This document shows positions 1-47,424 of a DNA stretch of 47,424 nucleotides, piece after piece. The notes under the pieces were generated by a model. The model worked only from the letters and a program-made list of their open reading frames with translations, was not told the DNA's origin and made no database searches. A program made the translations under genes and the position numbers. Source of the DNA: a virus; IMG/VR virus record IMGVR_UViG_3300004369_000028, positions 1 to 47,424 of that record; one strand, given 5' to 3'. Numbering within the stretch: the stretch's first letter is position 1; each line of letters begins with the position of its first letter.

Positions 1-1491
1 GCTTACCTTCTCAATAGACCAGTTACGTGACCAGAATGCGTCTAGCAGGGCCTGTGCTTTGTCTACAGTCATACCAGAGTTACGTGATAGGGTCTGACTA
101 CCTACTCCATATGTAGCACTGTAGTTCACAACCTTGTAGTTCTTACGCAGGGCTTTTAGGCTACGTTCCCCTGAGTTATGTTTATCAATGTCGTCCTGTG
201 TAACATCCCCTGCATATTTAGCAAGGTCAAGGTGTGGATCAAACCCTTCCTTAGACATTTCCTCTACGTAGTCTGGGTCCAACGGTTTCATGTAGTGACG
301 TTTAGTCGTGTCTTCTAGTGAGGTCATGTCTGCACCACACAACGTGTAACCATCTGGTGATGTTAGACACTCTCTTATTTCCCACCCAAATTGACGATCA
401 ATTGATGGCAGATTGACACAAGGTCGGGCGTGACGGAACCTGAATGTGTTGGTAAGTCCTGCAACACTTGCTTGCACGTAACCATTATTCTCTGATTCAA
501 GTAAGCCTTTGATGACTCCAATGCGGTGAGAAAGAACAGTGAGGCCATCAAGCAAGTTAATAGCAGGTTCTTGTTCAGCCAAGTCAATGACCGACTGGCA
601 GAGTTCTCCCTCTTGACGTATTTGTTCCAGTTTCCTTGTGGAACCATCTTCTTCCCTCATAAACTTAAATGTACGGGGTTCCCAACCCAACATAAACAAC
701 CAGTCTTTGACCTGTTGTACAGAGTTAGGGTTAGCACGTTCTTCACCAACCTTGACTTTCAGGCTCTGGGTACTCGTCGGGACCTTTTGCTCCTTGCAAA
801 GTTCTTCCCACTTTTCCCCCAGCCTTGACAGGCTTCCGTCCTTCTTCTGGTAGTTCTTCGGGCGGTGACGTATAGCAGTTAATACACGTTTTGGCATTGC
901 ATTTGCAAGGGCTTCTGTCTTGACTGCTTTTAGTTCTTCCCACTGCTTTAAGTGCTCCTGTGCTTTGGTTACGTCTAATTTCCACTGTAGGGCCTCTTGT
1001 TCTGCTGCACACGATAGTTTAAAAGAAAGATAGTCTACAAGTCTGTTTATTTCATCTTGATCTTCGTACAACTTTGTTAGTTTCGCACGTAGATCACGCC
1101 ATAGACGTGTGTTAATCTTAACGTCCTCATTGCAACGGTGTGCATAGTCCTCTGGTGTCAATGAGTTCCAATCCTTAATAACAGGCTTCGGTATGCCGTA
1201 GTCAACACCATAACTTTCTAGCCCATGAGAACTACGATCAAAGTTCAGGTACCATGACAAGGCCAGTGTGTCCACTAGCTTTGCTTTTACTTTAATACCT
1301 AAAACCTTCTCCACTTGAGGAATGTCAAACCTGATTATGTTATGACCAATCAGAATCTTAGATTCCTCAAAGAATATACGCATAGCTGCGTAGTCGTGGG
1401 TGTGATGCACATTTCCATCGTCACCCATCCATGATAGCACGTGTATTTTACTGGCGTTCAGGCCATCTGTTTCTATGTCAAATACTGGCAT
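1..1491 (-). CDS. DNA polymerase, family A (T7-like). This is the N-terminal 497 codons; the gene crosses the window junction and ends at 46984.
   Basis: I translated the minus strand from the ATG at 1491..1489: MPVFDIETDGL...LIGHNIIRFD (ExoI/ExoII), then LRKNYKVVNYSATYG (motif B). The frame is open to position 1 and continues in track ORF 46984..47397 because 1..99 = 47326..47424. The total is 1833 nt (610 aa). The ORF track misses it because it runs off the window edge. Confidence 0.9.
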   Translation of the reverse strand, partial: MPVFDIETDGLNASKIHVLSWMGDDGNVHHTHDYAAMRIFFEESKILIGHNIIRFDIPQVEKVLGIKVKAKLVDTLALSWYLNFDRSSHGLESYGVDYGIPKPVIKDWNSLTPEDYAHRCNEDVKINTRLWRDLRAKLTKLYEDQDEINRLVDYLSFKLSCAAEQEALQWKLDVTKAQEHLKQWEELKAVKTEALANAMPKRVLTAIRHRPKNYQKKDGSLSRLGEKWEELCKEQKVPTSTQSLKVKVGEERANPNSVQQVKDWLFMLGWEPRTFKFMREEDGSTRKLEQIRQEGELCQSVIDLAEQEPAINLLDGLTVLSHRIGVIKGLLESENNGYVQASVAGLTNTFRFRHARPCVNLPSIDRQFGWEIRECLTSPDGYTLCGADMTSLEDTTKRHYMKPLDPDYVEEMSKEGFDPHLDLAKYAGDVTQDDIDKHNSGERSLKALRKNYKVVNYSATYGVGSQTLSRNSGMTVDKAQALLDAFWSRNWSIEKVS

Positions 1492-3011
1492 TAATATGCT
1501 TCCCTAAGTGTGAACGTGTCGTAGTTAAACCGTAATTTACCTGCATACCCCTCTTCAGAAGATGGTCGGTTCTTTTCTATTTTAAGGTATGTTGTGTTTC
1601 TTTCTTCTAGGTCATCTGATTCCTTATCACGATGTAAACTAACTATAACACTAGCACGTTGTCCTATCATCTTGCAATACTTAAAGTCACCGTTTTCATT
1701 GGTGTGACCAATTGACACTATACCAATGTTAAGTTCTGCTGCCAGCTTCGACAATCGGACGGACAGGTTTGCAAGTTCTGCCTCTTTACTGTCCTCTGTG
1801 CCTGTTATCACATCTTGAATAGGCTCAAAGAACACAAACTTACAATCGCAAGCCTGACTAAAGAACCGTATTTGATCACACAGTTCGTCGGCACCCTGTC
1901 CGTCCTGCAAATAGAATTGATAGAGGTTTTCATCTTTCGTTAAATCTACAATAGCTTGACGTACTTGCTGGTCCATACCCTTATCGTCAATAAGGTCACG
2001 GCGTGTTACATTGTCATTCAACTGATAGGATGCAAGACCCAACAAAGAACGTAGCTTTGTCTCCTCTAGGTGCCATGTGGCAATAGGAATACCACGTTGC
2101 AACATGTTAAATTCAAGAAACCGCATAAGTTCTGTCTTACCAATACCAGTAGGTGCCTTGAACATAGTGAAGTGTCCTTGCATCAAGCCTAAGATTTTAT
2201 CGTCTAGGGCCTGAATACCTGTAGGTACATATACGTGCTCTGGCGTGTCCTCATACATCTTGAGGAACTGTTGTGAAGTGTTAATGACATTCTCTGGCGT
2301 ATGCTTTACAGGCTTCCACCATGCATTCTTGAAGTCCTGTGACTTACCTGCCTGTAAGAAGTCATTAGCATCCTTGTACTGACCATGATCTACACGGTAG
2401 ACCTTGTTAGGGAAAAGTCGTGACATACGATCAGCAACAGCATTACCTGCATCATCGTTATCAACAGATAATATGATCTTCTCAAAGCTATCTAGCCAGT
2501 CCTTGCAGTTTTCCCATAATTTCTTCGACGGGGTAGCACTAGGCAGAGACACAACAGGTGTAGTATAACCAGACTTTAACATCTGCCATGCTGACAGTGC
2601 ATCTAGTTCGCCCTCTGTTACAGTTACAAACTTACTACTACCAGCAGGAAAAATGTTCATGCCAAAAAGTTCGTCACCCTTGAATCCATCTTTGGTGTAG
2701 AACCTTTTTTCTGAAAGGGTACGTACTTTTTTACCACCAGAGGGGTAAATATACTCTTGGGTGTTTTCGTAAGTGTACACCCCAAACTCTTCCATAGTAG
2801 ATTTAAGTATGCTACGCATTTCCTTAAATTCCCCTGACGGGGTTATAACAGGTTTAGCCTCTACCATACTACGTAACCCTTCCCAATCGTCTTTCACTAA
2901 CTTACCTTTTGCTCCACAAGAATGACAATAGTACACATTCTTTTCTTCGTTATAAGAATAACAACCCTTATGATTACAGTGAGGACATTCCTTATGTGTT
3001 ACTTCTGTCAT
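1491..3011 (-). CDS. bifunctional DNA primase/helicase (T7 gp4-like)
   Basis: 506 aa. It has an N-terminal Zn ribbon (CPHC...CHSC), TOPRIM motifs (TEGELDALS, DNDDAG) and a DnaB-type Walker A (APTGIGKTE). Its stop overlaps the polymerase start (TAATG). Confidence 0.93.
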   Translation of the reverse strand: MTEVTHKECPHCNHKGCYSYNEEKNVYYCHSCGAKGKLVKDDWEGLRSMVEAKPVITPSGEFKEMRSILKSTMEEFGVYTYENTQEYIYPSGGKKVRTLSEKRFYTKDGFKGDELFGMNIFPAGSSKFVTVTEGELDALSAWQMLKSGYTTPVVSLPSATPSKKLWENCKDWLDSFEKIILSVDNDDAGNAVADRMSRLFPNKVYRVDHGQYKDANDFLQAGKSQDFKNAWWKPVKHTPENVINTSQQFLKMYEDTPEHVYVPTGIQALDDKILGLMQGHFTMFKAPTGIGKTELMRFLEFNMLQRGIPIATWHLEETKLRSLLGLASYQLNDNVTRRDLIDDKGMDQQVRQAIVDLTKDENLYQFYLQDGQGADELCDQIRFFSQACDCKFVFFEPIQDVITGTEDSKEAELANLSVRLSKLAAELNIGIVSIGHTNENGDFKYCKMIGQRASVIVSLHRDKESDDLEERNTTYLKIEKNRPSSEEGYAGKLRFNYDTFTLREAY

Positions 3012-3044
3012 ACTTTAGTTCCTCTTATTAGTAGTAGCATTAGT

Positions 3045-3073
3045 ATATGGTACCTAAACTTCTTCCTGTCCAC
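3045..3073 (-). promoter_or_regulatory. promoter-like element GTGGACA-N13-GTACCATAT (copy C)
   Basis: The minus strand reads GTGGACA GGAAGAAGTTTAG GTACCATAT, 34 nt upstream of the primase-helicase ATG. The boxes and spacing are identical to the copies at 9858..9886 (+) and 46950..46978 (-). Confidence 0.55.
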
Positions 3074-3545
3074 TTTTTAGTTTAAATAGTATCTCACTGT
3101 GACGTTTTTGCCACATAGACTTGCTATAACCATATTCATCCTGTAGCTGACGATACGTCTTACCTTTGTGATATATTTGATCAACCAAGAATTGATCTTG
3201 TTCAGACAGTTTTTTGATATTCTTACGTAGGTGTTTTATTTCGTCTATCAACTCAAAATCTAAAGCATGGTCATTTGTGGTGACAAGATAGTCTTGTATG
3301 TTGTTCTCTATTTCATGCTTTTCAAGCAACTCTGACTGACCGTTTCGTGACGGTAAGGTAACTGTACGGTCCCTGTAGTTGTAGTAACGTGACACGTGAT
3401 TACGTACATGCCAATACAACTCTTTTGAGTTCATACTTTTGGGTGCTTCTAATATAGCAAGCCAAGCCTCTTGGTATAGATCATCATACTTATCAGGGTC
3501 ACCATAACGAGCCGCCATGTGAGTTGCTATTTGCTCTTTGTTCAT
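3054..3545 (-). CDS. sigma-70 family (ECF-like) transcription factor
   Basis: 163 aa. It has a region-2-like DDLYQEAWLAILEA and a C-terminal region-4-type HTH (LSEQDQFLVDQIYHKGKTYRQLQDEYGYSKSMWQKRHSEILFKLK). Confidence 0.6.
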   Translation of the reverse strand: MNKEQIATHMAARYGDPDKYDDLYQEAWLAILEAPKSMNSKELYWHVRNHVSRYYNYRDRTVTLPSRNGQSELLEKHEIENNIQDYLVTTNDHALDFELIDEIKHLRKNIKKLSEQDQFLVDQIYHKGKTYRQLQDEYGYSKSMWQKRHSEILFKLKSGQEEV

Positions 3546-3709
3546 TTAATTTCCCCGTTTATGCAAACTAACTGATTGCCAATTGTATTTCTAATCTTGT
3601 CATCATAGTATTCAAAAGCAAAGAAACACTCGTACATTGTTTCATGCCTACTTATGATTTCCACGTAAGGGGTACCACTCACAATCCAAACTATAACTAA
3701 TGACCACAT
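3542..3709 (-). CDS. hypothetical small protein (55 aa)
   Basis: Track ORF 3542..3898 trimmed to the ATG at 3709. That ATG overlaps the thyX stop (TGATG), and the ORF's own stop overlaps the sigma start. Confidence 0.45.
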   Translation of the reverse strand: MWSLVIVWIVSGTPYVEIISRHETMYECFFAFEYYDDKIRNTIGNQLVCINGEIK

Positions 3710-4407
3710 CACTCTACCACCGCCTCTTGTTCTGCAATGTTTGCTGTATCCATCAAGGCGCACCAAGAGTAAGGAAACAGCTTTAGCATTTCTGCATAGA
3801 TCACACGGGCAACAATGCGTGTCTCTGCTTGCGTATCTTTTGCACAACGTAAGATGCACATGTCTGCGAATGCATCCAAGCTGCCCGACCATACCCAAGA
3901 TGTCATCATGTTCTGTGGCAATACGGATCGTGCCTGTTCAGGGCTGACCCCTTCCTTGATCATAAGTTCATAAGTTGTCAAGGCATTACGTATCGTTGCG
4001 TGATACATCATTTCAGCTTCCGTACTTATTTCCACTGGACCCCCTGAACCTTGCTTAGAATGCTCTGGCTTGCTTCGCCAGTAAGGTTCATAGAACTGTG
4101 GCAAATATGACACATATCGACGACTTACTTCGTTCCAACGCAGAAACTTATGCTTCACAAGTTGCCGTGCCACGTAAATTGGGGCATCAACACGGAAGGA
4201 TGCAAACGCATGTCCAAATGGTGACATGTGCCTGTGCTTTGCAAGGTAGTTGATCAGACGACGATCACGGTTTGATATGTTCTTTGAATCACCTGAGTGT
4301 ATCCGACCTACATAATCAGAGGATTTAGCATACGATACACGTGCTGCATTTACCACTGACAGGTCATCACCCATTACATCAATCAGTTCTACATTAATCT
4401 CTGACAT
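3709..4407 (-). CDS. thyX: FAD-dependent thymidylate synthase ThyX
   Basis: 232 aa. The signature region is ARQLVKHKFLRWNEVSRRY, which aligns to the ThyX motif RHR-x7-S-x-RY with K at both Arg positions. Confidence 0.8.
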   Translation of the reverse strand: MSEINVELIDVMGDDLSVVNAARVSYAKSSDYVGRIHSGDSKNISNRDRRLINYLAKHRHMSPFGHAFASFRVDAPIYVARQLVKHKFLRWNEVSRRYVSYLPQFYEPYWRSKPEHSKQGSGGPVEISTEAEMMYHATIRNALTTYELMIKEGVSPEQARSVLPQNMMTSWVWSGSLDAFADMCILRCAKDTQAETRIVARVIYAEMLKLFPYSWCALMDTANIAEQEAVVE

Positions 4408-5119
4408 CGTTATAATCCTTTACTGCTTTTATGATTGTCTTTGACCTTTTAGACTCTGAAAACTTATTATACAAAGTCTTCATGGACATTTTTGGTAACT
4501 CATGTTTTATTCCTGTACACTCCATCACAACCGACATGCAACTCTTTGGAAACGTGATACGTTTTAGGGTAACTGGTCTGTCAAACTCAAAGTAAGCAAT
4601 AGGGTCGCCCTTCTTTATTTTATGCTCCATTTTTTCTCCCATCCATTGAGCAAAAGAGATACCACGAAACCACTTACTAATATCAAACTCCCCTATAACA
4701 CCACAAGTAATGCTATCAGGATGTAGGAACGGGGGGTACATTCTCAGGTTTACTTCACTATCTGCAAAGAAATACACAAACCCTGCTAGAAACTGTGCAT
4801 AACTGTCCTCTGGTTGATTAGAACTATCTGTTTTTTCTTCCTGACGACCACTACTCATATTGTACACAACAAAGGCATTTTGCTGTTTTCTAATCAGCAT
4901 GTCAAAGGGTGCATATATGACACGCATATTAGCTAATACTTTGTTAGATACGGGACAGTTAAAGATAGGCTGACCCTCTCCAAGTTTCCTTTTTAGTGAC
5001 GGATATAGACCCTCTGTGTCTAACAGTTGATTTAGTGGGCTACCCTCGAAACCACCGTAATATACAGTAGGCTTTACCATTTTTTTCTTGTTTTCCAATA
5101 TACCCAGCATTCTGAACAA
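4394..5119 (-). CDS. hypothetical protein
   Basis: 241 aa with a 14-nt overlap onto the thyX start. The likely real start is MVKPTV at 5080. There is only a weak dUTPase/dCTP-deaminase-like C-terminal pattern (KKGDPIAYFEF), so no function is claimed. Confidence 0.6.
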   Translation of the reverse strand: MFRMLGILENKKKMVKPTVYYGGFEGSPLNQLLDTEGLYPSLKRKLGEGQPIFNCPVSNKVLANMRVIYAPFDMLIRKQQNAFVVYNMSSGRQEEKTDSSNQPEDSYAQFLAGFVYFFADSEVNLRMYPPFLHPDSITCGVIGEFDISKWFRGISFAQWMGEKMEHKIKKGDPIAYFEFDRPVTLKRITFPKSCMSVVMECTGIKHELPKMSMKTLYNKFSESKRSKTIIKAVKDYNDVRD

Positions 5120-5289
5120 TGCCCCTTTCCAAAGATTATGTCTATAAGCCAGACAATGTTAAGTTTTTTATCTTTCTTCCACTGCCAGTTACGTGCAGAG
5201 AATGTTTGGTTCTGTGATCCACCTAAGATCACGTTAATGAGTACACTCAGGACAGATAGTATCCTAGAAAAGTATCTCACCATTTTCAT
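5074..5289 (-). CDS. hypothetical small protein
   Basis: Track ORF 5074..5340 trimmed to MKMVRYF. It has a hydrophobic N-terminal helix and a C-terminal GHCSECW. Confidence 0.4.
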   Translation of the reverse strand: MKMVRYFSRILSVLSVLINVILGGSQNQTFSARNWQWKKDKKLNIVWLIDIIFGKGHCSECWVYWKTRKKW

Positions 5290-5452
5290 CGTAGGGGTTT
5301 CGGTAGTACCCTTTGCTGAACACTTCTTCATAATACTCACGGTTGTATGGGCTTTCTAGTTCCTCTAATTGCTCTAGTGGGGTTGGCATAAGTAATCCAA
5401 GTTCATCTGCCATCCACTGCGGTATAGAAAATGTGGTTTCCAATTTTACCAT
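5264..5452 (-). CDS. hypothetical small acidic protein
   Basis: 62-aa track ORF between the SleB-like gene and the next gene. It overlaps both neighbours. Confidence 0.35.
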   Translation of the reverse strand: MVKLETTFSIPQWMADELGLLMPTPLEQLEELESPYNREYYEEVFSKGYYRNPYDENGEILF

Positions 5453-5792
5453 CCTTCTTGTAGTGTTTAATCCAAAAGGGTTTTACGTTTACCCTGTGAT
5501 AGTGGGTGGATGTTACACCCATAACATCACCCTTGTCAACATGATATGCCACATTTACTGCAACTTTGTAAGCATGTTTTTCTAAGTCATTGTTCAAGTA
5601 TTTGAATGGGTTATCACTCATTCCATCATGCGTAAATGAGAACTGCTTTTCTTGATACACTACATCACAGTAGTTGTCAGGCCAACGGTCAGATTGGACA
5701 CGGTTTTTGACAACTTCTGCCACGGCGTACTGACCATCCACAGGTTCACCACGTGACTCGAAAAATATTGCTGCAATCAAACACTCAATCAT
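5403..5792 (-). CDS. SleB-like cell wall hydrolase (Hydrolase_2 family)
   Basis: 129 aa. FFESRGEPVDGQYAVAEVVKNRV...CDVVYQEKQFSF matches the EARGE...NR...QFS pattern of SleB-type hydrolases. Confidence 0.75.
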   Translation of the reverse strand: MIECLIAAIFFESRGEPVDGQYAVAEVVKNRVQSDRWPDNYCDVVYQEKQFSFTHDGMSDNPFKYLNNDLEKHAYKVAVNVAYHVDKGDVMGVTSTHYHRVNVKPFWIKHYKKDGKIGNHIFYTAVDGR

Positions 5793-6093
5793 GCTTATTT
5801 CCTATGTAGTAGTAAGGTGGCTCCATTGTAAGTGCTTCCAAGTTAAAGGGTACAAAGTGGCTGTACTTGAAGTTCTTCAACATAGTCCTGTAAGAAGGGT
5901 TCTCGTTGTACTTTTGAGAAACTTCCTCTGCATCTTTAAGGGTGTACGGTATTTTTGTTTTTATGGGTATTGCAGGACCAGAACGAACTGATCCTACATC
6001 TAAGGGAACTGCTGCAACCGTGTACGTGCTTCTCATATCATAATCCCTTTGTTCCTCTTCTTCTTTTAGTCCTGTGATCAGTACCCAAGCCAT
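5785..6093 (-). CDS. hypothetical protein
   Basis: 102-aa track ORF, tightly packed in the minus-strand operon. Confidence 0.5.
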   Translation of the reverse strand: MAWVLITGLKEEEEQRDYDMRSTYTVAAVPLDVGSVRSGPAIPIKTKIPYTLKDAEEVSQKYNENPSYRTMLKNFKYSHFVPFNLEALTMEPPYYYIGNKHD

Positions 6094-6350
6094 TACTTAA
6101 TTTCCACTACTGCGTTTTCGTTAAAGCATTTCCAATGCTGTTCTGCAACAGAGTAAATAGGAATAAGGCCATTACGTGACATAGCTTTACTGTTGCGTTC
6201 ACCCCTTTCGTTGCCAATGATTTTGCTGCTAGGCTTGAACAGGCCATTGATAGTACGTTCTGTACCGTCCTTCTTGATGAATGTAACTGTAGCAAACTGT
6301 GTGCCTTTGGCTGCTACGATCTTGCGTACTGTGTCTGCTGATAGTGTCAT
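6093..6350 (-). CDS. hypothetical protein (85 aa)
   Basis: Track ORF 6093..6584 trimmed to MTLSADTV, which is preceded by GGAG (GGAGACTTTGAAATG on the minus strand). The upstream extension is low-complexity. Confidence 0.5.
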   Translation of the reverse strand: MTLSADTVRKIVAAKGTQFATVTFIKKDGTERTINGLFKPSSKIIGNERGERNSKAMSRNGLIPIYSVAEQHWKCFNENAVVEIK

Positions 6351-6383
6351 TTCAAAGTCTCCTTGATTCGTTTTATGATCACT

Positions 6384-6412
6384 ACTATGAACGATATTTG
6401 AAGTATCGTCAA
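6384..6412 (-). promoter_or_regulatory. sigma-70-like promoter candidate
   Basis: The minus strand reads TTGACG-17 nt-CATAGT in the 172-bp gap upstream of the 6350 start. Confidence 0.3.
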
Positions 6413-6522
6413 GTAGATATTTACAGAATTTATACTTTCTTTTTGCATCCCTGCCGTTACCAGTATCCCGATAACGACCAGCATTATGATATACGATAAC
6501 ATTATGACGAAGACGACTTTCA

Positions 6523-6828
6523 TTAGTCGTATTCTTTTCGGTCCTGTTGGTTTTCGTACCCGTATCTGTAGGCTTCAATCTCACCGACTGTCATGTTATC
6601 CTTTTCAACACGTTCTGAGTCATAGGTACCGCCAGTATAGTAGTGAGGGTCATAACTGCGACCATAGTATGCGTCAGCACCGCCACGATCCTGTGGGGAG
6701 CCATGACGAGGTAAATCGTCAAGACGGATAACGTCATCACTGTATCCCATTTTTCTTATGTCCTCTTCTGTGTAAAAATACCACTGTCCGTCTTCTCCCA
6801 CATATGCTTGTCCTACTACTTTATCCAT
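6523..6828 (-). CDS. hypothetical protein
   Basis: 101-aa track ORF rich in Tyr, Asp and Gly. Confidence 0.5.
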   Translation of the reverse strand: MDKVVGQAYVGEDGQWYFYTEEDIRKMGYSDDVIRLDDLPRHGSPQDRGGADAYYGRSYDPHYYTGGTYDSERVEKDNMTVGEIEAYRYGYENQQDRKEYD

Positions 6829-7184
6829 TGAATTGCTCCTTTCTTTTCCTGATTCGTATATAGACTGACGAACTTAACACTGTCAAGAGGTTTTTTTGAT
6901 GCTGTATCAACAAATGTTTCGTACTTGTACGGATTGTACGTTGCATAACCATGCTGACCAATTTCTGCTAGGGGGAAACCCATAGGTGCTAGGTAGCCAC
7001 GCACAAATGCATGTACGTTCTTACGTTTCTCTTGTAGAACCTTACGACGACCAGACTGACGGACGACAAATTTGGCATCTTTTATGTCTACTGCTGCCGT
7101 ATGTGCTATCACTCGTCCTGTCTTGCAGTTACGTACACTAAAGCAGTGTTTGTGCAGGTTCCAATATACTTCTACTTTTTCCAT
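6816..7184 (-). CDS. hypothetical protein, first gene of the leftward arm
   Basis: 122 aa (MEKVEVYWNLHKHCFSVRN...KNVHAFVRGY). AGGAAAGGA lies about 10 nt upstream of the ATG on the minus strand. Confidence 0.6.
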   Translation of the reverse strand: MEKVEVYWNLHKHCFSVRNCKTGRVIAHTAAVDIKDAKFVVRQSGRRKVLQEKRKNVHAFVRGYLAPMGFPLAEIGQHGYATYNPYKYETFVDTASKKPLDSVKFVSLYTNQEKKGAIQWIK

Positions 7185-7198
7185 CGTCGGGGTCCTTT

Positions 7199-7302
7199 CC
7201 TATTTCCACTGAGGGGGTTGATCTACGAATTACTACCATATTTCCACTGGTGGGGTCAATCCTTATTTCCACTGAGGGGGTTCTTATTTCCACTGAGGGG
7301 GT
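7199..7302 (+). repeat. four copies of a 20-bp motif CYTATTTCCACTGAGGGGGT
   Basis: Copies are at 7199..7218, 7237..7256 (variant CATATTTCCACTGGTGGGGT), 7262..7281 and 7283..7302. The last two are tandem with a 21-bp period. Confidence 0.9.
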
Positions 7303-7354
7303 CTGGTGTGACTTTTTAGCCACATATTCAATTTTATGCATGTAATCATAGGTT

Positions 7355-7546
7355 GTGTATACCATTGCATACACTCGTAAAAGTTGTGTGACATTTTTGC
7401 AACACCATGTGATATTTTTGCCACAGTGACATTTTTGTGACAGTGTGACTTTTATACCACAGTGACTTTTGTGCCACAGTGACAATTATGCAACAGTGAC
7501 ATTTTTGCAACACACAACCATAAGGTGTGTATACAATTGCATACAC
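7355..7546. repeat. array of seven ~17-bp direct repeats flanked by two 20-bp near-palindromes
   Basis: The flanks are GTGTATACCATTGCATACAC (7355..7374) and GTGTATACAATTGCATACAC (7527..7546). Between them, GTGAC(A)TTTT(T)G-type units start at 7388, 7409, 7426, 7445, 7462, 7479 and 7496. Confidence 0.9.
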
Positions 7547-7607
7547 AACCTGACTTTTCGATTGCCCATCCTTCCACCTTTTGCGACTGCGTTTTAAAAA
7601 AACTCGC

Positions 7608-8034
7608 CCTTAGGTTGTGCTGGTTTTGAGCCTCTTTTCGGGCCTTGACTAACCCTACCACGTACCCAAAAGATATTCAAGCACTAATTCGGATATAAGA
7701 AAACTATACTTTCGGATAGGTCACCGCCAGTGCAACCTTAGGTTGTATCTTGCAACTTTTTACAACCTATACGTGCAAACTGGGCAAATAACCTTAGGTT
7801 GTATTTTGTTTTTGTTTACAACCTTAGGTTGTACTGGGCGACACATTGACGAAAGTATGTATTTGATCCGAAAGGATAGTTTGCCTATCCAATAGGTCGA
7901 TTTTTGGGATAAAGCCGATTTTATGGCCTAGGGTACCAGAAAACCCTTTCGGCCCTGTACGGGCCTTTTTGGGGCCTCTACGGCGATTTCTGCTTTAACG
8001 GGTATTTATCTGACAAAATACAACCCTAGGTTGA
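7608..8034. promoter_or_regulatory. cluster of ACAACC-N3-GGTTGT inverted-repeat (operator-like) sites
   Basis: Full sites are GCAACCTTAGGTTGT (7732..7746), TAACCTTAGGTTGT (7789..7802) and ACAACCTTAGGTTGT (7818..7832). Partial or variant sites are CCTTAGGTTGT (7608..7618) and ACAACCCTAGGTTGA (8020..8034). A degenerate ACAACCATAAGGTGT lies at 7514..7528. Confidence 0.7.
7951..7970 (+). terminator. small hairpin plus T-run (terminator-like)
   Basis: GGCCC-TGTAC-GGGCC followed by TTTTT, inside the non-coding hub. Confidence 0.3.
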
Positions 8035-8174
8035 TATATAATATAATTATAATGTGTTATCCGAAAGGATAGAAAAAAAGTGCAAAACTATCCTTTTGCG
8101 CCATTGTTTTCTGTTTTTAGCTGTGCGATAAACAATTATCGAAAGACAACAACGAAAACCGAAAGGACGACACA

Positions 8175-8354
8175 ATGACTAGACAAGAATACAAAGACTG
8201 GGCAAAGAAAAAGGTTGCTAACCTAGTGGATCAACATGCAGCACAAAGGCAGCTTTTCAATGAATACTATGACAAGGGCGATCAAGATAGTACAACTTAT
8301 TATCGTGAACGCATGGAAGCAACAATGACCGAAATTCTGGCCTTTATCGAATAA
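8175..8354 (+). CDS. hypothetical small protein (59 aa)
   Basis: Not in the ORF track (under 60 aa). The sequence is MTRQEYKDWAKKKVANLVDQHAAQRQLFNEYYDKGDQDSTTYYRERMEATMTEILAFIE. It is preceded by AAAGGACGACACAATG, the same RBS context as the next two genes. Confidence 0.55.
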   Translation: MTRQEYKDWAKKKVANLVDQHAAQRQLFNEYYDKGDQDSTTYYRERMEATMTEILAFIE

Positions 8355-8362
8355 CAACCCAA

Positions 8363-8378
8363 GGGGCCATAAGGCCCC
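8363..8378 (+). repeat. intercistronic hairpin GGGGCC-ATAA-GGCCCC (copy 1)
   Basis: The exact 21-mer GGGGCCATAAGGCCCCACCAC/A recurs at 8627. No T-run follows it. Confidence 0.8.
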
Positions 8379-8409
8379 ACCACAACCCAAACCAAGAAAG
8401 GAAAACACA

Positions 8410-8622
8410 ATGAAAACCCAAGCCAAAACAACAGTAGAAACATATATCATTATTAACAACGGCGTTAAAACCCGTCAGGCAATGGCCGACGATTTAGGGT
8501 TGCCATATGTAAAACTTGCAACAATTGTCGCCCGTTTGCGCCGTAATGGTAAAATCCGCAATTTACCTAATGGTTTTCGGGATCACACTTTCGGATTGCA
8601 AAAGCCAATTGAACGCCTATAA
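8410..8622 (+). CDS. small HTH/winged-helix DNA-binding protein
   Basis: 70 aa. TRQAMADDLGLPYVKLATIVARLRRNGKI looks like a helix-turn-helix plus a basic wing. Confidence 0.5.
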   Translation: MKTQAKTTVETYIIINNGVKTRQAMADDLGLPYVKLATIVARLRRNGKIRNLPNGFRDHTFGLQKPIERL

Positions 8623-8626
8623 TGTA

Positions 8627-8642
8627 GGGGCCATAAGGCCCC
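8627..8642 (+). repeat. intercistronic hairpin GGGGCC-ATAA-GGCCCC (copy 2)
   Basis: Identical hairpin immediately after the stop at 8622. Confidence 0.8.
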
Positions 8643-8667
8643 ACCAAACAACAAAAGGATCAACACA

Positions 8668-8826
8668 ATGTTAAAATATATCGCCCTTTTCGCCCTTGCG
8701 TTTTACCTAGGGAAATTTTCTTACGGCATTGCCCTTGACAGTGACGGATTCGGGATTTTCGTTCCTAATCTTGGCGGCTATCATGTCTCATTGATCAACC
8801 CAGAAGACACGGGGTTTTACCAATGA
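8668..8826 (+). CDS. hypothetical small membrane protein (52 aa)
   Basis: Not in the track. The sequence is MLKYIALFALAFYLGKFSYGIALDSDGFGIFVPNLGGYHVSLINPEDTGFYQ, preceded by AAAAGGATCAACACAATG. Confidence 0.45.
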   Translation: MLKYIALFALAFYLGKFSYGIALDSDGFGIFVPNLGGYHVSLINPEDTGFYQ

Positions 8827-8900
8827 TACTGTTCTATATCTGTTTAGGTTTGGCAATTGGTGCAATTGTCGGTATCGTAATTGTAAACATAGGGGAATGA
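8823..8900 (+). CDS. hypothetical 25-aa hydrophobic peptide
   Basis: MILFYICLGLAIGAIVGIVIVNIGE. It has ATGA overlaps with both neighbours. Confidence 0.3.
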   Translation: MILFYICLGLAIGAIVGIVIVNIGE

Positions 8901-9499
8901 AAATGGACAAGCTAGTTGAAAACATTCTATCAGTATATGGGCAAGCTACACGCAAGGAACACAATGACGGCCTTTTGTGGTATAAACGAGCAAAACGTCA
9001 ATGCAATGCCCTAGCAAAAGAACAGGGGTTACCGATACGCAAGGTTGTTGGGGTTGTTGCTGCTACCAGCCCAAACTTGGCTTGGTCAAGGAACGTATAC
9101 ACAGCAAAACAGGTTGTACAAGGATATATACAAGGGGTTGCCGTTTGTGATATTCCAAACTGTTCTGCATATCCTGCCAATAGGTCAAAAGGTTACAGGG
9201 TTTTAGACTGTGCCAATAGATCAGATACCATAACCAAGGTATTAAACGGACCAAAGATAAAGGCCTTTTATGACAACATATTAGGCGGGGATTCTGTGAC
9301 AATTGACGGACACGCAAGAAACATTGCCTATGGTCAACGCCTTGCCCTAAAGGATAAACGCCTATCCATAGGCAAGGCCGAATATAACAAGCTAGAAAAT
9401 GCCTATCGCAAGGCCGCAAGTATTCTGGGCATTAAAGCTAGTGCTTTACAGGCTATCACATGGACCACATGGAGGCGCATAAATCAAATAAGAGTTTAG
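8897..9499 (+). CDS. hypothetical protein
   Basis: 200-aa track ORF. No motif was recognised with confidence. Confidence 0.6.
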   Translation: MKMDKLVENILSVYGQATRKEHNDGLLWYKRAKRQCNALAKEQGLPIRKVVGVVAATSPNLAWSRNVYTAKQVVQGYIQGVAVCDIPNCSAYPANRSKGYRVLDCANRSDTITKVLNGPKIKAFYDNILGGDSVTIDGHARNIAYGQRLALKDKRLSIGKAEYNKLENAYRKAASILGIKASALQAITWTTWRRINQIRV

Positions 9500-9520
9500 G
9501 TTGTGTTGACCTATCAACTA

Positions 9521-9550
9521 GGGTAGCTTTCGGGCTACCCCTTTTTGTTT
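9521..9550 (+). terminator. rho-independent terminator
   Basis: GGGTAGC-TTTCGG-GCTACCC followed by CTTTTTGTTT, 22 nt after the stop at 9499. Confidence 0.7.
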
Positions 9551-9712
9551 ATATATCAAAGGATTAACGCCAGAAAAGAAAGGATATACTGTGAACAGTC
9601 TTTAGGGTTGATTAGTCTAAACGGGTTGCGCCCTATCCGTCCGAGTGTCAAGATTTTCTTGGGTATCACTTGGGTATACTGACGGACACATGGGACCCTC
9701 CCAAAAGTATTC

Positions 9713-9728
9713 CTTATTTCCACGGAGG
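9713..9728 (+). repeat. remote copy of the 7199..7302 motif
   Basis: CTTATTTCCACGGAGG shares CTTATTTCCAC and GGAGG with the hub repeat and has the same orientation. Confidence 0.5.
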
Positions 9729-9857
9729 CTGCGTAACCACCCACATCTGCAAAACAAAAAATTTCAAAGTGTTACCTAAAAGACACACAAGTGACACCAC
9801 AGATAAAAAAAAGATTCTTTTGTTTACAACGGGTTATACAACACCATTAAAAAAGTT

Positions 9858-9886
9858 GTGGACAAAAGTATAAAAAAGTACCATAT
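9858..9886 (+). promoter_or_regulatory. promoter-like element GTGGACA-N13-GTACCATAT (copy A)
   Basis: GTGGACA AAAGTATAAAAAA GTACCATAT, 139 nt upstream of the terS ATG. Confidence 0.55.
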
Positions 9887-9893
9887 GTAAGTA

Positions 9894-9986
9894 TAGGGGT
9901 ACTATACTATAGTATAATCAAAAGGTTAAGACTACCCACATATTTACATGTTAGATTGAAACTAAAGTAATACTATAGTACCCCTA
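9894..9986. repeat. 13-bp perfect inverted repeat with embedded TACTATAGTA palindromes
   Basis: TAGGGGTACTATA (9894..9906) pairs with TATAGTACCCCTA (9974..9986). The palindrome TACTATAGTA lies at 9905..9914 and 9971..9980, and a TATAAT at 9913..9918. Confidence 0.85.
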
Positions 9987-10024
9987 CACTTCTCCTATCA
10001 CATTATTTTGGTGTTGTTGTTGTC

Positions 10025-10411
10025 ATGGACAAATTAAATTATAGTGAGGTCATAGCTAAAGCTGTCCGACAAGGCATTCGGAATGGTGTTGCAGTAAAAG
10101 ATATTATGGCCTCTATCCAAAAGTATCAAAACGCCCCATCTAGTTCAGCTACATTCTATAAGTTGTATGGGGATGACATTGCTCAAGAAAGAGCAGAAAT
10201 TGTAGGTATGATCGGTTCTGTTGTTATCCAACAGGCATTAGACGGTGACCTAAAAGCTGCTGAGTTTTACTTGCGGTCTAAAGGTGGCTGGAGTCCTACA
10301 CAAACAAACATTGAGGTAGAAGGCTCTGGTGATGCTGACGAGGACACAGGGGCTATTGATTCCCTTATGGCACTCTTAGGTAAAACAAATGAGTCTCCCG
10401 ATAACAGCTAA
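10025..10411 (+). CDS. terS: terminase small subunit (putative)
   Basis: 128 aa, immediately upstream of and overlapping terL. It has an N-terminal HTH-like segment and a ...AAEFYLRSKGGW motif typical of small terminases. Confidence 0.55.
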   Translation: MDKLNYSEVIAKAVRQGIRNGVAVKDIMASIQKYQNAPSSSATFYKLYGDDIAQERAEIVGMIGSVVIQQALDGDLKAAEFYLRSKGGWSPTQTNIEVEGSGDADEDTGAIDSLMALLGKTNESPDNS

Positions 10412-11741
10412 TGATTTACGTGAATTACCCGATACAGAAGTAGCAGACATACTGCGAAAGCTAGGGCCAAAACAAGCAGAAGAACTTCGGTACAACTGGG
10501 AGTTTTGGGCTAGACCAGAGCAACTAGAGCCTTCGGGTAACTGGAATGCATGGTTGGCCCTAGCAGGTCGTGGATGGGGTAAGACCCGTGCAGGTGCAGA
10601 ATGGGTACGTCATCGTATTAAAAAAGGTGACAAGATTGTACACTGTGTTGCACCTACAAAGGGTGACGTTAGACGAGTTATGGTTGAGGGCGACAGTGGG
10701 TTACTCAATGTTTGTTGGAAAGATGATAAGACATATAGTGGAAAAAACATTGGATTTCCTGTATGGTCGCCTACGAATAACACATTAACATGGGAAAACG
10801 GAAGTAAGGCTGTATTCTTCTCAGCAGAGGACCCAGAACGACTTCGTGGCCCACAGGCTTACTCAGCTTGGACAGACGAGTTATGTGCTTGGCGTAATGC
10901 ACAAGAAACTTGGGATATGATGATGTTTGGCCTACGTTTGGGCAAAAACCCTCAAGTTTTTATTACTACTACGCCAAAAACAACAAAATTGTTAAGAAAT
11001 ATTATTTCTGACCCAAAAACTATAATTTCTAAAGGTTCTACGTTTGATAATGCGGCAAACCTTGCAGATACGTTTCTTGATGCGGTCAAAAAGACCTACG
11101 AAGGTACAAGACTTGGTAGGCAGGAATTATATGCAGAGATATTGGACGAAGCCTCTGGTGCTCTTTGGAGTAGAGAGATGTTGTTCAAATGTGAGTTAGA
11201 CCGTGATGAGGTTCCCCCCTTGTCACGGGTAGTCGTGTCTGTAGACCCAGCTATTACAAACAAAACAGACAGTGACATGACAGGAATTATTGTTGCTGGC
11301 ATAGATCAGGATGGTATAGCCTATGTGTTAGAGGATCACACAGGAAACTACAGTCCTAAAGAATGGGCTGAAAAAACCATTCAACTTTATCACGAACATA
11401 TGGCAGACCGCATTGTTGCTGAACGCAACCAAGGTGGCGATATGGTCCGACATACTCTGCAAACAGAAGATGAAAACGTCCCGATTAAGCTGGTACATGC
11501 TAGTCGTGGTAAGATGGCACGGGCTGAACCCGTTTCAGCACTTTACGAGCAAGGCAAAGTAAAACATGTCAAGGGACTTAATGAGTTAGAAGATCAGATG
11601 GTACAGTGGGAACCTCTAGGGTCCATAGGCTCACCAGACCGTCTTGATGCTATGGTATGGGCTATAACGGACCTCTCACTGAACGGATATGCAAAACCAC
11701 AATTAATACTAGCATATTCGAATGCCAAAGGTTTAAGATAA
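10389..11741 (+). CDS. terL: terminase large subunit
   Basis: 450 aa. It has a Walker A-like GRGWGKTRAGAEW and a C-terminal nuclease region (VSVDPA...DMTGIIVAG...DRLDAMVWA). Confidence 0.9.
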   Translation: MSLPITANDLRELPDTEVADILRKLGPKQAEELRYNWEFWARPEQLEPSGNWNAWLALAGRGWGKTRAGAEWVRHRIKKGDKIVHCVAPTKGDVRRVMVEGDSGLLNVCWKDDKTYSGKNIGFPVWSPTNNTLTWENGSKAVFFSAEDPERLRGPQAYSAWTDELCAWRNAQETWDMMMFGLRLGKNPQVFITTTPKTTKLLRNIISDPKTIISKGSTFDNAANLADTFLDAVKKTYEGTRLGRQELYAEILDEASGALWSREMLFKCELDRDEVPPLSRVVVSVDPAITNKTDSDMTGIIVAGIDQDGIAYVLEDHTGNYSPKEWAEKTIQLYHEHMADRIVAERNQGGDMVRHTLQTEDENVPIKLVHASRGKMARAEPVSALYEQGKVKHVKGLNELEDQMVQWEPLGSIGSPDRLDAMVWAITDLSLNGYAKPQLILAYSNAKGLR

Positions 11742-13091
11742 ATGGTAAAGAAACTGTCAACTACGGAAGCTACGCAAGTATTAGGTATTGCTGGCGATAA
11801 CACACACAACGGTCAAATCCGTGCAGACGAGTTTCTAGCCGAATTACGTGGCAAGAAAGCTATAAACAAGTTTCGTGAAATGCGAGACAACGATAGCACT
11901 ATTGGCGCAGTGATGTATGCAACAGAACAAGTGTTGCGTGATGTAGATTTAAAAGTGGAGCCAGCAAATGACACACCTGCTGCACAACGTGAAGCTGAAT
12001 TTGTCGAAAGTGTTCTCAGTGATATGGAGCATTCCCTTGATGACCATGTTGCAGAAGCATTGTCGTCATTGTCTTATGGCTTTGCTTGGTTTGAGGTTGT
12101 ATATAAACGGCGTGTTGGACCGTCTGAAACAAACCCTAAGAAAAAGTCTAAATTTAGTGATGGACGCATGGGTGTACGCAAAATTGCTATTCGTGCGCCT
12201 TGGACAGTCTCTAGGTTTGAAGTAGATAAGCAGACAGGCGAAGTATTGGGGGTCTACCAAGAAGGTAGTTATGCAGGAACTAATAAACACTTTATCCCTA
12301 GCCGCAAAAGTCTTTATTACAGAACTACTACAATTAATGGTGATCCTGCTGGGCGCAGCATCCTTCGGAATGCTTATACTAGCTATCAGTATCTCAATAA
12401 TTTACAGGCGATTGAGGCAATTGCCGTGGAACGTGAGTTGGCAGGTATTCCTGTGGCTAGGATTCCTAGTGAGTATTTGTCTTCTGATGCTACCTCTGCC
12501 CAAGCCAATTTCGTTGCCAACTTGCAGCAGATTCTGCGTGACGTTAAGTTTAACGAGCAAGGATACATCATCACACCATCTGACACGTACCCCGATAGTA
12601 ACGGAAGTCCTACCAACATTAGATTAGTTGATGTTGAATTGATGGCAAGTAATGGTAAGAGGAACATAGAAATTGACCCTATTGTTCGTCGTTATCAACA
12701 TGACATTGCTAGAAGTGTGCTATCCGAATTTCTCATGCTTGGAACTCAAGGCGGTTCGTATGCCTTGTCCAAGTCTAAGACAGACTTGTTCCTACGAGCA
12801 CTTGAGTCCTACATTCAAGCTATTGTGGACGTTTTAAATAAACAACTAATAGAACGACTATGGGAACTAAATGGTCTAAACTATGACTTAATGCCAGTTA
12901 TTAAAGCTGGTGATGTCGCACCGCATGATCTTCGTGAGATTGCTGGATTCCTGCGTAACCTCAACGGCGCAGATATTAACGTAAGCAATCATCCAGAGGT
13001 TATACAAAATCTTATGGATATTGCTGAACTCAATTATGACCCTGACGTTGGGGTTGAACAAGAACAACAAGAAATAGAACAGGAAAACTAA
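11742..13091 (+). CDS. portal protein
   Basis: 449 aa, starting directly after the terL stop. It has an acidic C-terminus. The call rests on size and position. Confidence 0.7.
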   Translation: MVKKLSTTEATQVLGIAGDNTHNGQIRADEFLAELRGKKAINKFREMRDNDSTIGAVMYATEQVLRDVDLKVEPANDTPAAQREAEFVESVLSDMEHSLDDHVAEALSSLSYGFAWFEVVYKRRVGPSETNPKKKSKFSDGRMGVRKIAIRAPWTVSRFEVDKQTGEVLGVYQEGSYAGTNKHFIPSRKSLYYRTTTINGDPAGRSILRNAYTSYQYLNNLQAIEAIAVERELAGIPVARIPSEYLSSDATSAQANFVANLQQILRDVKFNEQGYIITPSDTYPDSNGSPTNIRLVDVELMASNGKRNIEIDPIVRRYQHDIARSVLSEFLMLGTQGGSYALSKSKTDLFLRALESYIQAIVDVLNKQLIERLWELNGLNYDLMPVIKAGDVAPHDLREIAGFLRNLNGADINVSNHPEVIQNLMDIAELNYDPDVGVEQEQQEIEQEN

Positions 13092-13092
13092 G

Positions 13093-13464
13093 ATGGCATT
13101 TTTAGCTGATAAGGTCTTTGACGAGGGCTTGAACATCCTCGACCAAGATGCAAATGCAATTCACGTTACTTCACAAGAAGCAACTACATATACGGAAGCA
13201 ACATCAACATACACACTAGGAAGTTCTACGTCACTTTCTATCGGAGCACCTGCTGACCGTACTGGCGGTGGTCGTAAAGTAACGGTGGCAGCTATTACGG
13301 ATGGGTCAATCTCAGGGACTGGCACAGTTACTCACTATGCTATTGTTGACACAACCAACAGTATCTTGCTTGCAACTGCTGCTTTGACAGCATCACAGTC
13401 CGTTACCTCTGGTAACACATTTACATTGGCAACATTTGATATTGGTATCCCTGATCCATCATAA
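13093..13464 (+). CDS. hypothetical Ser/Thr/Ala-rich structural protein
   Basis: 123-aa track ORF. Confidence 0.5.
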   Translation: MAFLADKVFDEGLNILDQDANAIHVTSQEATTYTEATSTYTLGSSTSLSIGAPADRTGGGRKVTVAAITDGSISGTGTVTHYAIVDTTNSILLATAALTASQSVTSGNTFTLATFDIGIPDPS

Positions 13465-13474
13465 GGACTAAATT

Positions 13475-14893
13475 ATGGCACTTGTAATTAAAGATCGTGT
13501 AAAGGAGAGTAGCACAACAACTGGTACTGGTTCTTTCACCCTCGCAGGTGCCGAAACAGGGTTTCGTACATTTGCTTCTATAGGTGATGGAAACACCACT
13601 TACTATGCAGCCCAGATGGGAGATAGCTGGGAAGTTGGACTAGGGACGTATACGTCCTCTGGTAGTTCTTTGTCTAGGGACACTGTTTTGGCTTCTTCCA
13701 ACTCTGGAAACAAAGTTGATTGGGGCGCAGGTACAAAAATAGTATTTGTTACGCAACCTGCTGATAAAGCAGTTTACACAAATGCTAGTGGTGGTGTTGC
13801 AAATGCAGATACAGATGACCTTACCGAAGGTTCTTCTAATTTGTATTTTACGAATGCTAGAGTAGATGCACATTTGTCGGGTGGGACAGGGGTAACCTAT
13901 TCCTCTGGTACTATTTCTATCGGACAGGCTGTAGGTACTACAAGTAATGTTACTTTTAACAGGGTAACATCTACTCAGGACCCAACTTCTGCAACTCACT
14001 TGGCAACTAAACAGTACGTAGACACTGTTGCTGCTGCTGGTATACACTATCATACACCAGTTCGTGTTGAATCTCCAGACTCTGCTGGAAACCTAAATGC
14101 TACATATAATAATGGTAGTTCAGGTGTTGGTGCTACACTAACAAACAACGGAACTCAGGCTGCATTGGTTATGGACGGAATAACTTTGTCAGTTAATGAT
14201 AGAGTTCTTATCTATAACCAAACTAATGCATATGAAAATGGTGTTTATACTGTAACCAATGTAGGTTCTGCATCTACTAACTGGGTACTTACACGTGCTA
14301 CAGACGCAGATAGTTACGGTGCATCAGACCAAGATGCTCTTGGTGAAGGTGACGCATTCTTTGTTAAAGAGGGTGACACAGGTGCTGGTGAACTTTATGT
14401 AATGAATACCAGTGGTACTATTACGTTTGGTACTACTGCTATTAACTTTACAGTTATTGCTGAAACGGCAGTTTATTCTGCTGGTAACAGTCTTACCTTG
14501 GATGGTACCGTTTTTGATACTATTCAAGATATACGCACGACTGCTACACCTACGTTTGCTGGGGTTACAGCACCAATTACGGGAAATGTTACAGGTAACC
14601 TGACAGGAAATGTAACAGGTAACGTGACTGGAGATGTTACTGGAGATATTACAGGAGATGTTACTGGCAACGTAACAGGTAACCTTACGGGTAACGTAAC
14701 AGGTAACCTTACGGGTAACGTAACCTCTTCTGGAACCAGTAACTTTTCTACTATAGATTTTGGTAACTGGACAATAGTAGAATCTAGTGGAAGTCTTTAT
14801 TTCGCATACGATGGCACTAATAAGTTCAAGATGACATCTGATGGTACACTACAAGCTGTCAATGACATATTTACGGACGAAACAATAACATAA
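13475..14893 (+). CDS. fibre-like structural protein with a TGNV tetrapeptide repeat
   Basis: 472 aa. It carries the fibre-type motif DTDDLTEGSSNLYFTNARV and 12 tandem T-G-(N/D)-(V/L/I) units at 14579..14725. Confidence 0.65.
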   Translation: MALVIKDRVKESSTTTGTGSFTLAGAETGFRTFASIGDGNTTYYAAQMGDSWEVGLGTYTSSGSSLSRDTVLASSNSGNKVDWGAGTKIVFVTQPADKAVYTNASGGVANADTDDLTEGSSNLYFTNARVDAHLSGGTGVTYSSGTISIGQAVGTTSNVTFNRVTSTQDPTSATHLATKQYVDTVAAAGIHYHTPVRVESPDSAGNLNATYNNGSSGVGATLTNNGTQAALVMDGITLSVNDRVLIYNQTNAYENGVYTVTNVGSASTNWVLTRATDADSYGASDQDALGEGDAFFVKEGDTGAGELYVMNTSGTITFGTTAINFTVIAETAVYSAGNSLTLDGTVFDTIQDIRTTATPTFAGVTAPITGNVTGNLTGNVTGNVTGDVTGDITGDVTGNVTGNLTGNVTGNLTGNVTSSGTSNFSTIDFGNWTIVESSGSLYFAYDGTNKFKMTSDGTLQAVNDIFTDETIT

Positions 14894-14911
14894 GCCGAGT
14901 GGGACACGAAG

Positions 14912-16512
<1,601 letters not shown>

Positions 16513-16513
<1 letters not shown>

Positions 16514-16929
16514 TGCCTTGGATTATGTTTAACCCAGACAATTCTTTTTGTTCAATAAGCAACGAAAGGTTTAGAACAGACTTCATGTCAAAATGTGGAC
16601 CTGAAAATTTTCAGGTTTATTTAGAGTCCGATCAAATTGATGATTATCCAGAAGATGAAATATCATTACTATGGTATGACCCTGAAACAAACCGTGCTGT
16701 GTTCAATGAAGAACAAGTTCTTGTTGGCTCTGAAAGGTATAAAGGTCAGCTTCTTGAATGGTTAGAGGCTTATCAAGGCGTACCTTTAGATCAAATTCCT
16801 GATGGAGAAACTTTATATAATCAATGTGTAAGTTATTTAGGAAAAGACAGAACAGAATCTTATTGGGCAGACGGCTTTATTGACGCAAATGAAATGACAG
16901 AAATTCAAAATCTTTTGGACGAAAGTTAA
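16513..16929 (+). CDS. hypothetical acidic protein (possibly a fibre assembly factor)
   Basis: 138 aa. Its start overlaps the collagen gene stop (TAATG). Position is the only argument for a chaperone role. Confidence 0.5.
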
Positions 16930-17451
16930 ATGCTTAAAAGATTAAATCCCGACCCAGAAGTTTGTAAAATACTGGCAAAATTTATACTAGACACTAAAAT
17001 GTTTTGGAGTCTTAAAGATAGTGGTTTAGAAAAAATGTCTGTGGAAGAGTGGAAAACTTTCAAACCCACAGGAAATTTTGATATACCGAGAGCAACCAAT
17101 TGTGTTAATCTTGCACCTGATACGATGGCTAGGAAAAAGTTGCAACACGTGGCCGACATGATTGGTGCTACAAGACTAACCAATTACAACTACTATCCTA
17201 AAGGAAACTACCTTACTTGGCATACAAACTCTGATGTACAAGGTATGAGAACTTACTACAGTTTTTGCTCTGGTGGTTATTCTTGTTTTAGATATATTGA
17301 CCCAGACACTAAAGAAATTATAGATGTTGTTGACAACAAGGGTTGGAACGTAAATCAGTTTACAGTAAGCAAAGAAAAACCTCTTTGGCACACTGTATAT
17401 AGTGATACACGGAGATTCTCTTTTGGATTCAATACAGAAAAACATACTTGA
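16930..17451 (+). CDS. hypothetical protein, possibly cupin/2OG-Fe(II)-oxygenase fold
   Basis: 173 aa. NYLTWHTNSD ... PLWHTVYSDTRRFSFGF resembles an H-x-(D/N)...H...R-x-S arrangement, but the match is weak. Confidence 0.35.
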   Translation: MLKRLNPDPEVCKILAKFILDTKMFWSLKDSGLEKMSVEEWKTFKPTGNFDIPRATNCVNLAPDTMARKKLQHVADMIGATRLTNYNYYPKGNYLTWHTNSDVQGMRTYYSFCSGGYSCFRYIDPDTKEIIDVVDNKGWNVNQFTVSKEKPLWHTVYSDTRRFSFGFNTEKHT

Positions 17452-18265
17452 CTTTAGAAATACACGAAAAGAACAACCAGTAAAGTCTTATCTTACAAAA
17501 CCCTATACAAGAGTTCTTGTTGCGGCTGGAGACAATTGGTCAAGGCTTTGTTATGACAAAGAACCTAAACTTAACCAAGTGTCATTTACTGGTGGATTTG
17601 GTTATTACAATCATTTCCGTTTTAGTTCTTCTGGTGATTATGTTTTAAGGTTTAGAAACCCTGTTAAATCTTATTTCCATGAAGCCCCACCAAACGACGA
17701 ACTGCTTAATCACTTTAGGGGGCTAAACTTAAAAAAGTATTCGAGTGGAGAAAAAATATTTAATAAGCAACGACCTTTTGATTTGTTTGGTTTACAGCAT
17801 ATTTTACATAAAATGTTTTCTTGGCAAAGAAGTTTTCTATCTCAAATACAAAACTATACTGTAATTGCTGGTCACCCTGCTTACACAGAAGAGGAAAATC
17901 ACAATTACTTTAATGCACTAAAAAGTGTTATACCACACCTTGATGAACTTTGTGAGTTAGCCGTTGGTTATGATTTAGATGATTTAATAGATAAATGTGA
18001 TACTTTTTATACTCACGATAGTGCATCTATGGTACCTGCTGTTATAAGAGGTAAAAGAGTTTCCGCACTAGCAGTAAACCCTTGGTCAGACATTGTTTGG
18101 AAACAACCAAGGGTTGTGCCTGAAAAAGAATTATCTCAGTTTCTTAATTGGTGGTACAACAGGGTTGTTATAGACCTTGATAAAGAGGATTATAAAGAAC
18201 GTATAAACCATAGAGTTAGTTACCTAGTTGAAGGTGGTAATGAGGATGACTTATGGAAATGGTGA
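17402..18265 (+). CDS. hypothetical protein
   Basis: 287-aa track ORF in the enzyme cassette. No motif was recognised, and the start is uncertain (50-nt overlap upstream). Confidence 0.5.
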   Translation: MIHGDSLLDSIQKNILDFRNTRKEQPVKSYLTKPYTRVLVAAGDNWSRLCYDKEPKLNQVSFTGGFGYYNHFRFSSSGDYVLRFRNPVKSYFHEAPPNDELLNHFRGLNLKKYSSGEKIFNKQRPFDLFGLQHILHKMFSWQRSFLSQIQNYTVIAGHPAYTEEENHNYFNALKSVIPHLDELCELAVGYDLDDLIDKCDTFYTHDSASMVPAVIRGKRVSALAVNPWSDIVWKQPRVVPEKELSQFLNWWYNRVVIDLDKEDYKERINHRVSYLVEGGNEDDLWKW

Positions 18266-18960
18266 AAATATTTATAGGTTATGACCCTGACGAAACTGTG
18301 GCTTATCACACCCTTGTTCAATCTATCATGGACACATCTAGTGTTCCTGTAAGTATAACCCCACTTTCATTGTCGCACTTAGGTTTTTGGGACAGACCAA
18401 GAGACAGTAGGCAGTCAAACGACTTTTCTTATACTAGGTTTCTAGTACCTTATCTTTGTAATTACATGGGTACAGCAATTTATATGGATTGCGACATGTT
18501 GGTTCTTAGTGATATTGCAGAATTAAACGACTTGTGTAAAACTGACAAAGCTGTACATGTAGTAAAACATGATTATGTTCCAAAAGATGAATATAAATAT
18601 CTTGGTAGGAAACAATACTCTTACCCAAGAAAAAATTGGTCTTCTTTTATAGTATGGAATAGTAATAACAAAAGCAACTGGAAACTAAATCCCGAACTGA
18701 TAAAAAAAGAAACAGGTTCCTATCTTCACAGATTTAGCTGGCTAAAAGACGACGAAATTGGTGAGTTAGACCCAAAGTGGAACTGGCTTGTTGGTGAGTA
18801 TTCAAATCCCCCAAAAGACGTTAAGAATGTACACTGGACTAATGGGGGTCCTTATTTTAAGGACTATGATACAGCAGACTTTAGTGACGAGTGGAATAAA
18901 ACCAAACAAAAAGTAAATTATTGCAAGGACCCGACATGCAACAAGAACAACCAAATATAA
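18253..18960 (+). CDS. glycosyltransferase family 8-like
   Basis: 235 aa. It has a DxD in AIYMDCDMLVLSDIAEL and a C-terminal VHWTNGGPYF resembling the GT8 H-x-x-G-x-x-KPW region. Confidence 0.7.
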   Translation: MEMVKIFIGYDPDETVAYHTLVQSIMDTSSVPVSITPLSLSHLGFWDRPRDSRQSNDFSYTRFLVPYLCNYMGTAIYMDCDMLVLSDIAELNDLCKTDKAVHVVKHDYVPKDEYKYLGRKQYSYPRKNWSSFIVWNSNNKSNWKLNPELIKKETGSYLHRFSWLKDDEIGELDPKWNWLVGEYSNPPKDVKNVHWTNGGPYFKDYDTADFSDEWNKTKQKVNYCKDPTCNKNNQI

Positions 18961-19502
18961 GACATTTATTTGCTTTGGCACCTAGTGCTGTACCAAATAA
19001 TACTATTGAAGCAATAGAGAAGTTAGTAGAAGAACGTGGATTAGAACCAGCAACTACTTTCGGTGGAGAAAACAAAAACGTAAGACGATCAAATGTGTGT
19101 TGGTTGTCAGATCAAATTTGGATTCGTGATTATTTATACAATTGGGTGCAAAAGGCAAAAAGAGGTTTATTTAACTTCGATGTTGAAAACTTTGCTGACA
19201 TTCAGTACACAGAGTATTCAGCAGAAGATGAAGGACATTACGATTGGCATCACGATGTAAACTTTCAGACACCTGATATGTGGGACCGTAAGTTAAGTCT
19301 CACTGTCCAACTATCTGACCCATCTGAATACATGGGTGGCGAGTTTCAAATTAGGGATTACGAAGGTTATTTACCCATACAATCAAAACAAAAAGGCTCC
19401 ATATTGGTATTTCCTTCATACCTTGTACATAAGGTAAATCCTGTAATTGAAGGTAAACGTAAGTCTCTTGTATTGTGGTACGAGGGTCCAAGATGGCGGT
19501 AA
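18921..19502 (+). CDS. 2OG-Fe(II) oxygenase, prolyl-4-hydroxylase-like
   Basis: 193 aa with the motifs HYDWHHD (HxD), RKLSLTVQLSDPSEYMGGEF and FPSYLVHKVNPVIEGKRKSLVLW (H...R). Confidence 0.8.
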   Translation: MQGPDMQQEQPNIRHLFALAPSAVPNNTIEAIEKLVEERGLEPATTFGGENKNVRRSNVCWLSDQIWIRDYLYNWVQKAKRGLFNFDVENFADIQYTEYSAEDEGHYDWHHDVNFQTPDMWDRKLSLTVQLSDPSEYMGGEFQIRDYEGYLPIQSKQKGSILVFPSYLVHKVNPVIEGKRKSLVLWYEGPRWR

Positions 19503-20044
19503 ATAAGTTTTTTGTAGAAATAGGTGCAGCAAACTTTGATACACTTTTAAATCTGGCTAAACAGGGTTGGTCGGGTATTGTTGTTGAGCCTGTGCCATAT
19601 CTGTCTAAAGAACTTTCTACTATGTTTGAAGGTCTTGATGTGCATGTTTATGATGGTGCCATATCAGATTTTTACGGAACGGTTACTATGGCTGTGGGAG
19701 AAAACGAGGGTTGGTTGACTGGTGCCTCTCATATTATAGATGATCACAGTATTGGGTTTAAACTTAGTTCCCACGAAAAAAACAAATACAGGTTCCAAGA
19801 GAAAATTCAAGTTAAATGTATAACATTGGACGACTTGTTAAAAGACATAGATCATATAGACTTTATGAAGGTTGATGTAGAGGGGCATGAACTTAATATC
19901 TTTAGGAATTATTCTTTTAGGGTAAAGCCTAATTTTATTAAGGTTGAACATAAGCACGTTGATGACATAGAGTTAAAGTCTATTTTAGAGGATAAGGGAT
20001 ATATAGTCTGGACCGAACCTGACGATATTTATGCGGTATGTTAA
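19493..20044 (+). CDS. FkbM-family methyltransferase
   Basis: Track ORF 19475..20044 trimmed to MAVNKFFVEIGAANFD. The hallmark is IDFMKVDVEGHELNIF. Confidence 0.85.
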   Translation: MAVNKFFVEIGAANFDTLLNLAKQGWSGIVVEPVPYLSKELSTMFEGLDVHVYDGAISDFYGTVTMAVGENEGWLTGASHIIDDHSIGFKLSSHEKNKYRFQEKIQVKCITLDDLLKDIDHIDFMKVDVEGHELNIFRNYSFRVKPNFIKVEHKHVDDIELKSILEDKGYIVWTEPDDIYAVC

Positions 20045-21864
20045 TCTATCAAATATCTCTCAATTGTGATGCTTATGATGCACGTAATAAAACTTGGGAA
20101 GAAATGATAGCCGAAACTGGCAAGCAACCAGATTTTGAATGGAAGAACCCTGATATGGGCGAAAGGCCATTACTAAAAGGTGAGTATGGATGTGCTATTA
20201 GTCACCTAAGAGTTTGGGAAAAGATTGCCCGTAGTGGTTTAAATGGTATAATTTTAGAAGAAGATGCAGTTTTCAAAGAGATTAACCCTTACTATGTAGA
20301 CCATAAGCTAGAGGACTACGACAGTGTTTGGCTTGGGTACAACAAGAACACTTTTGGTTATTGGTATAATTGTCACGCATATGCTATAACACCTGATACA
20401 GCACATAAGTTAATGGATAATTTTCATAAGATTATACCTGTTGATGAATACGTACCAGTACAATTAAAACATAGTAGAAACTATTTTTATGAGCCAGCTA
20501 CAGTTTGGCAAATACCCCGTGAAATCCGACCTAGCACTATTGAGGAACCCGAAATGGAAAATGAAGAAGATATAAATTTCCACATTGTAACCGTAGCCAC
20601 AGACGAAAAAAAGATGTGGGCTTTAGAAAAAACAGCAGAACGGTATAATCTTAATGTACACAACTTAGGTAAAAACTCATCTTGGTATGACCCAATGACA
20701 GGTCATGCAGGTATGCCTAAAATTGACATGATGATTGAGTTTACAAAAGATTTACCAGCCGACGACATTGTTCTTTTTATGGACGGTTATGACACCTTTT
20801 TTGCCGACGACCCAATTGCCATACTAGAAAGGTGGAAGGGTTTTGACGTAGATATTTTATTTGGTGCAGAAGATAATTTCTGGCCCCCAGATGATTTTTT
20901 GCAGAAACAGTTCGATACGCACCACTCAGACACGGTATACCCCTATTTAAACAGTGGTTTATATATGGGATATGCTGGAGCAATCTACGCATTCCTAACT
21001 GAACAAGCAGCAGGTGATGGAGATGATGATCAACGGTATTGTCAAATACGGTACTTAGCACGTACACCCCCACCAAAAGATGCACCTATACAGTGGAAAT
21101 GGGAACGAATAGACTTTCCTTATAAAATTGCTATGGACCATGAAGCATACTTGTTTCAGAACCATGATATGACTGTTAAGAGAGTTAATGGTCAACTTTA
21201 TAACCCCCGAACAAACTGTTGTCCTTGTATATATCATGGCAATGGGGGAGAAGGGGCTAAGGAAAAGTTTAAAGATTTGTTGTTAGAGTTTAATGTAACT
21301 GAAAAAGCACAAGCACCTTACATTATGACTTTAGATTACGAAGTTGTAGCTAACGAAATTATTGTAACCCCTTTCTTATCAGAACCACAATGTCAATGGC
21401 TAATTGAAAAGTCTGAATTACACGGTGGTTGGCGTGGTATGGATGGTGACAAGTTTCCAGCACGTGAGATACGACTACGTGAACTTGGTTTGTGGGATGA
21501 ATATGATAGGCTATGGCGTGAAAAGCTATCTAAAGTAGCAGAAAAACATTGGCAAGGATATGCTTATGAGGGTCTGCGTGATGCTTTTACAATGAAGTAT
21601 ACTTTAGATACACAAACAAGTTTAGCCCTTCATACAGATGGCTCTATGGTTACTGGAAGTGTTAAACTAAATGATGATTACGAGGGGGCAGAGTTAATAT
21701 TCCCCCGTCAGAGGTTTAGTAACATTGATGTACCAGTGGGACATTGTATATTATTTCCTAGTATGGTTACTCATGCTCACTACGTTAGTGAACTAACCCG
21801 TGGTGAAAAGTATAGTCTAACAATGTGGACCTCACGTCAACCTAATGATGTAGCATTTAGCTAG
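20038..21864 (+). CDS. tri-domain enzyme: GT25-like glycosyltransferase + LH3(PLOD)-like glycosyltransferase + lysyl-hydroxylase-like 2OG-Fe(II) oxygenase
   Basis: 608 aa. Residues 1-170 carry LLKGEYGCAISHLRVWEKI...GIILEEDAVF (GT25). Residues 181-320 carry FHIVTVATDEKK...FMDGYDTFF...LFGAEDNFWPP...YLNSGLYMGYA (compare LH3 VTVAT / VDSYDVI / LFSAESFCWP / FLNSGGFIGFA). Residues 440-608 carry LALHTDGS...NDDYEGAELIFPRQ...THAHYVSELTRGEKYSLTMW (HxD...H...K). Confidence 0.8.
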   Translation: MLIYQISLNCDAYDARNKTWEEMIAETGKQPDFEWKNPDMGERPLLKGEYGCAISHLRVWEKIARSGLNGIILEEDAVFKEINPYYVDHKLEDYDSVWLGYNKNTFGYWYNCHAYAITPDTAHKLMDNFHKIIPVDEYVPVQLKHSRNYFYEPATVWQIPREIRPSTIEEPEMENEEDINFHIVTVATDEKKMWALEKTAERYNLNVHNLGKNSSWYDPMTGHAGMPKIDMMIEFTKDLPADDIVLFMDGYDTFFADDPIAILERWKGFDVDILFGAEDNFWPPDDFLQKQFDTHHSDTVYPYLNSGLYMGYAGAIYAFLTEQAAGDGDDDQRYCQIRYLARTPPPKDAPIQWKWERIDFPYKIAMDHEAYLFQNHDMTVKRVNGQLYNPRTNCCPCIYHGNGGEGAKEKFKDLLLEFNVTEKAQAPYIMTLDYEVVANEIIVTPFLSEPQCQWLIEKSELHGGWRGMDGDKFPAREIRLRELGLWDEYDRLWREKLSKVAEKHWQGYAYEGLRDAFTMKYTLDTQTSLALHTDGSMVTGSVKLNDDYEGAELIFPRQRFSNIDVPVGHCILFPSMVTHAHYVSELTRGEKYSLTMWTSRQPNDVAFS

Positions 21865-21873
21865 GAGAAATAA

Positions 21874-23280
21874 ATGTTTGGTAGTGGCAGTTTTGCTGGA
21901 TCGCCCTTTTCTTCTGAGGGTGAATTAAAGTATGAGATTTCTGGCACTACCTTAACAAGTGGTTCGCCATCTGTAGACACAGCAGATATAACAGAAAACA
22001 ATAGTCTGTCATCACTTGAAAACCTAGAAGCAGGTAACCCAAGTCTTAGTGCAACGGCTATAGAGCAAGATCATCAAATCAGTTCCCCAGACTTAGATAC
22101 TGGCTCTCCTTCTGTATCTCTTGCTACAATTCAAGAGGGTGAATCGTTTTCATCTAGTGAATTGGTTACTGGTACACCTACAATGGGTACACCAGAAATA
22201 GACCAAGACCATAAAATTAATACTGGTACTATTTCTACTGGGGGAGTTAGTGTTTCTTCTGCAACAATGCAAGAAGACGAAACTCTTTCTACCAGCAATC
22301 TAAACTCTGGTTCTGTAGTTATTGACACAGCCGCATTTAACCTTTCAGCACCTTTGTTTTCTCCTGATGTAGAAACTGGTAATCCTGTAGTTGGTACTAC
22401 TTCATTTGACCAAGACCAGACTTTAGAAACTAATGAACTTTACACAGGTGACCCTGTTGTAGATTCTGCAACAATGCAAGAAGACGAAACTCTTGCTGGT
22501 AATACTTTCACTACAGACTTACCACAAGTCGGTTCGCCTACAATAGTACAAAATCACGATCTATCAACGAGTGATGTTGATACTGGTAATGCAGAAGTAC
22601 CATCCTCTACAATGCAAGAGGGCGAAACACTATCTACCAGTAATTTAGAAACTGGTAATATATCAATAGTTTCTATATCTATTGATCAAGATCACGTACT
22701 TAACTGTTCTGACTTAGATACAAACGAAGTTTCTTTGCCTACTGCTACTATGCAGGAAGAAGAGACACTATCTGCACAAGAATTAGTAATAAACGACCCA
22801 GAAACACCTTCTGCTGATTTTGTACAAGGACATGAACTTTCTTCTGCTAACTTAAACACAGAACCAACTGTAGTTCCAAATGCAGTTATGCAGGAAGATG
22901 AAACCTTCTCTACTACTGCACTAGAAACAGGACAAGTATCAGTACCATCTGCCACAATGCAGGAAGATGAAACTCTTACTGTAAGCAACTTAGATGCAGG
23001 TTCTACTGTAATAACTGTAGACTTTACACAAGGTCATACACTTGCAGCAGAAGGTCCAACTACAGCAGGTGTGCCAGAGGTTGACCGTTCTACGATACTT
23101 GGGGATCACAACTTTACACAACAAGAGTTTTTGACAAACTCTCATGTTTTAGACGAACCTTTCTTTAATCCAGCAATAGCAAGAGTAGTTTCTATTACTG
23201 CTAAAGCAGGATCAAGGGCTGTATTTAAACAACAAAATAAAGTTACATTTAACGAGAGTAATAAGGTTAAGGTAGGATAA
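21874..23280 (+). CDS. repeat protein (~23-aa units, fibre-like)
   Basis: 468 aa. Alternating units of type x-A-T-M-Q-E-D-E-T-L-S-x-S-N-L-x-T-G and x-I-D-Q-D-H-x-L-x-x-x-D-L-D-T-G occur about 14-15 times. An exact 30-bp DNA repeat lies at 22258..22287 and 22465..22494. Confidence 0.7.
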   Translation: MFGSGSFAGSPFSSEGELKYEISGTTLTSGSPSVDTADITENNSLSSLENLEAGNPSLSATAIEQDHQISSPDLDTGSPSVSLATIQEGESFSSSELVTGTPTMGTPEIDQDHKINTGTISTGGVSVSSATMQEDETLSTSNLNSGSVVIDTAAFNLSAPLFSPDVETGNPVVGTTSFDQDQTLETNELYTGDPVVDSATMQEDETLAGNTFTTDLPQVGSPTIVQNHDLSTSDVDTGNAEVPSSTMQEGETLSTSNLETGNISIVSISIDQDHVLNCSDLDTNEVSLPTATMQEEETLSAQELVINDPETPSADFVQGHELSSANLNTEPTVVPNAVMQEDETFSTTALETGQVSVPSATMQEDETLTVSNLDAGSTVITVDFTQGHTLAAEGPTTAGVPEVDRSTILGDHNFTQQEFLTNSHVLDEPFFNPAIARVVSITAKAGSRAVFKQQNKVTFNESNKVKVG

Positions 23281-23603
23281 TGGCTTTTCGCATTAAGACC
23301 AACGATACAAGCCCTAAGTTGGGCCTAACTCTTACAAGTAGTTCTGGTAGTGCGGTTAGTTTGTCAGGCGCATCTGTTAGGTTCCACATGAAAAAATATG
23401 GGGCCTCTACATTAAAAGTAGATTCTGCTGCTACTATAACTAATGCCTCTAGTGGTGTTATAGAATATGCATGGCAATCAGAGGATACTGATACAGCAGG
23501 TTCATATTATGGTGAAGTAGAAGTCACTTACGGTGATGGTACGGTAGAAACATTTCCCAACAATGGATACTTTACTATTATCATTCAAGAGGATTTAGAC
23601 TAA
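23280..23603 (+). CDS. hypothetical Ig-like/BppU-N-like small structural protein
   Basis: 107 aa. The pattern ...GVIEYAWQSEDTDTAGSYYGEVEVTYGDGTVETFPNNGYFTIII resembles small beta-sandwich domains of phage fibres or baseplates. Confidence 0.45.
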   Translation: MAFRIKTNDTSPKLGLTLTSSSGSAVSLSGASVRFHMKKYGASTLKVDSAATITNASSGVIEYAWQSEDTDTAGSYYGEVEVTYGDGTVETFPNNGYFTIIIQEDLD

Positions 23604-24550
23604 TGGCAAAAGGTTTAGCTGCAAAGGTAAAAGAGCATAATGCGAAGTCTAAGCACAAAGTTACGACACGTATGTTGCAACAAGTATACAACCGTGGTGT
23701 TGGTGCTTATAGGACGAACCCTAGTTCTGTACGCCCTAATGTTAGCTCCCCTGAACAGTGGGCTATGGCACGTGTTAATAGCTTCCTACGGATTGTTAGT
23801 GGTAGCAAGTCTGCTAACCATGATAAAGACTTACTTCCATCTGGTCACCCAAGTAGCACTAAGAAACGTGAGTATATAAACGACGATGCATATGTTGTAG
23901 ATAAAGCTGACAAACCTCTTAACAAACCATTTCGTCTACCTGCTGGATCATCAAAGAAGTTTGGTGTGTACGTAAAAGACGGTGATAAAACAGTTAAGGT
24001 TACCTTTGGTGACCCCAACATGGAAATCCGTAGGGATGACCCCAAGGCACGGGCAAACTTTCGTAGTCGTCACTCTTGTGATACAGCAACAGATAAGACT
24101 TCAGCTAGATACTGGTCTTGCAGAATGTGGAGTAGCAGCACCGTGGGAAGTATGACAAAAGATTTAACAGGTCAGATACTAAAAGCTGACGAAGAACAAC
24201 GCATGGTCTATGGTTGGGCCTCTGTAGTCACTGAGGGCGGTGAAGCAGTAGTTGACCGACAGGGCGATGTGATAGAGCCTGACACACTTGTTAAAGCCGT
24301 AAATAAATTTATGGAACATGTACGTGTTGGAAAAGAAATGCACCAAGGAGAGCAAATAGGACGTGTGATCCACTCTTTGCCAATCACTAAAGAAATAGGT
24401 GAATCTTTGGGCATCCAGTCTGACCGTGAGGGTTGGGTCGTAGCTTTTAAAGTTTACGACGATGATGTTTGGTCACGTGTTAAGTCTGGTGAACTAGCTG
24501 CCTTTAGCATTGGCGGCAAAGCAATCAAGGAAGATTATGACGATGCCTAA
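23603..24550 (+). CDS. prohead protease, XkdF-like C-terminal domain
   Basis: 315 aa. The C-terminal part (ADEEQRMVYGWASVV...DRQGDVIEPDTL...EMHQ) fits the XkdF-type phage serine peptidase pattern. The N-terminal ~190 aa is of unknown function. Confidence 0.65.
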   Translation: MAKGLAAKVKEHNAKSKHKVTTRMLQQVYNRGVGAYRTNPSSVRPNVSSPEQWAMARVNSFLRIVSGSKSANHDKDLLPSGHPSSTKKREYINDDAYVVDKADKPLNKPFRLPAGSSKKFGVYVKDGDKTVKVTFGDPNMEIRRDDPKARANFRSRHSCDTATDKTSARYWSCRMWSSSTVGSMTKDLTGQILKADEEQRMVYGWASVVTEGGEAVVDRQGDVIEPDTLVKAVNKFMEHVRVGKEMHQGEQIGRVIHSLPITKEIGESLGIQSDREGWVVAFKVYDDDVWSRVKSGELAAFSIGGKAIKEDYDDA

Positions 24551-25352
24551 TCTACTTAAACAACTTGAACTAGAAGAGTTATCCTTAGTGGATCGCCCTG
24601 CCAATGCACAAGCAATGGTATCTTTGTTCAAACGTGACAATCCTTATGAGGAACAAATGACAGAAACATTAGAAAAAATGGCCTATAACGAAGACAAGTT
24701 AAAAGCCTATATGGATGAAAAAGGTTGTGGTCGTGCAGAAGCTATGAAAGCCCTGAACATGGACGAACCAGAAGATATGAAAAAAGCAGATCAAGTTGAA
24801 ACAGATGAACTTGAAGTTGCAAACATGGCAATCGAAACTCTCAAGATTGAGAATGAACGCCTACGTAAATCTTTGATTGAAAATGGCTATGTAATTAAAG
24901 CAGAAACAATCGAAAAGAAAGTTGAACCAGAGTACCTAGAATACAATGGTGAACAAGTAAACAAAGCTGACATTCCAGCAGTAATCTTGAAAGCCCTTGA
25001 GGAAGCAGAGGTTGCTAAAGCAGATGCAGAACTAACAACGAAAGCATCAGAGGCACTTCCTCATTTTGATGTAAATGTTGCAAAATCTCTTTTTGCTAAA
25101 CATGCTGACGATGAGGCTGTAATGAATGTCCTGAAAGCTGCTGACTCTGTGTTCGCAGGTAAGATGGAAGAAGTCGGTAAGTCAGACGCAAATGGTGATT
25201 TTGCCTCTGCTGCTGATGCACTGGATGCAATGGTTAAATCCTATATGGAAGAAAACCAAATGAAAAAATCAGAGTACGCCAAAGCATATGCTGCTGTTGC
25301 TAAAACAGAACAAGGTAAAACTCTAATCAATAAATCCTATAAGGGGGAATAA
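24537..25352 (+). CDS. scaffolding protein
   Basis: Track ORF 24510..25352; the likely start is MTMPNLL at 24537. It is acidic, Ala/Glu/Lys-rich and helical, and sits between the protease and the capsid genes. Confidence 0.6.
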   Translation: MTMPNLLKQLELEELSLVDRPANAQAMVSLFKRDNPYEEQMTETLEKMAYNEDKLKAYMDEKGCGRAEAMKALNMDEPEDMKKADQVETDELEVANMAIETLKIENERLRKSLIENGYVIKAETIEKKVEPEYLEYNGEQVNKADIPAVILKALEEAEVAKADAELTTKASEALPHFDVNVAKSLFAKHADDEAVMNVLKAADSVFAGKMEEVGKSDANGDFASAADALDAMVKSYMEENQMKKSEYAKAYAAVAKTEQGKTLINKSYKGE

Positions 25353-25354
25353 CA

Positions 25355-25726
25355 ATGGCTGTAATGCAAAGCCGTGATACACGCACATTTATTGCTGGCG
25401 AAGACCTTTCTTCGTCACAGTTCAAGTTCGTTACATTAGAATCTGACGGTCAAGTAGACTTGGCAGATTCTGCTGGTGAACGTGCCTTGGGCGTACTTTT
25501 AAATAAACCAACTTCAGGTAAAGCTGCTACTGTCGCAATGACTGGTAAGGTAATGGTTGAAGCAGGTGCTTCCGTTACTGCTGGAGATCAACTACAAACA
25601 GACGCAAATGGTGACGCAATCACTGCTGCTTCTGGTGATGTTGTAATGGGCTATGCCCTTGAAGATGCTGTCGATGGTCAAATTTTCGCAATGGAATTGA
25701 TCCAAGGCGGCAACGTAGTTGCGTAA
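25355..25726 (+). CDS. head decoration/cement protein (DUF2190-like)
   Basis: 123 aa (GEDLSSSQFKFVTL...ALGVLLNKPTSGKAATVAMTGKVMVEAGASVTAGDQL), directly upstream of the capsid gene. Confidence 0.6.
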   Translation: MAVMQSRDTRTFIAGEDLSSSQFKFVTLESDGQVDLADSAGERALGVLLNKPTSGKAATVAMTGKVMVEAGASVTAGDQLQTDANGDAITAASGDVVMGYALEDAVDGQIFAMELIQGGNVVA

Positions 25727-25750
25727 CCTAGCATAGTAAAGGAAAAATAA

Positions 25751-26731
25751 ATGCCTATGTTGACACCATCGGCGGTCCACATTGACCAGCCACTCACAAA
25801 CTTGACCATTGCTTATGTTCAAGATCAAAACAACTTTATTGCTGATAAAATCTTTCCTGTTGTCGGTGTAGAACGTCAGTCTGATAAATACTATATCTAT
25901 GACCGTGACAACATGAACCGTACAGGTGACGTTAAGGCTCTTGCGCCTCGTACAGAAGTCAACCGTATTGGTTTGTCAGTTTCAAACTCTTCATACTATG
26001 CAGACGTATATGGTCTGGGTATGGACTTTGACGAGCAAACTCTTGCTAACGAAGACGCAGCACTAGACATTCGTGCAGCAGGTGCTCAAACACTTGTAAA
26101 CCGTCTGTTGATCCACCGTGAAGAGCAATTTGCTTCTACATTCTTTGGATCAGGAATCTGGGGAACAGATAACACCCCATCTAACCTGTGGTCTGACTAC
26201 ACCAACTCAACTCCAATCGCAGACGTAACAAATGCTCGTCGTACAATGCAGTTGAAATCTGGTGGCTTCAAACCAAACACAATGGTTGTCGGTAAAGAAG
26301 TTCGTGATAAACTTATCAACCACCCAGACATTCTTGCACGTTTGAATGGTGGAGCAACTGTTTCTAACACTGCACTTATTACAGATGCTAAGTTGGCAGA
26401 AATCTTTGAGGTAGAAAACTTCTACGTCATGGAAGCAGTCAAAAACACATCTGTTGAGGGTGTAGCTGAAAGCAACGCCTTTATCGGTGGTGACCACGCA
26501 TTGTTGGTCCACGGCCCACGTGGTGCAGGTCTTATGACTCCAGCAGCAGGTTTGACGTTTGCATGGAACAACATTCCATCTGCAAACAACTTGGGTATCA
26601 CTGTTGAGTCATTCTCTGATGATGCACTAAAACGTATGCAAGTTGCAGAGCACATCCAAGTTAAAATGGCTTATGACATGAAAGTCACAGGCGCAGACTT
26701 GGGTTACTTCTTCAACCAAGTTATTGCATAA
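25751..26731 (+). CDS. major capsid protein (lambda E-like family)
   Basis: 326 aa. The call rests on position after the decoration and scaffold genes and on size and composition typical of E-family HK97-fold capsids. Confidence 0.8.
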   Translation: MPMLTPSAVHIDQPLTNLTIAYVQDQNNFIADKIFPVVGVERQSDKYYIYDRDNMNRTGDVKALAPRTEVNRIGLSVSNSSYYADVYGLGMDFDEQTLANEDAALDIRAAGAQTLVNRLLIHREEQFASTFFGSGIWGTDNTPSNLWSDYTNSTPIADVTNARRTMQLKSGGFKPNTMVVGKEVRDKLINHPDILARLNGGATVSNTALITDAKLAEIFEVENFYVMEAVKNTSVEGVAESNAFIGGDHALLVHGPRGAGLMTPAAGLTFAWNNIPSANNLGITVESFSDDALKRMQVAEHIQVKMAYDMKVTGADLGYFFNQVIA

Positions 26732-26739
26732 ATTACTTA

Positions 26740-26757
26740 GGGGGGCTTCGGTCCCCC
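26740..26757 (+). terminator. stable cUUCGg-tetraloop hairpin after the capsid gene
   Basis: GGGGGGC-TTCG-GTCCCCC forms a 7-bp stem including one G-T pair. No clear T-run follows, so it may be an attenuator or an RNA stabiliser. Confidence 0.4.
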
Positions 26758-26783
26758 TTACCTTTAGCTAGGAAGGTCCCGAT

Positions 26784-27170
26784 ATGAATTTTGATATGCC
26801 ATTACAAATTGACCAGCCCTTATTCGTTAAGGTGCCTTTTGACGGTCATGGTAAAGAATGGAAGATACAACAACATTTCCCGTGGAAAGAGATGGGAGTA
26901 GATTACGATAAGGTTAAGCACCTTTATGGTATTCGTTTCCTGTATCATAACGACGAATTAGCAGCCAGTATAAAAGTTGGCGATGGACTAGAGGTATTGG
27001 ATATTGATGGACTAAACTCTTTGGTTGATAGTATTAACAAAAAAGTTAAAGCTAAAACATCAAATGAGACAGAGTTCAACAAGAAAAAATGCAAAAAGTC
27101 AAAAATACTAGACAAGCAACGTGGCCTCATTCGTTCTTGGCGGCGTAACTATGGTGAACTAGAGGTGTAA
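26784..27170 (+). CDS. hypothetical protein
   Basis: 128-aa track ORF with a basic C-terminus. Confidence 0.5.
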   Translation: MNFDMPLQIDQPLFVKVPFDGHGKEWKIQQHFPWKEMGVDYDKVKHLYGIRFLYHNDELAASIKVGDGLEVLDIDGLNSLVDSINKKVKAKTSNETEFNKKKCKKSKILDKQRGLIRSWRRNYGELEV

Positions 27171-27173
27171 TAA

Positions 27174-27623
27174 ATGGCTTGGTCCTATGATGAACGTAAC
27201 TTAAACACAACGGATGCTTTGGGTCGTCTTAATGCTACACGTTTTCTTATTGGTGATACCAATGAAGATGACCAGCAAGTACAGGACGAAGAGGTTGCGT
27301 TTGCACTGGCCCAAGCTAATAACAACACTTATTTTGCTGGGGCATTCCTATGTAGGACCATTGCAGCAAAATATTCACGTAATGTGGATGTAAAGATCAG
27401 TGGTGCTTTAGAAGAATCATCCAGTCAACTACAGGCACACTATCTTGAGTTGGCAGAGGCTTTAGAGTATCAGGCGCAAAAAACTGGGGGTGTTCTTGGT
27501 ATCAAAGCAGGTGGTATTACCGTTTCCTCTGTAGATGGAGTACGAGCCAATACTAATCGTGTAACACCTAAGTTTAATAAAGACCAATTTCAGTTTGATA
27601 AACAAGTTTACGATTACGACTAA
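27174..27623 (+). CDS. head-tail adaptor (putative)
   Basis: 149 aa. The call rests on position and a gp6-like pattern (RFLIGDTNEDD...). Confidence 0.4.
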   Translation: MAWSYDERNLNTTDALGRLNATRFLIGDTNEDDQQVQDEEVAFALAQANNNTYFAGAFLCRTIAAKYSRNVDVKISGALEESSSQLQAHYLELAEALEYQAQKTGGVLGIKAGGITVSSVDGVRANTNRVTPKFNKDQFQFDKQVYDYD

Positions 27624-27633
27624 GGAGTAAGCC

Positions 27634-27981
27634 ATGCAAGCCCAAAATCTACTGCGATTAGTGCAGAGACATGGTAGTACCCTTACGTTACATAAAGTTA
27701 CAGAAGGTACATATGATCCTTCTACTGGCTCTCTTACTGGCGGTAGTACGACAGACTATGAAATTACTGGATATATGTATGATGCTATCCTTGGTCAAGA
27801 TGCAGAGGATAGTATTAGACGTGGTACAAAAAAAGTAGTTATACCTGCACTTGGATTAACTGTTGATCCTGATGACGGTGATTCTATATCTGGTCTTGGG
27901 GATAAGGTTTATATAACAAGGGTGACAACTCATTTTTCGGCTGGACTTGCTATCTTGTATACTTGCGAGGTTTCAGAATGA
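27634..27981 (+). CDS. head closure / head-tail joining protein (putative)
   Basis: 115 aa. The call rests on position in the neck module. Confidence 0.35.
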   Translation: MQAQNLLRLVQRHGSTLTLHKVTEGTYDPSTGSLTGGSTTDYEITGYMYDAILGQDAEDSIRRGTKKVVIPALGLTVDPDDGDSISGLGDKVYITRVTTHFSAGLAILYTCEVSE

Positions 27982-28385
27982 AGGTTACTCACACTATTGA
28001 TCCTAGTGTTGTGGACACCCTACTTAACGGAGCACTAGAAAAAACTGCTGAAGACTTAGCAGACTTTGTTATTGAAACAACCTTCTTTGAGAATGATCGG
28101 TCCCAACCTGCTGTTGATACTGGTGCATTCATCACAAGCTGGTCTTTTGCTATAGGTGCTGGTCGTCCAAGAGGTCAATCGTCAAGACGTAAACCTAGAA
28201 ATCAGAATGCTATACAGAAAGCACAAGAAGGTCGTGCATTACTTCAACAAGACATTGATAAGATGGACATGAACAAGGTAAGGAAATCTGGTTTCACTAT
28301 ACGAAACGGAGCACCCCATGCCAAGTATGTAGACCTAAAACATTTCTATGGCATAGAAGCAAGGATCAGAGCATGGCAACCGTAG
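27978..28385 (+). CDS. neck/tail completion protein (HK97 gp10-like, putative)
   Basis: Track ORF 27963..28385 trimmed to MKVTHT, which gives an ATGA overlap. Confidence 0.35.
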   Translation: MKVTHTIDPSVVDTLLNGALEKTAEDLADFVIETTFFENDRSQPAVDTGAFITSWSFAIGAGRPRGQSSRRKPRNQNAIQKAQEGRALLQQDIDKMDMNKVRKSGFTIRNGAPHAKYVDLKHFYGIEARIRAWQP

Positions 28386-28780
28386 ACAAAGATATTCGTG
28401 CCGCCCTTGAGAGTAAATTGGCTGATATTCCATCTGTACCATCTATTGCTTATGAGAATGTATCATTTAGCCCTACAACAGATGAAAACTACTTAGAGGT
28501 TAGGTACATACCTACAATAAGAAGGCCCACTGTACGGGGCTTAAATCCACAGCAGAGATACGATGGCGTATTTCAGATAAACTGTTATGTCCCAGAGGGT
28601 GCTGGCCCTGCGGCGGCAGATACCCTTGCCAAGAATGTCATGGAGACATACGAGGCAACAACCAAACTAACCCACAATAACCAGACGGTCAGTATTGATT
28701 ACGTAGAACGATCACAAGGATTCATGGATTCACCTTTCTACTTTGTTGCTGTAACCGTTACGTGGTATGCATATAACTAA
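28373..28780 (+). CDS. tail terminator (putative)
   Basis: 135 aa, immediately upstream of the tube gene. Confidence 0.4.
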   Translation: MATVDKDIRAALESKLADIPSVPSIAYENVSFSPTTDENYLEVRYIPTIRRPTVRGLNPQQRYDGVFQINCYVPEGAGPAAADTLAKNVMETYEATTKLTHNNQTVSIDYVERSQGFMDSPFYFVAVTVTWYAYN

Positions 28781-28794
28781 TTAGGAGATAACTC

Positions 28795-29700
28795 ATGGCC
28801 TTTGCACAGGGTTCACGTTCCAGTCTGTCTTACGCAGTAGAATCTACTTTCGGGACAGCAGTAACACCAACACTAAACTTACCCTTTTCTACACATTCCC
28901 TAAACATGACAAAAGACCGTGTTGTAGGTAATGATATTCAATCTGACCGTATGGCACGTGTTGACCGTCATGGTAACCGTCAGGTGTCTGGCGACATTGT
29001 GGCTGACCTACGTGATGCTACATACGATGCTTTCCTAGAATCAGCAATGCTGAACACTTGGTCAACAAACGTACTTAAAGTCGGTACAACACCTAAGTTC
29101 TTCACTCTTGAAGACTATGCTGCTGACATTGATCAGACACGCCGTTTCACAGGTATGACTGTAAACAGCTTGGGTTTAACACTTGCGCCAAACTCAATGG
29201 TTACAACAACCTTTGGTATGGTAGGTAAAGACATGGTTTTGTATGATGCAGGTGAGTCTGGTGCTGCTGAACTAGACCCAGAAGATGCTGCACCTGTACC
29301 TTTCGATGCTTACTCAGGTACACTAGAAATTGCTGGTTCAACTTCTGCAATCGTGACAAGTATGGACTTCACATTGACAAACGGGTTTGCACCAACATTC
29401 GTTATTGGTAGTGACTCAGCACCAAGCCTAGAGTTTGGTCGTGCCGAAGTTGAAGGTACTATCTCACTATACTATGAGGGTGCTGGTATCCTAGACCGTT
29501 TCGTAGACGAGACAGAGACATCACTTGAAGTACAAGTTGGTGATGGCACTAACACAATGAACTTCCTATTCCCACGTTGTAAGTTTAACTCTGCTGACGT
29601 TGGGGTTGATGGACCTACGAGTCGTATTATCTCTGTATCATTCGTTGCACTACGTGATGAAACAGAAGACACAAGTTTAAAGATCACACGATCTGCGTAA
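28795..29700 (+). CDS. major tail tube protein
   Basis: 301 aa, positioned upstream of the chaperone pair and the tape measure. No sheath gene is present. Confidence 0.6.
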   Translation: MAFAQGSRSSLSYAVESTFGTAVTPTLNLPFSTHSLNMTKDRVVGNDIQSDRMARVDRHGNRQVSGDIVADLRDATYDAFLESAMLNTWSTNVLKVGTTPKFFTLEDYAADIDQTRRFTGMTVNSLGLTLAPNSMVTTTFGMVGKDMVLYDAGESGAAELDPEDAAPVPFDAYSGTLEIAGSTSAIVTSMDFTLTNGFAPTFVIGSDSAPSLEFGRAEVEGTISLYYEGAGILDRFVDETETSLEVQVGDGTNTMNFLFPRCKFNSADVGVDGPTSRIISVSFVALRDETEDTSLKITRSA

Positions 29701-29715
29701 TCCCTAGCTAGGGTA

Positions 29716-29755
29716 GAGGGGGTGTTGGTGTCGGGTCTGGCATCCCCTCGTTTTT
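29716..29755 (+). terminator. hairpin plus T-run after the tail tube gene
   Basis: GAGGGG...CCCCTC arms (29716..29721 and 29744..29749) are followed by GTTTTT. A 12-bp palindrome CCCTAGCTAGGG sits at 29702..29713. Confidence 0.35.
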
Positions 29756-29788
29756 ACATCCCGACTAAATCCCGAAGGAGAACTCGAC

Positions 29789-30193
29789 ATGGATTTGAAA
29801 ACACTTAAACCAAAATCTGATACTATTACAGTAGAATTAAAACACCCATCTACAGGGGAGCCTCTTATAAATTCTGATGATACACCTATGACAATCACTG
29901 TCTGGGCTGCGCACTCAAAAGAATATAAAGCTGTAATTCATGCTGCTGCTAATAAACGTCTAAAGAAAGCATCTAAGAATAAAAATAAACAAGTCGAAAT
30001 GACTATAGAGGAAATTGAACAGCAGGGAATAGAACTTGCTGTACAGATTATCAAAGAGTGGAACATTACCTACGACGATCAGATGCCAGAACTAAATACA
30101 GAGTTTGCTACAAAAGTATACTCCGAGTTGTTCTGGGTTCGTGATCAAGTAGATGAGGCAGTAGAGTCTGTTGATGTTTTTACTCAGAAGTAG
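29789..30193 (+). CDS. tail assembly chaperone (G-like)
   Basis: 134 aa, acidic, directly upstream of the tape measure region. Confidence 0.65.
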   Translation: MDLKTLKPKSDTITVELKHPSTGEPLINSDDTPMTITVWAAHSKEYKAVIHAAANKRLKKASKNKNKQVEMTIEEIEQQGIELAVQIIKEWNITYDDQMPELNTEFATKVYSELFWVRDQVDEAVESVDVFTQK

Positions 30194-30531
30194 CATCTGA
30201 CTTAATTGAGTGGGCAGAGCATAGCTTTAAACTCAACAAGTCAACTGACGGTGCTACTTTAAGGGAACACTTGGAATCTGTTGAAAAACAAACGGGGAAA
30301 ACACCAGAGGATTTAATACCGCCTACTGAGTTTCCTATGGTATTAACTTACATATGGTCCACGTTTTTAGATTTACATCAGTGTAGAAGCTACGGCATGT
30401 CGGCTAACCCATTATCATATACGGACATACTAAATTACATGGAAGTAACTGGTAAACACTTATCTTTATATGAAATTGAAACAATAAAGAAACTAGATAT
30501 TGCATACTTAGGATCGTCAAATGGCAGTTAA
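30181..30531 (+). CDS. tail assembly chaperone T-part, probably made as a G-T fusion by -1 frameshift
   Basis: The -1 frame is open from 30175. The track ORF starts only at ATG 30271. The run GTTTTTA at 30176..30182 lies in the 19-nt overlap before the G stop (30191..30193). Confidence 0.55.
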   Translation, partial: YSEVASDLIEWAEHSFKLNKSTDGATLREHLESVEKQTGKTPEDLIPPTEFPMVLTYIWSTFLDLHQCRSYGMSANPLSYTDILNYMEVTGKHLSLYEIETIKKLDIAYLGSSNGS

Positions 30532-32854
30532 TCAAGGCTTAAATATTCAGGTAACCACAACTGGTGACGAAAAAGTTGACCGTCTTTCAAAGGCATTAGA
30601 CCTAGTTGCTAAACACGGTGAAAGGGTTAGAAGAACACAGCTTGATCAAGCCTTTAAGAAAATGGGGCCTGAGATACAAAAAGTAAACCGTGAAATGCAA
30701 CGTAACATAGTCTTACAGCAGCAGTCTGGTAAGGCATCTCGTCGCATGGAATTAGGTTTCCAACAGGCAGGTTATCAGTTTCAAGACTTGGTGGTCCAGT
30801 TGCAGGGTGGTGTAAACCCCTTCGTTGCTATTTCGCAACAGGGTTCTCAGTTAGCATCATTCTTTGCTGGACCTTGGGGTGCGTCTATCGGTCTTGCTAT
30901 TGCTGCATTGGGTGCCTTGGGTACTACAATGATGGCTACATCAGGTCTAGGTAAAACTCTTAAAGAAGAGTTAGGCGAACTAGAGGCCATGAATGAGTTG
31001 CTAGAGGATTTTGGTGAAACCTTTGGTAAGAAATTTATAGGTAATATAGAAGAGGTAAGAACAACCTTTGGCAACTTGGTTGCTGACATATACCAACAGC
31101 AAATTCGTGAAATGCAGGGTACAATCGGCAAAGAATTTAAAATGGGTGTTGGTGCTGGGTTTGCGGAGAGTGCTGCTGGCTCTGATGGTCTTTTTGAGCA
31201 AATTGGCGTCTTTACGGAAGCTGGTCGTGAAGCCGCCAAAGAACTTGATAGACGTACTTTAGAAGTACAAAAAATCCTAAACAAGCTATCAAGTGAGGAC
31301 ATTGTAAGTAAAGATGCTTTAGCAAATGCTTTCAACAATGCCTACGATGAACTAGAAAAATTAGGTTATGTTAGTGAAGAATACTTAAAGAAGCTAAGAA
31401 ATATTGCTATTGAGCAAGGCTTAGATTTAGAAATTATAAAAAAGAAGGGTAAGGCTCAAGAGGATGTTAATGATCTTCTTGAAGAGGAAAAAGACATTAC
31501 CGAAGACCTTCGCAAGATGCGAGATGATGCTGCTAATGATCAAGACAAAGCTAAAGTTAAACTTCTAAAAGAGCAAGGTGATCTAGTTGCGGCCCAGAGA
31601 TTAGAACAATCCATTGCGGTAGAAATTTTAAGGACCAAAGCTGAACAGGCGGCTGAAGGTAAGGCCCTTACTACAGAGCAACAGAAACATTTAGATGCAG
31701 CTATAAAATCAGCCAGAGAAGCAATAAGATTAAAATACGAGTTAGAACTTGCAAAAGACATAACTCAAGATATGGCTAAAGCATTAGCTAAATCTGAGGC
31801 TGCACTTAGTCGTATGCAAGGTTTTGGTAACTCATTGTCTGTTGCCCTTGCTAAAGCTAAAGCTGAAGCTGATGCCCTAGCTACTGGTGCTGATGTTCAA
31901 TCTGCTAAGACCATTGCTGGCTATCGTGAGCAACTCAAGCAAAAAGTTCAGGATATGAGGGATGCTGGAGTTGAAGATTCAATTATCAGAGCCGAACAAG
32001 CATCTGCTGGTGGAAAGATAACTGAACTAACGAAAATACTTACAGCAAATGCAAAAGAAAGAGAACGTCAACGTGAGGCTGAAAAATCAGGTAGATCAGC
32101 ACAAAGTGATCAAGAAAAATACGAAGAGTTTTTAAGGAAACAACAAGCAGAGTTAGACCTAAGACAAAAGATTATAGGTATGACTGACGAGCAATCTAAG
32201 AGGGCAGAGTACCATAATGAACTCGTTCAAAAGTCTATAGAACTTGGAGTAGAGAAAGACGAAAAAGCTATCCAAGGATTAATGGCTCAGTACGACATGG
32301 TTGTACAGCTAGAGAAAAGACGTGACGTAGTTAATGACATTGGTGATGCCTTTGAGGAAACACTAATGGCTGTTGCAGACGGTAGTATGAACATCAAAAA
32401 TGCGTTCGAGAAACTTATGTTCGACATTGCTAAGATGGTCTATCAACAGTCCCTTGTTGACCCTGCTGTAGATGCACTAAAATCCTTTTTGTTCTCAGCA
32501 GGGGGTGCTGAAGTTCAGGCTATGGGTGGTATACACTCCCGTGGTAATGTAGTACCATTTGCTAACGGGGGTGTTATAGGTGGTCCTACACTTTTCCCAA
32601 TGGCTAGGGGAATTGGACTTATGGGTGAAGCTGGGCCAGAAGCTATCATGCCACTTAAACGTGGTAAGGATGGTAAGCTGGGTATTGCTGGTGGTAACAC
32701 AACTGTCGTGCAGAACTTTAACTTCTCTGCCAATGGTGATGAAAGTGTTAAACGTATCATTGCACAAGAGGCACCTAAGATTGCTGATATGACCTCTGCT
32801 TCTATAATGGACCAACGTAGGCGTGGTGGATCAATGAGAAAGACATTTAGCTAA
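30521..32854 (+). CDS. tape measure protein
   Basis: 777 aa with long coiled-coil, Ala/Glu/Lys-rich stretches, hydrophobic glycine-rich segments and the C-terminal motif LMGEAGPEAIMPLKRGKDGKLGI. Confidence 0.9.
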   Translation: MAVNQGLNIQVTTTGDEKVDRLSKALDLVAKHGERVRRTQLDQAFKKMGPEIQKVNREMQRNIVLQQQSGKASRRMELGFQQAGYQFQDLVVQLQGGVNPFVAISQQGSQLASFFAGPWGASIGLAIAALGALGTTMMATSGLGKTLKEELGELEAMNELLEDFGETFGKKFIGNIEEVRTTFGNLVADIYQQQIREMQGTIGKEFKMGVGAGFAESAAGSDGLFEQIGVFTEAGREAAKELDRRTLEVQKILNKLSSEDIVSKDALANAFNNAYDELEKLGYVSEEYLKKLRNIAIEQGLDLEIIKKKGKAQEDVNDLLEEEKDITEDLRKMRDDAANDQDKAKVKLLKEQGDLVAAQRLEQSIAVEILRTKAEQAAEGKALTTEQQKHLDAAIKSAREAIRLKYELELAKDITQDMAKALAKSEAALSRMQGFGNSLSVALAKAKAEADALATGADVQSAKTIAGYREQLKQKVQDMRDAGVEDSIIRAEQASAGGKITELTKILTANAKERERQREAEKSGRSAQSDQEKYEEFLRKQQAELDLRQKIIGMTDEQSKRAEYHNELVQKSIELGVEKDEKAIQGLMAQYDMVVQLEKRRDVVNDIGDAFEETLMAVADGSMNIKNAFEKLMFDIAKMVYQQSLVDPAVDALKSFLFSAGGAEVQAMGGIHSRGNVVPFANGGVIGGPTLFPMARGIGLMGEAGPEAIMPLKRGKDGKLGIAGGNTTVVQNFNFSANGDESVKRIIAQEAPKIADMTSASIMDQRRRGGSMRKTFS

Positions 32855-33432
32855 TGGCACACATAACAGTTCCGACAGAAATTGGTTACGCCTCTATTCA
32901 GTTTAGGGCTAGACAACAGGTAGCAATGTCTGAGTCTCCTTTTACGTATAAACAACAGGTCATTCGTCATACGGGTGACCGTTGGGAGGCAAGTATACAG
33001 ATTCCCTCTACCCAACGTGAACTAGCTGAACCTTGGGTAGCCTTTCTGCTTCGTTGTAAGGGGCCTACAAACACGTTTAACCTTGGTGACCCTACTGGTA
33101 CTAGCCAACGTGGAAACATATCTGGTATGACCATTACAGGCAATGCTGGGGATGATTCTGTTACAGTGGCTGCTACAAGTGGTACAATCAAAGCTGGAGA
33201 TTACTTTCAGGTTGGCACAAATGCTAGTGCAAAACTTTACAAAGCATTAAATGACACATCTAATGGTGGTACACTAGACATATTCCCACGTCTACGTGCA
33301 GCAGCAAGTTCAGCCTCTGTTGACCTGACCTCACCTGTTGGTACATTTAGGCTTGCTTCACCTTTAACACAGTGGGAGATAGATAATGCTGGATTCTTTG
33401 GTATCCAGTTTGAATGCATTGAGGTAATTTAA
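32854..33432 (+). CDS. minor tail protein (distal tail, putative)
   Basis: 192 aa. Its start overlaps the TMP stop. Confidence 0.45.
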   Translation: MAHITVPTEIGYASIQFRARQQVAMSESPFTYKQQVIRHTGDRWEASIQIPSTQRELAEPWVAFLLRCKGPTNTFNLGDPTGTSQRGNISGMTITGNAGDDSVTVAATSGTIKAGDYFQVGTNASAKLYKALNDTSNGGTLDIFPRLRAAASSASVDLTSPVGTFRLASPLTQWEIDNAGFFGIQFECIEVI

Positions 33433-33986
33433 TGGCTACACGTGACCTATCTACTGCTGTTTCTGCTGCACTCGATGATGATGTAGTATACCCGTTCTTT
33501 GCTGTGGATTTAATGTTTGACGGTGATCCACAGTATATATGGACAGGGATTGGCACGAAAACTATTGATTCAAAAGACTACGAAGGTTTAGGGGAATTAT
33601 TGTCTGTAGCCATTGTAGAAGAAACTGCTGATATTGCCGCAAAGGGTGCATCTATAACTATCTCTGGTATACCTAAAACAACCAATGTTGCTTTGGCTCT
33701 TACTACCCCCTATCAAGGTCGTCAGGGTCGTATATACTTTGGTGTTATGGGTGCTCAAACTGCATACACTGAGATATTCTCAGGTTACATGGACGAAATG
33801 AATATAGTTGAAGGCCCTGACACATCTACTATTGAAATCAATATTGAAAATAAGTTGGTTGACTTAGAACGTCCACGTGTTGCACGTTATACATCTGCTT
33901 ATCAGAGAAATAAATTTAATGGTGACGCAGGGTTAGATTTTGTCGAGTCCCTACAACTAAAGGAAATTACGTGGGGAAAAAAGTAG
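33432..33986 (+). CDS. minor tail protein
   Basis: 184 aa, lying between the distal tail gene and the J-like gene. Confidence 0.45.
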   Translation: MATRDLSTAVSAALDDDVVYPFFAVDLMFDGDPQYIWTGIGTKTIDSKDYEGLGELLSVAIVEETADIAAKGASITISGIPKTTNVALALTTPYQGRQGRIYFGVMGAQTAYTEIFSGYMDEMNIVEGPDTSTIEINIENKLVDLERPRVARYTSAYQRNKFNGDAGLDFVESLQLKEITWGKK

Positions 33987-36900
33987 ATGGCTAACAAACT
34001 ATTCTCAGTAATTATCGCAGCCGTTGTTACTATTGCCACTGGTGGCTTTGCTGCTGGTTCGTTTATGGCAACCATGTTTGGCACAAGCAAAATGGCGGCG
34101 TTCCTTGTTAGGGCTGGTTTAGGTTTACTAATGGGGGCTTTAGCCCCTAAACAGTCTGCACCTACTCGTAGCTACACTATAACGCAACGTGGTACTGCAC
34201 TAGATCACCAGATTATATATGGTAAAACTAAAGTTGCAGGTGCTATTGTATTTGACGCAACAAATGGCTCTAACAACAAATACCTACACCGTGTGCTTGC
34301 TTTTGCTGGACACGAAATCAATAGCTACGAAGAAATCTGGTTAAACGACTACAAGTTGACCCTAGATTCTAATGGTGAAGTAACAAGTGCTACAAACGAT
34401 GGTGGTGCAACTACTACTACACGTTACAACGGATATGTTCGCATCAAGAAACATCTGGGTGCTGACAATCAGACACACGATACTACACTAGCAGCAGAGA
34501 CTTTTGAAAACGACAACTGGACTTCTGACCATGACCTACGTGGTATTGCTTACCTTTATGTACGTTTGAAGTTTAATGCAGATGTTTTCCCTAATGGCGT
34601 ACCTGAAATTCAGGCAGTTATCAAGGGTAAGAAAGTTTATGATCCACGTAACTCTACTACTGCGTGGTCAGACAACCCTGCCCTATGTATTCGTGATTAC
34701 CTGATCAGTGACTACGGGCTTGGCGAAAACACTTCTTACATTGATGATGACACAGTAGAGACTGCTGCTAACGCCTGTGATCGTACTGCAAGCAACAATG
34801 ACACGTGGTTCACGATTAACGGTGCTTTCATTACGTCTTCACAACCTGCTGACATATTAAATGATATGCTATCCTCTATGGCTGGCATAATTTGGTATGC
34901 CCAAGGTAAGTGGCGTATGAGGGCTGCTAAGTGGGAAACACCTACACTTACACTTAACGAAGATGACCTACGTGGACCCATTCAGGTTGGTACACGTCAT
35001 TCTCGTCGTGATAACTTTAACATCATTAAAGGTACATGGCGTGGTGCTGACAGTGACTGGCAGACTACTGACTATCCAGAGTATAAAGTAGCACAAGCTA
35101 TTACTGACGATGGTGGGTTAGAAAGCACACTTGACCTTCCCCTGTTGTTTACAGACAACCCTGACGAAGCACAACGTATTGCACGTATTGTGTATGAACG
35201 TAATCGCCAGCAATTAACTGTGTCTGCACAGTTTGGTCTACGGGCTATGTCATGTCAGATTGGTGACTTTATCCAACTAGATAATGACCGTATGGGTTGG
35301 ACCAACAAGTATTGGGAAGTTATTGAGTGGTCGTTTGGTATGAAGGGGGTTGACCTTGTGGTCAACATGGTACTACGTGAAATAACCTCTTCTGTCTTTG
35401 ACGAAATTAGTAACTATGTTACATACGAAAAAGACAATACAAGTATTGCATCACCCTTTGATACTCAAGATGTAACTATAAGTGCTGCTACAAAAACTAC
35501 CAGTTTCAGTAGTGAAGGTAATCTTATACCTAAATTGAAATGGGTTTGGACTGTAACAGATGAATCTGACGTTGATTACTACATCTTTGGTTGGAGAACA
35601 ACAGCATCTGGTGATTATACAGAAGTAGTCCTTAAAGATAGAACTTTTGAGATAGAACCTGCGATTGCTGGTGCTACTTACTACGTTAGGGTACGTGCTG
35701 TAAATCATCAAGGGGTTGCTGGTACACCTTCTACAAGGTCAGACCAAGCCTCTACAGATACTGATGCACCTGCTACACCTACACTAAATACGCCTATAGG
35801 GGGCTACCAAGCAATTACACTGACTTGGGCTGCACCTAGTGAAGCTGACTTTAGGCACATGGAAATCCAAAGGTCTGACACATCTACTGGAACCTATACT
35901 ACAATAGGGTACAGTAGTGCTACAAGTTTTGTCGATGGGGATGTTGGTAATCAGGTAACACGTTACTACAAAATACGTGCCACAGACTTCTCAGGTAACT
36001 CTAGTTCTTACACTGCTGCTAAGTCTGCTACGACTATTGCAGAGGTTACAGGACCTAATGGTTATACACAGGCACAAGTGTTCTTGTATGCTGCTGGTAC
36101 ATCTGCACCTTCTGATCCTACTGGTACGTTTACCTATACGTTTTCTACTGGTGCATTATCTGGTGGTACGTTGGGTAGCTGGTCTACAGATGTACCTACA
36201 CTTACAAATGGTGAGTACCTATGGGTAAAAACTGCTTCTGCCTATGCTAACACTACTACAGATAGCATCCCAGCAACAGAGTTCTCTAGTGCTGTAAATA
36301 CTTCTTATGCAGGTACTGATGGTGCTGCTGGTTACAACAGTGCAACAGTTACGTTGTTTAAGAAAACTACAACAACTACAACACCTGATACACCTACGAC
36401 TTCCGAGACTTATACGTTCTCTAGTGCTACTCTGACTGCAACAGACAATGGTTGGACACAATCTGCACCAAGTATTTCTTCTGGTGAATACTTGTGGTCA
36501 ATTAGTGCTGTAGCTTACTCTAATACTTCTACAGACACTATTGCAGCTAACGAGTGGTCTACGCCCTCTATTGTTGGTGTAGCTGGTAGTACAGGTCCTA
36601 CAGGTGCTAGGGGTGCTGGTCAGTGGATCATCAACCTTGACACTGCTGATATGCCAGCAGATGACGCATCAAGTTCTACCATAAACACCAAGTTTACTGA
36701 TACTACAGACGGTGTTGGTGTTAGTCCTGTTGATGGGGATCAAGCATGGTTTACAGACAATGACACTTTTGAGCAACGTGTGTGGATTTATGATGGCACA
36801 AACTGGAACTATCAAACTGTAGCTATAAATGGTAACCTAGTCGTAGACGGTACAATAACGGCTGATAAAATATCAGTTCCAAAACTTGAAGCTATTGCCG

Positions 36901-38006
36901 CCACACTAGGTGATGTTACTATTGAGGATACACTAAGACTAGAGGCTGGTGGTGCTGGCTTCCTTGGTGGACGTTCCTCTAACTCTGCTTATGCCGAAGA
37001 TGGTTTCTTCATAGCTAGAACCGACAAAGGCGGTGGTAACAAGGGTTACGAAGTTTCTGCTACATCGGTTTATTCTGATGCTGGAACTGACCGAATTAGT
37101 GGTATTATTGCAAAAGATACACAACAGCTATCTTTGTTTAATCCTCTGTTTTTTAAGGGCGGTACAACTTCTGGTGGAACAAGTAGTATTACTCCAGCAA
37201 GTAATAATGCATATGCTAACCTTGGAACAATAGATGAAGTTACAATTACTGTCTATGGCGGTGGTGGTGCTGGTGGATTTGGGAAAGCCAATGGTGGTTC
37301 ATCGGGTACTAATACTGCTGGCGGTACTACGACAGTAAGACTTCGCCGTGGTTCTACAACTGGAACTATTATTCAAACCATTACTGCTTCTGGTGGCACT
37401 GGCGGCACAAATGCTAACGGCGTTGGCACAGGTTCTGGTGGAACAGGACAATCCTCAGACTTTGGTGCTGGTGGTGCTGGAGGCTCCAGAAACTCTGCTG
37501 GTTCTTCTGCGCCAAGCACATCCTACGGCGCAGGTGGCGGCGGTGGCGGCGGCGATGCCTCAAGCTGGTTTGACAGTTCTGGTCAAGCTGGGGGAGGTGG
37601 ACTTGCTGGACAGGTTGTAACTCAGACTGTAGACCTATCAGCAGAAACTGTCGATACTTACATAGTTGTAGAAGCCTTTGGTAGTGGTGGAACAGCATCT
37701 GTTTCTGGTGGCGATTATATTGGTGGTAATGGTGCTGCTGGTGCTGTTAAGTATTCTTCTATACTTGGTGGGACAACTCAATATCAATTGTCTGATTTGG
37801 CTGCATCAAGTGTCTCTAATTCTTACGGGCCATTTACAACAGGTACTATTACAGACGCAAGTGCCTTGCCATATAATCACTCTTCAATAACAGGTTTAGA
37901 TTCTCATGTTATGGTAAGGTATGATCAAACAACTACAGGGTCCGTAAAGTATGGCGAAAATAACTATGCAATCTATGCTTGGCGAAAAATATATAAGGTA
38001 ATATAA
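33987..38006 (+). CDS. tail tip / host-specificity protein (lambda J-like) with FN3 domains and a glycine-rich C-terminal domain
   Basis: 1339 aa with a J-like core (YLHRVLAFAGHEI...EIWLND). Two FN3-like segments lie at about 35540..36030 and a tandem ~80-aa domain duplication at about 36061..36575. A Gly-rich segment (GGGGAGGFG...GAGGGGGGG...) lies at about 37250..37760. Confidence 0.8.
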   Translation: MANKLFSVIIAAVVTIATGGFAAGSFMATMFGTSKMAAFLVRAGLGLLMGALAPKQSAPTRSYTITQRGTALDHQIIYGKTKVAGAIVFDATNGSNNKYLHRVLAFAGHEINSYEEIWLNDYKLTLDSNGEVTSATNDGGATTTTRYNGYVRIKKHLGADNQTHDTTLAAETFENDNWTSDHDLRGIAYLYVRLKFNADVFPNGVPEIQAVIKGKKVYDPRNSTTAWSDNPALCIRDYLISDYGLGENTSYIDDDTVETAANACDRTASNNDTWFTINGAFITSSQPADILNDMLSSMAGIIWYAQGKWRMRAAKWETPTLTLNEDDLRGPIQVGTRHSRRDNFNIIKGTWRGADSDWQTTDYPEYKVAQAITDDGGLESTLDLPLLFTDNPDEAQRIARIVYERNRQQLTVSAQFGLRAMSCQIGDFIQLDNDRMGWTNKYWEVIEWSFGMKGVDLVVNMVLREITSSVFDEISNYVTYEKDNTSIASPFDTQDVTISAATKTTSFSSEGNLIPKLKWVWTVTDESDVDYYIFGWRTTASGDYTEVVLKDRTFEIEPAIAGATYYVRVRAVNHQGVAGTPSTRSDQASTDTDAPATPTLNTPIGGYQAITLTWAAPSEADFRHMEIQRSDTSTGTYTTIGYSSATSFVDGDVGNQVTRYYKIRATDFSGNSSSYTAAKSATTIAEVTGPNGYTQAQVFLYAAGTSAPSDPTGTFTYTFSTGALSGGTLGSWSTDVPTLTNGEYLWVKTASAYANTTTDSIPATEFSSAVNTSYAGTDGAAGYNSATVTLFKKTTTTTTPDTPTTSETYTFSSATLTATDNGWTQSAPSISSGEYLWSISAVAYSNTSTDTIAANEWSTPSIVGVAGSTGPTGARGAGQWIINLDTADMPADDASSSTINTKFTDTTDGVGVSPVDGDQAWFTDNDTFEQRVWIYDGTNWNYQTVAINGNLVVDGTITADKISVPKLEAIAATLGDVTIEDTLRLEAGGAGFLGGRSSNSAYAEDGFFIARTDKGGGNKGYEVSATSVYSDAGTDRISGIIAKDTQQLSLFNPLFFKGGTTSGGTSSITPASNNAYANLGTIDEVTITVYGGGGAGGFGKANGGSSGTNTAGGTTTVRLRRGSTTGTIIQTITASGGTGGTNANGVGTGSGGTGQSSDFGAGGAGGSRNSAGSSAPSTSYGAGGGGGGGDASSWFDSSGQAGGGGLAGQVVTQTVDLSAETVDTYIVVEAFGSGGTASVSGGDYIGGNGAAGAVKYSSILGGTTQYQLSDLAASSVSNSYGPFTTGTITDASALPYNHSSITGLDSHVMVRYDQTTTGSVKYGENNYAIYAWRKIYKVI

Positions 38007-38383
38007 TGGGATATAAACTAGGAACACGAAGTTTACAGAAATTATCGGGTGTTCATCCTGACCTAGTTTCTGTTGTAAAACGGGCTATTGAAATATCAGA
38101 GCAAGATTTTTCTGTTCTGGAAGGAATACGTCATATAGACCGTCAAAAACAGTTAGTAAAAGAGGGCAAGTCTACAACAATGCGAAGCCGCCACCTGACA
38201 GGACATGCAGTGGACTTAGTGCCTTACCCTGTATCTTGGGACTGGGAATATTTCTACCCCATTGTTGATGCCATGAAAGCAGCAGCAGAGGAATTGGAAA
38301 TAGATATCACCTGTGGTGCAGACTGGACTAATTTTCCTGATGGACCACATTTTCAGTTAAGCTGGGATAGCTACCCAGAATGA
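38006..38383 (+). CDS. endolysin, peptidase M15 (VanY/L-Ala-D-Glu peptidase-like)
   Basis: 125 aa with SRHLTGHAVDL (H-x-x-x-x-x-D zinc site) and a C-terminal PDGPHFQL histidine. Confidence 0.85.
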   Translation: MGYKLGTRSLQKLSGVHPDLVSVVKRAIEISEQDFSVLEGIRHIDRQKQLVKEGKSTTMRSRHLTGHAVDLVPYPVSWDWEYFYPIVDAMKAAAEELEIDITCGADWTNFPDGPHFQLSWDSYPE

Positions 38384-38619
38384 TTGAAGATACGGTTTTG
38401 TGGAACGCAATTCTCACGGGTGGCGTAGGTGTCATAGCTTGGGTCATCCGTAGTTGCATGGTAGAATTAAACAGACTTAACATACTACTTAACAGAACCC
38501 GTGAAGAAGTAGCAAAAGAGTACGTAACTAAGTCCGAACAAAAAGATCAGATGGCCTACGTAATAGATAAGATTGAAGCACTCGACGCAAAATTAGACAG
38601 GTTGCTAGAGAGGCATTAA
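38380..38619 (+). CDS. membrane protein of the lysis cassette (holin or i-spanin-like)
   Basis: 79 aa with one N-terminal TMD (ILTGGVGVIAWVI) followed by a coiled-coil tail. Confidence 0.4.
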   Translation: MIEDTVLWNAILTGGVGVIAWVIRSCMVELNRLNILLNRTREEVAKEYVTKSEQKDQMAYVIDKIEALDAKLDRLLERH

Positions 38620-38623
38620 TTTT

Positions 38624-39082
38624 ATGGACCCTGTTACAATAATCAGTGGCGCAACAATGGCTTTTAACGCCATAAAAAAAGGCATAGCCATCGGCCGTGA
38701 TTTACAGGACATGTCAGGTCAACTGTCTCAATGGGCAGGGGCTATGTCTGACTTAGGACAGTGTGAGAAAAAAGTAAACAACCCTCCTTGGTGGAAATCT
38801 TTAGGTGGGTCTGTAGAGGCAGAGGCCCTTGAGGTTTGGAATGCAAAACGTAAAGCACAGGCCATGAGGGACGAGTTAAAGTCTCATATTAGCTTTATGT
38901 ACGGGCCATCTGCTTGGGAAGAACTTTTGTCGATAGAGGCAAAAATCCGAAAAGATAAGAAGGCCCACGAATATAGGAAAGCTGAAATAAAAGAATCCAT
39001 TATAAACTGGTCAGTAGGTATACTATTGTTTATTGTTGGTGTGTGTGTTATGGCTTTCATTCTTTGGTTGACAACTAGATGA
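38624..39082 (+). CDS. hypothetical C-terminally anchored membrane protein
   Basis: 152 aa with a C-terminal TMD (WSVGILLFIVGVCVMAFILWL). Confidence 0.5.
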   Translation: MDPVTIISGATMAFNAIKKGIAIGRDLQDMSGQLSQWAGAMSDLGQCEKKVNNPPWWKSLGGSVEAEALEVWNAKRKAQAMRDELKSHISFMYGPSAWEELLSIEAKIRKDKKAHEYRKAEIKESIINWSVGILLFIVGVCVMAFILWLTTR

Positions 39083-39186
39083 TTGTCAAAAGAGGTAAAT
39101 ACTACATTGTATATGATGAAAAAGGTTATGTTGTATTAATCACGACAAACCGTAGAATTGCAGAGTGGATACAGGGCGATGGTTAG
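39079..39186 (+). CDS. hypothetical 35-aa protein
   Basis: Not in the track. The sequence is MIVKRGKYYIVYDEKGYVVLITTNRRIAEWIQGDG, with an ATGA overlap onto the upstream stop. Confidence 0.3.
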   Translation: MIVKRGKYYIVYDEKGYVVLITTNRRIAEWIQGDG

Positions 39187-39403
39187 TTTGGGACTATTAG
39201 ATTACATGCCTCTCCCACAAATGCCTTTTGATAAGGTTGAGGTAGAAAATAGGGCAACAAGAAAGATAAAAGAAACAGAAAAAGCTGTAGACCAAAATGT
39301 ACATAAGTACAAGTATACAGATGCATACACATATCACCCACAAAACATGAGTAAGTTCTATCCTCAAAGACAGGGTGAAAATGTTGACTTTGTAGTTGCC
39401 TAA
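39158..39403 (+). CDS. hypothetical protein
   Basis: 81-aa track ORF. An alternative start MVSLGL lies at 39179. Confidence 0.45.
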   Translation: MQSGYRAMVSLGLLDYMPLPQMPFDKVEVENRATRKIKETEKAVDQNVHKYKYTDAYTYHPQNMSKFYPQRQGENVDFVVA

Positions 39404-39415
39404 AAGGATTAAAAT

Positions 39416-39736
39416 ATGGTAGTTGATTTTGATGTTGACGGTGACGGTAAGATTACCGCCGAAGAAGTAGCAATGAAAGAACGTATGCTTGAAATAGAGT
39501 TACGTGAAGAAAAGGCAGAGTCACAAAAGTTTATGGCTTGGGTTGCTATGGGTATGATGATAGTATTTACCATATTTCTATTCACCCCTATTATACCTGA
39601 TACAAGGGTATCTGCACTAGCTGATCTTTTAGGTTTATTCTATATTGCTCAAACTGGAGTTGTAGCAGCCTATATGGGGGCAACGGCTTATATGGCAGGA
39701 AAGCCTATGGGTAACAAAGTAGCTATGTCAAAATGA
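39416..39736 (+). CDS. two-TMD membrane protein with an N-terminal EF-hand loop (holin candidate)
   Basis: 106 aa. DVDGDGKITAEE fits the canonical 12-residue EF-hand loop. Two hydrophobic helices follow. Confidence 0.5.
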   Translation: MVVDFDVDGDGKITAEEVAMKERMLEIELREEKAESQKFMAWVAMGMMIVFTIFLFTPIIPDTRVSALADLLGLFYIAQTGVVAAYMGATAYMAGKPMGNKVAMSK

Positions 39737-40068
39737 GATGGTTAGTATTAGCCTTGCTGTTATATGGTTGTGGCGTATCAAGTCTAATTCCTTCTCTGGG
39801 GGGCAGTGGAACAAATGTTGCCGCAAACACCCAAATAGGAAAAGAAAACAATCAAGGCATAAACACAAATGTTGATAAGTCTGTCAGGCCAGTCTTGCGA
39901 CCAGAGGGACCAGTAGAAACTGTGCAGCAAGATAATAGCACTACAAACATATCTGAAATAAACCCCCTTATGTTAATACTCTTGATTCTTGGTTGGTTGG
40001 CCCCCAGTCCAAACGAGATAGCTAGAGGAATAAAAAGCCTGTTCACTAGAACGAAACGGGTATTATAA
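39733..40068 (+). CDS. lipoprotein with a C-terminal TMD (unimolecular spanin candidate)
   Basis: 111 aa. It has a signal peptide plus lipobox (LLLYGC) and a C-terminal TMD (INPLMLILLILGWLAP) followed by a basic tail. Confidence 0.45.
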   Translation: MRWLVLALLLYGCGVSSLIPSLGGSGTNVAANTQIGKENNQGINTNVDKSVRPVLRPEGPVETVQQDNSTTNISEINPLMLILLILGWLAPSPNEIARGIKSLFTRTKRVL

Positions 40069-40078
40069 AACTAAAGAA

Positions 40079-40111
40079 CCCCCTACGGTTAATTCCGTAG
40101 GGGGCTTTTTT
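40079..40111. terminator. bidirectional rho-independent terminator between the convergent arms
   Basis: CCCCCTACGG-TTAATT-CCGTAGGGGG (10-bp perfect stem) is followed by CTTTTTT on the plus strand and preceded by AAAGAA (TTCTTT on the minus strand). Confidence 0.85.
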
Positions 40112-40125
40112 GTGCCTACAACTTT

Positions 40126-40323
40126 TTATTCATTTTTTGTCATCTCTAACTTAGACATGACGAGTGCTGTACCTTCGTACAAAGTCTCTATGTCATTCTC
40201 TGTTTTTGTAACACGACGAATTGTATAGGCATTTAAGATTAGGCTTATAAGTAAAGCACCTTCAACGAAACTCAAGTGGCACCTCTTTCCATAAGTTACA
40301 CGCAAACGTCTTTCGTATCCCAC
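40126..40323 (-). CDS. hypothetical small protein
   Basis: 65-aa track ORF with a 62-nt overlap onto the upstream gene, so it is uncertain. Confidence 0.3.
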   Translation of the reverse strand: MGYERRLRVTYGKRCHLSFVEGALLISLILNAYTIRRVTKTENDIETLYEGTALVMSKLEMTKNE

Positions 40324-40771
40324 TACTTATAGGAGACACACGGTGACGTTCTTCACCAGCACTAAAAAATATTGCACGATTAGGGACAGGTGCAATACGT
40401 TCTATTTCTTTTCCATTTTCAATTTCTAGGTAACCACCTGTTACCTCATGGTACGGATACAACACAGAACCAAATATAGGCTTTTTTATTTCTCCTGTTT
40501 TTTGCCAGTGTGCTTCATCTTTGTCATAGTGCCAATTAAGCCCATTGTCTCGCCACAGTATGTTGTACCAGTATTCATAGCCTACAGCCCGATATGCGTG
40601 TTTCGGGTCAAAAAAGTCCCACAGGCGTTTTGCTACTACTTGCATAATGTTATGCTGCTGATCGTTCACATGCATGAACGCATAGTTTCCAGAGGACTTA
40701 TTTTCCCATATAGAGGGGTCGTTAAACTGTTCCCATAAAACAGCATCTAGGAAGTTATCAACTACTATCAT
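40262..40771 (-). CDS. 2OG-Fe(II) oxygenase-like protein
   Basis: Track ORF trimmed to MIVVDNFLD, giving an ATGA overlap with the upstream stop. Motifs are GLNWHYDKDE (HxD) and GEERHRVSPISSGIRKTF (H...R). Confidence 0.55.
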   Translation of the reverse strand: MIVVDNFLDAVLWEQFNDPSIWENKSSGNYAFMHVNDQQHNIMQVVAKRLWDFFDPKHAYRAVGYEYWYNILWRDNGLNWHYDKDEAHWQKTGEIKKPIFGSVLYPYHEVTGGYLEIENGKEIERIAPVPNRAIFFSAGEERHRVSPISSGIRKTFACNLWKEVPLEFR

Positions 40772-41133
40772 TTTCGTTCCTGCTGTTGTATGAGAGCCTC
40801 TAAGTACCACCTTGCTTTTTTTAAGTCCTCTACCCCATTCTTATATCTCCAACGGTGTAGGTACTTTGCTACATTTCCACGGTAGTACCCTGTTAGTTCA
40901 TCATCTGACAAGAAGTCTTTGATGTACTCTATACACTCTATAGTACCTTGTCCATAGTGTGCAGGTTTGTTTACGTTATCACGTTCCATAGATCGTTTTC
41001 GTTCCTCTGTTGTCATAGGTGTTATAATGGGTGCTTCATGCCATTCAGTTTTGGGGGGTGGCCCACCTATAAGGTGACCTATTCTTGGCATTACAAATTC
41101 TCCTTCATAAACACCTTTACCCATTGGGCGCAA
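40768..41133 (-). CDS. DUF3310-like phage protein
   Basis: 121 aa. NKPAHYGQGTIECIEYIKDFL...YYRGNVAKYLHRWRYKNG..DLKKARWYLE is the typical pattern of this family. Confidence 0.6.
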   Translation of the reverse strand: MRPMGKGVYEGEFVMPRIGHLIGGPPPKTEWHEAPIITPMTTEERKRSMERDNVNKPAHYGQGTIECIEYIKDFLSDDELTGYYRGNVAKYLHRWRYKNGVEDLKKARWYLEALIQQQERK

Positions 41134-41810
41134 ATGTCAGAACGTATAATATCCTCGACACCGAACTCAATGATAGGTATAGGTAACATGTACTTTTTAG
41201 CTAGGTGAATTACTTTTGACAACCCGTCTGTTTCTTTTAGGTCAGATTGTTGCGAATCACCATTAAGCACAATAGTAGTACCTTCTCCTACCCTTGTCAA
41301 CAACATTTTTAATTCGTGTGTTGTTATATTTTGAGCCTCGTCTACGATTATAAAGGCATTATCGAAGCTACGACCACGCATAAGTGCAAGAGGTGCCATT
41401 TCAATGTTACCATTCTTGATCCCTGTTTCTACTGCACCTTTACCAAGGTGTTTTTCCAATACGTCTAACACAGGCAACGCCCAAGGTTTAGTTTTTTCTT
41501 CTAGGTCACCTTTTAAGAATCCTAACTCTTTACCTACGGCAACGTGAGGTCTTGTGATAACGATCTTATCAATTTCTTTCGTCGTGTAGAGGTCGGCAGC
41601 ATAAGTCGCAGTAACATACGTTTTCCCAGTACCCGCAGGACCAAGTATGAAAATTTGAGAATGTTGTTTAAATGCATCTAATAACTCCTTTTGTTTTTCA
41701 GTCCTTGGTACAATACCAGACACTTGTTTATTGGCAGCACCTTTGTAAGTAGTCTTTCTTCTGGTCTTTCTGTGTTTAACAGGGAAATCTGTCACGTTGT
41801 CATCATCCAT
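41091..41810 (-). CDS. phoH: PhoH-like ATPase
   Basis: 239 aa with Walker A GPAGTGKTY, Walker B FIIVDEAQN and GD..Q.DL. Confidence 0.9.
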   Translation of the reverse strand: MDDDNVTDFPVKHRKTRRKTTYKGAANKQVSGIVPRTEKQKELLDAFKQHSQIFILGPAGTGKTYVTATYAADLYTTKEIDKIVITRPHVAVGKELGFLKGDLEEKTKPWALPVLDVLEKHLGKGAVETGIKNGNIEMAPLALMRGRSFDNAFIIVDEAQNITTHELKMLLTRVGEGTTIVLNGDSQQSDLKETDGLSKVIHLAKKYMLPIPIIEFGVEDIIRSDICAQWVKVFMKENL

Positions 41811-42243
41811 TGATCTCTACTAACTCTGCTTTTGTATAAGGTATATGAAAGAATTTTTCTCCTTTTACTACCCACCTAGCTTTGATTTCCTGTAAACTAT
41901 CTTCGTTCATTAGTGTGTCTTTTATTCTCCATGCTTGCTTCATATCATTTCTAAATACATAGAAATTTAACACACCTTCGTCATACATTTTAAGTAGACG
42001 TTTTTTACGTTCAGGAATCCTGATTTCTTTCCAATGGGTAGGCCAATCGTGTTTCCACGCAACCTTTACTTCTGCCTCGTTATAGTATGTAATACCCCCC
42101 TTCTGAGATACAACGTCTACATTGTAGTCCTCTGTATTAGATACGATGGTGTGACCTTTTGTTTTAAGATGGTTGGCTAGTATTTCTCTAGCAGGGGCAT
42201 CAAAAGTGTCATACAAGGTTTTGTTAAAAGGTCTTTTTATCAT
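41803..42243 (-). CDS. hypothetical protein (possibly PD-(D/E)xK nuclease fold)
   Basis: 146 aa. DYNVDVV...YNEAEVKV could be a D...E-x-K motif, but the evidence is weak. Confidence 0.5.
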   Translation of the reverse strand: MIKRPFNKTLYDTFDAPAREILANHLKTKGHTIVSNTEDYNVDVVSQKGGITYYNEAEVKVAWKHDWPTHWKEIRIPERKKRLLKMYDEGVLNFYVFRNDMKQAWRIKDTLMNEDSLQEIKARWVVKGEKFFHIPYTKAELVEING

Positions 42244-42460
42244 TCAGGTATTCTTTCAGTTCTTTGTAACCACCGATATGTTTACCTCTAAAGTCCCATA
42301 TTTGTGGGACAGTCTTTAGGTCTGCTTTTTTAAACAAATCTAGTAGCCATCTGCATTCATCTAGGGAGTAGTGAGATACACTACCCCCCTTAGAGTTGAT
42401 AAGTTGTTTAGCCTGTTCACAGTAAGAACAGTTTCGTCTGGTTACCATAACATACATCAT
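42224..42460 (-). CDS. glutaredoxin/NrdH-like redoxin
   Basis: 78 aa with a CSYC active site near the N-terminus and TVPQIW..GKHIGGY. Confidence 0.75.
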   Translation of the reverse strand: MMYVMVTRRNCSYCEQAKQLINSKGGSVSHYSLDECRWLLDLFKKADLKTVPQIWDFRGKHIGGYKELKEYLNDKKTF

Positions 42461-44355
42461 GTTAGGTCTACTATTTCGCAGCTATCACCAGAACAGGCCA
42501 TTGTTTGCATACCACTTGTATTATCTTCTTTTTCGTAGTCTGAAAGTTTAGACCAGTCAATATCAGATGGCATAAGAGATAGCAAATATTCATAGTCTGA
42601 TTTACCACATTCCTGATAAGGTGCCTGTTGATATGTGTGGTCAGAGTGTGGCAAGAATGATACACCTGACATCTCGTCAAAATGCTCATACACAAATGCA
42701 CCTACAGATATCCATTCAGAATCACGTACTGACACAGTAATGCTAGGCTTATGCTCACACCAGTGTCGTTGATACGTCAGCCACATTTCTAGTTGCTCAA
42801 TAGCTGTCATATCGTCACGTGTTACTGCACCTGCTGGAGACTTCTGTGGGAAGCTAAACACTGTTGTTGTGTCTGGCTTCATAACACAAGGCTCATTAGG
42901 TATTTTCATGTCAATCAGGAATTGTGTCAATGGGTCTTTGTTATCACCCCTGACAGTACGAATGTAATAAGGGCTGTGACGTGCATGAATCCCACTAGAA
43001 GAATCAACGAGTTGGGAGACAGTACCACTAGGTTTGACACAAGTGATAGCAGCAGAAGGAGTGATACCAATGCGGCTGCTCCATTCAAGGTTCGTAGTGA
43101 TTGCAACATTTCTTAGATGCTCCAAAGTTTTGGCTAATCCTGCATTTCTTGCAGTCATTAACGGGTTGTCCATAATGCCTGTCAAGCTAACACCCAACAG
43201 ACGTTCTTCTTCCGTATTACGTTGCCACTCTTTTGACAGGTAAGGGAACTTTGTATAGGCAGACTGTATTGTGCCTAGAATTGTTGCCTGACGAACCTTA
43301 CGTTCTAGGTCATCAAGGTTGTCGGTTGCACGTACTACAACTTCTGTAAGGTTGCAAAATTGTGCAGATCGCAAAATTATTTCCGAACACGGGTTAGTAC
43401 CAAATTCCCAATCACTATCCCTTCGGGTATTTTTTGCTGCTTGTTTCTGCGATGCTTGACGGTTGAATATGCCCCGTTCACCAGACTTGCTTTCGATCAA
43501 TGCGGTCCATTCACGCATGAATGTCTCTGCATCTGGCTTGTCTGTATAAGCAACAGAATTGTTAGCTAGAGCACGGTAACCAAAGTTTTCCCACCATTGA
43601 CCAGACTTAGCATGACGCATACGATCATCGGATAGATTTGACAAACTTATCATAGCAGAACGGCGTACACCGCCTACAACAACAATTTCTCCTATCTTAC
43701 ACATAATGTCGTGGCACTCAATAGACGATAGTTTACGCCCAGCCGCACCTACAAACTTTTCGATAGTAAAGTTAAACAAGTCAACCAAAGGTGCTGGACC
43801 AGAGGCCCTACCACCGAATGTTTTTAGTCGTGCTCCAGCAGGTCGTACCAAGCCAATGTCCCACTGAGGAATTTCACCAGACCATAGCAATGCTAGTAGT
43901 TGACGGTAAGCCTTTGCCCAACCCTCTTTACTATCCTTAACCACGATAGTTGTTTCAGATTTGAACAGCTTGTCTGGTACTTCTGGTAGTTTCTGAATGT
44001 ATTGACGTTCAACACTAAACCCCACACCCGTTCCGCATAACAGGATAAACATGGCCTCGTCAAATCGTGTCGGTTTATCTACTGCTATATAAGAACAGTT
44101 ATACATACATGTATTATCACGTGCTGATGCCTTACCTGCGGTCATTAAAGAACGCATAGAGGGCATAACCTCTAAACTTAATATAGCATCACGAATAGAG
44201 TTTATATAACTGTCATCACCTGCTAGTGGCTTTACGATATTGTCCATGTATCGGTCAACAGTTTCTGACCACGACTCACGTTTTTCGCCAGTCCAACGGG
44301 CATAACGTGATAGGGCAATAAAGTTTTGATAGGGGGTGGGGAGCATGTTGTTCAT
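42457..44355 (-). CDS. nrdJ: ribonucleotide reductase, class II (adenosylcobalamin-dependent)-like
   Basis: 632 aa with a thiyl-radical loop FGTNPCSEI and a C-terminal Cys pair (CSGDSC). No NrdB-like gene was found anywhere in the genome. Confidence 0.7.
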   Translation of the reverse strand: MNNMLPTPYQNFIALSRYARWTGEKRESWSETVDRYMDNIVKPLAGDDSYINSIRDAILSLEVMPSMRSLMTAGKASARDNTCMYNCSYIAVDKPTRFDEAMFILLCGTGVGFSVERQYIQKLPEVPDKLFKSETTIVVKDSKEGWAKAYRQLLALLWSGEIPQWDIGLVRPAGARLKTFGGRASGPAPLVDLFNFTIEKFVGAAGRKLSSIECHDIMCKIGEIVVVGGVRRSAMISLSNLSDDRMRHAKSGQWWENFGYRALANNSVAYTDKPDAETFMREWTALIESKSGERGIFNRQASQKQAAKNTRRDSDWEFGTNPCSEIILRSAQFCNLTEVVVRATDNLDDLERKVRQATILGTIQSAYTKFPYLSKEWQRNTEEERLLGVSLTGIMDNPLMTARNAGLAKTLEHLRNVAITTNLEWSSRIGITPSAAITCVKPSGTVSQLVDSSSGIHARHSPYYIRTVRGDNKDPLTQFLIDMKIPNEPCVMKPDTTTVFSFPQKSPAGAVTRDDMTAIEQLEMWLTYQRHWCEHKPSITVSVRDSEWISVGAFVYEHFDEMSGVSFLPHSDHTYQQAPYQECGKSDYEYLLSLMPSDIDWSKLSDYEKEDNTSGMQTMACSGDSCEIVDLT

Positions 44356-44555
44356 TATTCTTGGCCTCGTCCTCGCATTGATTTGTCTTCACCTAGCCAG
44401 ATTAGTCGGTCAATATCACATCGTGAAATTCCCATATCAGCTAAGTCTCTATCAGACATTCTGTTTAGTTGTTTAATTATATCTCTATGTTCTCGCCATG
44501 TTGAGATGTAGTTCATATATCTCCATAACCATGACATACCTTTTTTCTTCTTCAC
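44355..44555 (-). CDS. DUF1127-domain small protein
   Basis: 66 aa. LNRMSDRDLADMGISRCDIDRL matches the DUF1127 signature. Confidence 0.6.
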   Translation of the reverse strand: MKKKKGMSWLWRYMNYISTWREHRDIIKQLNRMSDRDLADMGISRCDIDRLIWLGEDKSMRGRGQE

Positions 44556-44914
44556 CTATTGTCTCCATTTCCACTGAGGACCCCTCGTCTTTTTCTGTCG
44601 TTTAGTTTTGCTAAGTTTTTAGCAGCTATATCAGACAGGCTTACATTCATATCTCTACACAATGCAGCAATATACCACAAGCAGTCTCCTATTTCATCCG
44701 AAATGGCTTCACGATCAAAATGACCATCACGAAGTATTTTTTTTACTTTGTTGGCAACCTCTCCAGCTTCTGCTGCTAACCCCAAGGCTGGATATATAAC
44801 TTGGTGATCATGCTTGTATATAGCTGTTCGTGCTGCTGCCTTTTGATATACGTTAAACTCCATCTCTGTGTCGTTGTAGTATTTAAAAGCATCTATATCG
44901 TCTTGGCTTATCAA
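44552..44914 (-). CDS. mazG: MazG-like nucleotide pyrophosphohydrolase
   Basis: 120 aa with LGLAAEAGEVANKVKKILRD...EIGDCLWYIAAL. Confidence 0.8.
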   Translation of the reverse strand: MISQDDIDAFKYYNDTEMEFNVYQKAAARTAIYKHDHQVIYPALGLAAEAGEVANKVKKILRDGHFDREAISDEIGDCLWYIAALCRDMNVSLSDIAAKNLAKLNDRKRRGVLSGNGDNR

Positions 44915-45111
44915 TGTAGTATAATCCCCTCTTCGTCCATTCCAATATCACAACAAGTGTATTGGGCAAGAGCCACTGCTTCTTCTGATGATAAACTACT
45001 GTCATTCATTGCTCTACCTACAAGTAAGTATTTTGCCATTCTTTTCAAGGTATCCAGATCATCCTCTAACTCAATCTTATCGTACACTTCTATATAATCA
45101 CTAAGTCCCAT
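44911..45111 (-). CDS. hypothetical small acidic protein
   Basis: 66-aa track ORF. Confidence 0.45.
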   Translation of the reverse strand: MGLSDYIEVYDKIELEDDLDTLKRMAKYLLVGRAMNDSSLSSEEAVALAQYTCCDIGMDEEGIILH

Positions 45112-45517
45112 CTAACCATTCCTTTGGTATAGACTTATCTGCATACATGAACCCATGTTTATCACACCATTGTCCGTAAGTTGATTTTGCACCTTTGTAC
45201 AACTTTGCATTAGAGTTTTGGAATACGAATCGTATGTCAAGGTTAGGGTGTTGTTTCTGTATCAGCAAGTGTTTCTTTCTGTCTGCTGTATTAAACCTGC
45301 CCTTTGTCTCAACTATAACGTCATTAGATAACACAAAATCTGGTGTATATTTACGTTGCTCAATTATATCGTAAGATATTCTTATTGCCTCATACCCGTA
45401 ACTAACACCTGATTCCTCTAATTCCTTCGACACCCTTTCCTCTAATCCAGAACGATAACCATGCTTTATCGCATGTCTGGTGGTTGCCATATCTCTCCCT
45501 CGTAACGTCTTAGCCAT
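45101..45517 (-). CDS. endonuclease I (T7 gp3-like Holliday junction resolvase)
   Basis: RSGLEERVSKELE...YTPDFVL...VETKGRF...DRKKHLLIQKQHPNLDIRFVF...KLYKGAKSTYGQWCDKHGF tracks T7 endonuclease I closely. The start may be MATTRH at 45490. Confidence 0.85.
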   Translation of the reverse strand: MAKTLRGRDMATTRHAIKHGYRSGLEERVSKELEESGVSYGYEAIRISYDIIEQRKYTPDFVLSNDVIVETKGRFNTADRKKHLLIQKQHPNLDIRFVFQNSNAKLYKGAKSTYGQWCDKHGFMYADKSIPKEWLDGT

Positions 45518-46173
45518 AACAGTTTAGCATTCTCTATTGCACGGTCTGCGTCACCGTCATAGGCTTTTAACACTGCTTCCCACAGGTCATCTTCTTCACT
45601 AACATCCTGTAGTATTTTCTCTGCCTTTTTTGGTCCTATACCTTGTAGACCGACAATGTTGTCTGCTGCATCACCTGTCAAAACTTGAGTATAAAAGAAC
45701 TTAATTCCCTCTTCGGGGGTAACCTTAGTCATAGTTCCTTTTACGGGGTTGTGGTGCCAGCATGGGACCTGCATCATGTCTTTGTCAACAGAAACAATTG
45801 TACAGTTGTAACCTAACTGTGTTGCTTCTATTGCAAGGCAATCATCTGCTTCTTGTTCCACACTGACCTTTGCGCCCCACTCTTCTACCATATAATCACG
45901 TATATACTGTAAGTGAACAGGCTTGTCTTTTGATTTCCTGTTCCCTTTGTATACATGTGTTTTTGCTATGTCATGTCTAAACTGGTAGCCACTACATGTT
46001 AAATAGATTTGGTAGTCACCTACATCCCAAGGCCAACCTACTACAGCTTCAATAGATGTTTGAAGTATAGTATCAGTTAGAACCCTAGAATCTTTTTGGG
46101 TTTCATCATTAGTGGCAAAAGCAGCACGATAGGCGAATACATCTCCATCTATCAGTGCTTTTCCGTAATCCAT
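45466..46173 (-). CDS. 5'-3' exonuclease / flap endonuclease (T7 gp6-like)
   Basis: 235 aa with LIDGDVFAYRAAF, SVDKDMMQ and an H3TH motif (VLTGDAADNIVGLQGIGPKKAEKIL). Confidence 0.85.
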   Translation of the reverse strand: MDYGKALIDGDVFAYRAAFATNDETQKDSRVLTDTILQTSIEAVVGWPWDVGDYQIYLTCSGYQFRHDIAKTHVYKGNRKSKDKPVHLQYIRDYMVEEWGAKVSVEQEADDCLAIEATQLGYNCTIVSVDKDMMQVPCWHHNPVKGTMTKVTPEEGIKFFYTQVLTGDAADNIVGLQGIGPKKAEKILQDVSEEDDLWEAVLKAYDGDADRAIENAKLLWLRRYEGEIWQPPDMR

Positions 46174-46373
46174 TAGAAACCAGACCAGACTATCTCACCA
46201 CTGTCTTTGTGTGCTCCAATAGAAGTGATGTAAGTGTACCCAGATGCAATACCTGCGTCTTGGTAGAAGTATAACAGGTCCTCTAAGTTGTCTACATTTT
46301 CACGGGACAGGCTGACGGTACCTTCCATACCGTCTTCCTCTTTGTCCATTGTAAAGAAAATCTCTACTTGCAT
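46173..46373 (-). CDS. hypothetical small protein
   Basis: 66-aa track ORF with start/stop overlaps to both neighbours. Confidence 0.45.
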   Translation of the reverse strand: MQVEIFFTMDKEEDGMEGTVSLSRENVDNLEDLLYFYQDAGIASGYTYITSIGAHKDSGEIVWSGF

Positions 46374-46918
46374 TATGCCACCTGAAAGATCAAGTCATCT
46401 TCTGATGGTTCGTTTGTGCGTTCCACCAACTCAGTAACTGCGACACCATTTAGACGAAGACCATTACCATCTGCATAAGTCTCGAATTGTACTTTGGCTT
46501 TTGTACCGTTTCCAAGTTCTCCGTGTTCATTAAAATCCCACTTAGATACATTGTCACGCCCTTGGCGAAGGTCTACAACCTTTACAGGTCCACCAAGATT
46601 TGCGTTAGTTCCCGTCAGTGGGTCTTTCCATTCACGAATGTCATCACGTACCTGACGTTTAATCTTCATGTATTTTCCAATACCGAAGTCAGCATTTCCT
46701 TCTTGGATACGTGCATTACCCATCACTGTAGCCTTGAACCCATCAATCATAAGACGGTCAATCTGTTCTTGGTTAGTGAAGTAAGCATTTACTACATACT
46801 GACCACCTTTGTCAGCAATAGCTTTCTGCCACTGTGGGCCATCGGGATTGCCCATGTCTGCATTTTCTGGGAATACTTTTGCATATTCCAAAACCATGTC
46901 GAGTGTGTAACGTGCCAT
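46373..46918 (-). CDS. single-stranded DNA-binding protein (T7 gp2.5-like)
   Basis: 181 aa. GNGTKAKVQFETY...LRLNGVAVTELVE resembles gp2.5, and the C-terminus is an acidic/aromatic tail (EPSEDDLIF). AAGGAGA is the RBS. Confidence 0.6.
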   Translation of the reverse strand: MARYTLDMVLEYAKVFPENADMGNPDGPQWQKAIADKGGQYVVNAYFTNQEQIDRLMIDGFKATVMGNARIQEGNADFGIGKYMKIKRQVRDDIREWKDPLTGTNANLGGPVKVVDLRQGRDNVSKWDFNEHGELGNGTKAKVQFETYADGNGLRLNGVAVTELVERTNEPSEDDLIFQVA

Positions 46919-46949
46919 GTGGCTCTCCTTTTCTTACACTGGTAAATAT

Positions 46950-46978
46950 ATATGGTACATTTTTTCAGCTTTGTCCAC
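46950..46978 (-). promoter_or_regulatory. promoter-like element GTGGACA-N13-GTACCATAT (copy B)
   Basis: The minus strand reads GTGGACA AAGCTGAAAAAAT GTACCATAT, 32 nt upstream of the SSB ATG. Confidence 0.55.
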
Positions 46979-46983
46979 AAAAT

Positions 46984-47424
46984 TTAGTGGATTTCTGCAT
47001 AAGTCTTTCCGAATTGTACATCAATGCCAAGTGGTACATTGAGTTGTAGTTCTTGATTTACATTGTCGATAGCCATGTTCATAACATTCTCTACTTTATC
47101 CTCGTCGCCCTCTTCTGTTAGTACGATAACTTCATCATGGAACTGACCTATAGTCTGTAGGCCCATACCACGACACTGCATAACCCAATTGTCAAAACAG
47201 TATACACCTGTTGATTGGTTCAGGGTGCTAAACCTGTCCTTGTCACTTCGCAAAGAATACCAGAAACCAGACACAGGATTATAAAGCCATTTATAGCCAA
47301 ATAACTCTCTTGTACGTGCATCTTTGCTTACCTTCTCAATAGACCAGTTACGTGACCAGAATGCGTCTAGCAGGGCCTGTGCTTTGTCTACAGTCATACC
47401 AGAGTTACGTGATAGGGTCTGACT
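46984..47424 (-). CDS. DNA polymerase family A, C-terminal part (same gene as 1..1491)
   Basis: Track ORF 46984..47397 (...QFHDEVIV...GKTYAEIH) contains motif C and the C-terminus. Positions 47326..47424 duplicate 1..99. Confidence 0.9.
   Translation of the reverse strand, partial: SQTLSRNSGMTVDKAQALLDAFWSRNWSIEKVSKDARTRELFGYKWLYNPVSGFWYSLRSDKDRFSTLNQSTGVYCFDNWVMQCRGMGLQTIGQFHDEVIVLTEEGDEDKVENVMNMAIDNVNQELQLNVPLGIDVQFGKTYAEIH
47326..47424. repeat. exact 99-bp duplicate of 1..99 (circular closure overlap)
   Basis: Base-by-base comparison of both ends: GCTTACCTTCTCAATAGACC...GATAGGGTCTGACT. Confidence 0.95.

Follow-up and report, generated by a model that had tools for sequence, protein, structure and literature searches.

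Sugar-bearing hydroxylysine (Hyl) counts as a hallmark of animal collagens, with one viral outpost, mimivirus. There, L230 joins a GT25-like N-terminus to a PLOD-like C-terminus (PMC9614988), and its GT25-like and lysyl hydroxylase (LH) domains hydroxylate and glycosylate viral collagen, a second sugar being added by R699, which resembles the PLOD glycosyltransferase (GT) (PMC9614988, PMC9546862). The GT25-like domain of L230 transfers glucose and not galactose (PMC9614988), and for R699 the preferred acceptor may be Glc-Hyl (PMC12279948). Our literature searches found no paper describing the three-domain family reported here, and no report of hydroxylysine in phage fibres, of its glycosylation or of a phage lysyl hydroxylase.

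Here we describe a predicted fusion enzyme of a marine phage, encoded in a window of 47,424 nt, the whole stretch of viral DNA that was analysed (IMG/VR record IMGVR_UViG_3300004369_000028). We consider it somewhat probable that this enzyme modifies the phage's own collagen-like fibre (14912-16513) post-translationally in the infected cell. In the mechanism that we propose, the LH domain would use Fe(II), 2-oxoglutarate (2OG) and O2 to convert the lysine of X-Lys-Gly in unfolded Gly-X-Y chains into 5-hydroxylysine. The GT25 domain, a Mn-dependent GT-A enzyme of the inverting type whose putative general base is D136, would attach a first hexose to the hydroxyl thus formed, and the central PLOD-type GT, retaining and with a Mn-binding DxxD, would add a second one. 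The end product on the fibre would be hexosyl-hexosyl-hydroxylysine, the phage counterpart of the animal Glc-Gal-Hyl. From domain homology, conserved catalytic residues, the fold and the genomic linkage to fibres with lysine at Y we infer the three activities, the order of the reactions, the sugar identities and the fibre as substrate. A previous sequence-only reading of this DNA had specified Glc-Gal-hydroxylysine as the product; its three domain types stand and its sugar identities go beyond what sequence can tell, since the L230 GT25-like domain uses glucose and R699 may prefer Glc-Hyl, which leaves hexose-hexose-Hyl as the most that can be deduced.

Like L230, the phage protein is viral, has a GT25-like domain fused N-terminal to an LH domain and has, presumably, its own collagen-like protein as target. 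The LH domain of L230 is the closest solved structure to the phage LH domain, and the middle domain closely resembles R699. Unlike in Mimiviridae, where R699 supplies the second GT as a protein of its own, three catalytic domain types lie in one chain of 608 aa; also, the host is a bacterium instead of an amoeba, and the fusion gene adjoins the gene of its presumed substrate. The L230-type architecture was judged on the named Tupanvirus orthologue P0320, which contains GT25 and LH and gives no PLOD GT match even at E<=1, in agreement with the earlier contrast to L230 as an LH with a single GT. P0320 has an AC-like region and no PLOD GT, whereas the phage protein has a PLOD GT and no AC domain.

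Domain architecture and conserved residues

The gene (20038..21864, plus strand) is complete, starts with ATG and encodes a GT25-like, a PLOD-GT-like and an LH-like domain. The ATG lies within the 3' end of the upstream FkbM methyltransferase gene, the two genes sharing 7 nt around the stop of the latter, and it is preceded by an in-frame stop six codons 5', so that the ORF is not extendable N-terminally; a longer N-terminus through an upstream start is excluded by this stop and by the conserved N-terminus of the family (M-A-[ILV]-[IV]-Y-Q-I-S-L). The three-domain call made from sequence is borne out by Pfam, by PDB sequence searches and by a confident AlphaFold model, and every motif quoted for it is present in the translation (EED at 74-76, D249/D252, GDGDDDQ at 326-332, H532/D534, HAH at 579-581 and K591). 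A lack of profile matches to GT25 or PLOD families had been named as a possible objection; both families match well above what chance would give, GT_PLOD (PF25342) with E 3e-31 (109 bits; cut-off 27) and Glyco_transf_25 (PF01755) with E 5e-12 (46.5 bits; cut-off 24). Searching the PDB with the 608-aa protein (phmmer) retrieved human LH3 at E 1e-22 over its GT and LH domains, and also mimivirus R699, the L230 LH domain and COLGALT1. With the family profile the values were 7e-52 for LH3, 5e-32 for R699, 9e-13 for L230-LH and about 2e-21 for COLGALT1 (1.6e-21 across profile positions 12-152). The AlphaFold model (pLDDT 85.9) consists of three confident domains with short linkers between them, and its Foldseek match to LH3 has an E-value of 1.6e-25.

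Residue roles in the human enzymes were taken from PMC12987934 and PMC12003778 for COLGALT1 and from PMC6082870 for LH3, the numbering of LH3 H253 and N255 being our own count on the LH3 sequence. In family alignments of 22 and 56 sequences that reach down to 40% identity, the residues essential in the human enzymes, by mutagenesis or structures, are invariant or at least 90% conserved. Mean pairwise identity within the family is 65% for the GT25 domain, 52% for the PLOD-type GT and 69% for the LH domain; the acidic linker after the GT25 domain (aa 170-179; 20545..20574, plus strand) is poorly conserved, with 22% identity and pLDDT below 50 at residues 170-177. As judged from these identities, purifying selection acts on all three domains.

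The LH-type 2OG/Fe(II) dioxygenase domain (aa 431-604; 21328..21849, plus strand) was recognised by Pfam, PDB search and Foldseek. The Pfam match, to 2OG-FeII_Oxy_3, lies slightly below its cut-off of 27 (24.2 bits, E 7e-5), and the Foldseek alignment to the L230 LH domain (rmsd 1.6-1.8 A, TM 0.75-0.77) denotes a double-stranded beta-helix fold. H532-x-D534 and H581 correspond to the Fe triad H667/D669/H719 of LH3 and Y521 to Y656, all of them invariant. Unlike in LH3, where R729 forms a salt bridge to the C5 carboxylate of 2OG, the phage family has an invariant lysine, K591, a replacement that seems chemically plausible.

The central PLOD/LH3-type catalytic GT domain (aa 180-404; 20575..21249, plus strand) was likewise assigned by Pfam, PDB search and Foldseek. 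Its fold resembles that of LH3 (6wfv; TM 0.79, rmsd 3.8 A), and R699 is matched with E 5e-14. D249-G-Y251-D252 corresponds to D112-x-Y114-D115 of LH3, that is, the Mn-binding DxxD with the uridine-stacking Y114; W216 corresponds to the likewise uridine-stacking W75, and H400-G-N402 to H253-G-N255, with H253 in the Mn site. These residues, together with E278 and N305, are invariant or at least 90% conserved. W282, the equivalent of the W145 gate, is invariant, as are D330 and D331 of D330-D331-Q332, which aligns to D190-D191-Q192. The LH3 parallels first noticed in the sequence (DxxD, the W145 equivalent, poly-Asp, HxD, the distal His and Lys for the 2OG-binding Arg) therefore hold in a proper alignment.

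Taken against human LH3/PLOD3 (PDB 6FXK), the phage protein shares the GT fold, its Mn site of DxxD and His, the Y114/W75 stack, the W145 gate and D190/D191, as well as the Fe triad, the Y656 equivalent and the order of GT and LH. Unlike LH3, it bears an extra N-terminal GT25 domain and Lys for R729, and it is phage-encoded and cytoplasmic, with no signal peptide or ER context. No Pfam match to the AC domain (PF13704) was obtained in the 608-aa protein, and only about 26 residues separate GT and LH where LH3 has about 260.

The GT25/COLGALT-like GT-A domain (aa 1-169; 20038..20544, plus strand), was identified by Pfam, PDB search and the family alignment. The Foldseek match of COLGALT1 to the model has an rmsd of 2.9 A. 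As in the GT2/CGT domain of COLGALT1/GLT25D1 (PDB 9EVJ, 9U7H), a uridine pocket, a YW motif and counterparts of the E-D-D motif, D522 and E523 are present. A12, G48, G51 and C52 correspond to the uridine pocket residues A374, G408, G411 and C412, with A12-Y-D-A aligned to A374-V-D-G, and E74-E75-D76 aligns to the Mn/ribose motif E435-D436-D437, in which the two metal ligands, E74 and D76, are invariant. The ribose-binding middle residue differs from COLGALT1 in being Glu in the phage clade of the 608-aa protein; it is Asp in S-CAM9. In the phmmer alignment, Y108-W109 equals the acceptor motif Y494-W495 and is at least 90% conserved, and the invariant D136-E137 equals the catalytic base D522 and E523, the latter anchoring the Hyl amino group in COLGALT1 (PMC12987934). 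A DxD, D93-Y-D95, was spotted by eye as the counterpart of D461-W-D463. Unlike COLGALT1, the phage protein has no non-catalytic GT1 domain and no insertion of about 24 residues after the DxD, and the lid loop of COLGALT1, with its Ser/Thr, could not be confidently aligned to it. The galactose moiety is unresolved in COLGALT1 catalytic-site structures (PMC12003778).

The first beta-alpha unit of GT25 (profile positions 1-33), present in COLGALT1, is lacking from the GT25 domain of this clade, and in the 608-aa protein the Pfam match spans only positions 34-101; other clades keep the unit, since S-CAM9, P0122, P0127 and P0352 match from profile position 1 or 3 to 196 or 198. In COLGALT1 this beta1-alpha1 unit carries L348, which stacks on uracil, R351, which anchors the lid loop, and R354, which contacts the pyrophosphate and whose change to Ala strongly cuts activity (PMC12987934). 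Because the unit with L348, R351 and R354 is missing, GT25 activity is less certain than was assumed when the protein was first read as a complete pathway enzyme; of that claim, the three catalytic domain types stand. The enzyme of this clade could be only bifunctional, with an active LH and PLOD-type GT and the shortened GT25 serving as a non-catalytic binding or scaffolding module; the product would be Hyl that is bare or carries a single sugar, unless a different enzyme supplied the first one, for which the GT8-family glycosyltransferase encoded in the same block of the window (18253..18960, plus strand, 235 aa) is a candidate. Degenerate GT domains are known in both human enzymes, the AC domain of LH3 and GT1 of COLGALT1 (PMC6082870, PMC12003778). 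We nevertheless regard such a bifunctional enzyme as unlikely. Few parts of the protein are as well conserved as the GT25 domain, which has 38 invariant columns besides its high mean identity, and exactly the catalytic set has been kept (E-E-D, D136, E137, Y108-W109 and G48/G51/C52/A12); the GT8 gene, moreover, was found in none of the related loci fetched. A decaying GT25 remnant was also judged unlikely, because the domain is conserved as well as the LH domain.

Genomic context and candidate substrate

The strongest functional evidence, missed in the sequence-only reading, is an adjacent collagen-like fibre gene whose lysines lie solely at Y. This gene (14912..16513, plus strand, 533 aa; Pfam Collagen E 7e-59) lies 3.5 kb 5' of the fusion gene. 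Its collagen region (aa 90-470; nt 15179-16321) has 127 Gly-X-Y triplets, in which all 30 lysines occupy Y and the sequence G-[A/S]-K-G-Q-K-G occurs 14 times; other residues are mostly Thr at Y (74) and Pro at X (55). Animal LH and COLGALT1 have as their substrate consensus a lysine at Y with Gly after it (PMC12987934). In related IMG/VR loci, lysine was counted 1376 times at Y and never at X in 5256 triplets, and Pro almost never occurs at Y in the phage collagens.

The linkage is widespread and has a direction. In a sample of 80 IMG/VR loci, which are not independent and many of which are closely related, 38 have 4 kb or more of sequence on the upstream side, and in 36 of these a same-strand collagen run lies there (median distance 1.7 kb); lysine-bearing runs were found in 35 of 37 upstream flanks and in none of 38 downstream flanks. 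Linkage to fibres with lysine at Y extends across distant phage lineages: collagen genes accompany the enzyme gene in CRP-6 (gp60) and in the myophage S-CAM9 (gp222), and a 142-kb phage contig that encodes a remote member of the family shows the order fibre, tail-fibre chaperone, enzyme. Based on this context and on its sequence, the fibre encoded at 14912-16513 is the probable substrate of the fusion enzyme. Since the fusion gene adjoins a collagen-like fibre gene, phage fibres may carry animal-style, sugar-decorated Hyl.

Other genes of the block suggest that the real product may be more complex. They are a PKHD-type 2OG/Fe(II) oxygenase (18921..19502, plus strand, 193 aa), the FkbM-family methyltransferase (19475..20044, plus strand, 189 aa) and the GT8 already mentioned. 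The first two are frequent companions: of the 91 fetched loci that were searched, almost all belonging to the 80 IMG/VR loci, 28 have the oxygenase immediately 5' of the fusion gene and 41 have the methyltransferase next to it on either side. As a paralogue of the LH domain the 193-aa oxygenase was rejected (BLASTP E 0.08; PDB matches to PKHD/PiuC-type hydroxylases). Similarly, the 138-aa ORF after the collagen gene was considered as a tail-fibre chaperone of the CRP-6/L083 type, and no similarity was detected. Just 3' of the fusion gene, the window encodes a repeat protein (468 aa) that is conserved and has this position in 60 loci; its repeats are seen at the protein level only, as Tandem Repeats Finder reported none in the gene.

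This repeat protein bears on a further explanation, which we find improbable: the dioxygenase might hydroxylate Pro, Asp/Asn or Thr instead of lysine, or the target of the enzyme might be the host envelope or LPS or another virion protein, for example the repeat protein itself. Existing labels would allow it, being merely generic 2OG-Fe(II) oxygenase or hypothetical protein in PHROGs and GenBank and, for some members, 'GR25 family glycosyltransferase involved in LPS biosynthesis' at JGI, and prolyl hydroxylases appear among the weaker Foldseek matches. However, those prolyl hydroxylases mostly superpose at 6-8 A, whereas in both sequence and fold the C-terminal domain comes closest to lysyl hydroxylases (L230 LH, rmsd 1.6 A, TM 0.76). 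The repeat protein has very few lysines, the GT25 domain retains the YW and E523 features that hold Hyl in COLGALT1, and the collagen linkage, with lysine at Y only and Pro almost absent from it, is asymmetric and almost universal.

Family distribution and four-domain relatives

The 608-aa protein is not alone in fusing three catalytic domain types; by homology it belongs to a large phage family. A homologue search found 425 relatives, and among the best 120 of these, 118 measure 573-620 aa and the other two 539 and 555 aa. Relatives are encoded in 459 IMG/VR loci, and full-length matches occur in 11 GenBank phage records, the isolates including roseophage CRP-6 and the Synechococcus myophages, S-CAM9, S-PRM1 and S-8S53/55/56. 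That frameshifts in sequencing or assembly have merged two or three separate genes into this ORF, a doubt raised from the outset, is ruled out for practical purposes by full-length homologues in IMG/VR loci, GenBank phages and protein clusters (more than 100 cluster representatives of 573-620 aa), by the identical protein on three independent contigs and by a model with three confident domains and short linkers. In cellular genomes, search patterns specific to the clade retrieved only four small MAG/SAG contigs among 185,579 species genomes, and because of that specificity distant cellular relatives are still possible.

Metagenomic four-domain proteins of about 870-1100 aa (e.g. P0221 and P0285), with the architecture GT25-GT_PLOD-AC-LH, share the three catalytic domain types of the phage protein and their order. 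Unlike the phage protein, they carry the AC domain (PF13704 in P0221 and P0285) and retain Arg for 2OG; they sit on large contigs that resemble giant-virus genomes (529 kb; XPG, SWIB and DnaJ genes), and no collagen gene was found within 8 kb of them.

Significance

Returning to the phage fibre as target, we tentatively propose a general reading, possible and still short of probable, in which tailed phages of marine bacteria and cyanobacteria put disaccharide-bearing Hyl on their collagen-like fibres in the cytoplasm by one polypeptide of about 600 residues, following the path Lys, Hyl, hexosyl-Hyl and dihexosyl-Hyl. The full predicted enzyme set would then be one compact protein in common marine phages, encoded beside its likely substrate, and, if this is true, the smallest complete collagen-lysine modification machine known. 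As CRP-6, S-CAM9 and S-PRM1 have been cultured, mass spectrometry of their virions is feasible. Mimivirus L230 has been proposed for hydroxylating and glycosylating recombinant collagen made in E. coli (PMC9546862), and the phage enzyme, if it acts as predicted, may provide a single-gene tool for the same purpose. The family also offers natural experiments on the roles of the PLOD accessory domain and of the N-terminal unit of GT25, and it bears on the origin of the collagen-modification pathway. If our reading is correct, collagen-lysine chemistry would reach into the cytoplasm of bacteria and the virions of their phages.

Results

The window begins and ends with the same 99 nt (1-99 and 47326-47424, an exact repeat), as is characteristic of a circularly closed assembly, and so is a complete phage genome of ~47.3 kb. 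It codes for a terminase, a Mu-type portal, an XkdF-type protease, a major capsid protein and tail proteins. ORF 20038-21864 (+) begins with ATG and encodes a 608-aa enzyme; an in-frame stop lies six codons 5' of this ATG, which makes a 7-nt overlap with the stop of the preceding gene, encoding an FkbM methyltransferase. The nearest cultured relative is gp58 of Roseobacter phage CRP-6, with 57% identity.

The sequence-only reading had proposed that this polypeptide joins a GT25-like domain, a PLOD-type glycosyltransferase (GT) and a lysyl hydroxylase (LH). All the motif strings quoted in its support were found in the 608-aa translation at the positions claimed, and both the three-domain architecture and the catalytic motifs proved right by Pfam, PDB sequence and profile searches, Foldseek on a structural model and family alignments. 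Pfam matched Glyco_transf_25 at aa 11-82 (E 5e-12), GT_PLOD at aa 180-404 (E 3e-31) and 2OG-FeII_Oxy_3 at aa 529-598 (E 7e-5; 24.2 bits, under the cut-off of 27). By phmmer, the PDB matches were the GT and LH domains of human LH3 (PLOD3; E 1e-22), mimivirus R699, the LH domain of mimivirus L230 and the human GT25 enzyme COLGALT1. A family profile of 56 sequences retrieved LH3 (7e-52), R699 (5e-32) and L230-LH (9e-13), while a profile of the N-terminal domain matched COLGALT1 with E 1.6e-21; outside the collagen-lysine enzymes, the PDB sequence searches gave few and weak matches (PiuC-type hydroxylases, bacterial GT25). The AlphaFold2 model, built from the family alignment (mean pLDDT 85.9), resolves into three folded domains, with a linker that is disordered at residues 170-177. 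Foldseek aligned it with full-length LH3 (E 1.6e-25), the isolated LH3 GT domain (TM 0.79), R699, the L230 LH domain (rmsd 1.6-1.8 A, TM 0.75-0.77) and COLGALT1 (rmsd 2.9 A); prolyl hydroxylases fitted the C-terminal domain far more poorly, with rmsd mostly of 6-8 A.

We compared experimentally important residues with their counterparts in two family alignments, one of 56 sequences and one of 22 (CRP-6 and S-CAM9 among them); the counterparts proved invariant or at least 90% conserved. In the LH domain, Y521, H532, D534 and H581 correspond in the phmmer alignment to LH3 Y656, H667, D669 and H719, whose roles are known (PMC6082870), and an invariant K591 replaces the 2OG-binding R729. In the PLOD-type GT, D249-x-Y251-D252 corresponds to LH3 D112/Y114/D115, W216 to W75, W282 to the W145 gate and D330-D331 to D190-D191; E278, N305 and H400-G-N402 are also conserved. 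Scietti et al. linked W145 and the poly-Asp run specifically to the glycosyltransferase activity of LH3 (PMC6082870). In the GT25 domain, A12, G48, G51 and C52 correspond to the COLGALT1 uridine pocket A374/G408/G411/C412, E74-E75-D76 to the E435-D436-D437 motif (with Glu for its middle Asp), Y108-W109 to Y494-W495, and D136-E137 to D522, the general base, and E523, which anchors the hydroxylysine amino group (PMC12987934, PMC12003778). By eye, D93-Y-D95, the hydrophobic residues after it and G100 match COLGALT1 D461-W-D463...G468, a region where the HMM alignment is ambiguous. Mean pairwise identity reaches 65% in GT25, 52% in GT_PLOD and 69% in LH against 22% in the linker, so that purifying selection acts on all three domains.

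Could the fusion be a frameshift artefact joining separate genes? Full-length relatives in the protein database, in IMG/VR and in GenBank phages establish that it is real. We found 425 homologues in the protein database; among the best 120, 118 measure 573-620 aa (the others 539 and 555 aa) and 119 carry the same Pfam pair, the GT25 match being absent in one. A relative is encoded at 459 IMG/VR loci, and 11 GenBank phage records contain full-length matches, including the Synechococcus myophages S-CAM9, S-PRM1 and S-8S53/55/56 at ~38% identity. The GenBank phage matches are labelled 'hypothetical protein' or '2OG-Fe(II) oxygenase', and the PHROGs family, phrog_61, also bears the latter name. 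Searched exhaustively, the 50%-identity representatives yielded 2053 relatives, many of them three-domain proteins of 600-690 aa with identity down to 26%, together with GT_PLOD+LH (~417 aa), GT25+GT_PLOD (~440 aa), lone LH and 870-1100-aa forms. Within 185,579 cellular species genomes, searched with clade-specific patterns, matches fell on four small MAG/SAG contigs only. The single-cell assembly of Prochlorococcus sp. AG-402-I21 has a 31.6-kb contig with a relative that consists of the LH domain alone (49% identity to aa 421-604), at 27-578 of locus L091 and thus at the margin of the fetched part; it probably derives from an infecting or integrated phage.

A six-frame scan revealed a 127-triplet Gly-X-Y region at 15179-16321, within ORF 14912-16513 (+), which encodes a 533-aa fibre protein matching Pfam Collagen (E 7e-59) and PHROG tail-fibre families. 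All 30 Lys of the collagen region are at Y, and G-[A/S]-K-G-Q-K-G occurs 14 times. The consensus of animal lysyl hydroxylases and COLGALT1 is a Y-position Lys followed by Gly, and GAKGEKG was a peptide used in the COLGALT1 study (PMC12987934). The remaining Y positions are mostly Thr (74 of the 127 triplets, with G-P-T dominant) and X is mostly Pro (55), Pro being found only in X. Opposite the collagen gene, the long antisense ORFs 14932-15465 and 15677-16183 (-) encode GPV repeats; we rejected them as genes, since the GGN-CCN-ACN composition of the repeats produces them.

Such linkage recurs in sipho- or podo-like roseophages and in cyanomyophages. Of the 80 IMG/VR loci fetched, which are not independent samples, 38 extend 4 kb or more upstream of the enzyme gene, and 36 of these have a same-strand collagen run there (median distance 1.7 kb). 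Across all collagen runs of these 80 loci (5256 triplets), Lys occupies Y 1376 times and X 0 times. With the flanks as internal control, Lys-bearing runs were upstream in 35/37 loci and downstream in 0/38; one of the two loci without such an upstream run has two short GQKGQKGDKGQKG segments there. In CRP-6 the order is gp60 'tail fiber', an APC-like chaperone and the enzyme, and in myophage S-CAM9 the gp222 tail fibre is ~2.3 kb upstream of it. On another phage contig, of 142 kb, the gene of a distant family member likewise comes after those of a fibre with two GQKGEKGQKG segments and, next, a Phage_tail_APC chaperone.

Discussion

The adjoining fibre with Lys at Y greatly strengthens the functional reading of the enzyme, of which it is the probable substrate. 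We propose that the LH domain would hydroxylate Y-position Lys of unfolded fibre chains, that the GT25 domain would then add a first hexose by an inverting reaction with D136 as base, and that the PLOD-type GT domain would add a second by a retaining one. What we observed is homology, conserved residues, a shared fold and the linkage of the genes; from these we infer each of the activities, their order and the sugars. The interpretation first proposed is thus partly supported, its Glc-Gal product being only one candidate: the GT25-like domain of L230 adds glucose (PMC9614988) and R699 may prefer Glc-Hyl (PMC12279948).

Confidence in the GT25 activity of the window protein is moderate, mainly because the beta1-alpha1 unit is missing. 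In its clade (the window, CRP-6 and the representative P0022) the GT25 profile is matched only from position 34 or 51; S-CAM9 (gp218) and the relatives P0122, P0127 and P0352 match it over 1/3-196/198. The profile alignment places A12-Y-D-A on COLGALT1 A374-V-D-G with equal spacing to the G-E-x-G-C helix, and therefore ~22-24 N-terminal residues, equivalent to beta1-alpha1 of the GT-A fold, are absent. Three COLGALT1 residues belong to this unit: L348, which stacks on uracil, R351, which anchors the lid loop, and R354, which contacts the pyrophosphate; the R354A mutation strongly reduces activity (PMC12987934). With the in-frame stop so close, no coding sequence 5' of the ATG could supply it. 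The other active-site residues are strongly conserved, which speaks for a shortened domain that still works.

The neighbouring genes suggest a larger conserved fibre-modification module, perhaps with a second hydroxylation and methylation: among 91 loci that were fetched and searched, the PKHD/PiuC-type 2OG oxygenase (18921-19502, +, in the window) immediately precedes the enzyme gene in 28, and the FkbM methyltransferase (19475-20044, +) adjoins it in 41. The same block holds a GT8-family glycosyltransferase (18253-18960, +; phrog_28018), with no counterpart in the related loci fetched and no PDB sequence match, possibly a strain-specific extra glycosylation step. Given these companions, the final modification may be more elaborate than a disaccharide. 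The G-P-T triplets of the fibre resemble those of Bacillus BclA, whose GPT repeats bear O-linked glycans on Thr; it is possible that fibre Thr is glycosylated by GT8 or carries methylated sugars.

Other neighbours deserve mention. Directly 3' of the enzyme gene, and conserved there in 60 related loci, 21874-23280 (+) encodes a 468-aa Ser/Thr/Glu-rich protein with very few Lys and no Pfam or PHROG match; its degenerate ~23-residue repeat (…MQEDETLS…, spacing 23/46/69 aa) is invisible to Tandem Repeats Finder at the DNA level. Between the fibre gene and the enzymes, ORFs 16930-17451 (173 aa) and 17402-18265 (287 aa), both (+) and lacking a family match, recur as a pair in five related loci (L007, L049, L054, L061 and L063). 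In the S-CAM9 locus (L002), two separate 2OG-Fe(II) oxygenase genes at 6710-7875 precede the enzyme gene and more are nearby; they form the tandem dioxygenase array that Iyer et al. (2010) described in cyanophages, part of which may serve fibre modification.

Animal PLODs are arranged GT-AC-LH, AC being the accessory domain PF13704, and COLGALT1 is GT1-GT2, whereas the phage family is GT25-GT_PLOD-LH without AC. In mimivirus the work is shared out between R699 and L230, the latter having a GT25-like N-terminus and a PLOD-like C-terminus. The contrast drawn earlier with L230, as LH plus one GT, holds: a Tupanvirus protein of the L230 type combines GT25 with LH and shows no PLOD GT domain even at E<=1. 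We also found uncharacterised four-domain GT25-GT_PLOD-AC-LH proteins; one of them, P0221, aligns through residues 221-894 with LH3 from one end to the other (E 1e-94). Two such proteins, of 893 and 896 aa, are encoded at L086 8001-10682 (a 529-kb ENA contig) and L087 8001-10691, with no collagen gene within 8 kb; these large contigs are giant-virus-like in look (XPG, SWIB, DnaJ and T5orf172 genes). Phages are thus not alone in uniting all three catalytic domains in a single polypeptide, but the compact fusion claimed at the outset is unique to them.

Full-text literature searches returned no paper on a phage lysyl hydroxylase/glycosyltransferase fusion or on hydroxylysine in phage fibres. The predictions of Iyer et al. 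(2010) include collagen-like proteins of bacteria as substrates of dioxygenases, but not this enzyme family. The family is directly testable in cultured phages.
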